The notes: a model not told the origin generated them from the sequence alone. DNA of 63,835 nucleotides, filler included, from Reclinomonas americana ATCC 50394 (GCA_048213135.1; 16 parts of 16 records of this genome joined end to end with filler, not necessarily neighbours in it), one strand, 5' to 3'. Counted from the first letter of the whole stretch, positions 1-63,835 are shown. Program-made: numbers and translations.

Positions 1-134
<134 letters not shown>

Positions 135-143
135 CCACCACAG

Positions 144-1215
144 AGTTCAGCTTCTGGACTGTGGAGGAGGCCAAGGAGCTGCTGCGCACGGAGGTGCTCC
201 CGCACAACCCGAATGCACCGGTGGCTGTGGAGGAGGCTCGCGTCGGCGATGTGCCCGACACTTTTGATGCTCGCCAGAAGTGGGCTGGCTGCAAGACCAT
301 TGGTTTGTCGAATGTCGCGAGGCTTACCTTTCATTCTGCACAAGCTCATGCCTTTTGTACCGTGCACAGGCACCGTCCGCGATCAGGAGAAGTGCGGTAG
401 CTGCTGGGCGTTCGCCGCCGGTGAGTGCTTGCGCCAATCCACCTCTTTGTCATTTCCCCTTCTCCTCACCTTTGCGTGATTGCAGCTGAGACTGCCTCGG
501 ACCGCTTCTGCATTGCCAACGACGGCGCCAGCGACGCTGAGATGTCGCCGCAGTACCTGGTGAGCTGCGACACTGGCAACGCCGGCTGCAACGGCGGCAA
601 CCTCGACCTGGTGTGGTCGTGGATCACCCGCCACGGCATTGTGTCTGTTGCGTTTGCCCGTTTTGTTCTGTTGTTGTTGCGCTTGTGCATTCCTCGCGCT
701 CATCGCGCATTCTGTAGGACGACTGCATGCCCTACACCTCCGGCGAGGGTGACTCTGGCGTCTGCCCGTCCCAGTGCAAGGACGGCTCGGCCTTCCGCTT
801 TGTCAAGTCCAAGAGCTACAAGCATGTGGGCGGCTTCCTCTCTCTGCACCGCGTGCAGGACATCCAGGAGGAGATCATCGCCAACGGCCCGGTGGAGACT
901 GGCTTCTCGGTCTACCAGGACTTCATGTCGTACAGCTCGGGTGTGTACGAGCACACCACTGGCGACCTGCTCGGCGGCCACGCCGTCAAGATCCTCGGCT
1001 GGGGCAACGAGAACGGCAAGGACTACTGGCTCGTCGCCAACTCGTGGGGTGAGAGCTGGGGCCTCAACGGCTTCTTCAAGATCAAGGTACGTCTCACAGT
1101 TCAATCAATTTCAATTCTCTTGTGTCTCACCAATGTGCCATTTTCATTTCTCCTCACGCAGCGCGGTGGCAACGAGTGCGGCTTCGAGGCCCAGGTCTAC
1201 GCTGGCTACTTCTAA
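144..1215 (+). CDS. CTSB: Cathepsin B-like papain-family cysteine protease (5' end outside window, multi-exon)
   Basis: Spliced exons give VPDTFDARQKW, RDQEKCGSCWAF (catalytic Cys), MSPQYLVSCD, GCNGG, GGHAVKILGWG (His) and YWLVANSWG (Asn). TAA at 1213-1215. Confidence 0.93.
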
Positions 1216-1350
1216 GCTCCTCGCTCCCTCCTTGAATCGTATTTTGAAACCTCTTCGATGTCGCAATCCGCGGCGTTGTCGTCGTCGTTGTTGATGATGA
1301 TGATGCAGTGAACGACTGTCGTGAGTGATGCTGCGCTGGGTCTTTCGTTG

Positions 1351-3486
1351 TTACTTTCCGTGCTTTGGCAACACCACCAGCACGTGCAGCCGCAAGATGG
1401 AGCACGCCGCTTCGGTGGCCATTCGCAGTTGTAGCTGCTTGCTGCAGAGTGGCTCCACGATGCCTCGCTCGCGCACATCTGTGATCTGTCGTGCCACACC
1501 ATCCACGCCGAGCCATATTCTCTCCACTTCCGTCGTCTCGTAGTGCGCGCGCAGCTGCTCGAGGCACTCGCTCACCTTCATGTCGGCATTGCGCAGCAGT
1601 GTGCGCGTCATGGACGACAGTGCCTGCCGACCTCGGTGATGAGTATCACTGAAACAGATGCACACATTGGACAGGAAACGCAACATCGGCGTACGCCAGG
1701 CCGCACAGCACTGCCGATGGGTCAGCCTGCGCCAGTGCCCACTCGCGCACTCGAACACTGGCGAGAACCTCGCACGCTCCTCCACCGGGACACACGCGCT
1801 GCGTGGCAAGTGCGTGAGGCACAAGCTTGTGCTTGAGAACATCTCGATCACGGCGACTCAACTGGCGATCGAAAGAGAGTGGAGACGGCGCACGCAGCAT
1901 CATGGAACGCACGCTCCATTTCCTCGGCACCCACTGTCTCCTGTTCAGTCAGGGCCCTGAGCCATTGATGAAAAGGGCAGGAAACGCACCTCGAGTCGAC
2001 GCTCGAAAGACAACCGTAGTGGCTCCCGCGGTCTCCACGACCACCGCGTGCGCATCCTCCTCGTCGGTGTCGGCCTCCAGAACGCGCAAACCAGTCACCT
2101 CAAACACCTTGGAGGCGGCAGCATCGCCGTCCAACTCGTCCGCCGCCACCACCGGTCGTGCGTCGACTGTGCGGCACAGTTCCTGCAGCACGGGTGAGCG
2201 AATGTCGACAAGGACTGTGATGATGCTCACCAACCTGCACTTGTGATCGCGACAGGGGGCCAACGAGCAGGATCTTGGCACGCGCAAACAACGACAGGGC
2301 CGCCTCGGAGACAGGTCGCTGCACGAGACTCTCCTGCACAAACACCGCCGACACATCTGACGAAGGAATTGAGAAGGAGAGCAGTGGCAAGAGTTGACGC
2401 AGTGCAGCTCGTACGCACCTAGTCGACGGAGCTTTGTAATCAGCGCCATGACGTGCTTGCGCTGCTCACGCACCACCCGATCGATCTCGTCCATTGACAG
2501 GGGCGTCGTCGGAGCAGGAGCAGCTGCTCCGCTGCGGAACGACAGTGCGTCGGCCTGTGCCGCGGTGTGAATATTTGAAAGTCTGCAAGAAAAACGCAGA
2601 CGCACGCAACTCGATCCAGTGGCATTTGCAGGACTGCGCACTTGTACGGACCGTCTTGAATCGGTGCGGTGACAGAGAATCGCTGTCGTGCGAAGCAAGT
2701 AAGAAAATGAATGAGTGCGTGCATGAAAGGGCCACGGCGACGCACATGAGCAGTGAGCGGTAGCACGAGACCACGCGTCACTTGCGATTCATCCATGCTC
2801 GCGCCAGCACTGCAGCGCACGTGCACATGCATGCGCGACAAATCGCCACCACACTGCCGACAAGCAGTCACCGCCAGTCTGTGGAGAGGAGAGGTGAGAT
2901 GTGCGGAGAGACTTTGAGACAGAGAAGCACACGCAACGAGGCCAGGCTGGGCATCGAGTGCGCCGAGATCTTGGACTGCAACGAGAGGCGAGCGCACTGC
3001 CACACACACGGCAGACGCAATAAGCAGCAGGTGGGGATGTAATAGATCCACCATCCCACCTGCAACAATATGTCCTCATCGACCGCAGGATCCAGCGACG
3101 CTGCGAGGCTCTCCACCGCACGGGTGGCCTCCTCGCACGCCTGCGCGAACGCACGCACGACCAGCGTCGCATGCACGCCGTCGCGAATCAGTGGCGCTGC
3201 CGCTGACAGCCTGCCACGAGTGTCACACGCAGGAATACAACTTGAGAATGCACAAGGGAGAAAACGCAACAGCGCGCAAGCCAGCAGCACCACCGACGTT
3301 GTCCCTGAATACACGTGGTGAGCTATGCGCTCGATCTTTGCCCCTCGAGCTCACCCTCCTGTGACAAACCATCGCCCACTTCCCGATCAATCGCCTGACT
3401 CGCCTGCACCAGCAGCCGGGTGGCCGGATGCCGCAGCTGCAACACGCTCAGCGCCGTCGCTCCGTCGTTGGTCACCACGAGATCGC
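1351..3486 (-). CDS. Divergent group II chaperonin (CCT/TCP-1 or BBS-chaperonin-like), multi-exon, 5' exon unresolved
   Basis: Exons encode DLVVTNDGATAL..HPATRLL..DREVGDG/TTSVVLLA, GVHATLVVRAF, VCPGGGACEV and GIVEPLCSKQLQLRMATEAACSILR. Confidence 0.8.
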
Positions 3487-3894
3487 CTGGGAGACACAGA
3501 GACAGAGCAGTGAATGACGAGGGAGGGAGGGAGTGAAGAAGGGAAGGGAGGGACAGGGATGAAGAGGAGGAGGAAGGGAGGAAGGAGCGCGTGCGTGAGA
3601 GTGAGGATGAGTATGTCTGTGTTTTCTTGTTGAATGAGCAAGAGCAAACTTCTCCTTCGAGCGCAATGCTCACTCACCCGCAGCACTGTCACGCTCACAC
3701 ATTCATCACGTTCTCCCTCGTCTTCTTTCTTTGTCTGGCTTCCCATTCATGCTCTTGTCTTGTCATTCTCAGTCACTCACAGCTCTCACTCTCTTTAACT
3801 TCCTTCTCATTCCCTTCCACTCGCACTCGCTCTTCTCTCACTCTCACACGCCAACCTCTGTTATCCCTTCTCTTCTTCTTTGCCATTCACAGCG

Positions 3895-4004
<110 letters not shown>

Positions 4005-4037
4005 TCTCACCCACTTTGCCTTTTCCACGACACGCAG

Positions 4038-5734
4038 GCCGAGCTCGGCTTCTGGATTCAGTGCATTGTCAATGAGCCGTTTGAGGTGGCGCGCATGAGA
4101 GCACTCGGCTTGCCTGTCGACTGTGTTGGTGAACAGCGTAATCGTAGCTACATTTCTTTGGTGTTATGTGACTCACATGTCGCGCGGGTGACGACAGGTC
4201 CCGGCTCGAGCTCAGTGGAGCCACGCAGTGTGATTGGTCAACGCATCCAGCAACTCGACTTTTCCGCGCTGTTGGACTCGGCAGGTGCCCAACTCATTCG
4301 CCTTCTTTTTTCTTTTTCTGGCAAGCACCGCGCTAACTACTCCTCTTCAGCGTTGAGCGACTTTGAACTGACAGTTGCCGGCAAGGACTACGCAACCCAT
4401 CGCTTCATTCTGCTGGCGCACTCGGATTTCTTCTCCGCCTACTTCAACATGATTCTGGGAGTTGCGTCGCGTCGCTCCGCGGCGAGTTCTAGTTGTCGTG
4501 GTGGTGGCTCTCACTCCTCTGAGTTGCAGCCGTCAAAAGCGCGATTTGCTGAGGTGCCAAACGGCATGTCGATGGAGATGCCACACAAGGATTGCGAGCG
4601 GCTGTTTCCCGACGTACTTCGCTACATGTACACTGGTGCGTGCTCACACGATTAGTCTCTCTCTCTCTCATGCACACACTCACTTGTCAATGTGCAGGCA
4701 TCATTTCTTACAATCGACGCGACCTGGTGCTCCTCACCTTCATTGCCGATTTTCTGCTCATGCGCAAGTTGAGTGAGAAGCTGCTTGGCGAAATCATCAA
4801 CACGGTGGCGTTGCGCCCGAGCGCGGAGGATGTGGCAATCATGTTCAAGCAGGTTGGTCTTGCTTCGAGTTTGCGTGTTGTGACGGTTGCTCACCTGTGG
4901 CTGGCGGAACAGAGTTCGCACGGCTCTGACGAGACCATGGCCGCGGCCACAACGCTGCTGATTCATCACCCACCAGCCGAGATCTCCGACGCAATGCTGA
5001 GTGACCTGATGGCGGCTACGTCGCTGGAGAAGTTTTGTCGGGTGCTGGCGAGTGCGGAGCTGGCCGTGGCGAATGAGGATGTGGTACGTGGTGTGACCAT
5101 TCTGTGGTGCGCTTCGTTTTTGCGATGTCTTGCCCACGCCCGCGACGATGCAGGTGTATTATTTTGTGGAGAGAGTAATGTCACTGACGCGATCCGCGGC
5201 CGGCAAGAGCGAGCAGTCGAGTGGCAAGAAGGATGCCACGCCATCAAAGCGCGCGTCGGCCTCACCTGGACCGCGAAAGTCAGCGTCGGCGACGGCGGCC
5301 GCCAGTGCAGCATGTTTCGTGTGCATTGCTCATCCTCCGTCTCAATCTCCTCCCTTCACTAACCTATTCCTCCTCCAGCTGTGCCCTCGTCATCGTCGTC
5401 GCCCGCGCCACCTTCCTCCTCCTCTTCTTCTTCTTCCTCCGCCTCTGTGGCGGAGCTGCTGGAGCAGTGGGCGAGTGCGTTCTTCCGCTGCGTCAGCTAT
5501 CCGCACCTGTCGAAGCAGTGCCTGGGTCGTGCGGCGGTCTGCAATTTGATTCCCGACGACATCAAGCTCAGTGCCATTATGCCCGCCGCCTCTGCCTATC
5601 TCACCGACTCGCACGTATGGAAGAGCTCTTCGCGGGTTCGTATCTGCATGGGATGTTGCCGCACGCTCTCCATTGTGCTCACCCACCGTGCACAGCGGCG
5701 ACTGCTGTTGAAAAAGCCCTTCAACGTCAGCTGA
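4038..5734 (+). CDS. BTB/POZ (BACK-like) domain protein, multi-exon, start unresolved
   Basis: SDFELTVAGKDYATHRFILLAHSDFFSAYF, LFPDVLRYMYTG, LLTFIADFLLMRKL and CRVLASAELAVANEDV. Confidence 0.82.
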
Positions 5735-5846
5735 TGATAGGATGACATTGGCGCGTGTCGACGGGGCATCTTCAGCAAAACAGAAATTATCGTGTATTTG
5801 TTTGAGAGAGACGTTCACCAGTCGTGCTGACCACCGAGGTCGTCAT

Positions 5847-7728
5847 TTATCGGGGTGGCACAGCTGATCCGCGAGGTGACACGATCAAATTCATGGTGGA
5901 CTTGCGTGAGCGACGAATGAACTTGTCGACCTCGTAGTTGCTGGCCTCGGTTGGCTGTGCAAAATTGTACAGCCGGCTGCTGACATAGGTCTTGCGTCTG
6001 CACACGGGCACCGAGGTTTTGAGCAGTGTTCCACAGGCAACGCGAACACAACAAATGCAGCAAGCACATACCGAGACTTTGGCGGTTTCTTGACCTTTGG
6101 TTTCTCACTGCGAGCCGACAGTGACGGCGCTGGCTGGATGGTCGACGAGCGCCAGGTGTTGAGGGACCGTGCGCTGGCGGCGGCAGCAGCAGCACGGTCA
6201 GTGGACACCATGTGTCCACGGTACCCCGCAACCGCCGACACGTCCAATCGCGGCACGGTTACCGACTGCTCTCGCGTCTGCGGCCGACTGCCGCCAGCAC
6301 TGCGACTCGTCGGCGATCCCCGGTCCTCAAAGTCCTTCACCATGTCGTCTGTGTCGTCCATGACGGTGCCAGATGTCTTTGCCAGCAGCGGAGGCACGTT
6401 GGCAAGATCGGGCCACCGCCGACGCGGTGACAGCGGCGTATCCTGGTCGGCCAAACGCACCGGCACCTTCTCAATCGTGTTGTAGGTCGAGTACACACCA
6501 GTCATGTCGACGTACGGCGGCAACTGTGGTCGCGGCGGAAGCTGCGACACGCGTACGACAATTAGATTGACGCACACACAAACACACACACCGAAAAATG
6601 CACTGCTCACCGGCGACGGGCTCCGCACGTTCTCCTCACGCCACCACTCCCAACCCGGCGCCTCCACCCCGTCGGGCATCTCAGTTTCCACGAGAGCCGT
6701 ATGGCGCACGGTGGCAGCGCTGCGAGCCAGTCGCTCCTTGCCACGGAATCGATTGCGGTTCGATTCGCGCAGCTCGTTCTTGTCAAAGTCGGAGGCCGCC
6801 GACCCTCTGTCCTCTGCACCACCCTCTCCTGCGTGAGACACGAACCTCGAATGCAAATATAAAACAAACACAAGAGCGAGCCAAACCATCGAACAGGCGC
6901 ACAGATCGACTGCCACTGGCCGATGGCGGAGAGCGAACAGAGCCGAGAATATCACGCACACCAGCAATATGGCGGTTGGCAGACAACTCGGCATCGGTCG
7001 CGTCGCTCACATCAATCTCCGCAATTCGCCGCGATGCCGCCAGCGATTCCTCAGCTGCCTCCACTCGCTCACGCTCACCCGGTTTGTACACACGCAACCG
7101 CAGCAACTTGCGACCATTGCTGCCCAACGGTGAGCCGGGCATGCTGTTGACGGGTGGCGGGGAAGCAAAGGCGGGTCGCACGGGCTCGGGCGACGACACC
7201 GGCAGGAGAGTGGCTGCGGGGTCAACTTCGCGAGGCGGATTCACCAGCGGTCGATGCATGCGTAGTGGATTCGGCGACCGCGTGGCACTCGCAGTATCCT
7301 TTACAGTTGCATCGAACCGCCTCGGCGACATGGTTCCTGCTACGCACACAATAAGTACGAGTGAAGAATACTCGGGACAACCACATTGACGCGCACACAC
7401 CATTCAATGGCTGTGCGGCGCCGGTGTTGGCGGTTGCGGTACCATCGGCGGTGGCGTCGGGTCGCGAGTCACGTGGTGTGACCATGGTGGAGGGCGTAGC
7501 CGATGGTCTCTTGGACTGGAGCGGACTGACAAGAGCCGACGACGGCGGCAACACGACTCCAAGCATCTGCGACACACGCATCCGCGTCGACAGTGGCGAG
7601 CACAAGGAGAGCGCAGGCAACTCCGTGGCATTTCCGGCGGTGTGGTCGGCGTTGGCCAAGGCTGAACGGGGGCTGCCGAAAGTCAGCGCCGCCTCCAACA
7701 ACTCTAGTGTCTCCGGCTGCTCGACGAT
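5847..7728 (-). CDS. Hypothetical Ser/Pro/Arg-rich, probably disordered protein (5' part lost in gap)
   Basis: Chain of GC-rich minus-strand exons with GT-AG introns ending SPRGSAVPPR-TAA. No recognisable domain. Confidence 0.55.
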
Positions 7729-7828
7729 NNNNNNNNNNNNNNNNNNNNNNNNNNNNNNNNNNNNNNNNNNNNTTAATTAATTAANNNNNNNNNNNNNNNN
7801 NNNNNNNNNNNNNNNNNNNNNNNNNNNN
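7729..7828. other. Artificial 100-nt scaffold gap spacer (first of 15)
   Basis: N-run, TTAATTAATTAA, N-run (stops in six frames). The others start at 12758, 15091, 26631, 30616, 32694, 37728, 42188, 44646, 46576, 47844, 49931, 51707, 60972 and 62723. USP22 and COQ2 continue across their gaps, so at least those joins are collinear. Confidence 0.98.
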
Positions 7829-7920
7829 ATCTCCTCCCCTCTCCTCCCCCCTTGTTCCTCTCCTCACCTCCTTCTCCTCCCCTCTCCTCCCTCCCCTCCC
7901 TTCTCCCCCTCCCACTGCAG

Positions 7921-10900
7921 TGTGCGCGCCAATCAAAACCGCACCGTCCGCATGGAGACAGCGCCCGTTCGCTCGCTCACCAGCAAGGGCACTGTGCGCC
8001 TCACCATGAGCCCGTCGTTCAAGTTGCGTGCTCGTGCCCCCGACTCTGTGAGCGATGTGTTTTCTGACAGCATGTGCAGGTACCTTGCCGTCGTCTACGA
8101 GGATGCCAGGAGATACCAGATTCTGTCAGTGGGCACAAAGAGCAAGGATGTTGCGCGTCCTCCTCGCCGTGTCTACAACCTCTACGTTCCTTTGTCTCTC
8201 TCTGACGTGCACTTGCAGGTGATCCAAGATGGTCAAGCTTTCCAGGTCGAATGGTGCTCTGTGGAAGACCGCTTCGCCGTGTTCAACACTGGTGAGTCGA
8301 GGGAGAGCGCGCACATCCCCCCACTTCTCTTCACCAATTCCCTCCGTTGCCGCAGATTTTCGCGACCGCTCCTCCATCTCTGTGCACGTGATCGACGACT
8401 CGACGAACAAGTTGCGTCGACTGCAGAGTGCGCTCGTCTCCCCATCTGCCCACTCAATTGCGTCGCAGTGTGCGCACGGCCATTCCACAATACGCGACAC
8501 CTTTGGCGGGCGGTCGCATCTTTGGCGGTCCCTTTATTGGCATCTCCTACATTTACCACGAGGCGGCCACTCGTGCAGGCTACTTCCAGTTTTATTCGTG
8601 GAGTGCCGAGCAGACCATGGGAGGGTGAGCAGGCGAGCCGAGTCAATGTGAATTTCTGTTTTCCACTGACGCTGTGTTGTTGCTGTTGTTGCTACTGCGC
8701 AGCACACTTCCGCGGCCGATTGATGTGTTCTGGGACAAGAGCCACGCACTCTGTGTGCTGACTTTTGTCGACGAGTTCTGCGTGTTTGCGATGAAGTTGT
8801 GTTCGGGGTTTGCTTTGTTGTTGTTATCGGTGTGCTTACTCACACACACACTCGTGCACTGCAGGCCGGCCATGACGCTCATTTCGCGCGTCCCCGGCTT
8901 TGTCAAGTCCGGAATGTGGTTCAATCGCACATTCTTCTTCGCCACCGACGAGGAGATTCGCTGCCGTTGCGTGATGTCTCAACACGTAGTTGGCTATCTG
9001 TCCAGCCGCTAAACTCTCTGTGCGCCTTTTGTAGTCTTCCCGCACCCCTCTCACATGGAGGTCATTACGTTGGCCTCGTTGAATGTGAGTGCCTCCAATC
9101 AGTTCCGCGCCTCGCAGCAGGGCAATCTACAGGATCCGGCCACGTTGCGTCTCGTCTTTGGTCCGCCCGTCCCAAATCGACGTCTCCTCTCTCACACACG
9201 CTCCCCACCCGCTCCCCACAGACCATCACAGGCCAACACGCACATTTCCTCGCGCCCGGCGGGTCTCGTCTCCATTGTGGATGTGTTTGACGGAGTTGCG
9301 TTGTGCTCCCTATCGCCCACGTGTGCATCCTGTGTTGTCTGATTGTGTGCGTGGTTGATGTCAGTTCCTGTGCATTGCCGACGCATACCACAACATTTTC
9401 TTCATTCCACTGGATGACATGGCTCTCAAGTTCCGCATCTTGGTCAACGCCGGTCACATTGATGCGGCGCTGCACTGGTGCGTTGAGTGTGTTGTTTGTC
9501 AAGCGAGTGTCTGCTTGTGGCTCACTGAATTATTCCCCATTGTGTTCCCTATTCCTTCTCTCTCCCCTTGTGTTCCGTCTTCCTTCCTTTTATTGCCTTC
9601 TTCATGTGTTGTCTCCTTTCTGCATTCTCCCTTCATCTGCCCCCTTTCGCCTCCCCGTTCTCGCTTACCGTTGCCCCATCTTTGCTTCCCCCTTGCTCCC
9701 AACTTTGCTTCCCACGTTCTGTCTTTACTCCTTTGCTTCCCTCACCTTGCTAACTCTCTCCTTGCTTCCCTTCTTTGCTTCCCCCTTTGCTTCCCCCTTT
9801 GCTTCCCCCTTCATCTGCCCCCTTTGCTCTCCCTTTGCTCCCCCTTTGCTTTCCCTCTGTCCGCGTTCCTCTTCGTCTTCCCTTTGCTCCATCCTTTGTT
9901 TCCCCCTTTACTCCTTGTGTCGCTTCCCCTCTCCTCCTTCACTCTTTCCTCCTTCCCCCTTCCCCCTTCTCTTCCCCCTTCTCCTTCCCCTTCCCCCTTC
10001 CCCTTTCCCCTTCCCCTTCCCTCTTCCGCCCCACCGCAGGTTGCCCCTCATCCACCAAAAGCACTACACTCGACTGGCGGACTTTTTGCAATCTCGAGGC
10101 TTCCCGCAGCGCGCTGTGCGGTTGCGCAATGTGCCCACTGCTCGCAAGGTGAGCAGCGCAACGCTTTCTCATTTTTCACCCACCGCGGTTTCTCGTTTCT
10201 CACCCGCTGTTGCAGATTGAGATATGCCTCAACCACAAGCTCTTCAACGAGCTATTCGATGTGCTGCTGGTGGCCGAGGATGAACTGAATGAGTGGCAGA
10301 AGAAGCCACAGATTGAGGGTGTGTGTCGCACACTTGCTCTATTCGCTTGCCCTTCTTCTTTCTGCAATTATTGATGGCATGTCCGCGACAGGTCACAAGC
10401 TGCTCTTTGGGCGCACATATGCTCACTGTGGTGCGCTGGCCGAGGAGGAGCAGAATCACGATGCTGTCATTCGTGCATACGAGGAGGCTGGTCGATTCAT
10501 TCCGCGGTACGTTCCAGTTGTGTCTCTTCTCACCGCCCACGTGGCTGCCTCATTTTCTCCTTCGCCTGCTCAGCGCGTACCGCCACTTGATTGTGTACCT
10601 TGCTCGCGGTGGCTACACAGACGAGTTGAACGAACTGGCCACCAAGTTGGCGCAAGAGTTTCGCCGCACCGCCTTTCCTGCCTGCTTTCTTGCCTGTTCA
10701 CCATCGTCGCTGACTACGTACGTTCCGTTACAGTGAGCTCTTTGAGGAGGCGGCACTGGCGTCGTCACTGCTCGGCAACTCGGCACTCACCAAGTCGCAC
10801 TCAGTCAATGCGCACAATTACGCTCACGCTGCTCTGCTGTCCCTCTCACGGTGAGCGCCTTGCTGTCGTTGCTCGTGCACGCACGCGACCTGCGCCCTTC

Positions 10901-12220
10901 TCACCTCATGTCCGTGTGTTTTATTTTTCAGCAACGAGGAGACGGCAACGTTGGTGAAGCAGTGGGCACAGTATCTGGGCGACAAATTCCCCGACTTTGC
11001 GCGCGTGGAAATGGATGCCACGGTCAACGTGCCCATTCCTGCTTTCCGCGAGCGACGTGCAGCTGCACCCGCCGCTTCGTCATCGTCCTCCACCACGATC
11101 GCTGGCGATGGCGCCGCCAGTGCGTCGGGTGTCACCGATGACAGTGTGCCGGCACCGTACGCGGGCGACAAGCCGGTGGTGGTGGTGCCGACGATTGGTG
11201 TCTCCGGCCCCGATGCCTCACCACAGCGTCCCAACTCGGGATCATCGTCGCCGCGCATTCAGGGTCGCGGATCCGTGGTGTTTGACAGTTGAGTGTGTGT
11301 GTGTGTATGTCAAAGAGTTCCTCTCTGCTGACACCCGCCGACGCAGTCGAGCAAGGCTCGGATATCAACGCTCCCAAAATCCCCGGCGCTCTCTCTGGCG
11401 GCTCTTCGCGGCGGTCGGGCTCCACTCGTGCGGCAGGCGTACGCTCTCGCAGCTCCACGCTGCTGGTGTCGAACAATGGCGGCTCACAGGCCTCGTCGAC
11501 TCGTGGTACGTTCTACTCACGTGACTTCTTGGTGTGCTGACCCCTCGCGCTGACCTCGCACTTGCCCAACTCCATCAGCAGCCGGGAAGGGAACCGGCAC
11601 TGGTTCCCTGGAGACCGGCTCTCTGTCGTCCCTCAACAGCCCGCCAAACACCAACACGTCGACCGGCGCCAAGGATGGTGGATCAGGTTACGTACCAACA
11701 TTTAATGTCGCGCTTGTCTTCCGCATATCAGCCATCTCACTCTGCCTCTCGGTCACAGAATCCCTGGGCAGTGCAAATGCCAACCCAGCGCCCATGTCGG
11801 CGCCAACACTGACAGTGGACGCGCTCGCCGTCAGCACCATTTCTGCGGCGACTGCACCGGCCGCCGGGGCCAGCACAATGAGCTCGTCTGCATCGACACG
11901 AAAGAGGAGCACCAGCTTTAGTTGCGCATCACGCCAGTGCTTGTCTCACTCTCAGTCACCTCTCTCACCACACCGGTGTGATCGCAGTGGGTACTCGGCG
12001 ACCGGCACGACCACGATCGACGACCATTGGCAGTGACCGAGATTTGGTGCCCGGACAAGCCGGCAGTGCGGCTCCTGCTGGCACTGCCGACGGCGAGCCG
12101 AAGCCTGCCGATATGCCTGAAGACTACGTTCCGCCGCCTCTGGTCGGCTCCAATCGCGCACCGTCGCCGACGGACACGGCCGACACGGTGTCGGAGCCCG
12201 AGTTCGACACGGAGTTGTGA
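7921..12220 (+). CDS. TSET/TPLATE complex subunit TTRAY2 (TWD40-2-like), C-terminal part, multi-exon
   Basis: Spliced motifs recalled as matching plant TWD40-2: VRLTMSPSFKYLAVVY, VEWCSVEDRFAVF, IFGGPFIGISY, FQFYSW..LPRPIDVFWD, SGMWFNRTFFFAT, SRPAGLVSIVDVFDG, LKFRILVNAGHIDAALHW and HYTRLADFLQSRGFPQRAVRL. Low-complexity tail ends TGA at 12218-12220. Confidence 0.8.
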
Positions 12221-12287
12221 CGAGTGCCTGTGAGAGCTTGCAGTGTACATGCACATTCAGAAGACTAATATGCATACTTTGTTTTTA

Positions 12288-15190
12288 CTACAAAACCATG
12301 TCGTCGTCGAGCGCCATGTGCTCACTCCTGGCCTCCTCCTGCGCAGACGCCTTGCTCGCATCGGCGGCCGGCGCGAGCTCCCGAGCGAACGAGATACGGC
12401 GAACGACATAGGTCAGGATGTAGGCCGGCTGTGCCAGCACCGATTCTTCGTGAACCAGTTTCACATCGGCATCGTCGCACAAGATCCACTGGCCAGCGTG
12501 ACGCACGTACGCCAAATAGTGTCCGCGCTCCATGCTGCCCTTGTGCACCACCACACCTTGCAAATCGTACAGCAGCGGGCCGGTATACACGCTGCCAGTC
12601 AGCGGCTGCGACAGCAAAGAAAACAGAACGCGATGAGAAGAGGAGAGTACAAGTAGAATCGTCGCCACTTGAGTCCAACGCACCTTGCCATCGGCATCGT
12701 CGCGCACAAGGAACGGGCTCATGTCGAGGCCATACATCGGAAACTCAATGTGGTCATNNNNNNNNNNNNNNNNNNNNNNNNNNNNNNNNNNNNNNNNNNN
12801 NTTAATTAATTAANNNNNNNNNNNNNNNNNNNNNNNNNNNNNNNNNNNNNNNNNNNNGGAGGACGCGACCGCCACACGTGGCGCTGTGCTCGAAGCGCTT
12901 CAGATGGAAGCACAGCACGGGTGGGAGCGTGACGAATGACAGCTGTTTGCGGCCGGGAGTCTTCTTGTTGCACGTGTTGCAGATCACTGGCTCGGTGACG
13001 CCGAGGTTCTCCATGCGAGTGAAGCGGCGCAGGCAGAATTGCAACGTGCGGTGACCGTCGGCGGAGAAGGAGGAACTGGAAAACGGCGAGCTGGCCGCCG
13101 AAGTCGGTGACATGGCGACATCCGGATGCTGCGCAATCTCCAAGCTAATGTCGAAGAAGGGTTCCGTCACGCGCGATGTGTTGTGGCAGTGCGAGCAAAT
13201 CACCGACGAGCGCAGGGTACCCGAGAAGCACGAGTGCACGACGCATGCGCACGGACTGCGGTCGGCCAGCGATGAGGTGGCCGTCGACTGTGGGTTGCTG
13301 GTGCACGAGCTGTGGATGCCGTTGAGGGCGCCAATGAGGAACTCGTGAGCGTCCTGCTGCTCGTAGCCGGCCAGGTAGCTGGCGAATTTCCACATGGCCA
13401 CCAGGCAGCCCGAGGGGCTGTGGGGGTAGGGGTCGCCGTTGTAGAGCTGCGAGAGGGGGAAGGGGGGAGGGGGAAGGGGATAGGGAGGGGGGAAGGGTGA
13501 ACAAGCTGAGGTGAGGGGAAGGAGAGGCGACAAACAGCGAAGAGAATGAGTAAGAGTGCGAGAGAGTTGAAAGAAGGAATACTCATGAACTGCGAGTGAA
13601 GGGAAGAAGAACGAAACAATGTAACTGACTGCACAGTGAGTCCGAGATGAGTGAACAGAAGTGAGAAGGGAAGGGAAAGGGAGGGGGGAAGGGAAGGGTA
13701 AACAAGCCGAGGTGAGGGAGAGGAGAGGCGACAAACAGCGAAGAGAATGAGTGAGGGTTGAAAAAGAACATTCATCAATTGAGAGTGAAGAGATGAGGAA
13801 CGAAACAATGTGACTGACTGCACAGTGAGAGCGAGGGAGAGAAAGGGAGATGAGTGAACGGAAGTGAGAAGGGAAGGGAAAGGGAGGACGGAAGGGTAGG
13901 GTAAACAAGCTGAGGTAGGAGGAAGGAGAGGCGACAAACAGCGAAGAGAATGAGTGTGAGAGTTGAAGAATATACATCAACTGAGAGTGAAGAGATGAGG
14001 AACGAAACAATGTGACTGACTGCACAGTGAGAGCGAGGGAGAGATAGGGAGATGAGAGAACAGCAGTGAGAATAAGCTGAGACTGACGGTGACGAGCTGC
14101 TGTTGCGGCCCGTCACTCACCTCCGAAATCAATTCATCAATGGCACACCCGAGGCAGCCGCCATCAAAGCCCTTGCCGCGTGGACAGCGCTCTCCACGTG
14201 GGTGATGATCGCACAGGAAGAAGTTGCGCACAGGCGGGCAGTGCGCCAGCACTTGCAGGATGGAGTTCATGAAGCACGTGTTGCCCATATTGTACAAGCC
14301 GCGCAGACCCAAGTCCGGGCACCTGGACGAGGCACAAGTAGGGTGAGCGTGTGGCGAAGGTCGCTGGGCAAACAACTCACAACGCAAGGACGCAACAATT
14401 CACCACCACCCGCCGTCGCGTCGCTTGGCATCGACCTGCCCTGCAACATACTGAGCGAACCCAAATCAGTGGCATACGCTCGTCCTCCCACGCCAATCGT
14501 CTCCAGCAACCGCTCTAACGAGGCCGGCGCGCTAATGACTTTTCTCCTCTTCCGCTCGTGCTCCTCTTCCTCTGCATGCGCACTGCTGTCGGTGCTGGCG
14601 GCGGCGGCAGCAGCAGCAGCAGCAGCTGTGGTGGTTGTTGTCGTCGTCGTCGTGGAGGTAGAGTTGTCGCGGGGTCGCTTCACTCCTGCTTCCCGACTCG
14701 TGCGCATCGCCTCCACCGATGCGTGATACTTGTGGTCACCGCACGTGGCACAAAAGACTTCGCGGCAAGCCAAGTCGAGAGCTGAGACGACCACCCTAGC
14801 TGTGAGACAACTTGCACAACTGCGCAGCATGCACGTCTCCCCCCGTACACACCTAATGAGTGATCATGTGTATGCGCGTGTTCGACACAGTGGGCACGGC
14901 ATGCCACAAAGGCGCACGAGAGGCAAGCGAACAGACGCGGAGGGATGCTGTGGTGGTACAAGGAGTGTAAAACGGCACGATTAGACAACAAGACAATGAA
15001 TGCCTTGCAAAGCTCTCTCCGAAGATGGCATGCCTCTCCCTCTCCCTCTCTCCCTCTCTCTCGCTAACACTCTGCTTTGTATTCAAGCTTNNNNNNNNNN
15101 NNNNNNNNNNNNNNNNNNNNNNNNNNNNNNNNNNTTAATTAATTAANNNNNNNNNNNNNNNNNNNNNNNNNNNNNNNNNNNNNNNNNNNN

Positions 15191-15276
<86 letters not shown>

Positions 15277-15708
15277 CCCCCCACTTCTCTCTCTCTCTCT
15301 CCCACGCAACAATCCACTTGCGGCCACCCCCACACTTCCCGCCACCGCCGCCTCCGCACACGCAAAGCAATGCAACCGCCTTCCCGCGCTCGTCGCACCT
15401 CCCGCTCCACTCGCATGCAACAGAAACCCACTCGCACTTCCTCTTCTCCCTCTGACTCCCACTGCCGCCGATCTCCCCGACAGAACCGGCGTCCACGGAG
15501 CCGAGGTCAGCGCAGAGGTGAGTGCAGAGGAGGCATCGAGTCGCGAGTCCAACAGACAGTGGAGCAAGTGCACCGTGGCGCGTTGTTGTTCTTCTCTCTG
15601 TTCCTCGTCCTCGTGCTTTTCGTGTGGTGGGGATGCTGCGTCGGCGACTCGTTCGGGTGTGGTGTCGTGGTCGGGGGAGCAGAGGGCGTCGAGGTGGGCG
15701 CACGACAT
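12288..15708 (-). CDS. USP22: Ubiquitin-specific protease USP22/Ubp8 (SAGA DUB module), spans two gaps
   Basis: MSCAHL start, ZnF-UBP (CLSCAFVACRAHCVEHAHTHDH, VFCATCGD), Cys box GLRGLYNMGNTCFMNSILQ, YEQQDAHEFL, LPPVLCFHLKRF and His box VVVHKGSMERGHY. Confidence 0.9.
13495..14060. repeat. Three diverged copies of an approximately 200-bp tandem repeat inside a USP22 intron
   Basis: Units start near 13500, 13700 and 13903. Each has AACAAGCYGAGGT..GGAGAGGCGACAAACAGCGAAGAGAATGAGT..GAACGAAACAATGTRACTGACTGCACAGTGAG. Confidence 0.88.
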
Positions 15709-16037
15709 GATGTGAATGGCAAATGAAGGACAGCACAGGACGAGTGGTGGTCGGCAACTCCTCGACGTATGAAGACGGGATGCTCTAAAGCATCCAGTAC
15801 TGCACACCATCGTCGACAGGAAAACCGATTCCACTCGCGATCATCTATCCTGGGGATCACACCAACTTGCAAACCTTTTCCTTTTTGTTTTGACACTCGA
15901 TCGCGCTCTCTCCCGCTCTGCTGCACACGGTTTGGTTGACCAAAACCCCTGCAGACTACCCTTGACCCCATGGCCATTGAAGAACTGACACACACATAGG
16001 GCCCCATACATACTTCGCAAAATATGCCAGCAACTGT

Positions 16038-16864
16038 TTACAATTCCACCAGTCCCATTTGTTTCTTGCAGTACTGCTCGATAGTTCCGCGCGAATCGAT
16101 AAGATCCCGCACCATCCCTTGCCCGATGCTGCTGAAGTACTTGCGCTGCTCTCCGGCGTGGGTAAAATACGTCCCGCCAGTGATGTCGCTGACCATCCAC
16201 TTGCTGGCCGTGCCGAACGACGCAAAGTGCCGATGCGAAGACGGCGGGGAATGTTGCACCACGTAAATGCGCCAGGAACCCCAGTCGCCGAGATCGACTG
16301 TGATCCGTGGCCTGCCATCTCCTGCAATCTGATGAACTCCGGCAACGACTGAGAGGTACTTCGTCGCCCGACACAACCTCATGAAGCTCGACACCAGTGC
16401 ATGTTGCGGATATCCGTACTCTGCGTACTTCCGGAGGTTCTTCTCCAGACGCCTCCACTTCAGCCGGTTTCCGTTGGAGGTGAACTGTCCACCCGCTCGC
16501 GGATCTACATAACCACGGATGGTGTTGATTTCGTCAAGCACCGGCGTCAGATGCTGCGCGTGTACTCGGTTTGTGAGATCGCCATGCCACCTTGAAAGGC
16601 TCGCGGATGCTTGACAACTGACGAACCTGGTTGTGCAGACACCACACTTGCTCAACCACGAGGTTGCGATTGGAATGCACCAGTGAGTCGTCTTCGCTGA
16701 CTCTCCATCCAGTGTCATCTCTCGTGAAAAGATGACGGAGGTCTTCCGGCGCGGGGATCTGGCGGCCTTTGTTCTTGCTCATGAAATCTCGTCGCACAGT
16801 ACGTGATGCGGCCTCAGAAACGTTTATCAGGGCCTGAGAAACGGACAAAGCCGTGATCAACATG

Positions 16865-16915
<51 letters not shown>

Positions 16916-17970
16916 GCACACACACACACACACACACGCACACACACACACACACCTGACGAAACGCGTACGGTTTGTCTCGATCACGGGGCCCGCTTGA
17001 CGATGATGCAAGGGACGACGAAGAGGCACTCTCCGTCGTGTACGATGAACTCGACGACGTCGTCCTCGAGCTCGAGCCGTGTGCTGAAGGCACTCGCCTG
17101 GACAACAGAAGATGCTTAGTGACACTGCAAAAAAGAATGGTAGTGGACTCGGGTCGCAACTGCGAGTACGAGAGCCGCGATCTTCTCCACATTTCACGTC
17201 TCTCGTCACCTGTTGCGAGTGAGAGCACTGAGCATCATGTGATCCAGCAAGGAGCCCGCTACTGCACCTTCATGGTGCTGCATCAAGTCCATAATCTTCG
17301 TTGCGATCCCGTGATGACGGTGATAGCACGCCCACTGTCGAGAGAGACATGTTATTTGAGGCAGGGTCATTGCTCTTGATCTCCAAGTGAGTGACGCAGA
17401 CCTTGAGTGCCTCTCGAACGTACGGGTCGTCGTCGTGCATGTCGAGCACCTCGACGAGTTCGTAAGCCTCCACGTAGCGCTCGTCTCTGATTGCGTTTGT
17501 CAGCCTGCATAAAATGAGTGATTTCATTGTTGCAGAGATATCAGATCAAACCCTACCCTTACACAACAACAACGCAACATTTCGGTCGACAGCACAGACG
17601 CACGGCTGACTGCGGGACTCAAGCTAGGACTGTAATGAGAGGTGATGTCGAAGTGAGCATGCAGACAGACACTTGCTTGTCAGAGTCGCAAGGCGGTGAC
17701 AACACAGAAATCAGTGAGTGAGAGAGAGAGAGAGAAGAGGAAGCACTGCCTTGTCGGGTGAGTGAGGGAAGCATGAATGAAGGGGAGAGGGTGACGATGA
17801 GAGTGCGAACAACACACGCAATGAACGCACAGTAGTTTTCGAGGCTGATCGTGAATGCGTTCTTCCTCACCCTCCTCCTCCTCCTTCTTCAGTGGTGACA
17901 CAGCGTCATCGCCACATTCTGCTGCACTGCCGCGATCGGGAGTGCAAGCGTGGTGTTCGCTCGACATCAT
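16038..17970 (-). CDS. Hypothetical multi-exon protein of unknown function
   Basis: ATG at 17970 (MMSSEHHAC..), GT-AG-bounded exons (RLTNAIRDERYVEAYELVEVL, WACYHRHHGIATKIMDLM) and a long terminal exon ending QMGLVEL-TAA. Internal splice pattern is uncertain. Confidence 0.5.
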
Positions 17971-18163
17971 GTCACGGAAAAAATGAAGGACAGGGCGCGC
18001 CGCCGGGACGAAGATTGATGTTGCCTTCGACAGCGTGTTGAGACAGGATGCTCTGGTACTGAGAAAGCATCCACAGCTCCACCCCAACGTCAACAGAGAA
18101 GAAAAAACCAACAGCCCATTCACTGCAATCGCCATCGACCGCAGCGTACCTCCTCATAATCAA

Positions 18164-19031
18164 TCACACCAAGCTCCTCAACGCCGACACCCACGCCGCC
18201 TTATCCTTTGGTGTGTGACACTCGATCCAGTACTCTCGCCCCGTCGTCGAATCCGTAATCACCATCAGCAACGGGCGATCCTCTATCGGGTCCGGCTGCA
18301 CCGCGCGCCCGCCCGCCACATTGATCACACCCTTGGGGCGGATCGCGGGCGACTCGGCCTCCTCGCGGCACTTGAAGTACGACACGCTCTTGGCGTCGCG
18401 ATCGAGCACAAACCAACGCGTCTTCCAGTTGCGTACAATGTTGCCGCGCTTGGTCATTGCCGTGCTCAGGTATCGAGGCAGAGAGACAGGCTCTGCTGCT
18501 GCTGTTGCAGAGGAGCGCGGAGAGATGACAGCAGAGGCGCGCGGAGACACAGAAGCGGTCTCGATTGGTGGTTGTGGTGGAGGAGGAGGTGGCGGAGGAA
18601 TGATCAGATCGGGCAGGCGTTGAAGGTGATTGATGGGTGCGAGGCCGCGTTGGCCTTGCGAGTTCTCGACGAGCCACCAGCCTGGTTTATCGGTGAGTGA
18701 GTGAGTGAGTGAGTGAGTGAGCGAGTGTGTGTGTGAGTGAGTGAGGTGTGTGTGTGCGCACCTGAAGCTTCATCTGCGATGGAAACGATGCGCAGTCGCT
18801 CGTTCTGCTCGAAAGCGAGTTCGCGTGTGGAGTCGGTGGTGACGGAGCGCGTGTAGAGTGCCACGGCGACGCCTGCGATCGATGCGTGTGAGAGTGAGTA
18901 AGCGGGAAGGGATGTGAGAGTGACTGACCGTGCGGGTCGGCTGGTGCCTGTGTGCGAGAAGTGAGTGAGCGTGTGTGATAGAGAGAGAGAGAGAGAGGGG
19001 CGATGAACGCAACTCTCTCGGCGAGTGACAT
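18164..19031 (-). CDS. SH3 + proline-rich linker + PH domain adaptor protein
   Basis: SH3: VAVALYTRS..RELAFEQNERLRIV / GWWLVENSQGQRGLAPINHL. PH: MTKRGNIVRNWKTRWFVL..REYWIECHTPKDKAAWVSALRSLV-stop. Confidence 0.88.
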
Positions 19032-19398
19032 GAATGAGAGTGAATGCATGTCCTCTTCGTCAATATATTGTGTGGTATCGACGTTCGCACACCACGAACG
19101 ACTTTTATCTGCCTGCGTCACGCAAGTAGTACTGTGGAGGTCGGGCTTCAGAAACGGCGCGAGCCGAAGCTCGACTTCACGACAGACACGAGAAGACGAA
19201 AACAATTCATTCACCGTCACCTGGATTATGAGCCTTCACAACACACCAACAAAGACGATCGCACGCCCCAGCGCCGGGGGAGAAAAATTTCCCATCGCGA
19301 AACGGCAACATCGCTCCACCACTTCGTTCTCCGATACAATCACACATTCGGAAGGCGCAGTCGGCGAGCAATGGCGCGGTGCTCACGTCTTCCGCTGT

Positions 19399-21577
19399 TC
19401 ACGTTGCCTTCTCGAACCGCATGCCGCTCAGCCGGGCCGAACACAACATCCTGCATATGTACTGCCGTGTCAGTTCAAAGGCGGCTGACAACACGCTTGA
19501 CATGAAGCATACGTAATGCACCGCTCTGGCATACTTACTCATCGCCGCGCCCACCATCGTCAGCTTCTCCGCAGGAGTGGCATCAGCAGTAAACTGAATC
19601 AGCAGCCCACGATCCACATCGGCACGAGGGGGCCCGATTGCTGCACGCATGAAACGCACGCTAAGGCTCAGGAGCACGACGTGCACACGTCTGTCAATCG
19701 CAGATACTCACTGTCTTGGTCAACTACAGCCATGTTGAATCCTGCCTGCTGCTGGCGCTCTTGTCCGAGCTCGATGCTGCCTGTAGCTGCCGCAGCGAAC
19801 GCTCGCGGCAACTTGAAAACCATGCGACCGACAGGAACAGTGCCGCGATTGAATCGCCACTCATCTACCGTGTCGGGAAATGAACAGCACATGTGCGACT
19901 TGCCGTCGCGTGATCGCGCACAGAGATATGTGCACCGTTGATTATGTCCACTGTGTGCCAAGCGACAAATGCATGTGAATCAATGTCAATACATGCAGTA
20001 TACGTAAACAAGGACAAAAAACGCGTGGGAGTACGCAACATGCAACACACAAAGCTGCAGCACGGAGCGCAGCAGCCTGGTTCGATGCGATTCACCCAAG
20101 GCGTCTGCGTAATCCGTGTCTCTCCGGTGTTCATCGAACTTGTCACTGGTGTCGCTGCAAAGCCGTTGCTATCCGTGTACACCATATTACGCGGGCCAAG
20201 TATCTCGCCGGTGGCCATGGCATCGTTGCGCATCGCAGGGTCGAGGACAGAGAAGACCGTTTGCTCAGCCGGATAATAATACCCCGCGCAGCAACACGAT
20301 ACCATTGTGCACTTGTACGGCGTCTTGCGGCGGGTTGTGTGCCGACGAATTGAGAAGGCAGGTGCACGAGAATCATCAGCCTTGTACGCAGCGTGGGTGA
20401 ATACTGCAGTCTCCTGCACGATGGAAGAGCGGGAGAGATGCGTCAAATGTACAAAGTGTGGGCATTCGCGCGTGGTAGCAGAATCATTAACGCACGTCCC
20501 AAGCCAGTGTGTCTGGACCAGAGCTACAGTCGCACCCCCATGCGTGGCAGGAGCGTGTACAGCGATCGCCGCAAGTGACCTCGTCTGCCCACAGAGCAGC
20601 AGACTTGAAGAGTGCGCCGCGAGTACGCTCGCTTGCAACTTCGATAGCGCCTCCAATGAGTAGGTTGTCGGTACAGCAGCAGCCGAACATCCAGCAGGAG
20701 CAGCAACCCTCGATGTCAAGATCACAGCATTGGCAAGTGCGAGCTGCAACACAAGGCACTGGTCACTGCACGGAACACAAAGAATGCGCATTTAAGTAGC
20801 GAGCAAACGAACCTCGACGAAGGAAATGGTCGATGCCGATCTCGGGCGTTACCTGTAGTCGCACAGAAGTCTGTTGCGCCATCATCTCAAGTGCCTGCAT
20901 GGACCGGTGTGTTACACTGAATGGCACTGCTCGTGAATCATATTCAGGTATCCACAAACCTCTGCCAGTCCACCGGCACTGGCGGCGCCCGGCGGTGGCG
21001 GCGGCGGCGGCGGCGGAAGTAGCAACGGTGGAGGTGGAGGACCGCCTTCGTCTGGGAGAGCTCGAGCAACGGCTGGCAAAGGCGGTACCGATCGATGCGC
21101 ACGCTGCACATCTCCCACCATGTACATGTTCAGCGCTGAGTCATGACCAGCAGCTGCCTCGACGGCGACGGGTCGCTGAGGCAACGGCTGGGGATGAACC
21201 TCACTCGCAACATCAGATGCAACGAGTGGCGGCGGAGGCGGTGGCGGAGGTGGAACGGCATTCAGTACCGAGAGAACAGACTGGCCAGAGCCGAAATCAA
21301 GCTCAACTTCCTCCTGTTGCACACCTGCCACCGGCTGCGCACCAAGCACCTCCTCCGCCTGGTTGATCACCACGCTGGCGGCAGCTGGTTCTTGAGGAGG
21401 GGGCTGAACGGGTTGCACACCGACGACAGGGAAATGGGGCATCGGAGGCAGGTGCACCGCAATTCGCTCATCCGACGTCCGCTGATGTGCCTGTTGCACA
21501 ACATGATCGTGAGAGTCGCAGGGGGGTGCAGCAAAGAGTGGGAAAACACTCACCACGTTGTCGCTCTCTGACGACAT
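19399..21577 (-). CDS. Phospholipid scramblase-like protein with Pro-rich N terminus and Cys-rich segments
   Basis: Pro-rich N terminus, Cys clusters (CQCCDLDIEGCCSCWMFGCCC, CCAPCC) and C-terminal DVDRGLLIQFTADATPAEKLTMVGAAM resembling the scramblase terminal helix. Confidence 0.6.
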
Positions 21578-21847
21578 AGTTTTCCCGGCGTTTCGTGACA
21601 CGCAGTGACAGGACACGCAGGAAGATGTTCGGTGTCAGATTCTATTCGACGCAATGCAACACTGGTGTCAATCGCTCGCTATCCGCAAGTTTTCGACACT
21701 GAAAAGCATACTTGTCTCTCATGTCCCGCGGCACGAAGAAGTCACACACAATCCCCTCCCCACAATCGTAATTGGGCATCGCCCTATACTTAAACCCCAC
21801 CTCGCCACAACCTGGCGTCATCCTCCCACGCTCACTGTATCGTCGCA

Positions 21848-24800
21848 TCACGACTCCTCCACGTGCGACTGCGACCGCTTGCATCCTTTGGCGTTGATGT
21901 CGGTCGAACCGCAGCACTCCCACGTAAATGTCTGCGTGACGGTCGTGAGCAACACACCGCTCCCTCCTCCAACTCGTGTGTGCGTGCGACAGACCGCCTG
22001 CACGCAGACGTGAGTACACGCGAACGACACATGCAGTCGACAATAACACACACAACTTTTCCGCGTGCCAACTGTCCTCGCGACGGTGACCGGCGAAGAG
22101 TAAGCACACACGGAACAAGCACCAGAAAGCATTAGGAAGTGGCGACTGACCTCTTGTTCCAACTGCACAGGGAGGGAGATAAAACGGTGAGCAATCACGA
22201 AGCACCAAGAGCGATGAACGGAACACGCGACTCACAAACTGTGCACCAGAAACCGCACCACCGCCAATGAAGAAAGCAGTGAGGAAGGAAGGCGCGCGTA
22301 GACAGTAACACATCGCAAACTGCCAAAAACTCACCACCTGTGAACACAGTGAGTGAGAATCGAATACAGACACCAACTGCACGACATGCAGACGAACCCG
22401 CTGTTCCGTGGACAGTCGCACAAGCGATTCGATCACAAGGTGAGCTCTGTTTGCACGGACACGGCGCACGGGGGAGATGCAGCGTACAAACCATCTGCCA
22501 CACCAAATGAGAACAGATGGGCGTCGAAGGACGAGAGGGAGTGACACGCACCACAGAAAACTGTTGTCGTCGTGCCACCAGAGGGCAAGAAAGTTAGCAA
22601 TCGAGACAGAGCTACGAACGCATGCTACAAGGCCTTCAACGCACCGCCTGTACACACGATTAGAGGTGCATTGCGACGCAATAAGAGCACAGGATAAGAG
22701 TCACGCAACAGTCTGGAGGTAGATGGTGGGCAAGTGGAGGAATGGCACACAAAGTAAGCATCAACAGCGCGAGCGTACACCGATATATGCACGCAACAGT
22801 CTGTGTGAACAAGCAGAAGTGAGGGTACAGTAAGAGAGGAGGAGTTCATGCGCACTTTGCACTTACCCCCTGTTCCGATTCGTCACGCGATGCATAATAG
22901 AAAGAAAGCAATTTTGTGAGACAACGATGAGACGCAATGAATCGTTACCAACGCACTCCCTGCGGTGAGCGCGAGAAGAACACGTCAGAGGCACATCAGC
23001 CGCGGCATGTGCATGCACATGCAAGACGCGCCTTCTGCATGAGGCAATAGAATCATCAGAAACGCGAGCATGCCAACCATTTCACACCCACGTAAGAAAC
23101 GCAACAGTATCATCCTCCGTGGACTGCCGCCGTGAGCGAAAACAACAAGACGGTCAACAATCCGCATGAGCTGTAACGCACGCCAGCATCAACTCACCCA
23201 CTGTCGTCCGTAGGTTGCACGTAGCCACAAGAAACTCGTGAGACACACAGTGCCTTTGTGGGGACACACGCCGACTCCCAAGACTCACCACCTGCACGAC
23301 TCACGAGAAATGAGATCGAGCAAGCACAAGCTGCTATAAACAGCCAAACAAACTCACCCACTGAGTGCCGACAAGTGCAGATTGTGCATGACAAATGGCG
23401 TGAGTTGGTGAGAGAGACACAGATTGCAACCTTCATCGACGACGCACCGTCTGCGCCCGACGGAAGAAATCGACAAACAGCAGACTGTGAGTGACCAGCA
23501 AGTCAAAGTATCCACGCTGGAATCACGCTACTCACCGCCTACCAACACGCATTTTCACACGATAAAAAACAAGAAAACTCAGAGTCACGCAAGCACACGG
23601 AGGCAACGTCGACGGACTTACCGCCTGTATGCATTCCGAGATGCGACACACACGTGGGTGAGTGAGATGAAGCAATGAATGTGACAATAAGCACTCTAAC
23701 GCACCCACTACGCGGGAGTAATCAATAGCACGTGCGCAATAGAAATGAGCCATGGCATTGCATAATGAGAGAGACGACAACGCACCCCCTGCAATGCAGC
23801 AAAGGAAATAAGAGCATGGTGGCAACCCAAACACGAACAAGAGACTCACCGCAAACGCCTACATGCGTGGCACGCGATAGTGATGAGAAGGTGTAAGAGA
23901 GAGTAATGCAACAATGAAATGATGTGAAGCGGATGAATCTTACCGACTGCGGATTCAGGAGGGGAAGAGGAGAAGCAAAACATGAGAACTTTCAAGATTG
24001 ACACGGCGGATACTGAACGACGCTACTTACCGTCTGCACATGATTCCACAGCGCACGCATCGCAACACATGAGTATGGACACGGTTGTGACAACAGAGCT
24101 GCCGAACAAACTCACCAACTGCACAACGCAAATCACAATGAGGGACGAATGGGAGTGACAACAGGCAAGCAACAATCAGTCAACGCACCCGCTGATACGA
24201 CAAGCAGACAGGCGAGCAATAAATATGAGCAAATGGAGGAAAGCAAATCTTACGCAGGTCACTCGCAACACTCACCCCCTGCAGTCGAGACGCAAGGCCA
24301 GCGCACGCAGAAGTATGAACATGTGAGTCTGTGTGCAAAGCTAATCGTACTCCGAGAAACACTCACGTCCTGCAATTCAACCGTGAGCATGATAAAGGAC
24401 TGCATGTGGGTGACAGGCATTGATTGACACTCACCGACTGCCAGAGGTCAGACAAGCAGGCACAACAACGAGAATCGAGCAAAGTGTCAGCGTTGCAAGC
24501 GGTTGGAACGAACGACATGTCCACTCACCAGCTGCACGCAGTCAGGCAGTGATTGTCGCACAATGAGCAAAAGTGAGTTCCCCAAGGCAGGCCATGCATG
24601 AGAGACATTGACAGACCTCCTGCAGACATCAAAGTGTATCAGAATGATGCAGACTATAATGGCCAAACAAACAGGCACACTCACCCCGTATTCCTGTTGG
24701 TTGGCGCCACGGCGAGGAAAAGAACAATCTGAGAGTGAGCGTAACCACGAGACGAAAGCCAGTCAACAGACAAGTCGCCACACACCCACTGCGTAGACAG

Positions 24801-26505
24801 AGCACGGTACCATTTCCACATGAGAAACGATGGCTCAAAAGCAATGACACATCCACCCCGTCTTACCTCGGTATGATGCATGCATGGTTGCTTCTCCGCG
24901 TACAACTCGCCGCATCTCGCACACGTCGGCGGCGGCGGCTATACAAATAAAACTAAGCACATGATACACAACGTTGGTGTTCCCAGCGATTGATGCCGCA
25001 ACTGGTGCTGCCGTTGGCGTGGCCGTCACCGGTGCCGCCGCCGCAGGTGGTACGGCGGTCACTGTGCCTGCCGAGGCCAGTCCACCGACAATGGACGCCG
25101 CCACAGCGTGTGACGCCAGCGCGCCCTGTGTGTACATGTGGAGGGAGAGAGATTGACGAGAGGGTAAAGAGGGATTGTGATGGAAATCGACAAACCTCAA
25201 TGGCACGCTGTCCTCGCGCGACAGGAGCACCGCTGCCGATACTGAGTGCGGCAATCTGGGTGAAGATGTCGTTAGGTCACAGAGAATTGCAGAAAGGAAG
25301 GTGCCTGATTGCAGCGTACCGCTTTCTCACGAAGTTGTCGCTCATCTTGCAGCGCCTTCTCAAACTGCGCACGGAGGTGTCGGAAGCATACACACAAGAT
25401 GTGAAGCAAGACATGTCATTCACCTCGCGCCGGAAACGATTCATGCGATCGGACAGCTCCATAAACCGCTCCTCCAGCACCCGCCGCTCCGCCTCGTTCT
25501 CGTCGGCTCGTCGCATGGCCTGGAGTGGACATCAACAATGAATGAAATGCATTACACAAAAGAATAGGAACCACAGTGCCGTCTGTCATGCGCTCGCACC
25601 TGATTCAATATCTGCACCATCAACAAGAAAAAGGGTCAGCGAAAAAAGATCACGGATGTGGCATGTGCGCCAGCAACGCAACGTAGCGAAACGCCGGCTC
25701 CGCGTGCACCACATGGCACTCTTGTTCGTGTGCCGGCTTGTCCGCGCCAAGTCCCTCCCATTCGCAGCCAATGTCCCACGCGCGGCACTTTTGTGGTAAC
25801 CGCGGACACGTCACATCTGCAACACATGATGAGCTCAACGAGAGCACACCCCTGATAAGAATGAAACGTACCGACGTGCCGCTGAATTTCGCCGCGCGCA
25901 AGCAAGGCCCCACAGCCGCGAGAACAGGGGACATCACGGCATTGCGCCTCGCGGTGTGCGGTCACGAAGCGGAGGGTGCCGGTGGCGCCACAACCCTGCG
26001 GGCACACATACATGCACTCGTCCCAGGCGTGGCGATTGTAGAAGTCGCGAATGCACTGGACACAAAGGGGCAGCGTGTGAGCGATGACGACACGAGCTGC
26101 AATCCCTCAACCACGCGCACCAAGCGTTTCTTGCAGCGCCGGCATTCAATCTGCCAAATACACAAACATCAGTCTCGTCGTGCCTCCGCGGAAGAGCACA
26201 CAACCAACCTCGAGATTCTCGTAGTTGCGCGCATTGAAAGCCGCCGGCATCTGCGCCGAACTGATCGAGGTCAGACTGCCGTCGCCGCACCAGTTGCGCC
26301 CCTCCTCCGTCAAGTGCGATCTGCAACGAAACACATGAGCGAGGGCCAGAAGCCAGCACCGTGAAGCCAGAAACGAACCGACAGAGAACGTGCTCTCCCG
26401 CGGCACAAAAGCACCACTCACGGGAGCACAAGTCCTGCGTGACGAGGATTAGAAATGCATACTCGGTACGTCCGCCAGCCGCTGTCTGCAGATATCGATC
26501 TCCAT
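21848..26505 (-). CDS. TRAF-type zinc-finger protein with coiled coil and a C-terminal Cys/His module built partly from 35 microexons
   Basis: Likely ATG at 26505. Zinc fingers IECRRCKKRL..HAWDEC, VCPQGCG..HREAQC, VPCSRGCG..IQRHVDVTC and KCRAWDIGCEWEG..HEQEC, then coiled coil (ERRVLEERFMELSDRMNRFRRE) and Ala/Pro linker. Exon 24938-24867 gives PPPPTCARCGELYAEKQPCMHHTE, the microexon array follows, and the last exon 21931-21848 gives TFTWECCGSTDINAKGCKRSQSHVEES-TGA. Confidence 0.8.
21995..24788 (-). other. Array of 35 phase-0 microexons (29 x 3 nt, 3 x 9 nt, and one each of 12, 15 and 18 nt)
   Basis: Repeated YAG|NNN|GT(GAGT/AAGT/GCGT..) junctions separated by 57-96-nt introns. The exons are listed in the first finding. 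Confidence 0.88.
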
Positions 26506-26545
26506 GTATCTCTTTCATTCTCTGTCTCTCCGTCTCTGTCTCTCT

Positions 26546-26589
<44 letters not shown>

Positions 26590-26730
26590 CCTACCCTACC
26601 CTACCCTACCCGTACCCGTCCGTACCCGTANNNNNNNNNNNNNNNNNNNNNNNNNNNNNNNNNNNNNNNNNNNNTTAATTAATTAANNNNNNNNNNNNNN
26701 NNNNNNNNNNNNNNNNNNNNNNNNNNNNNN

Positions 26731-27135
26731 TTCGGAGGCCGGATTCGATTGGCTGGAGCCGGAGCCGAGGGCGGCGCGCGGGGTGCCATTAGCGCTCGAC
26801 GTGCCCGACACCACCGTCTCGGCGCTCACGCTGGAGGCGTCGTTGGCGCCGCCGGCGTCAGAGGCGGCGGCTGACAAGTGGCGGGAGGCGGAGCTGCCGA
26901 CGGCGGTCGACACGGGGGTGTTGATGGTGGAGGAGGCGGCGGCCGAGGCAATGTTGGCGTCGGCGCCTTCGTTGGTGCTCTCGCTCACGCTGCGACGAAG
27001 GAGAAGGGGTGAGAATGGGAAGGGGATTAAGGGAAAGGGGTGAAGGGGAATAAGGGAAAGGGGTGAAGGGGGAATAAGGGGAAGAGGGAGAAGGGGAAAG
27101 GGGGGGAAGAGGGAGAGAGAGATACTCGGGCACAT

Positions 27136-27220
<85 letters not shown>

Positions 27221-27545
27221 TTCTTCTTCTTCTTCTTCTTCTTCTTTCTCTCGTTCTTCTTCTTCTTCTTCTTCTTCTTCTTCTTCTTCTTCTTCTTGTT
27301 CTTGTTCTTCTTCTTCTTCTTCGTCTTCTTCTTCTTCTTCTTCTTCTTCTTCTTCTTCTTCTTCTTCTCCTTCTTCTTCTTCTCTCTCTGTGTCACAGGT
27401 GGATGTGAGCGGGCTCTCACGGGCAATCGACTCTGTGGCCGCTGGTCAGGCGTCGACCGAGTCGCACTTGGCGGCGGCGGAGTCGTCGTCGGGTGCGATT
27501 CATGCGGATGAGGCCGCGCATCAGCAGCGCACGAATGCGTTGGAG
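26731..27545 (-). CDS. Fragment of a Ser/Ala-rich low-complexity protein, runs into gap
   Basis: GC-rich exon-like blocks at about 27545-27420 and 26990-26731, separated by purine/pyrimidine microsatellite introns. Confidence 0.4.
27136..27390. repeat. Compound (CTTT)n/(CTT)n microsatellite
   Basis: Directly visible. It is the source of the poly-K and poly-F ORFs. Confidence 0.95.
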
Positions 27546-28488
27546 CAGGGTGAGTGAGGGAGGGAGAGAAGGAGAGAAAGAGATGGGGGAGACAGACAGA
27601 GAGCGAGAGATAGAGAGAGAAAGAAACAAGGGAGGCAATGAGAAGACAGAGGAGTGAGAGAGAAGGGAGAAATGCAATGAGAAGACGACAGAGAAGGAGA
27701 GAAAGAGCGATGAAAGATTGAGAAATACAGTGAGAAGACGACAGAGAGAAAGATTGCGGAGACAGACAGAGAGCGAGAGAGAGAACGTAATGAGCAATGG
27801 AAGACAGAGGGAGACATGCAGACAGTCAGACAAGCAGACAGAGAGAGAAGACCTGTCGTGCATCACTCGTCTCGGAGAAATCGGAGGTCGTTTCTCTCTC
27901 TCTGTCTCTCTTCTCTCTGTGCGTGCGTTCTGTGCCGTTCTCTCTCGCACTGTGCATGTCTTTCGTCTTCGCTGTGGGGGCGGGTGATGCAGTACGTGCT
28001 GGGCGGAGTTTAACGCGTTTCTGTTGGGTTTCCGTGCATGAGCTTTCTTCAGTCTGCCTGGTGAGATTGCTCATGGCGGTTTTGTTGCTCTTCTGTCTCT
28101 GCAAGGTCGTCTGCCACTCTGTGCCCTCTTTGATGCATGCTTTACTTCTCCGTTGCTGAATTATTCATGTTGTGCACTTTTTTGTGTTCCCATGTCTGTC
28201 TCGCTGGCAAGCGTTTCGTTTCCGAAAGGCACTTCAGAAGGCATCAAAACCGCTGGTCTCACGTCTCTTTCTGTATCTATATTGCTCTTTTATCTCATAA
28301 GCCGCCCTTTTCCTGCTTTTCTTTCTCCTCTCTGCCGAGTACTCTGGGTCTTCATAGTTAAGAATGCTTTCCTCAAATCTTTGCTCTGCACCACTTGTCT
28401 CCACTTTTGTGCTTTTGTCTCGTCTGCCTGTTCTCCCTCCCTCTTCTCTTTATCTACTCACTCTGCCCCTTTCCCCGCTCCTCCACAG

Positions 28489-30513
28489 GCGTCGACTCCA
28501 CAGCGCAGCACATCAGTGAGCAACTGGCGGCGGCGCGTGCCGACTGGGAGGCACAAGTGGCGCGTGCTCGCGAAGAGGCGCTGGCCGGAGCCTCGGGATC
28601 CCCCTCTGTTGGCGTCGGAGATGGGTCTCTGTACTGCGTGACAGGCGCCACTGGTTTTGTGGGTGCGTGTGGCTTGTGTCTTTGCCGGTGCACGCGTGCA
28701 TGTGTTCCATATGCTCACGCGAGAGCGGCACGCAGCCGGGCATGTGATCAAGCTTGTTCTGCAACGCGGTGACCGAGTGCGAGGTTTGCTTGGCGCACGA
28801 CGTTTTCTTCCTCTTCATGTCCGCAAATCGATACTCACCTCACTCACTTCGGCAGGCACCGTTCGCAGCTTGGCCAACGAGGCCCGCCTCGCTCACCTGC
28901 GCGCACTGCCGGGTGCCGACGAGCGCCTCGAGTTGGTGGAGGCTGATTTGCTGGCCGACGGTTGGTCACATGCTCCGCTCGTCTCGCTGAAATCGTCTCG
29001 TCTCTCATGTGTGTGTGTTGTGCATGTGAGCAGGCAGCTTTGATGCACCTCTCGACGGCGTTGCGTTTGTTTGTTATTGTTACTGGAGGCGTTCGCTGCC
29101 CGCTGACGATCCTGTTTTCTGCAGTGTGTTGGCGTGTACCACGTGGCATCTCCGTTCTTCTACGGCGCCACGGACCCGCAGAAGCAGCTGATTGAGCCCG
29201 CTGTGCAGGTTTTACTTGTTGCACGGATTTTCCTCTCCACTCGCCCTCAATCCATCTCTCCCACAGGGAACATTGAATGTGCTGCGCTCCGCCGTCAAGT
29301 ACCCGGCGATCCGACGCGTGGTTCTGACATCGTCTATCGCTGCCATCACGAGTGCGTTGAGCAACAGCTGTGCGCCTTACTGTTCGTTGGTTGTTGCTCA
29401 CTCACGTGCGTTCCACAGACATGCAACCGTATCACACGGAGGCCGACTGGAACACCAAGTCGACACTGGAGTCCTCGCCGTTTCGTAACTTATGCCACCA
29501 TTCTCGATACTCTATCGGCACAAATTGTACTCTTCGATGTTTGTGGGCTCACGCGTTATGTTTTTTGGATTATCATCCTCTCTCTTCTTTTTTGTTTCTC
29601 GCAATATCGTGCACTCTTCCGGTCTTTGTGGCCACACCATCAGCCTTCTTATTCGTCTGATTGCATGCGCATTTTCGTTCCTTTTGTCACGCGGTATGTG
29701 CTGGTCGTCGCGTGATCTTCCCATCTTTGTGGCCTTCGCACATAATTCTTGCGTTTTGTTCTCTCCCCTCTTCGCCATCATTTTGTTCCATCATCCTCCC
29801 CCTTCGCCCTCCCCCTCTCACTCCTTCCCCTTTTCCCGTCCAGCTACGCCCTGAGCAAGCGCATGGCCGAGGAAGCCGCATGGAAATTCATGGAGGAGAA
29901 CAAGCCGAGTTTCGTCCTCTCCGTCAACAACCCATCGATGATTATTGGCCCCGTGATGAGGTGTGTCCTTCTTCCCTGCCCTCCTCCTCCTCCTCCTCCT
30001 CCTTCACCGCGTCACTCACTACTCCATCAGCGACGACACGAGCGTCGTCAACACCTCCTCGACGATGCTGCTGGCCTACCTCAAGGGCGACCATCCGCGC
30101 ATCAAGAGCGCCTACATGTCGTATGTCGACGTGCGGGACGTGGCCCTGGCGCACGTGCTGGCCATGCACCACGAGCCGGCCAGTGAGATTGCCTCGCGCT
30201 TCATTTGCACCATGGGCCCGCCGCTCACCGACCAAGAGCTGGTGGCGACCGCTCATGAGAGTTTCCCGCAGTTTGCACTGCCCACCGAGGTGGTGGACCA
30301 GGTGCGTACAAGAATGCACCATCTGTCTCTCTCCTATTCATGGCGCTGACCGTTTTGTCTCCTCGCCGCCAGCCTCTTCCACTCCGCGCTGTGTTTGACA
30401 ACCAGCGCATTCGCGACGTGCTGAAGGTCAACTTCATCGACTTCAAGACCTCGGTGCGCGACAGCATTGCGTCGTACATTGACAAGGGCCTGGTCTCCCT
30501 GCCCCCGGCCTGA
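28489..30513 (+). CDS. NAD(P)-dependent epimerase/reductase (DFR/CCR/aldehyde reductase-like extended SDR), multi-exon
   Basis: YCVTGATGFV, GTVRS, ERLELVEADLL, DGCVGVYHVASP, LIEPAVQGTLNVL, RVVLTSSIAA, catalytic YALSK and VDVRDVALAH. TGA at 30511-30513. Confidence 0.92.
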
Positions 30514-30715
30514 ACAAGTGATCTGCTTGTTGTTTTTGTCTTTTTTTTTTACGATTCCAACAAGAGTGGGGAAAAAAAGTACACACACATATGCAGTCAT
30601 CCTCTTGCTGCGCCANNNNNNNNNNNNNNNNNNNNNNNNNNNNNNNNNNNNNNNNNNNNTTAATTAATTAANNNNNNNNNNNNNNNNNNNNNNNNNNNNN
30701 NNNNNNNNNNNNNNN

Positions 30716-31200
30716 CGTACGAATACAGCGACGACGTGAGTGAAAGAGAGAGGTCTATCGTCTCAAGAGTGGCGGGAGTTGGCGAGAGTGAGCACGGAAG
30801 CTTTGCCGCAGAGAGACAGAGAGAATGAGAGAGAGAAAGAGAAAATGAGAGAGAGAGACAGAGAGAAAACAGAGACGACGAGAGTGGAAGAGACAGGTCT
30901 CGTCAAAGAGTGCAGGACTCGGCACAGAGTGGAGAGAAGGAACACAAAAAGCTTTGCCCAGAGCGAGCGAATACAGCGACGACATGAGTGGAAGAGAGAG
31001 GTGTCTATCGTCGCAAGAGTGGTGTGAGTTGGCGAGAGTGAACACGAAAGCTCTGCCGCACAGAGTGAGAGACAGACAGAGAAAGAGAGAGAGAGAATAC
31101 AGAGACGACGTGAGAGGGAGAGGGAGCTCTCATGTCAAATTGCGGGAGGTGGCGAGAATGCACGAAAGACACCACCGCAGTCGAGGAATACGACAACGAG
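30716..31200. repeat. Diverged approximately 250-bp tandem duplication in an IFT57 intron
   Basis: CGAATACAGCGACGACRTGAGTG..TCTATCGTC..CAAGAGTGG..GAGTTGGCGAGAGTGARCACG at about 30720 and 30968, with a partial third copy near 31095. Confidence 0.75.
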
Positions 31201-31506
31201 AGAGGAAGAGACAGGACTCGTGCCAGAATTGCGGGAGACGGCAAGAATGAATACACGAAAGCACTGCTGCGACAGTGGCAACAACGCCGAATAGTGGTCG
31301 GTGAAAGCAGATGGAAGAGTGATGAGAATGCATGTGAAACCCGTCGAGGCGCACAACAGCAAACAGACTCAGAAGACATAAGCAACTTAACAGAGTAGTG
31401 GCAGGATAACAAGAGCAAAGTGAGCAGCACGACAGAGAAGAAGGAATAGGGGTGGTTGCACAAGACTACAGTGACGCATGACACCCTCCCTTCTCCTCCA
31501 CGTTAC

Positions 31507-32609
31507 CTCTCGGAAGTTCTTGATCTGATCAATGTGCGCCCGCCAGTCCTTGGGGTCGAGTGCCACACGCAGCGTCAGCTGCGGTGCCGCGTGCTCCAAC
31601 TCCAATTGCCAGCCCTCAGCAGTCATTCCGGCAATGCCGGCGGCGCCAGCGGGTACGGACGACGCACCAGCACCGGTTCCCGATGGCCCTACGCCACTGC
31701 CGTCCCCTGCACCGCCAATGCCCATCACTTTTGCCGCGCCCGCTCCCTTTTTCTTGTTGGCTCCCACGCCCGAACTACCGGCACCGCCACCGCTGACGCC
31801 GCCCACGTAGTAACTCATGTCCTCGCCGTCGTCGGAGCTGCTCTCCACATCGTCGGCGATCTCGTTGCCGTATTGCCCGTCGGCCGAGTCCTCCACCTCA
31901 TCCTCGGGCGCCACCTCGTCCTCGGCAATCGGATCGTCCTCCGGGTGCGGGTAGATCGGGCTCTCGAACGGGATGGGGATCTTGCGGAAGATGAGGTCGC
32001 ACAGGTTGTTCAGCACGGCACACACCTCCGGTCCGTTGCCGTTGCGCATTTTCTGGTTGGGGAAGTCGGGTGACCAGCCGATTTCGCGGAGCTCGTTGTC
32101 TGGGCAGGGGGAGAGGGTGAGAAGAGGGAAACAGAGCAAAGGAGGACAGGAGGAAAGAGGTTGCGTGTGCATAAGCTATCCGAGCTTGTCGACATCCCAA
32201 GACGAAGAAACTCTGAGATTGGCGTGGTGTGGCAATCCCCATTCTTCGATCCCTTCCCTCTCCCACTTCCACGCCCATGTACGCAACAGATTCGAGCGCA
32301 CACGTCGCTCGCAGTCTCCAACTGATCGGGCAAGTCATACGGTCGCTCCGCCAGCTGGAAGAGCCACGCTGTCAGCGTGGCAAAGTGTGAAAACTGCTCC
32401 TGCGGTTTGGGCGACGGCATGGCAAAGTAGGTGCGCGCAAACGCCTTGATGCCACTGTGCACAGGCGCGCGTGAGAGGCAGAGAGAGAGAGAGAAGATGG
32501 AGAAGGAGAGTGTGGTACGCAACAATCGCTTGCAGAATTCTTGCTCGTAGCCGAGGATCTTGAGCTTCTCCAGCACGAGCTCCATGGTGTTGAAGGGTGT
32601 TACATCGGG
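31507..32609 (-). CDS. IFT57: Intraflagellar transport protein 57 (N-terminal half, remainder presumably in gap)
   Basis: MELVLEKLKILGYEQEFCK, YFAMPSPKPQEQFSHFATLTAWL, DFPNQKMRNGNGPEVCAVLNNLCD and WQLELEHAAPQL..DPKDWRAHIDQ. Confidence 0.93.
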
Positions 32610-33274
32610 CTGTGGGAAGGGAGAGAGGAAGTGAGGAAAAGGGAGAAGAGGAAGGAGAAAGAGCCGAAGAAGATGGAAAGAGAGAGAGACAGANNNNNNN
32701 NNNNNNNNNNNNNNNNNNNNNNNNNNNNNNNNNNNNNTTAATTAATTAANNNNNNNNNNNNNNNNNNNNNNNNNNNNNNNNNNNNNNNNNNNNGAGAGAA
32801 AGTCACGGCTCACATGTGTGATCGTTGACTGATGATCTCGCCTCTCTCTCTTTCACACACACACACACTCACACGCTCTCGCACACTCTCATTCACAGAG
32901 AGAGAATCGCAGTGTGTTACCGTTGACCAAGGGTGATCTCTGACTCTCTCAGATCGCACGAGGCAGGGCGATCAATCACGCTCTCTCTCTCTCTCTCTCT
33001 CTCTCTTTCGTTATACTTCCTCCTCAGTTCTTGCTTCCCTCCCTTGCTTCTCATTCTTTCTCACACTCGTTATTCTAATTGTCTCACTCTTCATCGCTCG
33101 CTTGCTCTTGCTGCCCTCTCCCTATCACTCGACTTCCTCTCTTCCTTCCTCCTTTCCCTTCGCTTTCTCCCTTCCTCACTTCTTATATCTCTCTCTCACT
33201 ATTCCTCGCTCGCTCCCGTCCTTCTTCCCTTCTCGCCCTCACCTCCTCTTCCTCTCCTTCGTCCCTCTCAACAG

Positions 33275-35849
33275 GGGCGTCGGCAAGTCATGTCTCGTGT
33301 GGCGACTGCGCGACAATATCTTCCTGCAGAACGCGCAACCATCCACGCGCGGTGAGTTAATCACGGTCTGCGACGCTCTTTCTCGAGGGACTTACCAGCG
33401 TGTGCGCACACAGTGAACCTCACGTACAAGCACATCAAGGCCTCGGCCGATTTTCACGTCCACACGCAGGTTCGTCGCCGTGCATGCCTTCCTTCGCATC
33501 GCTATTCTCAATCTCCCTCCCCTCTGAGCAGATCTGGGACCTGCCAGGCGAAGAGGGCGTCGACTTGACGCACCTGACCATGGCCAACGTGCACGCGGTG
33601 ATTCTCATGTTTGACGTGACGGATCGTGCCTCGTTTGAGTCGCTCTTCTTGTGGCACAAGCACGTATGTCGACATTACCCGGCCGAGGACAATCCCGCAC
33701 AGTCCTCCATCCCGTTGCTGCTGCTGGGCAACAAGGTGAGTTTGCTTGGGAAAAAAGTGATTGTCAGTCTGCCAGCTGAACCACTCGCGATGAGTAGTGT
33801 GAGGTTACGCAAAGCAGCTGGGCCATGACGGAGGAGGAGATCACGGGATTCGCACAACAACTCAACGTGTACGAATGGTGCGCACGGTGATGAGTGAGTT
33901 TCTCGCCATCTCCATATCACTCCCCGTCATCTCTCCCCGTCATCTCTCCCCTCCCCGTGTCCTCTGTCTTCCTTCTTCCCTCCACTCGTCGTGCACCCTT
34001 CTCCTCATTTCCTCATCAGGGACTGGCGCTCTTTCAGTTTCCATAACCTCTTCCCTCTCCCACTTCTGGTTTCCCTCCAGCTCTCTTCTCTTCTCGTCCC
34101 CTATTCCCTCACTTCTCTTCCCTGTCTCCCTTTCCCTCTTCTTTCCACTTCCCTTTGCCCATCTCCTTGTTTTTTCGTCAGGAACATGGTGCTCTTTCCT
34201 ATCCTTTACGCCTTCCCGCCGTCTCTCCTTCTCCCTCTCTCTCACTTTCTCTGTATCTGTATATCCAACGATCTCTCTCCCTCTTGTTCCCCGCTCTTCC
34301 CACTTAACCCCATGCTCATTCGTCTTCCTCCCCATCCTCACTTCTCCTCGCTTCCCCTTCTCCTCACTAGGGACCTGGTGAGCGTCAAGGACGACCTTCG
34401 CGTGTACCAAACCTTCAAATTCCTCGTGCGCAAGGCCGTGCACACACTCCACGAGCAGCGCACCAAGGAGGCGGCGGTGGAGGACCCGGCGCTGCGCGGT
34501 GTCGCCATTCGCCACGCCATCATCTTTGGTGTGCCACTCGAGCGCGTGGCACTTCGCGAGGAGGGCATGCCCGCCTGCATCGACGCCCTCATCCGCTTTC
34601 TCTTCCGCCGCGGCACGCGCAAGCGCTACATTTTCCGCATTCCCGGCAAGCTGCACGAGGTCGTACGCCTGCGCCAGTGCTGCGAGATGACGTCCGAGCT
34701 GCCGCTGGACGATCACACCGATGTACACGCGGTGGCCTCGCTCCTCCTGCTGTACTTGAAGGAGCTCCCGTCAGCGCTCTTCCCCGAGTCGCTCAACATT
34801 GATCTCTTTAGTGCTGCTTGTTGCGTCATTAACGACAACTTGGTGGGATGTGTCCATTGTCTGTCTCTCTTTCCCCCTCTCTCTCACACACACATGCACT
34901 GCGGTAAGAGAATCGGCGGCGACGGTGTCGACTCGTATCGCAGCATGGGCGCATCCATCTCTCTCTCTCCCCTTCCCCCCTCTCTGTCTCTCATTTCCTC
35001 CCTCCACCTCACTTCCCTTCCCTTCCCTTCCACTCACGTTATTCCTACTCCCACAGTCACCGAGGACGAGGACCTTCGCGCCGACATTCTCCGCCGTGTG
35101 ATCGACCAGTGCCCGCCCGTCAACGCCAACCTCATCAAGATCATTCTCGAGCTGCTGTACACGGTGGCGCTGCACTTTGAGGAGACGCAGGTGAACTCGA
35201 CGCAGCTGGCCACTGTCTTTGCGCCAGCCATGGTCCGCGTCAACAGGTAAATCATCATCACTTGTTGGCGAAGACGCATCAACAATTTCCGCTCACCGCA
35301 ATCCCATCTCCTCACAGCGCCGAGCTCACCGCCGACCAGCGCTACGACCAGGCACAAACGGCCATTGCGTGCGTGCAGTTCCTGATTGAGAACTGTTTGG
35401 ATCTGTTCGACTATGGCGACCAGTACGACGACGATGACGACGACGAGTATGGCTCGTGGCACTCGGCGTCGCCGCCAGAGTCGCCCACCGAGAATTTGCA
35501 TCAGGCGCTGGCGCGCATTCGTCGCGAGCGCCGCCACAAGACCGTGGCCCTCCAGCGCTCCGTCATTCACCAGCTGCGCGAGGTGCCGAGCGACGACGAA
35601 GAGGAGGCGTACCAGCCGCGTGCAGCAGCGGCGCACGGCTTCATCATGGGCATTCGACCCGACGAATTCCGGCCGCCGAGTGAGGACGACGGTCGCGAGT
35701 ACGACGAAGATGAGGAGGGCGACGACGACCCTCAACGGCGATATCAGCACGGCCGCGCACCCATGGTGCCAACACCACCACCGGCGCCGCCAGCGACGGG
35801 CAGTAAGTGGCGCAATCGGCGGCAGGGTGGATTGCCCAGTATGACATGA
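33275..35849 (+). CDS. Ras-superfamily GTPase domain fused to a RhoGAP domain, multi-exon, 5' exon unresolved
   Basis: P-loop GVGKSCL, IWDLPGEE, ILMFDVTDRASFESL, LLLGNK|CE and SVK. The same exon continues into IFGVPL..PACI..YIFRIPG..DVHAVASLLLLYLKELP, then QLATVFAP and an acidic tail. Confidence 0.87.
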
Positions 35850-36368
35850 ACGATCGCGAGGAGAAGTGAAGCGCGTTTTTGTGCGATGTTTTTAAAAGGA
35901 TAGGAGGCGGAGAGGTCTATGGCGACAGAGCGAATATCAGATGAACTCGCCACTGTGGCAGCAGTCATGAGGAGCGAGCGTGGCCACGATCTTCGCCGTC
36001 TGTGCTCTTCTGGACGAAGGACGATCAAGCGATCTAGCTTGTGACCGCAGCACTTGTCCAAGCGCACTCGATCGACTCCGGAGAACAAATTACAAGACGA
36101 GCGTGCATAAGCTTCGCTGCAAAATCGACTCGTGTTCATGCATACTTCGACTTCGCGATCGACTTTCTCGTTCCCTTTTTTGCGCAACTTGGTTTCTGAC
36201 TCTGACCACCCACTATCCTCTCACGGGCAGTGCTGTTTGAACGAGTGAAGTTGGTAGAAGTCAACTGCAAAGTCCCCGGCATGAGATATCGAAAACCGGG
36301 CCATGTTCGGTCCTCACTCTCTCAATCTCCACTTTGTGCTTGTGTGCGTGGTGCACGCGTGTGTGCGT

Positions 36369-39300
36369 ATGAGTGACGCGGGCGACTCGCCCTCCACTAC
36401 GCGCCCACCACTCTTACTCTTTGTCAAGGTCACAACGCACTTAATCTCCGAATCACACGCCCTCGCTCTCTCACTCTCACACACACGCACAGTCATATGT
36501 CGCCGAGTGTCGTCAAGAGGATCCACATGGTTCCACTGTAAACAGAGCATTCGTGTCCATTGTGTTGGATGTGTATCGCAAGGTCAGTTGATCATCAAAT
36601 GCACACACACACACACATGCACACACACACATGCACACACACACACACACATGCACACACACACACGTGCACAGAGAGAGAGAGAACATGCACAGACAGA
36701 GGGAGAGTGTCTCTCCTTCCAATCATGATCACTCATTCACAAACGTACTCACTCACTCTCTCTCTCTCTCACTCCCTCCCTCCCTCCCTCCCTCCCTCCC
36801 TCCCTTCTCCTTTTCTCTCCCTTCTCCCTCTTCCCTCCCTTCCTCCCTCCCTTCCCTCTCTCTCCCTCCTTCCCTCACTCACCGCCTTTGCGCAGGGAGG
36901 ATCGGAAGCTGAAGGCCGCCTTGCCTTCACTGGGTCAGTTCTCTTCCCTCTCTCTCCCTCTCTTCCCTCTCTCTTCCCTCACTTCACGTGCAGCATTGAG
37001 CGCAAGTATCACCTGGGCGATGCTGGAATCACCACCGTGGTCAAGGCCATCATGGCTACTCCGACGTACCTGGCCTCACTGCGCGTGTTGCACTTGCCGG
37101 ATAACTCGATTGGTGCGTAGAAGCGATGTGCATCTCTCTCCCATATGACGTACCACGCTGTGCGTGCCGTCCCCGCGGGAGCAGCTGTCATCACAATGGC
37201 AGCAACGGAGCGTCGGGGAGTGTCAATGCCTCGGGTGCAGCTTCCTCATTCAGTCAGCCTGCGGGAGTGGCAGTGGATGCCACTCGCTTTCTCTCTCCCC
37301 GTTCTCGTCTCTTCTTGTTCTCCCTGCTGCTTATGTGCTCCTGTCGCAATCTTCTGCACTCGAGGACGCTCCCATCGTCTTCGCCTCCTCCGCTGTGTCG
37401 TTCACTCTCTTTCTCTCTCTCTCGCTCCCCCTATCGTCTTCGTCCTTCGCCCTTTTATGTTCACTTCATTTTCTCGTCGTTTCATCAACTCGAGATTGCT
37501 TGCTATGCGTACTTTCTCACCACAGCATCTCACTCCATCCATCATCTGCCTTTCCTAATTGTTTATTGATGTCGGCATCTTGATCTCCACGTCTTATCGT
37601 CTCGTTCATTCGTTACTGTTTCCGCTGTGTCCATGCTCCCTGCTCGTCCCCGGCTCGTGATTACTTCAGCGCACTCTGTCTCTGTATCCCGCCATCTCAT
37701 CCTCTTCCTCTAAATCCTCCCTCACATNNNNNNNNNNNNNNNNNNNNNNNNNNNNNNNNNNNNNNNNNNNNTTAATTAATTAANNNNNNNNNNNNNNNNN
37801 NNNNNNNNNNNNNNNNNNNNNNNNNNNATCACTCGACAATAATGCCTTTGGTGCTGAAGAAGGTCTTTCCTTCTCCTCTCTCTCTCTCTCCCTTCTCCTC
37901 TCTCTCCTCTTTCTCACCCTTCTACGGTGATACCAGGTTCGTCATTCCATGCGGTGGCGGCGGCTCTGAAACGCAATCAGTCATTACGTCGACTCGACAT
38001 TGCCGGCAACGACTTGGCGCTGCAGGAGTGCATCTTTCTGGAGCGCATGCTGCGCGACAACCAGACGCTTCTGCATTTGGATCTGTCGCGCAACTACATT
38101 GACGCCAAGACGCAGCGCAAGATCGAGGACATTTTGTTTCGCAACCAGGTCATTTCGTCGGGACAGTCCAACCGCTCGCCTGTCCCCGGAGCACGCGGAG
38201 GTGGCGGCGGCGGTGGTGGTGTGGGGGCAGCTGCGGCCGCGGCCCTGCCATCACTGCCACTGGATGCCGTCGGCAACGGTTCCCTGGACGATGTGATCGA
38301 CGCGCTGATCGAGACCGGGCGCACACCGCGAATACGTGTCGACGGAGTGGGAGATGCAGGAGGAGGAGGAGGTGGTGGTGGTGGGTACGGTGGCGGAGGC
38401 GACGACGACGATGGCGATGATGGTATTCCTGGTCCATTCTCGCCACCGACCTCGTCCTTTGCGGCGCCATCCAGGCGAATCGCCGGCGATCAATACTCGC
38501 CGACTTCCGCCTCCTCGCCATCGTCCAACGTGCCTCTGGCACTGCCCGACGACGCGTATGCCGTCGCCCCCCTGCGCCATCACACTGTTCGAATGCACAT
38601 GCACCAGTCGGCCAATGGTAGGGGACCTCCGCCTCCACCACCTCCCCCACCTGCCGCCGCCGCCGCCGCCGCTCAATCAGGGTCGACTCCGGCACGAGCT
38701 CCTCCAGTTCGTCGTCACCACGCGGCCATTGCTGTGCCCACTGCGCAGGCGGGTGGTGATGGAGTGATGCAACCGCGCCCGCCGGCCTCGCCACCGCCGA
38801 CCCGGTCGCCCACCAACTCGGCGACCTCACCGGCGAGCTCCGCTGCGTCACAGTCGTCGCCACCAAGTCGCTCGCCACGGGCGCGTATGGCTCGCATTGT
38901 CGGTCACGAGCAGCCGAGCCATGCGCCCGGCGCTGTGGGCGCGCTCGGACACTCTGCCGATAACATGTCGCCGCATTTTGGCCTGCGGGCGGTGGGAGGC
39001 AACGACGAGTCACCACTCGACATTAATGTTATGAGTCGAGCGGTGCTGGAAGGTGCCACGGGCGGCGCGGCAGGCATCGACGACTTGAGTTCAATTGGGT
39101 TCGACGACATTGACGAGCACAGTGCCGTCGGTGCTGATGAGCGGAGTCGCACGCCGTCCACGCCGTCGCCCGTCAGCTTGCGTGGCGAGCGAGTGCCAGT
39201 GGTGCGGCGCGGTGTCGCGCAGCGATCGCCACCCTCTATGACCGACTCGGACAGAGGCGGCGCACCGAATCAGCAGCGCATGTCCATGGGTGCCGACGAT

Positions 39301-42009
39301 GACTCGGTGGTGTCGGGAGGTTGGTGGACTCTTGATTTCGTTACTATTATTGTGTGCTTTGTTCTCACCATGTGCATGAACAACAGTCGACGACGACGCG
39401 GGGATTGGTGTCTCTCGAGTGCACGTGGTCACCGCCGTGCCAGCTCGCGCTCGACCCTACTGGTCGCCGCCGCCACCACCACCTGAGCTGCCACAAGAGC
39501 TCGACGAGGCCCCGCATGCTGCTGAATCGGGGGCGGAGGCGGCAGCTGCGGAAACACCTGCTGCCAATGGCGCAGGTCCAGTCGACGGAGGTGCGGCGCC
39601 TCGCGAGGCGTCGGAGACACGGCCGTCACTGATGCAGCGATTGTTTTTCTGTTGCCGACCATCATCTTCGGCGCGCACACGGTCATCATTGTCAGAGGCT
39701 GCAGCCGCACCACCGCCACCGCCAACCGTGCCCGACGCGCTCTTGCCACCGCATCTGCGCAACTCTGGTTCATCGTATCGAGTGCAAGGCGACGAGGCAG
39801 AAGGCGGGCCGGAGCGCGTGAACGGCCATGACGACGGTGACCATGCCGAGCCGGTGGAACCCGTGGCGAGCGGTGACTCGGCCGCGGCTGCTGCTGCTGC
39901 TGTCGAAGCAACAGATGCTGACGCTGCTGGTGTGCCTGCTGTTGAAGATGGTGCTCCGGAGGGGACTGAGAGTGGTGCACATAATGCTGCCGAGTCTGCT
40001 TCTTCACCACCGCCAGCACCACCACCACCACCACCATTGCACATGCCATCGTCGCCGAGCTTGCGTGGTGTCGCAATTGGGCTGTCTTCTGCCGCCTCAC
40101 TCGCACCAGCGGCACCGGAGGGTGACGGCGATGCACCAGTGGCGGCGAGGAGCAATGGAAATGCTGCTTCGCCACGACCGCTCTCGGTGCAGGCGACAGA
40201 CGATTCGTGGGATCAGCGCAAGCTGCAGCAAGTGCAAGACGCTGTGCGACGGCATGTGAAGCGCGGAGGTGCCGAGTTTCGCGGCTGGAAACTGCGAGTT
40301 GCGTGGACCCTTCGTTCCTCTGTGTGGAGACCAAGGTTGTTTCACACGGTTGTTGCAGGTTGGCGATGCGTCAGTCGAATCGTGGCCCGTGGACACTGAT
40401 GGCAACACTTTCGGCAACGGTCACCACCGCCGCAATGATGACGATGATGATGATGTGGATGACGATGATGACGATGCGGTTGACAGCGATCCAGGTGGCG
40501 AATACAATGAACGGCGACCGGAGCACGAGCGCCTCCTGTCGCTCACGGTGGTGGAGGCGCGATTGGGTAAGCTGAAGGGACAACGCAATGCCGTCCTCAG
40601 CTTGCTCGGTGGCAAGTGGCAATGGGAGTGGCAGCACGGTTACACGCCGCAACTGCAAGTCGTGGAGCTCTCCAAGCCGCGCTCGGCACTCTTCATGTTT
40701 GGACCGAAGACGAGGTGCGTCGTGTTGTGTTTGTGTGTGAAAGTGGTACTCTTGACGCTCACACACAATCGACCACAGAGTGGCATTGGAGTTTGCGACG
40801 GAGAGTCAATGTCAAGAGGCCATGCACACAGTTCGCACATTCAACACCCTGCACTGCCGCGAATCGGACCGGATTCGATCGGGATACGTGTCGTACGAGG
40901 TGCCGCCGCTCATCTCAAGGTTTGCAGAAGGGCGCACACATTTGTGCAAGAAGAACTGTAGTTCATCTTTCTCTCTGACGACAGGCGCGGTATGGCCCAC
41001 GATGACGATCTGTCTTTCACGCGCTACCGACCGCGCAAGTCCGTCACCATTGCGCCGGTATGGAAACTGCACACACGCGACAATGCGCAGTTTTTCTGAC
41101 GCTCCTTGCTTGGCTTGCAGGTGCAGGATATCATGCTGACGCCTGAGCCTCCTGTGACGCGCACCCCGCCCGGCGCGCTGCCTCCACCGCCTCCCGCGTC
41201 CGGCGCGCTATCGCCGCCGCACTCGTTCTCTCCGCCCAATCGATCCCGTCGCAACTCGGGCGCCGTTTCCACCTCTGTCATCACTGTCACCTCGTCACGC
41301 AACGAACCCCCGGCCAGTTTCATGTCACTGGCCGCCCCGGCCTCGCCTCCCACGCGCTCCACGGTGCCGATCACCGTTCGACCTGACAATCTTGATTTGG
41401 TGTTCCAGACAGGTGAGGCAGGAAAGGGGAAGAGGAAGAGAGGGAAGGGGGGAATGGAGAAGGGGAGGGGAAAGGAGAGAGAGAAGAGTGTGAAGAAGGA
41501 GAAGAGATGCAAACAGGAAGGGGAATAGAGACGAGAGGAAGGAAAAGAGAGACAGAGAAGTAACGAGAGAGACAATGAAGAAAGGAGATTAGAGGGTGAG
41601 CAGAAGATAAAAGGGGACCGAGGAGACTGTTCACTTTTGGGAGAGAGAGATGACTGACTTGTGTATTCCCGCCCCCCAACTCAGCGCTCTCCAAGGTCGA
41701 TCAAGACCGAGTGCTGAAAATGGTAAAAGTCGGCGGAGCCACAATGTCCACTCGTGTGGCGCAACTGTCGACTCGCGTCGGCGACGAGGAGGTGCATCTG
41801 GTCGACAATGTGTCACTCAGCGACATGTTGGCGGTGGCCGCCACCGCCACGGGAGAGGCGAGCTTATCGCCGCTGACGCTGCTGCCCGGCAACATGGCCA
41901 TCACTCGATTCAAGGTCGATGTGTCGACGGTGGGCTCTGCAAGTTCGCCGGCTGGCGCGCGCGTGCCTCAAATGTCGCTGACGCTCGGCTACTCGCGGTT
42001 CGTTGAGGG

Positions 42010-42013
<4 letters not shown>
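36369..42013 (+). CDS. RNI-like leucine-rich-repeat protein with long low-complexity middle and a folded C-terminal region, spans a gap
   Basis: LGDAGITTVVKAI..LRVLHLPDNSIG and ALKRNQSLRRLDIAGNDL..NQTLLHLDLSRNYID, then Pro/Gly/Ala-rich exons. TAG at 42011-42013. Start and continuity across the gap are inferred. Confidence 0.68.
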
Positions 42014-42054
<41 letters not shown>

Positions 42055-43066
42055 CATGAGATTGTTGTTGTTGCTCGAACGGTAGCTGCACGCGCACAGG
42101 TCGTTTGTCGTGCAGGAGCACGGTCGTGCTGTGATGATCACTGTGCACGGTCAGCATTCCGGGCCGAGTGCCATGTCGCCCGAAGCGNNNNNNNNNNNNN
42201 NNNNNNNNNNNNNNNNNNNNNNNNNNNNNNNTTAATTAATTAANNNNNNNNNNNNNNNNNNNNNNNNNNNNNNNNNNNNNNNNNNNNAGGGATGAGGAGA
42301 AGGAGAGAGGCTGAGAGGAGAAACGAGGAGGACAAAAGTGAGAGATATTGGAGTTATTCGTCGTCTGTAATGGTGGGGGAGGGAAGAGAGTTCTTTTTTG
42401 TCTGTTCTGTTTGAGCTCTTCGGCATCCTCTCTCTGAAGTACAGAGGTTACTCTCTCAGTCATGCTCTTCTATGTTTCACGTGTGCTCTGCACCGCTTTC
42501 CGTTTGATTTGTGGTCTGTTCGTGCTGATTCTCGATCTGCTGTTGTTCTTATTCGTGCTACTGTTGGTAAAAATGATAGCCATGCGGTCTTCTGCTTGTT
42601 AAGTTCTTGCCCTTCCTCTTGTCTCTCCTCCTCCTCTTCTCCTCCTTCTCCTCCTCCTTTTTGTTGTTCTTCTTGTTCTCCTCCTCCTCCTTTTTGTTAT
42701 TCTTGTTTTTCTTGTTCTTCTTCTCCTCCTCCTGCTTCTTCTTCTTCTTCTTCTTCTTCTTCTCCTCCTCCTCCTCCTCCTTTTTGTAATTCTTGTTGTT
42801 CTTGTTCTTCTTCCTCTTGTTTTCTTGTATGTCTTCCTCTTGCTTTCTTGTTCTCCTTGTCTCCTTCTTCTCCTCCTGCTTCTTTTTCTTCGTGTATTTG
42901 TTGTTGTTGTTGTTGTTGTTGTCGTCGTCGTTGCCGCTTTGGTGGTGGTTGTGTTCTGTGTCTCGTGGCATCCTTGCTGCGTCGTTTTGTGTTGCTGTGC
43001 TGTCAAGCATCGGTCCTGTTCCCCATTCCATGCGTCTGACTGACCCTTGCATCTCTCTCTGTGCAG

Positions 43067-43693
43067 CTTCGAGAGGAGGCCCTCGCAGCCGCCCGCCAGG
43101 AGCGCGAGCTGCGATTACAAGCGATTACCGAGAGTCGCAAAAAGGAGGCCGTGCTGGCCGAGGAGGTTGGCGAGGCGCGTCGCCAGGTGCAAGAGTACCG
43201 CGAGCAGCTGGAGCACCTGAAGGAGGAGGCCACCAGCGAAGTGCACAAAGAGGTATGTGTGTCTTTTTCCTTGCATCTCCGCACCCCCTCACTCATTTCC
43301 CTCCCCCTGCAGTCGGACCGACGACTGGCCATCGAGAGTCGTCTGGCCGAGGCCGTGGCCAAGCTGCGCTCCCTCACCGACCAGCTCCGTGCCGAGCGTG
43401 CACGTCGACTGGCGCTGGAGGAGGAGTTGCAGGTGGAGCGACACAAGGTGCGGAGTTTGGAGGACGAGGTGGAGCGGGCGGTGGAGGTGGCCAGGATGGA
43501 GGCGACTCGGCGAGCGGCGCAGGAGCGCGAGGCCGCCGAGCAACGTCGCTTGCGCGAGCTCGCCGAAGCATACACACTGAAGGTGCTGCGCAAGGCGCGT
43601 GCAATGGCCGAGAGCGACGACGAGGACGACACGATCGTGGTGGCCGTCGACGACGACGACGACGATGACGACGACGACGCCGTGTCGTTTTGA
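43067..43693 (+). CDS. Coiled-coil protein, last two exons
   Basis: LREEALAAARQERELRLQ.. E/R/A-rich heptads with an acidic C terminus. TGA at 43691-43693. Confidence 0.72.
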   Translation, partial: LREEALAAARQERELRLQAITESRKKEAVLAEEVGEARRQVQEYREQLEHLKEEATSEVHKEVCVSFSLHLRTPSLISLPLQSDRRLAIESRLAEAVAKLRSLTDQLRAERARRLALEEELQVERHKVRSLEDEVERAVEVARMEATRRAAQEREAAEQRRLRELAEAYTLKVLRKARAMAESDDEDDTIVVAVDDDDDDDDDDAVSF

Positions 43694-43731
43694 ATAATGG
43701 AAAACAATAAAGTCTAGGTGATGTTGTATTG

Positions 43732-45076
43732 TCACGAGTATGGTAGTGTGCCGGCCAGCGTGCCCATCCACACCAGGAACCCGTAGTACTTGTTCATGTC
43801 GAAATGCCGCCAGCATTCAGCCGGTACGTCGAGATTCACCGTTTGTATTTGCCACGCGTGGAAGACGGCTGTAGACAGAAGGCGAATAAGACATCCAACT
43901 TGATGCGCCTATCTTACGCTGGCACTCACCTCCCGCCAACACAGCCGCATGGAACGGCCATCCGACACCCGCCATTGCTCCACTCGTCCACAAACCCACA
44001 GCCGTCACCGCAGCGAATGCCGACAACCACGGCTTGGTGCGCTCCGCAAACGTCAACGCCGACGACCTCACACCGACCAGCACATCATCGCGCTTATCTT
44101 GATGCGCATAAATCGTATCAAAGTACAGTGTCCACGCCGCACCGGCCACATACATCGGCAGCGCGACCGCCCACTGCACCGAGCCCGCGACAGCCGCCGA
44201 GGCAATCAACACGCCCCACACAAACGTCACTCCCAGCACGGCCTGCGGCACGCCTAGGTAGCGCTTGGCGAGCGGATAAGCGACGACTAGCGCCACAGCT
44301 GGCACGCCTACGGCAATTGCCTGCGTGTTCAACGAGAAGAGCACGGCGGCGGCGATGGAGAGCTGTGCGGTGGCGAAGAGTGCCGCCTGTTGCATGCTGA
44401 CTGCGCCGGCGGCGACTGGGCGCAACGAGGTGCGCGCGACGCGACGATCAATGTCGCGATCCCACATGTCGTTGACGGTGCATCCGGCACCGCGCATGGC
44501 CAGTGCGCCGAGGGTGAAGAGTGCGGCGAGCGTTGCGTGGGTGGTATGCGGGGTGGAGTGCGTGAAGGCTGTCATGCTGGTAGTGGGGCAGGGGGAAGGG
44601 AGAGGTGTGAGAGGGGGAAGAGAGGGGAGAGAGGGAGAGAGAGAGNNNNNNNNNNNNNNNNNNNNNNNNNNNNNNNNNNNNNNNNNNNNTTAATTAATTA
44701 ANNNNNNNNNNNNNNNNNNNNNNNNNNNNNNNNNNNNNNNNNNNNAGAGAGGGAGAGGGAGGGAGGGAGGGAGAGAGAGAGAGAGAGAGTGAGTGAGCGA
44801 GTGTCTTTGTGAGGGTGTGAGTGAGGGGAGAGCTGACCTTAGTGACCAGAGTGCGGGGTGCAGCATGAGGTAGGTGCCGACGGGCTTATCGACGCGGGCG
44901 AGTTGGAGGTATGGTTGCCAGGTGGGAGGTGCGTTGATGATGAGCGATGACCATAGTGGTGAAGGTGACGGTGGTGGTGATGGTGGCTGAGAGGAGGAGG
45001 AAAGGAGTCGATGGATGGTGCCGAGGAGGCGAGGTAGTGGAGGAGGGGGTCGCAAGGGCGCGCGGAGGAGCAACAT
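43732..45076 (-). CDS. COQ2: 4-hydroxybenzoate polyprenyltransferase (UbiA family), spans a gap
   Basis: Transit-peptide-like start, PYLQLARVDKPVGTYL, MRGAGCTVNDMWDRDIDRRVARTSLRP, YPLAKRY, DTIYAHQDKRDD and last exon AWQIQTVNLDVPAECWRHF..PYS-TGA. Confidence 0.95.
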
Positions 45077-46053
45077 TGGGGAAGGACAAGAGATGCAGGA
45101 CCTCCGGTCCCTGGAAGCTGGCATGCAAGCGTGTGTATCGTACACCCAGCCAGCAAGCGACCTGTGCCCTCGACCTTTGAAGGAGGTCAAGGTTGCATGC
45201 CCAAACCCAGCAGGAATGCTGGTGAATTCGAAGGCATACAGAGGCAACCCCTGAAAGCCAAGCGTGCGTATCGTACACCCAGTCAGTGACAACGCTGTCC
45301 CTATCACACCACTGATCAGTGTTGTGATAGGGCTGTACCCTTGTGCCCTTGAAGGAGATCAAGGCTGCCGATTGATATTGGAAAACCAAGCAGGAAAGCT
45401 AGCGTGAAGGGGCAGAGACGAGAGTCTTGACAACTCCTGAGCTCCTAGCGTGCGTGTCGTGCGCCAGCAAGGTGCCACTGGGACTGCAGGTACAGCGACA
45501 ACAATTCATTCACCAACAAACAAGCATAGGGCTGTCTTGATGGCCAAGTCCAACCCCATCCAACGCATCAACGCAAAAGCCAATCTTGAGGCAGCAGCAG
45601 TGCATCGCCCATGAGGATGAACAGCGACCTCTGTGTCTCGCGGACAAACAACACCTCCAACACGGGAAGCAACCATGGCGTCCACATACTACCTGCTGTG
45701 AGTCATCGTGGAGAGGAGAGCGCAGAGCACTCACACAAGCAGTTGCGATGAGTCGATCAACGTAGTGTCATCCTCCTGCCCCTCCACTTGCTCGTCTGCC
45801 ACCTTCGCCTCGCGCTCGCTGATGGGCGCACCATTCCGGTGCACGAAGCTGGCTCGTATCGCGCTGCGAACAGCTCGTGCGGCGAACGCGGAACAATACC
45901 TTCGAGTCGCAGTGTCAAAGGCTCATGTATTTGCTGAGGGGATTCGTCATGTATACAGAGAGAGGGAGGGAGAGGGAGGGAGGGAGAGAGAGAGAGAGCA
46001 TTGCAGACAGCCTCCTTCTCCAAGCACCAGCAGTGAACTCTCACCGCGCGCGA

Positions 46054-46422
46054 TCAAGGCCGGCCGATTCGCACCAGCTCAGCATCCTCCGTGGCAGCGT
46101 AGGGCGCTCCCCACCTCTCCGGTGTCTTGCCATCGCTCTGGAGGCGCACGATACTGCGCACGGGCTCGCCGTCTTCGCGAATCGCGTACAGCTCCTGCGA
46201 GGGCGGGAGCGGCCGAGCGTCGCTGTCATTGGTGCCGCCCGTGATGGTCACCTCAATGAGGCCGTGAGGACCACCGATCTGCGTCCAGGTGCCATGACCG
46301 CGCGAGCCAAACATGAAATCGGCACCGCTGCTCGAGTCGCCGCTGCAGTTGTATTCGAAAGTGTGGTCCGCGTGCAGGATCACAGTGTGGGTGTAGTAGC
46401 ATTCCGAGTGCTCGGGGTTCGT
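46054..46422 (-). CDS. Hypothetical protein, terminal exon
   Basis: Acceptor after CT tract, then TNPEHSECYYTHTVILHADHTFEY..GHGTWT..-TGA. No recognised domain. Confidence 0.5.
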   Translation of the reverse strand, partial: TNPEHSECYYTHTVILHADHTFEYNCSGDSSSGADFMFGSRGHGTWTQIGGPHGLIEVTITGGTNDSDARPLPPSQELYAIREDGEPVRSIVRLQSDGKTPERWGAPYAATEDAELVRIGRP

Positions 46423-46488
46423 CTGCGGGAGAGAGAAGGAGCGAGAATGAGTGAATTGGCTAAAGTGATTGATCAACTCCTTCGCCAG

Positions 46489-46554
<66 letters not shown>

Positions 46555-46918
46555 TAGGTAGGTAGGTAGGTAGGTNNNNNNNNNNNNNNNNNNNNNNNNN
46601 NNNNNNNNNNNNNNNNNNNTTAATTAATTAANNNNNNNNNNNNNNNNNNNNNNNNNNNNNNNNNNNNNNNNNNNNGAGAGAGAGAGAGAGAGTGTGTACG
46701 TGTGTGTGGCGACTGCGTACCGCGGAGAAATAGTAGGTGCCTGGCAGGTGAGGATTGGAGTGCTCAGACTCATCTCGAGTATGCGATGCCATTCTCTCTC
46801 GCTCACAAACACAACAGAGACGCAATACAATGAACAGCGCTCACAGGACACAAGATGCAAGGCGAAATCTGCTCAATCAAGGTGTTGCTGGTGTGCACGT
46901 GTTTGTGGTTGCTCACAG

Positions 46919-47030
46919 TTGTGTGCAGGCCAAGAAGTTTGTCGAGTGGCTAAAGGAGGCGAAGAGTGAGGAGGAGGAAGAGGATGATGACGGCGAGGAG
47001 GAGGAGGAGGACGAGAGGGAGGGAGAGGCA
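46919..47030 (+). pseudogene. Orphan W2-domain C-terminal fragment (eIF2B-epsilon/eIF5-like), copy A
   Basis: LCVQAKKFVEWLKEAKSEEEEEDDD. Paralogous to 59299-59416, with no intact upstream gene visible. Confidence 0.55.
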
Positions 47031-47206
47031 GAAACAGAGAGATCTCGCAGCGAGCGATCGCGAGAGCTCGAGAGACCGACGGACGCATGCGCATGCGGAG
47101 AGTGCAAGTGTCGTAACACAGAGCTCGGATAGTGGCCTGTCTTTCGCCTTTTGTCTTGATCATCCGATTTCAAAGACTACCACTCACTCCTTCGTGCAAG
47201 CGAGAC

Positions 47207-48552
47207 CATGCAACACTTCTTCGTGGCCGACAGTGTGGGTGGCGACTTCATGAGGCATGCGGAGCAGTGGTCTCAGCAACGTGAACAACACATGGCGGAG
47301 AACGGCGAGGAGGGAGAGAACAACTTGATTGTTCTCCTCCTCGACTACAAGCTGTGTGTCCCGAGCTGGTTGATCTCACACTGAAAGCGATGAACTTTCC
47401 TCCCTACATCATCGACATGGTGGCAGACTGGATGCGGTACATGCCGTTCTTCGCGGCATGCAAGGATGGCTTCCACACCAAGATCATGCATCAGAAGATC
47501 GGCGTTCCCCAAGGCGACGTGTTGAGTCCGTTCATCTTCAACCTCGTGGCCTCCATCTTCATCCGCCGCGTCAAGCAGCTGGAAGTCGGATACCGCTTTG
47601 CCAAGGATCCCTCCATCTGTGTTCACGTATCCGCCTTTGCTGATGATCGCCACGTGTGTCTCTCATCGGTGCAACAAGCGCAGATGGTCCTGGACGAGTC
47701 GCAACGGATCGGCGAGTAGTCTGGCGTCAAGGACAACCCGGAGAAGTCGTTGGTCTTTGCGATCCGCGCCGTCAAGAAACAGGCCCAGCAACACTCCAGC
47801 TACGTGCTAGAAGAGTTTGACCCGAACCTCTCCCACACGGGGCNNNNNNNNNNNNNNNNNNNNNNNNNNNNNNNNNNNNNNNNNNNNTTAATTAATTAAN
47901 NNNNNNNNNNNNNNNNNNNNNNNNNNNNNNNNNNNNNNNNNNNACCCGAAGGACGCAGAGGCGCTACAGAAGGCGTACGACCGCAAGTTGGTGAAGTATG
48001 CCGAGCTGGTGGAGAAGATCCGAACGCACACTGAAGCGGTGGTTACGTACGTGCCGATTGTTTTCACCCAAGTTGGATCGTGCGCACAGACTACCCGGGC
48101 GTCGCTGAAGAAGATGGGCATTGAGGGCGGCCAACTGCGCCGAGTGGTGGACAGATGCTGCGTGGAGATCCTGCGGGCGGACTATGCGATGTTCGCTTTC
48201 CGCTGTGCCGGCCGCGGTGGCAACAAGGCTCAAGCAAATAACCCCTCAGCAGCAGCAGCTGCGCCGCAGCCTTAGGGCAACTAGAACCATCGCGTCGCTA
48301 CTGCAGCACCCAGCTTCAACGAGTTCAGCGTCGACGTCTGCGTACGGCTGCTGATAACAATGCGCCACGAAATCCTTTTGAGGCCAACACGTGTTTGATT
48401 GGCTTTGTCTCCTGAAAGGGAAGATGACTGTTGGAGATGATTTATCTATGTGTTTATATTGTTGGTATGCCAATGGTCATCGTCGGCAAGGGATTTGTGG
48501 ACATTTGTCGCATTATTGGAATGTGGTGAATGAAGTGTTTTGTTTTGTCAGA
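47207..48552 (+). mobile_element. 5'-truncated, decayed non-LTR retrotransposon of the RLE (restriction-like endonuclease) type
   Basis: RT motifs IGVPQGDVLSPFIFN and SAFADD, an in-frame TAG at 47717-47719, then NPEKS. After the gap, AYDRKLVKYAEL..YVPIVFTQVGS is typical of an RLE C terminus. The element is absent from the paralogous site at 59568/59569. Confidence 0.85.
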
Positions 48553-49930
48553 AGAGCACGGAGATGCATGCAAAACTTGAAACCGGATCCGAACACGTGC
48601 ACTGCACCTCTTCGCAGCCCACACCGATGCTTCTGCTCTGCCTCTTACAGCACAACGGAGGTGTTGGGTGACAACATGGAGCGCCTTTGTTGTCGTATGT
48701 GCGTGTGTGTGCCGTTGGGGACTGTCATCGTATTGCTAAGTATGGTAAGCAGTCTTGTTTGCATTGTTTGCAATGGTCTTACTCGAGTTAGTTACGCCAG
48801 TGCACCACAGAGATGTGTGCATGTGTGCCTCACGATCATCATCATTCATGCATGCGCATACATAAGCAAGAAACATGCGCGATCGTGCACGTGACAACCA
48901 GTCTGCTCGCGACGCACTCGCTGCGCTGCGTGCATACACAGTGCGTACACGAGCTGCTCGGGTTCTGGTGGTAGCACGTCATCTCACTTGTCTGCCTGCC
49001 GGCATTCCCGATAAGGGACTCAAATCCGTGCGTGTCCGGACCAACAGTGCAACAAGATCTGTGGCAACATCCACGGCGACAGTGACAGTCATGTGTCGTG
49101 AAAGGTGGCATATCCGCGAATCAAACTTATACCTCCACGTCTGCTGGCCGTGGCCGGTTGACTGGAGGTGGTAGAAGAGACAATACCATCCTTCCCGGTT
49201 TGGAAAGCGAACCTTCTTATTGACTTCTTATCTGCGTGCGTGAGAGCACACACAACAAACACACGCTCAGTTGTCTCTCTTTTTGTTTCACAGAACCGTG
49301 CTTGTATACGACAAGATCGCAGCAGTCTGTCTGTCTGTGCGTGCTCATAAGGTGAGCAAGGCAGCACTCCATCACAACAAAATTGTTGAAACTCCGCAGC
49401 GCTTGCGCGCGCTTCACACACATACACACACACACACACACACAAGCATGCACAACACACACACGCACACACGCACGTTCTTGCCAACTGTGTGCACGAA
49501 GAGAGGGTGGAAGGCACTAGGAAGGGGCGCACTTTTTCTTGTGTCGCGCATTTCCGCCGCGCAGCGCTTGTTGCAATTGCACATTTTTGTCTGCAGCTGG
49601 CGCGCGCGCGCACTTTGTTTCTTACGCCGCATTACGACGCAGATACTCAAAGGAGTGTGATCAAGCATGCGAGTGACAATGAAAACCGCAGCATGGACAA
49701 GTACTAGTGTGCTTGTCGCGCTGCTGGTGGCCATGGCCATTATGGCACCCGCGGCCACTGTGTCAGCCATGCAAGTGCCAAAGCCCGCGTGTTGCGTTGT
49801 GCTGTATCTTGCCACTCTCCTTTAGATCGTCTTCCTTTCGAGGCTCTGTGCACGCGTGACTTGTCGCAATGTGCAACGTTTCTGAAACAGCATAACTCAT
49901 TTGCGCGCGGAATTTGTTGTCTGTTTTTTT
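48553..49930 (+). repeat. Segmental duplication, copy A (direct repeat of 59569-60971)
   Basis: Collinear near-identity, e.g. AACTTGAAACCGGATCCGAACAC, CTGCCTGCCGGCATTCCCGATAAGGGACTCAAATCC and GCATAACTCATTTGCGCGCGGAATTTG. Confidence 0.95.
49667..49790 (+). CDS. Signal-peptide-encoding first exon of a secreted/surface protein, copy A
   Basis: MRVTMKTAAWTSTSVLVALLVAMAIMAPAATVSA-MQ. Copy B starts at 60711 and has an in-frame 6-nt deletion. Confidence 0.6.
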
Positions 49931-50030
49931 NNNNNNNNNNNNNNNNNNNNNNNNNNNNNNNNNNNNNNNNNNNNTTAATTAATTAANNNNNNNNNNNNNN
50001 NNNNNNNNNNNNNNNNNNNNNNNNNNNNNN

Positions 50031-51706
50031 TTGATGGCGTCACCAAACTGGCTGTCTGTGTTGTCGTGCTGCCGGCGTGTGTCGTCTCTGCACCACACGA
50101 AGTGGGTCAGACAATGAGATGACAAATGCAGCTCCAACCAAACAGGAGATGATGGAAACGCACCTCCCGCCAACATGACGAATCCACTGTTGTTGGTGCT
50201 GTCGGGGCGCGCCGGTGCCACAGCAAAGCGCGCGCACACCGCCTCCATGCGTGAGTCGCCGCTCACCGTCCCCTTTAGTGCAAAATTGGAGCGCGAGGCT
50301 AAGCTGCTTGTCACCGAAAAGTTGTCGCCGCGAACGCGACCATCGTCACTACCACTCGACTGCCGGCGCCGCATCGACAGCACACCAATGACGGCCACGG
50401 GAACGGCAGGCACCGATGCAAACTGGTACGTAGACGACACACTCAACAGCTACGAACCGTCAGCGGGTCAGTTAACACAATCCCACACAACCGCATCGCA
50501 CGACTAAACCACGCAACAGTCGAACTGCTCTTGTCCACCGCATCCGACAACCACGACTTGTTCGTCAACGTGCGCTGACCATCCATCGTCAGCGCATTCG
50601 TCTGGTGCACATAGTACGCCAGGTAGCCTGCATGCACAGTACAGGAAGGATGAGTCACACTTTATCTCACACGTCTCCTCCTCCATCTAACATCGCCAGT
50701 AAACGCAACTCAGCGTGACGGTGGGTCCCGGTCGACCGTCCGTGGACACGCCATAGCAACGAGTCGACAGCCTCGCCACAGTGACCTCGGGTGCCGCGCA
50801 GAACGCAAACGTGCCGTCAGTCGGTTCGTTGGCCAGCGTGGAAATGCTCTCATCGATCTGACTGCCGACACTGGAGAAGCCGAGCAACACGCGCGGACGG
50901 CGAAAGAACTCGCGAGCAAACGTGAACTGAATCGTGCTTGTCGTCACCGCCAGCAGCGACACGATTGGCTTGGCCTTGAGATTAGCGGCCAACGGAGCTG
51001 ATGTGAGCGTCGGACCGCCCGCACTCAGTCCACCGTCCGTCATGAAGCCGGAGGTAAACGTCTCTCCCGCCGACACGTACGGTCCGTTGTTGGCCGCCAC
51101 ACACAGCTTGTACGCACCGCCGCCGCTAGACCCATTCGGCGTGATGGTTGCGCGGAACAGCCGGCAGCCGGTGCTGAACTTGCAGGTATCGGCACCGCCG
51201 CGCGCAAACACCGCACCCACACTGCCCGTCAGCGTCGAGTAGTCCGACAAAGCGGAGCAATTTGCGCCGGCCGGCACCAGCTTGAAGCTCGTGCAATCGG
51301 TGAAGTTATCTGCGGCGGAGCCGATTACAATCGAGTTGGCACTGCCATACTTGAGCTCGAGGACAGGCGGAGCTGCGAACGAGACCACTGGCGCCGATGA
51401 AGCGGCGGTGACGATGATCGGGACAGCCTGCAGGCGGTACACAGAGATGCCACCGGCCTGGAACCTGGAGGTGGCGAGAAAAAGGGCAGGGTGAATGAGA
51501 GAGAGAGAGAGAAAAGTAGTGGAGAGAAAAACAGCGAAGAGTTCTTCGGTGACGATCAAACGCCATCCATCAGTCAAGAAGGTGCCAAAAGGCCAGTGCC
51601 TCTCTCTGCCTCCCCCCCGCGCCAACGCAACTTGCCACACATATAGTACACGCCCGGTGTCACCAGCGTGCACGAGCCAGTTGCTGTCGCACCGAGCGCA
51701 CCCTGT
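50031..51706 (-). CDS. Extracellular protein segment (possible H-type-lectin-like domains), reverse-complement paralogue of 61072-62722
   Basis: FQAGGISVYRLQAVPIIV..GGGAYKLCVAANNGPY..TIQFTFAREFFRRPRVLLGFSSV..YQFASVPAVPVAVIGVLSM. The segment is bounded by gaps on both sides. Confidence 0.65.
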
Positions 51707-51806
51707 NNNNNNNNNNNNNNNNNNNNNNNNNNNNNNNNNNNNNNNNNNNNTTAATTAATTAANNNNNNNNNNNNNNNNNNNNNNNNNNNNNNNNNNNNNN
51801 NNNNNN

Positions 51807-54800
51807 GTGTGTACTGCGAATGGCAGCAGCTGTTCTGTCGACGAGGAGTGCTGCTCGGATAGTGTGTGCACCTACGGTACCTGTACGGTTTCGTGCGATG
51901 CCGCCACCACGTGCTTCGGTCACGGAACATGCCAGAGTGACGGCGCGTGTCTGTGCGCTGGCGACTACACCAATGCCAACTGCAACTGCAGTCTCACCGC
52001 CACGTGCTCTGGTCACGGTACATGCAAGACTGACGGCACGTGTCAGTGCACCGGCGATTACACCAATGCCATCTGCAATTGCAGTCCGGCCACCACCTGC
52101 TCTGGTCACGGAACGTGCAAGAGTGACGGTACTTGCCAGTGCTCGGGCGACTACACCAATGCCAGTTGCAACTGCAGTTCCGACCTCACATGTTCTGGAC
52201 ACGGTACCTGTGGCGCCGACGGTACGTGCAGCTGCACGAGTCCGTGCAGTGGTGAGTAGTCCTGTTGTTCTTCTTGATCGTGAATTCGTTGTAATTGCTG
52301 AGTTTATTGGTATGCACAGGTTCGTCGTGCTCAATCAGCCCCAGTACGTGGAATTCTCATGATTCCGAGCGCAACTGGCGGTCTGTGGCCTCTAGCAGTG
52401 ACGGCTCGAAGCTGGTGGCTGTTGAGCAAGGCGGTCAGATCTACACCTCCACCGATTCTGGCGCTACGTGGACGCCTCACGATTCCAATCGAGACTGGCG
52501 ATCTGTGGCCTCCAGCAGCGACGGCACCAAACTGGTGGCCGTAGAGCACAGTGGTCGGATTTACACCTCCACTGATTCTGGTATGACATGGACGTCCCCA
52601 GAGGTCTTTGACACCTGGAATTTTGCGGCCTCCAGCAATGACGGTACCAAGTTGGTGGCTGTCGCTAATGGTCTGATCTACACCTCCACCGACTCTGGCG
52701 TGATGTGGACGGCTCGAGATACCTATCGCAACTGGACCGCTGTGGCCTCCAGCAGTGACGGCACCAAGTTGGTGGCTGTAGTGGGATTTGGTCAGATCTA
52801 CACCTCCACTGACTCGGGTGAGACGTGGACAGCTCGTGATGCAGATCGCCCGTGGGTGTCGGTTACCTCCAACGGGGACGGCACCAAGCTGGTGGCCGTA
52901 GTGGAATTCGGTCAAATCTACACCTCCGCTGACTCGGGCGAGACGTGGACGGCTCGTGATGCAGATCGTGCGTGGGTGTCGGTGGCCTCCAGCAGTGACG
53001 GCACCAAGCTGGTGGCTGCGGATGACGGTGGTCAGATTTATACCTCCTCTGATTCGGGCGAGACATGGACGGCTCGTGAAAGCAGTCGTCAGTGGCGTGG
53101 AGTGGCGTCGAGTAGTGACGGTACCAAGCTGGTGGCTGCTGCGAGTGGCGGTCAGATTTACACGCTGAACCTCGGCGCATGCTCGCCGTGCTCGGGCCAC
53201 GGCACCGTCAATCCGACTGACCACTCATGCCAATGTGCCGATGACTATACGAATGCCACCTGCAACTGCAGCCCCAGCATCACGTGCTCCGGTCACGGAA
53301 CGTGCAAGACTGACGGCACATGCCAGTGCGACGCAGACAATTTCGGTGCCTCGTGCAATGTGCACTGCGTGGCAGCCACAACGTGCTCCGGTCATGGAAC
53401 GTGCAACAGTGACGGCGCGTGCCTGTGCGACGCAGACTATTACGGTGCATCGTGTAACGTTAACTGTATGGCGGCCACGACGTGTTCCAGCAACGGAACA
53501 TGCCAGAGCGACGGCACGTGCCTGTGTACTGGGGATTACACCAATGCCAACTGCAACTGCAGTCCCACCATAACGTGCCCTGGTCATGGAGCGTGCAACA
53601 GTGACGGCTCGTGCCGGTGCTCGGGCGACTTCACCAATGCCAGTTGCGACTGCAGTCCTACCGTCACGTGCTCTGGCCACGGAACGTGCAACAGTGACGG
53701 CTCATGCCAGTGCACTGGCGACTACACCAATGCCAGCTGCAACTGCAGTCCGTCGGTGACGTGCTCTGGCAATGGAACATGCAACAACGATGGATCGTGC
53801 GCGTGCACCGCTGGCGCTGATTATTATGGTGCGTCGTGTGTGCACTGTGTGGCTGCCACGACGTGCTCGGGTCGTGGTACTTGTAGTGCTGACGGAACGT
53901 GCAGCTGCGCGAGCCCATGGGGTGGTGAGTGGTGAAGTTGTTGCTTGTTGTTGTCGTGAATCGTCGTGCATGAAGACCAATGACTTGTATCGCTCGCGAA
54001 ATACAGGTTCCGCATGCTTGGTGGCACTTGGCCTGGAGTGCCCTGCGAGTACGACTCGAGCTTTCGGATTCACAGGTGACTGGCGATCTGCTGCCTCGAG
54101 CAGCGACGGCTCCAAGTTGGTGGCGGTTATGAACTACCTAAATTACGAGCCCAGCAGCTCTGGTCAGATTTTCACCTCCACTGACTCTGGCGCGACGTGG
54201 ACGGCTCGCGAAACCAGTCGCAGCTGGTCGGCAGTGGCCTCCAGCAGCGACGGCACCAAGCTGGTGGCTGCAGTCAGTGGTGGTGGTCTGATTTACACCT
54301 CCACCGACTCCGGCGTTACGTGGACGGCTCGTGATAGCAATCGCGATTGGATAGCTATGGCCTCCAGCAGTGACGGCACCAAGTTGGTGGCTGCTGTGCG
54401 GAACGGTCAGATCTACACCTCCACTGACTCTGGCGCGACGTGGACCGCTCGTGATTCCAATCGAAACTGGACTGTAGTGGCCTCCAACAGCGACGGCACC
54501 AAGCTGGTGGCTGGTGTGAACATTGACCACATTTACACGTCCGCTGACTCTGGCGTGACGTGGACCGCTCGTGATTCCATTCGCCATTGGGCTGGAGTGG
54601 CCTCCAGCAGTGACGGTACCCAGCTGGTGGCCGTAGTGTACTTTGGTTGGATTTACACGTCCACTGACTCTGGCGTGACGTGGACCGCCCGCGAGTCCCA
54701 GCGATACTGGGGGGCAGTGGCCTCCAGCAGTGACGGCGCGAAGCTGGTGGCTACGGATAGCTTTGGCGGTCGGATCTACACCTCCACTGACTCTGGCGTG

Positions 54801-57800
54801 TCGTGGACGGTTCGTGAATCCGATCACAGCTGGCAGTTTGTGGTCTCCAGCAGTGACGGCACGAAACTGCTGGCTGGCGTATCCAATAGCCACCTTTACA
54901 CCTCCACTGACTCCGGTGTGACGTGGACATCTGGTGCTGTGACTCTTGTGCCCGTTAGTTGGACTTCGGTGGCCTCCAGCGTTAACGGAGCCAGACTGGT
55001 GGCTGTAGCAAACGGTGGCCATATATACACCTCACCTGATTCTGGCGTGACGTGGACGGCGCGTGATTCTAGTCGCAGCTGGCGGGCTGTGGCCTCCAGC
55101 AGTGACGGCGCCAAGCTTGTGGCGGCGGTGAAAAGTGGTTTTCTTTATACTTCCGCTGACTCTGGCGCGACATGGACAGCGCGCGATTCCGGTCGCAACT
55201 GGCAGTCTGTGGCCTCCAGCAGTGACGGCACCAAGCTAGTGGCGGCAGTGCTAGACGGGCAGATCTACACCTCCGCTGACTCTGGCGTGACGTGGACAGC
55301 TCGGGAGACCAATCGCCGCTGGTTCTCTGTGGCCTCCAGTAGTGACGGCACCAAGCAAGTGGCGGCAGCGCAAGACGGCCAGATCTACGCCTCCACTGAC
55401 TCGGGCGTGACGTGGATAGCTCGGGAGTCCAATCGCCGCTGGTTCTCTGTGGCCTCCAGTAGTGACGGCACCAAGCAAGTGGCGGCAGCGCAAGACGGCC
55501 AGATCTACACCTCCGCTGACTCTGGCGTGACGTGGATAGCTCGGGAGTCCAATCGCCGCTGGTTCTCAGTGGCCTCCAGCAGTGACGGCACCAACCTCGC
55601 GGCTGTTGAACAAACTGGTCTGATCTATACCTCCTCTGACTCTGGTGAGACGTGGACAGCTCGAGATATCGCTCGTAGCTGGGTAGCAATGACCTCCAAC
55701 GGCGATGGCACAAAGCTGGTGGCTGCGGTGCCGGGTGGCCCGCTATTCACACTGAATATTGGCGTATGTCTCTCGTGCTCTGACCACGGCGCACTCAATC
55801 CGAACGACGGCTCATGCCAGTGCACTGGTGATTACACGAGTACCCACTGCAACTGCAGTCCCACTGCGACGTGCTCTGGACACGGAGCGTGCAAGACTGA
55901 TGGCACTTGCCTGTGTGACGCGGACTATTATGGTGCGTCGTGCAGTGTGAGCTGTGTGGCGGCCACCACGTGCTCTGGCCACGGCACGTGCGAGAGCGGT
56001 GGAACGTGCCAGTGCGATGCTGACTATTACGGTGCATCTTGCAATGTAAAGTGTGTTGCAGCTACGACGTGCTCTGGAAACGGCACGTGCAACAACGATG
56101 GATCGTGCCAGTGCACGGGTGACTACACCAATGCCAGCTGCAACTGCAGTCCCAGCACTACGTGCTCCGGACACGGAACGTGCAATAGTGACGGCACTTG
56201 CCAGTGCGACGCTGACTATTACGGTGCCTCGTGCACTGTGAACTGTGTGGCAGCTACGACGTGCTCTGGAAATGGCACCTGTGGCACTGATGGATTGTGC
56301 GTCTGCACGAGTCCATGCACCGGTATGTAGTACAGTTATTACTGATTGTGATTCCATTTCGTGCCGTCGCTTACTTTGATGTTGTACATAGGGCCTTCGT
56401 GTGCAGTCAGCCCCAGTGCTTGGAATGCTCGTGATTCCAACCGCAACTGGCTGTCAGTGGCCAGTAGCGGTGACGGCACCAAGCTAGTGGCGGCAGTGCA
56501 AGACGGGCAGATTTATACCTCCACCGATACTGGTGTTATATGGACAGCTCGCGATTCCGGTCGCGGATGGTTTTCGGTGGCCTCGAGTAGTGACGGCACC
56601 AACCTGGTAGCTGCTGAGTATACTGGTAGAGTCTACACGTCCACTGACTTTGGTGTGATATGGACAGCTCGCGATTCCGATCGCAGATGGGTGTCGGTGG
56701 CCTCCAGTAGTGACGGCACCAAGCTGGTTGCTGTGGAACAAGTTGGTCAGATATACACGTCCACTGACTCTGGCGTGACATGGACGGCTCGTGATTCCGT
56801 TCGCAACTGGTTCTCGGTGGCCTCCAGCAGTGACGGCACCAAGCTGGTAGCCGCTGTGGAAGATGGTCAGCTTTACACGTCCACTGACTCTGGCGTGACG
56901 TGGACAGCTCGTGATGCAGATCGCGCGTGGATATCAGTGGCCTCGAGCAGTGACGGCACCAAGCTGGTGGCTGTGGTATTTGGTGGTCGGATTTACACCT
57001 CCTCTGATTCTGGCGTGATATGGACTGCTCACGAGTCCAATCGTATCTGGGTATCAGTGGCCTCCAGCAGTGACGGCACCAATTTGGTGGCTGTTGTCAT
57101 CGAAGGTCAGATTTACACATCCACTGACTCGGGTGTGACGTGGACAGCTCGCGAGTCCAATCGCTCATGGAGATCGGTGGCCTCCAGCAGTGACGGTACC
57201 AAACTGGTGGCTCTGGAATATGGTGGTCAGATTTACACTTTTGATCTCGGCATATGTTCAGTGTGCTCGGGCCACGGCACATTAAGCCCTATTGACGGCA
57301 CTTGTCAGTGCACTGGCGACTACAACAATGCCAGTTGCAACTGCAGTCCCAGCATCACGTGCTTTGGACACGGAACGTGCAAGACTGACGGCACTTGCCA
57401 GTGTGACGCTGATTATTACGGTGTCTCGTGCACTGTGAAGTGTGTGGCGGGCACGACGTGCTCCGCCCACGGAACATGCAAGACTGACGGCACATGCCTG
57501 TGCTCGGGCGACTACACCAATGCCAGCTGCAATTGCAGTCCCACTGCCACGTGCTCTGGTCACGGTACATGCAAAACTGACGGCACATGCCAGTGCACTG
57601 GCGACTATACCAATGCCATCTGCAACTGCAGTCCCACCACCACGTGCTCTGGTCACGGAACGTGCAATGTTGACGGGACGTGTCTGTGCACGGGTGACTA
57701 CACCAATGCCAGCTGCAACTGCAGTCCCAGCCTTACGTGCTCTGGTCACGGATCGTGCAAGACTGACGGCACTTGCCTGTGCGACGCTGACTATTACGGT

Positions 57801-58849
57801 GCCTCGTGCACTGTGAACTGTGTGGCGGCCACCACGTGCTCTGGACATGGCACTTGTGGCACCAATGGAACGTGTGTCTGCACGAGTCCGTGCACTGGTG
57901 AGTTTTGCCTTTGTTTCCTGATCGTGAATTTACTGCGTGCTGTTGCTGACTTTATTGTTTTCGCACAGGATCGTCGTGCTCAGTCAGCCCTTCTACTGCT
58001 CGAGATTCCATTCGCCAGTGGCAGTCTGTGGCCTCCAGCAGTGACGGCAGCAAGCTGGTAGCCGTGGTGCAAACTAGTGGTCAGATTTACACTTCTATCG
58101 ACGCTGGTGTGACGTGGACACCTCGTGATTCTAATCGCGACTGGCGATCGGTGGCCACCAGCAGCGACGGCTCCAAGCTGGTGGCTGTTGTAAGGAGCGG
58201 TCAGATTTACACGTCCGCTGACTCTGGTGTGACGTGGACTCCACGTGAATCCAATCGCCTGTGGGCCTCAGTAGCCTCCAGCGGTGACGGTAGCAAGCTG
58301 GTTGCTGTGGTGCAAAATGGTGGTCAGATTTACACCTCCGCCGACTCTGGCGTGAGTTGGGTGGCACGTGATTCCGGTCGAAACTGGACTGCAGTGGCCT
58401 CTAGCGGTGACGGCACCAAGCTTGTGGCTGCGGTGGTCTCTGGGCAGATCTACACCTCCACCGACTCTGGTGTGACATGGACGGCTCGTGATTCCAATCG
58501 AAGTTGGAAATCGGTGGCCTCGAGCAGCGACGGCACCAGACTGGTGGCAGTCGCGAATGATGGTGATCACGTTTACACATCGACTGATTCTGGCGTAACA
58601 TGGACATCCCGCGACTCCGCTCGCCAGTGGAGTGGTGTGGCCTCCAGCAGTGACGGTACCAAGCTGGTGGCTGTGGTATTCTCTGGTCAGCTCTTTACGT
58701 CAACTGACTCTGGTGTGACGTGGACGGCTCGCGACTCAAGTCGCATCTGGAGTGGTGTGGCCTCCAGCGGCGACGGCAGCAAGCTGGTGGCTGCTGTGCA
58801 AGGTGGTTTTCTTTACACTTTCGATCTCGGCGTATGCTCTTTGCTCTAG
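51807..58849 (+). CDS. Large extracellular protein of alternating EGF-like arrays and BNR/Asp-box beta-propellers (5 visible exons, 5' end in or before the gap)
   Basis: EGF repeats TCSGHGTCxxDGTCxCxxDYxxxxC and 35 copies of an approximately 40-aa repeat WxSVASSSDGTKLVAxxxxGQIYTSTDSGxTWTAR. Introns at 52252-52319, 53925-54006, 56323-56391 and 57898-57968. TAG at 58847-58849. Confidence 0.92.
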
Positions 58850-59164
58850 CCAAATTTTCCTGCGCTCTCTCGAGTCTCGACTCTCCTGGTGGTTCTCATT
58901 CTTCATTCATCTTCTGTCTCTGGGTCAGCCTCGGGCACACTTTTTCATTCGTTAACCATTGTATTCACTTGGTCAACTGTGCTGTGCTCGTCTACGGTTA
59001 CATGATAGCGCGACAACAATTCATTCATCAGCACGCAAGCGGCCGCTGTCTTGATGACCATGCCAACAGAGAAATACCAATCTTATTGACAGCAGCAATG
59101 TCGCTGCGACGTAAGCGCACCAAGATGAGCAACCAAATGTTGCCCTCATCGTCACGACGGCGGC

Positions 59165-59416
59165 ATTTGCTCGGAGGAGTCGATGCTCGACTGGGCGCAT
59201 CGAGTGGAGACCGCGGAGGATGACAAGTCGGCGGTGTACTTGGCCAAGGTGTTTTTCTTATACAGTTTTGCTGTTGTGAGATTTTGCTGCTCACACAGTT
59301 GTGTGCAGGCCAAGAAGTTTGTCGGGTGGCTAAAGGAGGCGGAGAGTGAGGAGGAGGAGGACGATGATGATGATGACGACGAGGAGGACGAGGAGGAGGA
59401 CGATGCAGATGAGTGA
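59165..59416 (+). pseudogene. Orphan W2-domain C-terminal fragment, copy B (one intron)
   Basis: ICSEESMLDWAHRVETAEDDKSAVYLAK, intron, LCVQAKKFVGWLKEAESEEEEDDD..-TGA. Both acidic/aromatic W2 boxes are present, but there is no room for the rest of the gene after 58849. Confidence 0.6.
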
Positions 59417-59568
59417 GCAACTGAGTAGTGATATCGATAGAGAGAGACAGGCGGTGGTTTGGGTGGCGGAAGGAGAGTGTAAGTGTCCAGCACAGAGCTC
59501 GGAGCTTTCACCTTTTGCCTTGCTCATCCTCTTTCCCTGGCAATCACACTCCTTCGTGCAGGTGAGAC

Positions 59569-60971
59569 AGAGCACGGAGATATGCATGCATAACTTGAAA
59601 CCGGATCCGAACACTGCACATCTTCGCAGACCTTTTTTCCAGTGTGATGCCCACCGATGCTTCTGCGCATGCTCTGTCTCTTATAGCACAACGGAGGTGT
59701 TGGGTGACAACATGGAGCGCCTTTGTTGTCGTGTGTGTGTGTGTGTGTGTGTGTGTGCCGTTGGGGACTGTCATATGCATCGTTTTGCTAGGTATGGTCA
59801 TACTCTGCGAGGGATCTGCTCAGCAGTGTCGTTGGCAATGGTCTTGCTCGAGTTAAGCACCACAGAGAAGTGTGCATATGTGCCTCATGATTATCATCAT
59901 TCATGCATGCGCATAAGCAAGAAACAAGCGCGATCGTGACAACCAGTCTGCGCACGACGCACTCGCTGCGCTGCGTGCATACACAGTGCACACACGAGCT
60001 GCTCGGGTTCTGGTGGTAGCACAGCACCTCGTCTCACTTGTCTGCCTGCCGGCATTCCCGATAAGGGACTCAAATCCGTGCGTGTCCGGACCCGCAGTGC
60101 AACAAGATCTGTGGCAACATCCTCGTCGACAGTGACAGTCAGGTGTCGTAAAAGGTGGCATCTGCGCGAATCGAACCTATACCTCCACGTCTGCTGGCCG
60201 TGGCCGGTTGACTGGAGGTGGTAGAAGAGACAATACCATCCTTCCCGGTTTGGCAAAAGCGAACTCTCTCTTATTGATTTCTTTAGATCTTATCTGCGCG
60301 CGTGAGAGCACACACAACAAACACAGCTGTCTCTCTCTTTTTGTTTCACAGAACCGTGCTTGTATACGATAAGATCGCAGCAGTCTGTCTGTCTGTGCGT
60401 GCTCATAAGGTGAGAAAGGCAGCAGTAGTACGTGCATGTGCGCGCGCACAACACAAAATTGTTGAAACTCCGCGCGCGCGCTTCACACACACACATACAC
60501 ACGCTGCGTACACAACACACACACACGCACGTTCTTGCCAACTGTGTGCACGTAGAGGGGGTGGAAGGCACTAGGAAGGGGCGCACTTTTTTCTTGTGTG
60601 TCGCGCATTTCCGCTGCGCTTGCACATTTTTGTCTTGCTGCGCATATGCGCGCGCACTTTGTTTCTTACGCCGCATTACGACGCAGATACTCAAAGGAGT
60701 GTGATCAAGCATGCGAGTGACAATGACAACCGCAGCATGGACAAGTGTGCTTGTCGCGCTGCTGGTGGCCATGGCCATTATGGCACCCGCGGCCACTGTG
60801 TCAGCCATGCAAGTGCCAAAGCCCGCGTGTTGCGTTGTGTTGTATCTTGCCACTCTCCTTTAGATCGTCTTCCTTTCGAGGCTCTGTGCACGCGTGACTT
60901 GTCGCAGTGTGAAACGTTTCTGAAACAGCATAACTCATTTGCGCGCGGAATTTGTCGTCTGTTTTTTTTTT
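59569..60971 (+). repeat. Segmental duplication, copy B
   Basis: Direct repeat of 48553-49930. Confidence 0.95.
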
Positions 60972-62722
60972 NNNNNNNNNNNNNNNNNNNNNNNNNNNNN
61001 NNNNNNNNNNNNNNNTTAATTAATTAANNNNNNNNNNNNNNNNNNNNNNNNNNNNNNNNNNNNNNNNNNNNGCAGGGTGCGCTGGATGCGACAGCCACAG
61101 GCTCGTGCACGCTGGTGACACCGGGCGTGTACTATCTGTGTGGCAAGTTGCGTTGGCGCGGGGGGGAGGCAGAGAGAGGCAGTGGCCTCTTGGCATCTTT
61201 GTGACTGATGGATGGCGTTTGATCGTCACCGAAGAACTCTTCGCTGTTTTTCTCTCCACTACTTTTCTCTCTCTCTCTCATTCACCCTGCCCTTTTTCTC
61301 GCCACCTCCAGGTTCCAGGCCGGTGGCATCTCTGTGTACCGCCTGCAGGCTGTCCCGATCATCGTCACCGCCGCTTCATCGGCGCCAGTGGTCTCGTTCG
61401 CGGCTCCGCCTGTGCTCAAGTATGGCAGTGCCAACTCGATTGTGATCGGCTCTGTCGCCGATAACCTCACCGACTGTACGAGCTTCAAACTGGTGCCGGC
61501 CGGCGTCAATTGCTCCGCTTTGTCGGACTACTCGACGCTGACGGGCAGTGTGGGTGCGGTGTTTGCGCGCGGCGGTGCCGATACCTGCAAGTTCAGCACC
61601 GGCTGCCGTTTGTTCCGCGCAACCATCACGCCGAACGGGTCGAGCGGCGGCGGTGCGTACAAGCTGTGTGTGGCGGCCAACAACGGACCGTACGTGTCGG
61701 CGGGAGAGACGTTTACCTCCGGCTTCATGACGGACGGTGGACTGAGTGCGAGCGACCCCTCGCCCTCGCCATTCCCACTGACCGCTAATCTCAAGGCCAA
61801 GCCAATCGTGTCGCTGCTGGCGGTGACGACAAGCACGATTCAGTTCACGTTTGCTCGCGAGTTCTTTCGCCGTCCGCGCGTGTTGCTCGGCTTCTCCAGT
61901 GTCGGCAGTCAGATCGATGAGAGCATTTCCACGCTGGCCAACGAACCGACTGACGGCACGTTTGCGTTCTGCGCGGCACCCGAGGTCACTGTGGCGAGGC
62001 TGTCGACACGTTGCTATGGCGTGTCCACGGACGGCCGACCGGGACCCACCATCACGCTGAGTTGCGTTCACTGGGAATGTGAGATGGAGGAGAAGTGTGA
62101 CTCATCGTCATCCTCTGCATGCAGGCTACCTGGCGTACTATGTGCACCAGACGAATGCTCTGACGATGGATGGTCAGCGCACGTTGACGAGCAAGTCGTG
62201 GTTGTCGAATGCGGTGGACAAGAGCAGTTCGACTGTTGCGTGGTTTAGTCGTGCGATGCGGTTGTGTGGAATTGTGTTGACTGATCCGCTGACGGCTCGT
62301 AGCTGTTGAGTGTGTCGTCTACGTATCAGTTTGCATCGGTGCCTGCCGTTCCCGTGGCCGTCATTGGTGTGCTGTCGATGCGGCGCCGGCAGTCGAGTGG
62401 TAGTGACGATGGTCGCGTTCGCGGCGACAACTTTTCGGTGACAAGCAGTGCAGCCTCGCGGTCGAGTTTTGTCGTCAAGGGGACGGTGAGCGGCGACTCA
62501 CGCATGGAGGCGGTGTGCGCGCGCTTTGCTGTGGCACCGACGCGCCCCGACACCACCAACAACAGTGGATTCGTCATGTTGGCGGGAGGTGCGTTTTCAT
62601 CATCTCCTGTTTGGTTGGAGCGACATCAGGTTATCTCTGTGCCTGACCCCGTGCGTGTGGCGCAGAGACGACGCACACCAGCGCAGCGACGACACAGACA
62701 GCCAGTTTGGTGACGCCATCGA
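60711..62722 (+). CDS. Secreted/surface protein, copy B (signal peptide plus downstream exons, truncated by gap)
   Basis: MRVTMTTAAWTSVLVALLVAMAIMAPAATVSA. After the gap, GALDATATGSCTLVTPGVYYLCG K|FQAGGISVYRLQ.. and later exons. Confidence 0.65.
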
Positions 62723-62822
62723 NNNNNNNNNNNNNNNNNNNNNNNNNNNNNNNNNNNNNNNNNNNNTTAATTAATTAANNNNNNNNNNNNNNNNNNNNNN
62801 NNNNNNNNNNNNNNNNNNNNNN

Positions 62823-63835
62823 TTGCAAGACAAGTGCTCGGAGATGCAAAACGAAGTTCGTAAATCTTTGCAACGATGTCTCTTGTTGACGGTATTATTC
62901 TCATTTGGTGTGGTTCGGGATTTGCAGCTGACGATTTCTAGCGCCAAGTGTGCTGCGCTCGAAGCAGAAGTGCGTTCGTCTTCGGCGGTGGAAGTGCACC
63001 GGATCAATGGTCACTGACTTTCGTCCTATCGCAGGTTGTACAGAAGGACCGTGAGCTTGTTGCAGTGCGTGGGCAATTGCGGGATCTGGAGGAAGCAGTT
63101 GCGTGCTGAATGATTTGAGCAGGCGTGGTACAATGATCTCTGTTTCAGAGGCGTTTTCCGTCAGAGACGCATCTCAATTTGTGTTGTGATGGAAATCTGT
63201 GTTTTCGCTTGTCCGTTAATATCTGCATGAATTAGGTGGACACTGTTCACGCGGACGCTTCCTCACAAGAGCGTGCGGCGGCACTGGAAGCGGAGGTATT
63301 GACTTTGTGCGCACAGGTGTGTTGTAAGCGACTCACTCGTTTCTGCTATCCGCGTAGCTGGCTGAGGAGAAGAGCAAGAGTGACAGCGCCGCACGAGAGG
63401 TTTGGTCCTTGTCGTCTCCCATTCTCTTTCCGCTATCTCTCATTCTTGTGGCAAACAGGCTGCTCGTTTGTTGTCCGAATTGGCGACGGCCAGAGAGGAG
63501 TTGGCGATCACGAGAGATTCGCTGCGTTCCGCCGAGGAATCGCTCTCCAACGAGCTCGACAACAAGGTTGGTGACGCCTTTTAATGCACCACATGGGCGG
63601 TGGTGCTCACCACGACCTGTCCTCCTCCCCACAGGCTCGCGAATTGGACCGTGTGGGACAAGGCTTCAGCCAGCAACTCGCCGACCTCGATGAGGAGCTC
63701 GAACAGAAGAACGCACAGTTGGTCGCTGCGCGCGAAGAACTCCTGGTCTTGCGAGAGAAGGTACTCATTGTGGGAGAGGGAGAGGAGAGGGAGGGGTGAG
63801 AGAGGGGGAAGTGCATCTGTGGCTCCGTTTCCTTT
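62823..63835 (+). CDS. Coiled-coil protein fragment with short exons, runs off window
   Basis: Exons such as LTISSAKCAALEAE, VVQKDRELVAVRGQLRDLEEA, AARLLSELATAREELAITRDSL and QQLADLDEELEQKNAQLVAAREEL. Confidence 0.65.

Follow-up and report, generated by a model that had tools for sequence, protein, structure and literature searches.

A chain of putative codon-sized exons at the 3' end of a TRAF-zinc-finger-like gene

The minus strand of the window analysed here, by which we mean the whole stretch of DNA of 63,835 nucleotides, carries a region of 2.9 kb in which a long series of introns appears to be interrupted by hardly more than single codons. What is this chain, what would a cell make of it and how could it have arisen? 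The explanation that we favour, with a probability of about 0.62, is that the end of a TRAF-zinc-finger-like gene is cut by 36 ordinary introns, that the full insert would dominate among the transcripts, and that the chain would go back to an old duplication of a unit. With 35 successive microexons, 29 of them of one codon, it would be among the most extreme exon-intron structures found on record.

Anatomy of the chain and its splice signals

The features of the chain and of the exons around it are collected in Table 1. All 35 exon strings proposed by the sequence-only reading were verified on the minus strand, together with its 36 introns and their YAG acceptors (33 CAG and three TAG). Single triplets make up 29 of the 35 exons, and the other six, of 9-18 nt, are all multiples of three. 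A scripted join of the exons keeps the frame open from the upstream exon as far as the stop at 21848 and yields the insert of 53 residues predicted for full inclusion, in which neither Cys nor His occurs. This join also bears out the claim that every exon is a multiple of three and that introns and flanking exons are in phase 0, as are all 37 junction positions. The chain is, as far as its sequence tells, a real piece of gene structure, whose splicing we infer.

Table 1. Positions of the putative exons and related features, counted from the first letter of the window
Feature	Position	Strand	Basis or remark
5' part with a candidate ATG at 26250; TRAF-zinc-finger-like exons rich in Cys/His; coiled-coil and Ala/Pro/Thr/Val-rich linker exons	24939..26250	minus	
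12-nt microexon of the same gene, upstream of the chain	25600..25611	minus	shared by the three open exon paths that were found
Exon upstream of the chain, 24 codons, ends in phase 0, C-x2-C ... C-x-H-H	24867..24938	minus	sequence, translation
Chain: 36 spliceosomal-type introns (57-96 nt) and 35 in-frame microexons	21932..24866	minus	sequence
Single-codon exons (lowest coordinates), first group	24786, 24617, 24529, 24435, 24367, 24276, 24189, 24116, 24031, 23944	minus	
9-nt exon	24685..24693	minus	sequence; match to the spacer-9 pattern
9-nt exon	23850..23858	minus	sequence; match to the spacer-9 pattern
Single-codon exons (lowest coordinates), second group	23786, 23705, 23622, 23536, 23448, 23358, 23289, 23198, 23032, 22957	minus	
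18-nt exon, followed by the weak donor GTTGCG	23106..23123	minus	sequence
Single-codon exons (lowest coordinates), third group	22867, 22798, 22710, 22645, 22492, 22398, 22335, 22236, 21995	minus	
9-nt exon	22552..22560	minus	sequence; match to the spacer-9 pattern
12-nt exon in the chain	22151..22162	minus	sequence
15-nt exon	22057..22071	minus	sequence
Last coding exon, 27 codons and stop, starts in phase 0, W-x-C-C ... G-C ... H	21848..21931	minus	

The splice signals in the chain are far beyond chance. The donors are GT in 35 of the 36 introns and GC in one (intron 23, GCGCGT). The pattern YAG-NNN-GTNNGT has 32 matches on the minus strand of the 63.8-kb window, and 25 of these lie inside the 2.9-kb chain, which is 4.6% of the window. 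When the spacer of this pattern is set to 0, 1, 2 or 4 nt there are no matches in the chain region; those with spacers of 5 and 6 nt sit within introns 17, 28 and 31, and the three matches with a spacer of 9 nt are the three 9-nt exons. Branch-like motifs of the type CTCAC, CTGAC or CTCAT had also been pointed out, and in 35 of the 36 introns CTNAY was found at a distance of 5-50 nt from the acceptor, against a mean of 11.9 and a maximum of 20 in shuffles (n=300). Moreover the nearest preceding AG lies a median of 54 nt from the acceptor, compared with 20 nt in shuffles. The sizes of the chain introns agree with those of 55-98 nt in one modelled exon path upstream in the gene.

Nine donors are weak (GTTGCG three times, GTCTGT twice, and GCGCGT, GTTTGT, GTTCGT and GTTGTG once each), so that some of the exon boundaries may sit in another register. 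The triplets have the form NNG in 24 cases out of 29, a count that agrees with the earlier one, and the remaining five are GAC, GGA, ACT (twice) and TTT. They look shaped mainly by the needs of the splice sites and not by a pattern at the protein level. No stop codon is present among them, and since about 0.9 would be expected by chance (arithmetic on 29 triplets) this absence is uninformative. Acceptor and donor would lie 3 nt apart 29 times running, which bears on the limits of splice-site recognition. It also matters for gene annotation, as standard gene finders and RNA-seq aligners would miss such exons.

The description of the region as poor in ORFs had to be abandoned. The minus strand has a stop-free frame of 352 codons at 21642-22700, which exists because the introns are A-poor. 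A Pfam search of every contiguous ORF of the chain region on both strands, this frame included, gave no family, and an alternative gene there is therefore excluded. It is extremely improbable that the region is non-coding, either as a decayed 3' end or as the host of small RNAs derived from introns (mirtrons, snoRNAs). The insert peptide is of no recognisable family, which would suit such an origin; nevertheless the 36 full sets of splice signals and the exclusion of AG imply selection for splicing, and the chain ends in frame on an exon that resembles a BTK motif and carries a stop codon. The introns are less structured than their shuffles (mean z +0.39, with one of the 36 below -2) and have no match in Rfam at E<=1, and by these two results a mirtron or snoRNA host was rejected.

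The host gene and its presumed C-terminal module

Judged from its relatives, the host gene is TRAF-zinc-finger-like and belongs to an intron-rich eukaryote with flagella, the source being regarded as a flagellate because an IFT57 neighbour is present in the window. The relatives of a COQ2/UbiA ORF do not exceed about 60% identity, and no named relative assigns the flagellate to a group. An open exon path from the ATG at 26250 to 24867 was obtained by script; several paths are possible and the model of this 5' part is ambiguous. Its introns are short, about 31-98 nt in the modelled path and in alternatives read by hand. The 156-codon ORF at 25636-26106 was compared by phmmer with 1.84 billion representatives and matched multi-repeat proteins (best E 1.8e-12, 33% identity), with seven matches of which some are artefacts of translated repeats. 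Pfam assigns the relatives matched in this way to zf-TRAF (E 5e-58 and 7e-40), and the window ORF itself has no significant match in Pfam. All seven matches are distant (at most 37% identity) and none is an orthologue of the chain gene; a word-index search among longer proteins gave no relatives of it. Neither NACHT nor ankyrin domains were found by Pfam in the ORFs of the gene or the region; the 5' end of the gene adjoins an assembly gap at about 26640, and another domain might lie further upstream.

At the other end of the gene, the chain looks as if it stood between the halves of a small Cys/His module at the C terminus that is similar to the BTK motif. The exon upstream of the chain looks like the first half of a small presumed zinc-binding motif. 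It has no match in Pfam, and among PDB sequences only weak C2H2-like matches were obtained, each stretch of which is insignificant. The last exon matches the Pfam BTK motif (PF00779) over profile positions 12-27 of 30 with an E value of 2.2e-4, and no PDB sequence was matched by it. The ligands of this motif are His ... Cys-Cys ... Cys, and the His would need to be supplied by the exon upstream of the chain. Two findings on this module count against our overall explanation. The score for the BTK motif, 21.5 bits, is below the Pfam gathering score of 24, and the insert, which is without Cys and His, puts about 60 residues between the presumed zinc ligands.

The insert, with all its 53 codons, would be absent from the protein if the whole 2.9 kb were removed and the flanks joined directly, with the internal sites acting as stepping stones or decoys. 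Both flanks are in phase 0, and in our reading of the alignment a direct join brings the His pair near W-x-C-C, closer to the spacing of the BTK motif. Nevertheless we consider such a removal very improbable. Stepwise use of the internal sites would leave each triplet in the mRNA, and the zero-length ratchet sites that would avoid this are absent, as the search with a spacer of 0 nt indicates. In addition, an intron of 2,935 nt would exceed all others modelled in the gene (31-98 nt) by a factor of about 30, and the exon lengths in multiples of three would be left unexplained.

The search for other chains within the window gave only two candidates, of three units each. The one at 52768-53085 is false, as it lies within the coding sequence of BNR repeats, and the one at 1711-1989 is ambiguous.

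Predicted inclusion and possible skipping of the codon exons

In the explanation that we favour, every intron would be recognised singly across its 57-96 nt, that is by intron definition. An exon of 3 nt would be too short for the acceptor complex and the donor complex simultaneously, and neighbouring introns would therefore have to go one after another. Full inclusion would place a loop of 53 residues between the halves of the C-terminal Cys/His module. As all 37 junction positions are in phase 0, any donor could join any later acceptor in frame, and the anatomy of phase-0 introns and in-frame microexons agrees with the earlier claim that any subset of exons can be skipped without loss of frame. 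The figure of 2^35 combinations that was attached to this claim stands as an upper bound and not beyond that.

A retained intron would almost always break the frame. If retained, 16 of the 36 introns bring an in-frame stop and 22 are of a length not divisible by three; only six would read through. Because the junctions are in phase 0 and retention mostly breaks the frame, the expected outcome would be mostly the full-length insert, together with a minority of shorter in-frame variants escaping quality control. This minority could still be considerable: at 2% skipping per exon, 0.98^35 would leave about half of the transcripts missing at least one codon.

Diversification by exon skipping is plausible in this gene. 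That it is programmed, with stochastic or regulated skipping of codon exons giving loop variants of the C-terminal zinc module, is a tentative possibility that we do not favour. The junctions in phase 0 and the exon lengths would suit such a cassette, and so would the concentration of weak donors in the second half of the chain. Moreover, the only described relatives of this architecture, the NACHT-ANK genes of Tuber, are said in the papers that cite them to vary by alternative splicing, and in the environmental arrays considered below the triplets vary far more than the introns do. However, the gene is without NACHT, ankyrin or any other receptor-type domain by Pfam, and the preference for NNG fits the donor consensus and not selection on residues. 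As the introns differ among themselves, the recombination and concerted evolution of the fungal arrays are absent. Furthermore, where introns are short and recognised by intron definition, organisms usually show intron retention and not exon skipping.

A wider proposal is that codon-exon arrays are a recurrent eukaryotic device with a separate origin in a flagellated protist and in a signalling gene other than an NLR, where combinatorial skipping of the 35 frame-neutral exons would build a variable loop of the zinc module residue by residue. We regard it as doubtful. If true, it would be a post-transcriptional repertoire generator outside fungi. A case in another gene family, in a flagellate for which no sign of a fungal nature was found, would show that such an architecture can occur apart from the immune receptors of fungi. 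A second, independent system would also bear on the question whether arrays of this kind generate diverse proteins or are tolerated as by-products when an intron unit is amplified.

Relatives of the chain and its probable origin

Runs of short symmetric exons are known from the micro-exon genes (MEGs) of Schistosoma, which encode secreted products and in which skipping varies the protein as well. The MEG exons are, however, about 6-36 nt and their introns are long, whereas most exons of the chain are 3 nt (29 of 35) and its introns are below 100 nt. In the long introns of Drosophila, recursive splicing takes place at zero-length ratchet points (AG then GT) and leaves nothing in the mRNA. The chain is similar in that a long stretch would be taken out stepwise at internal acceptor-donor pairs, but YAG-GTNNGT does not occur in the chain region and each step would leave a codon, and a recursive-splicing ratchet was thus rejected.

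The sequence-only reading knew of no array dominated by one-codon exons, and in this it was mistaken. The NACHT-ankyrin (nank) NLR genes of Tuber melanosporum are described as containing 3-bp mini-exons by the dozen, subject to alternative splicing (Iotti 2012, Fungal Biol 116:261; PMC4986451, PMC3689799, PMC9815663, PMC10197012), and in the literature on runs of 3-nt exons this is the only case that was found, by way of the citing papers. As these papers present them, the Tuber arrays resemble the chain in their tens of consecutive one-codon coding exons, short introns and frame-neutral skipping. The hosts are different, a NACHT-ankyrin gene in Tuber and here a gene whose zinc fingers are of TRAF type and which has a BTK-like motif but neither NACHT nor ankyrin, and so are the organisms, a truffle and a flagellate. 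Moreover the introns of the window are heterogeneous and its triplets mostly NNG, and the alternative splicing described for Tuber would be a prediction in the chain. The chain is thus a known, obscure architecture in a different gene family and with heterogeneous introns.

More distant likenesses are found among other coding exons and repeats. Ultra-short microexons of plants and animals, for which 2,398 small microexons across 10 plant species have been given (PMC8831610), are like those of the chain coding exons of 1-15 nt missed by annotation pipelines, but as described they are isolated or in small clusters, and are not known to form a run of dozens. The WD, ANK and TPR repeat arrays of fungal NLRs are reported to be highly conserved internally, and the NB-ARC-TPR genes of brown algae to be shuffled with one exon per repeat (PMC9815663, PMC10197012). 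As in the chain, modular units can be added, lost or reshuffled in frame. In these accounts, however, the unit is a repeat of about 24-42 residues reshuffled in DNA, whereas in the window it is one residue, with no sign of recombination.

The closest material for comparison came from a scan of metagenomes for codon-exon arrays, with gaps of 55-85 nt between units, which gave at least 135 loci (labelled L001-L134), many of which hold such arrays. Two of these adjoin NACHT (L073) or ankyrin (L052) exons. The environmental chains have 10-39 single-codon exons and GT-AG introns of 64-82 nt, and exactly 3 nt were counted in 730 of their 795 exons (774 of the 795 being multiples of three). Among 1238 variable triplets there are 4 stops where 78 would be expected, a strong avoidance from which it follows that the codon-sized exons are translated there. 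Runs of 3-nt exons with short introns are common to these arrays and the chain; their triplets, however, mostly end in A or T, whereas those of the window are mostly NNG. The introns are mostly 70-95% identical within an array, with families common to several contigs, and variability is higher in triplets than in introns (1.33 against 0.35 bits) in all 39 arrays kept after those with near-constant triplets had been dropped. These arrays suggest that soil fungi have such chains much more often than one would gather from the literature.

In contrast to the near-identical environmental introns, those of the window are at the random baseline, with an identity between adjacent introns of 0.56 against 0.51 when shuffled. 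Pairwise local alignment gave a mean score of 14.2, compared with 13.0 in shuffles, with no trace of common descent, and neighbouring introns are no more alike than distant ones. TRF found no tandem repeats in the chain, and from this result and the shuffle-level alignments an origin as a tandem repeat was rejected. As the introns are not homogeneous there is no sign of ongoing recombinational turnover in the window.

Most probably the chain would have arisen long ago, when a unit of one intron plus one codon was duplicated serially and the introns afterwards diverged, an origin which is argued by analogy with the fungal arrays because the window introns lack a trace of common descent. That a mobile intron (an introner, or a transposon with a 3-bp target duplication) was inserted repeatedly, in place of unit duplication, is improbable. 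Such insertion would account for some environmental arrays, such as L038, in which near-identical introns stand between non-repetitive codon strings, a pattern that plain unit duplication hardly explains. In the window, however, the introns are unlike one another and not the many near-identical copies of an introner. Nor do the triplets on either side of an intron resemble each other more than permuted ones do (mean Hamming distance 1.78 against 1.80, P 0.47; identical in 2 of 36), and target-site duplication was rejected for this reason. Under the favoured origin by unit duplication, the young state of the process is as seen in the environmental arrays, and the most diverged of these, for example L052, have an intron identity of 0.56, like the chain of the window.

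Signals of the microexon chain and its flanking exons

The minus strand of the window carries, between 21932 and 24866, a chain of 35 in-frame microexons (29 of 3 nt and six of 9-18 nt) separated by 36 introns, and this observation is confirmed. All 35 exon strings listed in the sequence-only reading were present at their coordinates in a script check of 21700-25100, the intervening stretches measure 57-96 nt and end in YAG in every case, 24 of the 29 triplets have a final G, and the 53-residue peptide it had given was reproduced by joining the exons by coordinate. The introns start with GT in 35 cases and with GC in one, the donors being GTGAGT (13), GTGCGT (7), GTAAGT (3), GTTGCG (3), GTAAGA (2), GTCTGT (2) and six others found once each, and the acceptors are CAG (33) or TAG (3). 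With the exons so joined, a single open frame passes from the upstream flanking exon through the 53 codons to a stop in the last exon, and every junction in the chain is phase 0. By simple arithmetic, 29 triplets would contain about 0.9 stop codons by chance, so that the absence of stops within the window is uninformative.

The pattern YAG-NNN-GTNNGT has 32 minus-strand matches in the 63.8-kb window and 25 of these fall inside the 2.9-kb chain. Spacers of 0, 1, 2 or 4 nt in place of NNN gave no match within the chain, the few matches with spacers of 5 and 6 nt all lie within introns, and the three with a spacer of 9 nt are the 9-nt exons. Moreover, 35 of the 36 introns have a CTNAY branch motif 5-50 nt 5' of the acceptor (300 shuffles: mean 11.9, maximum 20). 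The median distance from acceptor to preceding AG is 54 nt, against 20 nt in shuffles, so nearly all introns are AG-free, as expected if there were selection against cryptic acceptors. The signals of the chain exceed chance, and from these signals and the frame we infer that it is spliced and translated. A chain finder run on both strands revealed no comparable chain elsewhere in the window; it returned two 3-unit candidates, one of them false (coding BNR repeats) and the other ambiguous.

Adenine is strongly depleted in the chain introns (15% A, 33% T), and AG dinucleotides are almost absent along their full length, which exceeds the need of a branch-to-acceptor exclusion zone. The introns are not mutual copies: local alignment scores had a mean of 14.2 (shuffles 13.0) and a maximum of 24 (shuffles 29), adjacent pairs scored similarly to distant ones, and the global identity of adjacent introns was 0.56 against 0.51 in shuffles. 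TRF found no tandem repeat in the chain. Target-site duplication was rejected, the triplets flanking each intron having a mean Hamming distance of 1.78 against 1.80 when permuted, as were hairpin introns (folding mean z +0.39). The introns matched no Rfam family, and the contiguous ORFs of the region matched no Pfam family on either strand, including a 352-codon stop-free frame that exists solely because the introns are A-poor.

All relatives found for the Cys/His-rich exon ORF upstream of the chain are distant (best E 1.8e-12, 33% identity); they are multi-repeat zf-TRAF proteins. Since Cys/His halves lie on both flanks, the chain splits an apparent single module, and the flanking exons look like one small putative zinc-binding module interrupted by it. 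Full inclusion would add an extra 53-residue loop without Cys or His. Protein searches found no orthologue or annotated product of this host gene, and a search of public RNA runs gave none covering the locus.

Features of the host gene in the window and of environmental loci found by the pattern scan
Feature	Location	Strand	Remarks
Candidate start codon ATG	26250	minus	open exon path to 24867; introns 55-98 nt; exact model ambiguous
12-nt microexon	25600-25611	minus	within the upstream exon path, same gene as the chain; flanking introns about 57-98 and 80 nt
Exon just upstream of chain	24867-24938	minus	C-x2-C ... C-x-H-H at its end
Exon after chain	21848-21931	minus	matches second half of BTK motif, PF00779 positions 12-27, E 2.2e-4, slightly below gathering score
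Example arrays	L006:900-1716, L062:1700-4400, L025:200-2560, L038:400-1990, L073:1927-4000		metagenome
NACHT/NPHP3_N exon	L073:294-1904	plus	E 1e-25; directly 5' of array
Ankyrin-repeat exon	L052:61-900	plus	directly 5' of array

Single-codon arrays in other sequences

A scan pattern of three GTGAGT donors and two CAG-NNN microexons at intron spacing has 3 matches in the window and none in 100 shuffles, and it found at least 135 loci in the metagenome collection. The same scan of prokaryote genomes (596 Gb) gave 75 loci, of which several belong to Streptococcus, Staphylococcus and Legionella. Their triplet mostly stays the same between copies, so that these loci are plain tandem repeats of about 39-90 nt. 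The DNA pattern by itself is nonspecific and is no proof of introns.

Among the metagenome matches listed, the arrays have 10-39 units each, the longest 39, with GT-AG introns of 64-82 nt that are mostly 70-95% identical within one array and form several families common to different contigs; the intervening 3 nt vary. After removal of near-constant-triplet arrays, 39 distinct arrays among the matches listed (at least 10 units, at least 8 of them of equal length) showed 1.33 bits of entropy at triplet positions and 0.35 bits at intron positions, the triplets being more variable in all 39. In the matches listed, runs of 6 or more strict introns enclose 795 exons, of which 730 are exactly 3 nt long and 774 a multiple of 3. 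Moreover, where positional composition predicts 78 stops, the 1238 triplets of variable chains include 4, each of them TGA (neither TAA nor TAG occurs); chains poor in distinct triplets, such as L030, where 11 of 12 triplets are stops, had been omitted before counting. We conclude that the triplets of the environmental arrays serve as codons. The encoded strings of some arrays are low-complexity, Leu/Gln/Pro- or Glu/Phe-rich; others, such as that of L038, look non-repetitive and are hard to explain by plain unit duplication.

Informative domains were found in 2 of the 13 flanking ORFs scanned, both upstream of the array and on the same strand. Among named proteins, those nearest to the L073 NACHT exon come from Mycena (Basidiomycota) at about 40% identity, and unnamed metagenome proteins reach 78%. 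Full-text searches gave no direct report of runs of 3-nt exons. Nevertheless, arrays dominated by one-codon exons, of which the sequence-only reading knew none, are on record: Dyrka et al. (2014) point to a 2012 report of arrays in Tuber melanosporum NACHT-ankyrin (NLR) genes, and passages in three further papers mention "tens of codon-sized microexons" (PMC3689799), "dozens of 3 bp mini-exons" (PMC9815663) and "3-bp long microexons" (PMC10197012), so that, as far as these passages go, the architecture already has precedent. The environmental arrays fit the precedent as there described, and single-codon arrays may extend beyond Tuber.

The chain in the window shares with the Tuber arrays, as cited, a long run of single-codon exons and short introns, and it is phase 0 at every junction. 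In contrast, its gene has TRAF-type fingers and a BTK-like motif in place of NACHT or ankyrin domains, and its host is a flagellate without close named relative. Its triplets are mostly NNG, the preference of the host gene's donor consensus, which we count as a further difference. Unlike those of most environmental arrays, its introns resemble one another no more than expected by chance, a state shared with the most diverged of those arrays (L052, 0.56). We file the chain as working like the Tuber arrays and standing outside their gene family; an NLR host gene, one of the features that define them, was looked for and not found among the ORFs of this gene and of the chain. The architecture is a known but obscure type, of which the present case differs in host gene and introns.

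Possible splicing and origin

Each chain intron, being short, would be recognized as a unit across its length. Exons of 3 nt would lack room for an acceptor complex together with a U1-type donor complex, so that adjacent introns would be removed one after another, and the main product would be the complete insert of 53 codons. The frame would be kept whichever later acceptor a donor was joined to. Intron retention would bring a stop in 16 of the 36 introns and a frameshift in 22, and only 6 would read through; mis-pairing would thus give translatable shorter variants, and 2% skipping per exon would alter half of the mRNAs. Programmed diversification by skipping of chain exons, as the sequence-only reading had proposed, would draw on the same neutrality of frame; we consider it unlikely, and that interpretation is supported in part only, whereas the underlying observation stands. 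The chain would most likely have arisen through amplification, long ago, of an intron-plus-codon unit whose introns then diverged; this origin is proposed with the environmental arrays as the analogy, since no trace of it remains in the window. The chain is of high curiosity value for splicing and annotation.

Neighbouring genes and draft assembly

The neighbouring genes include those for SH3-PH, IFT57, RhoGAP, UCH, COQ2/UbiA and BNR/EGF-repeat proteins, and IFT57 indicates a flagellated eukaryote. No relatives of the COQ2 ORF above about 60% identity were found among 5.8 billion proteins, which implies that the organism is absent from that collection. Assembly gaps (N runs) lie at about 26640-26700 and about 30600-30670, around a TTAATTAATTAA linker that has stops in all frames. 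About 400 nt separate the first gap from the candidate start codon, which lies 3' of it, so the host gene's 5' end depends on a draft join. In addition, positions 26500-27800 hold simple repeats, long (GA)n/(TC)n ones as well as A-rich or G-rich ones, which give Lys/Glu/Arg-rich pseudo-ORFs on the minus strand, and a TAGGG-like short repeat adjoins the gap. On the plus strand, 52295-58849 contains three or four long ORFs, seemingly without introns, encoding BNR/Sortilin-type repeats and then teneurin-type EGF domains, in contrast to the intron-dense gene of the chain.
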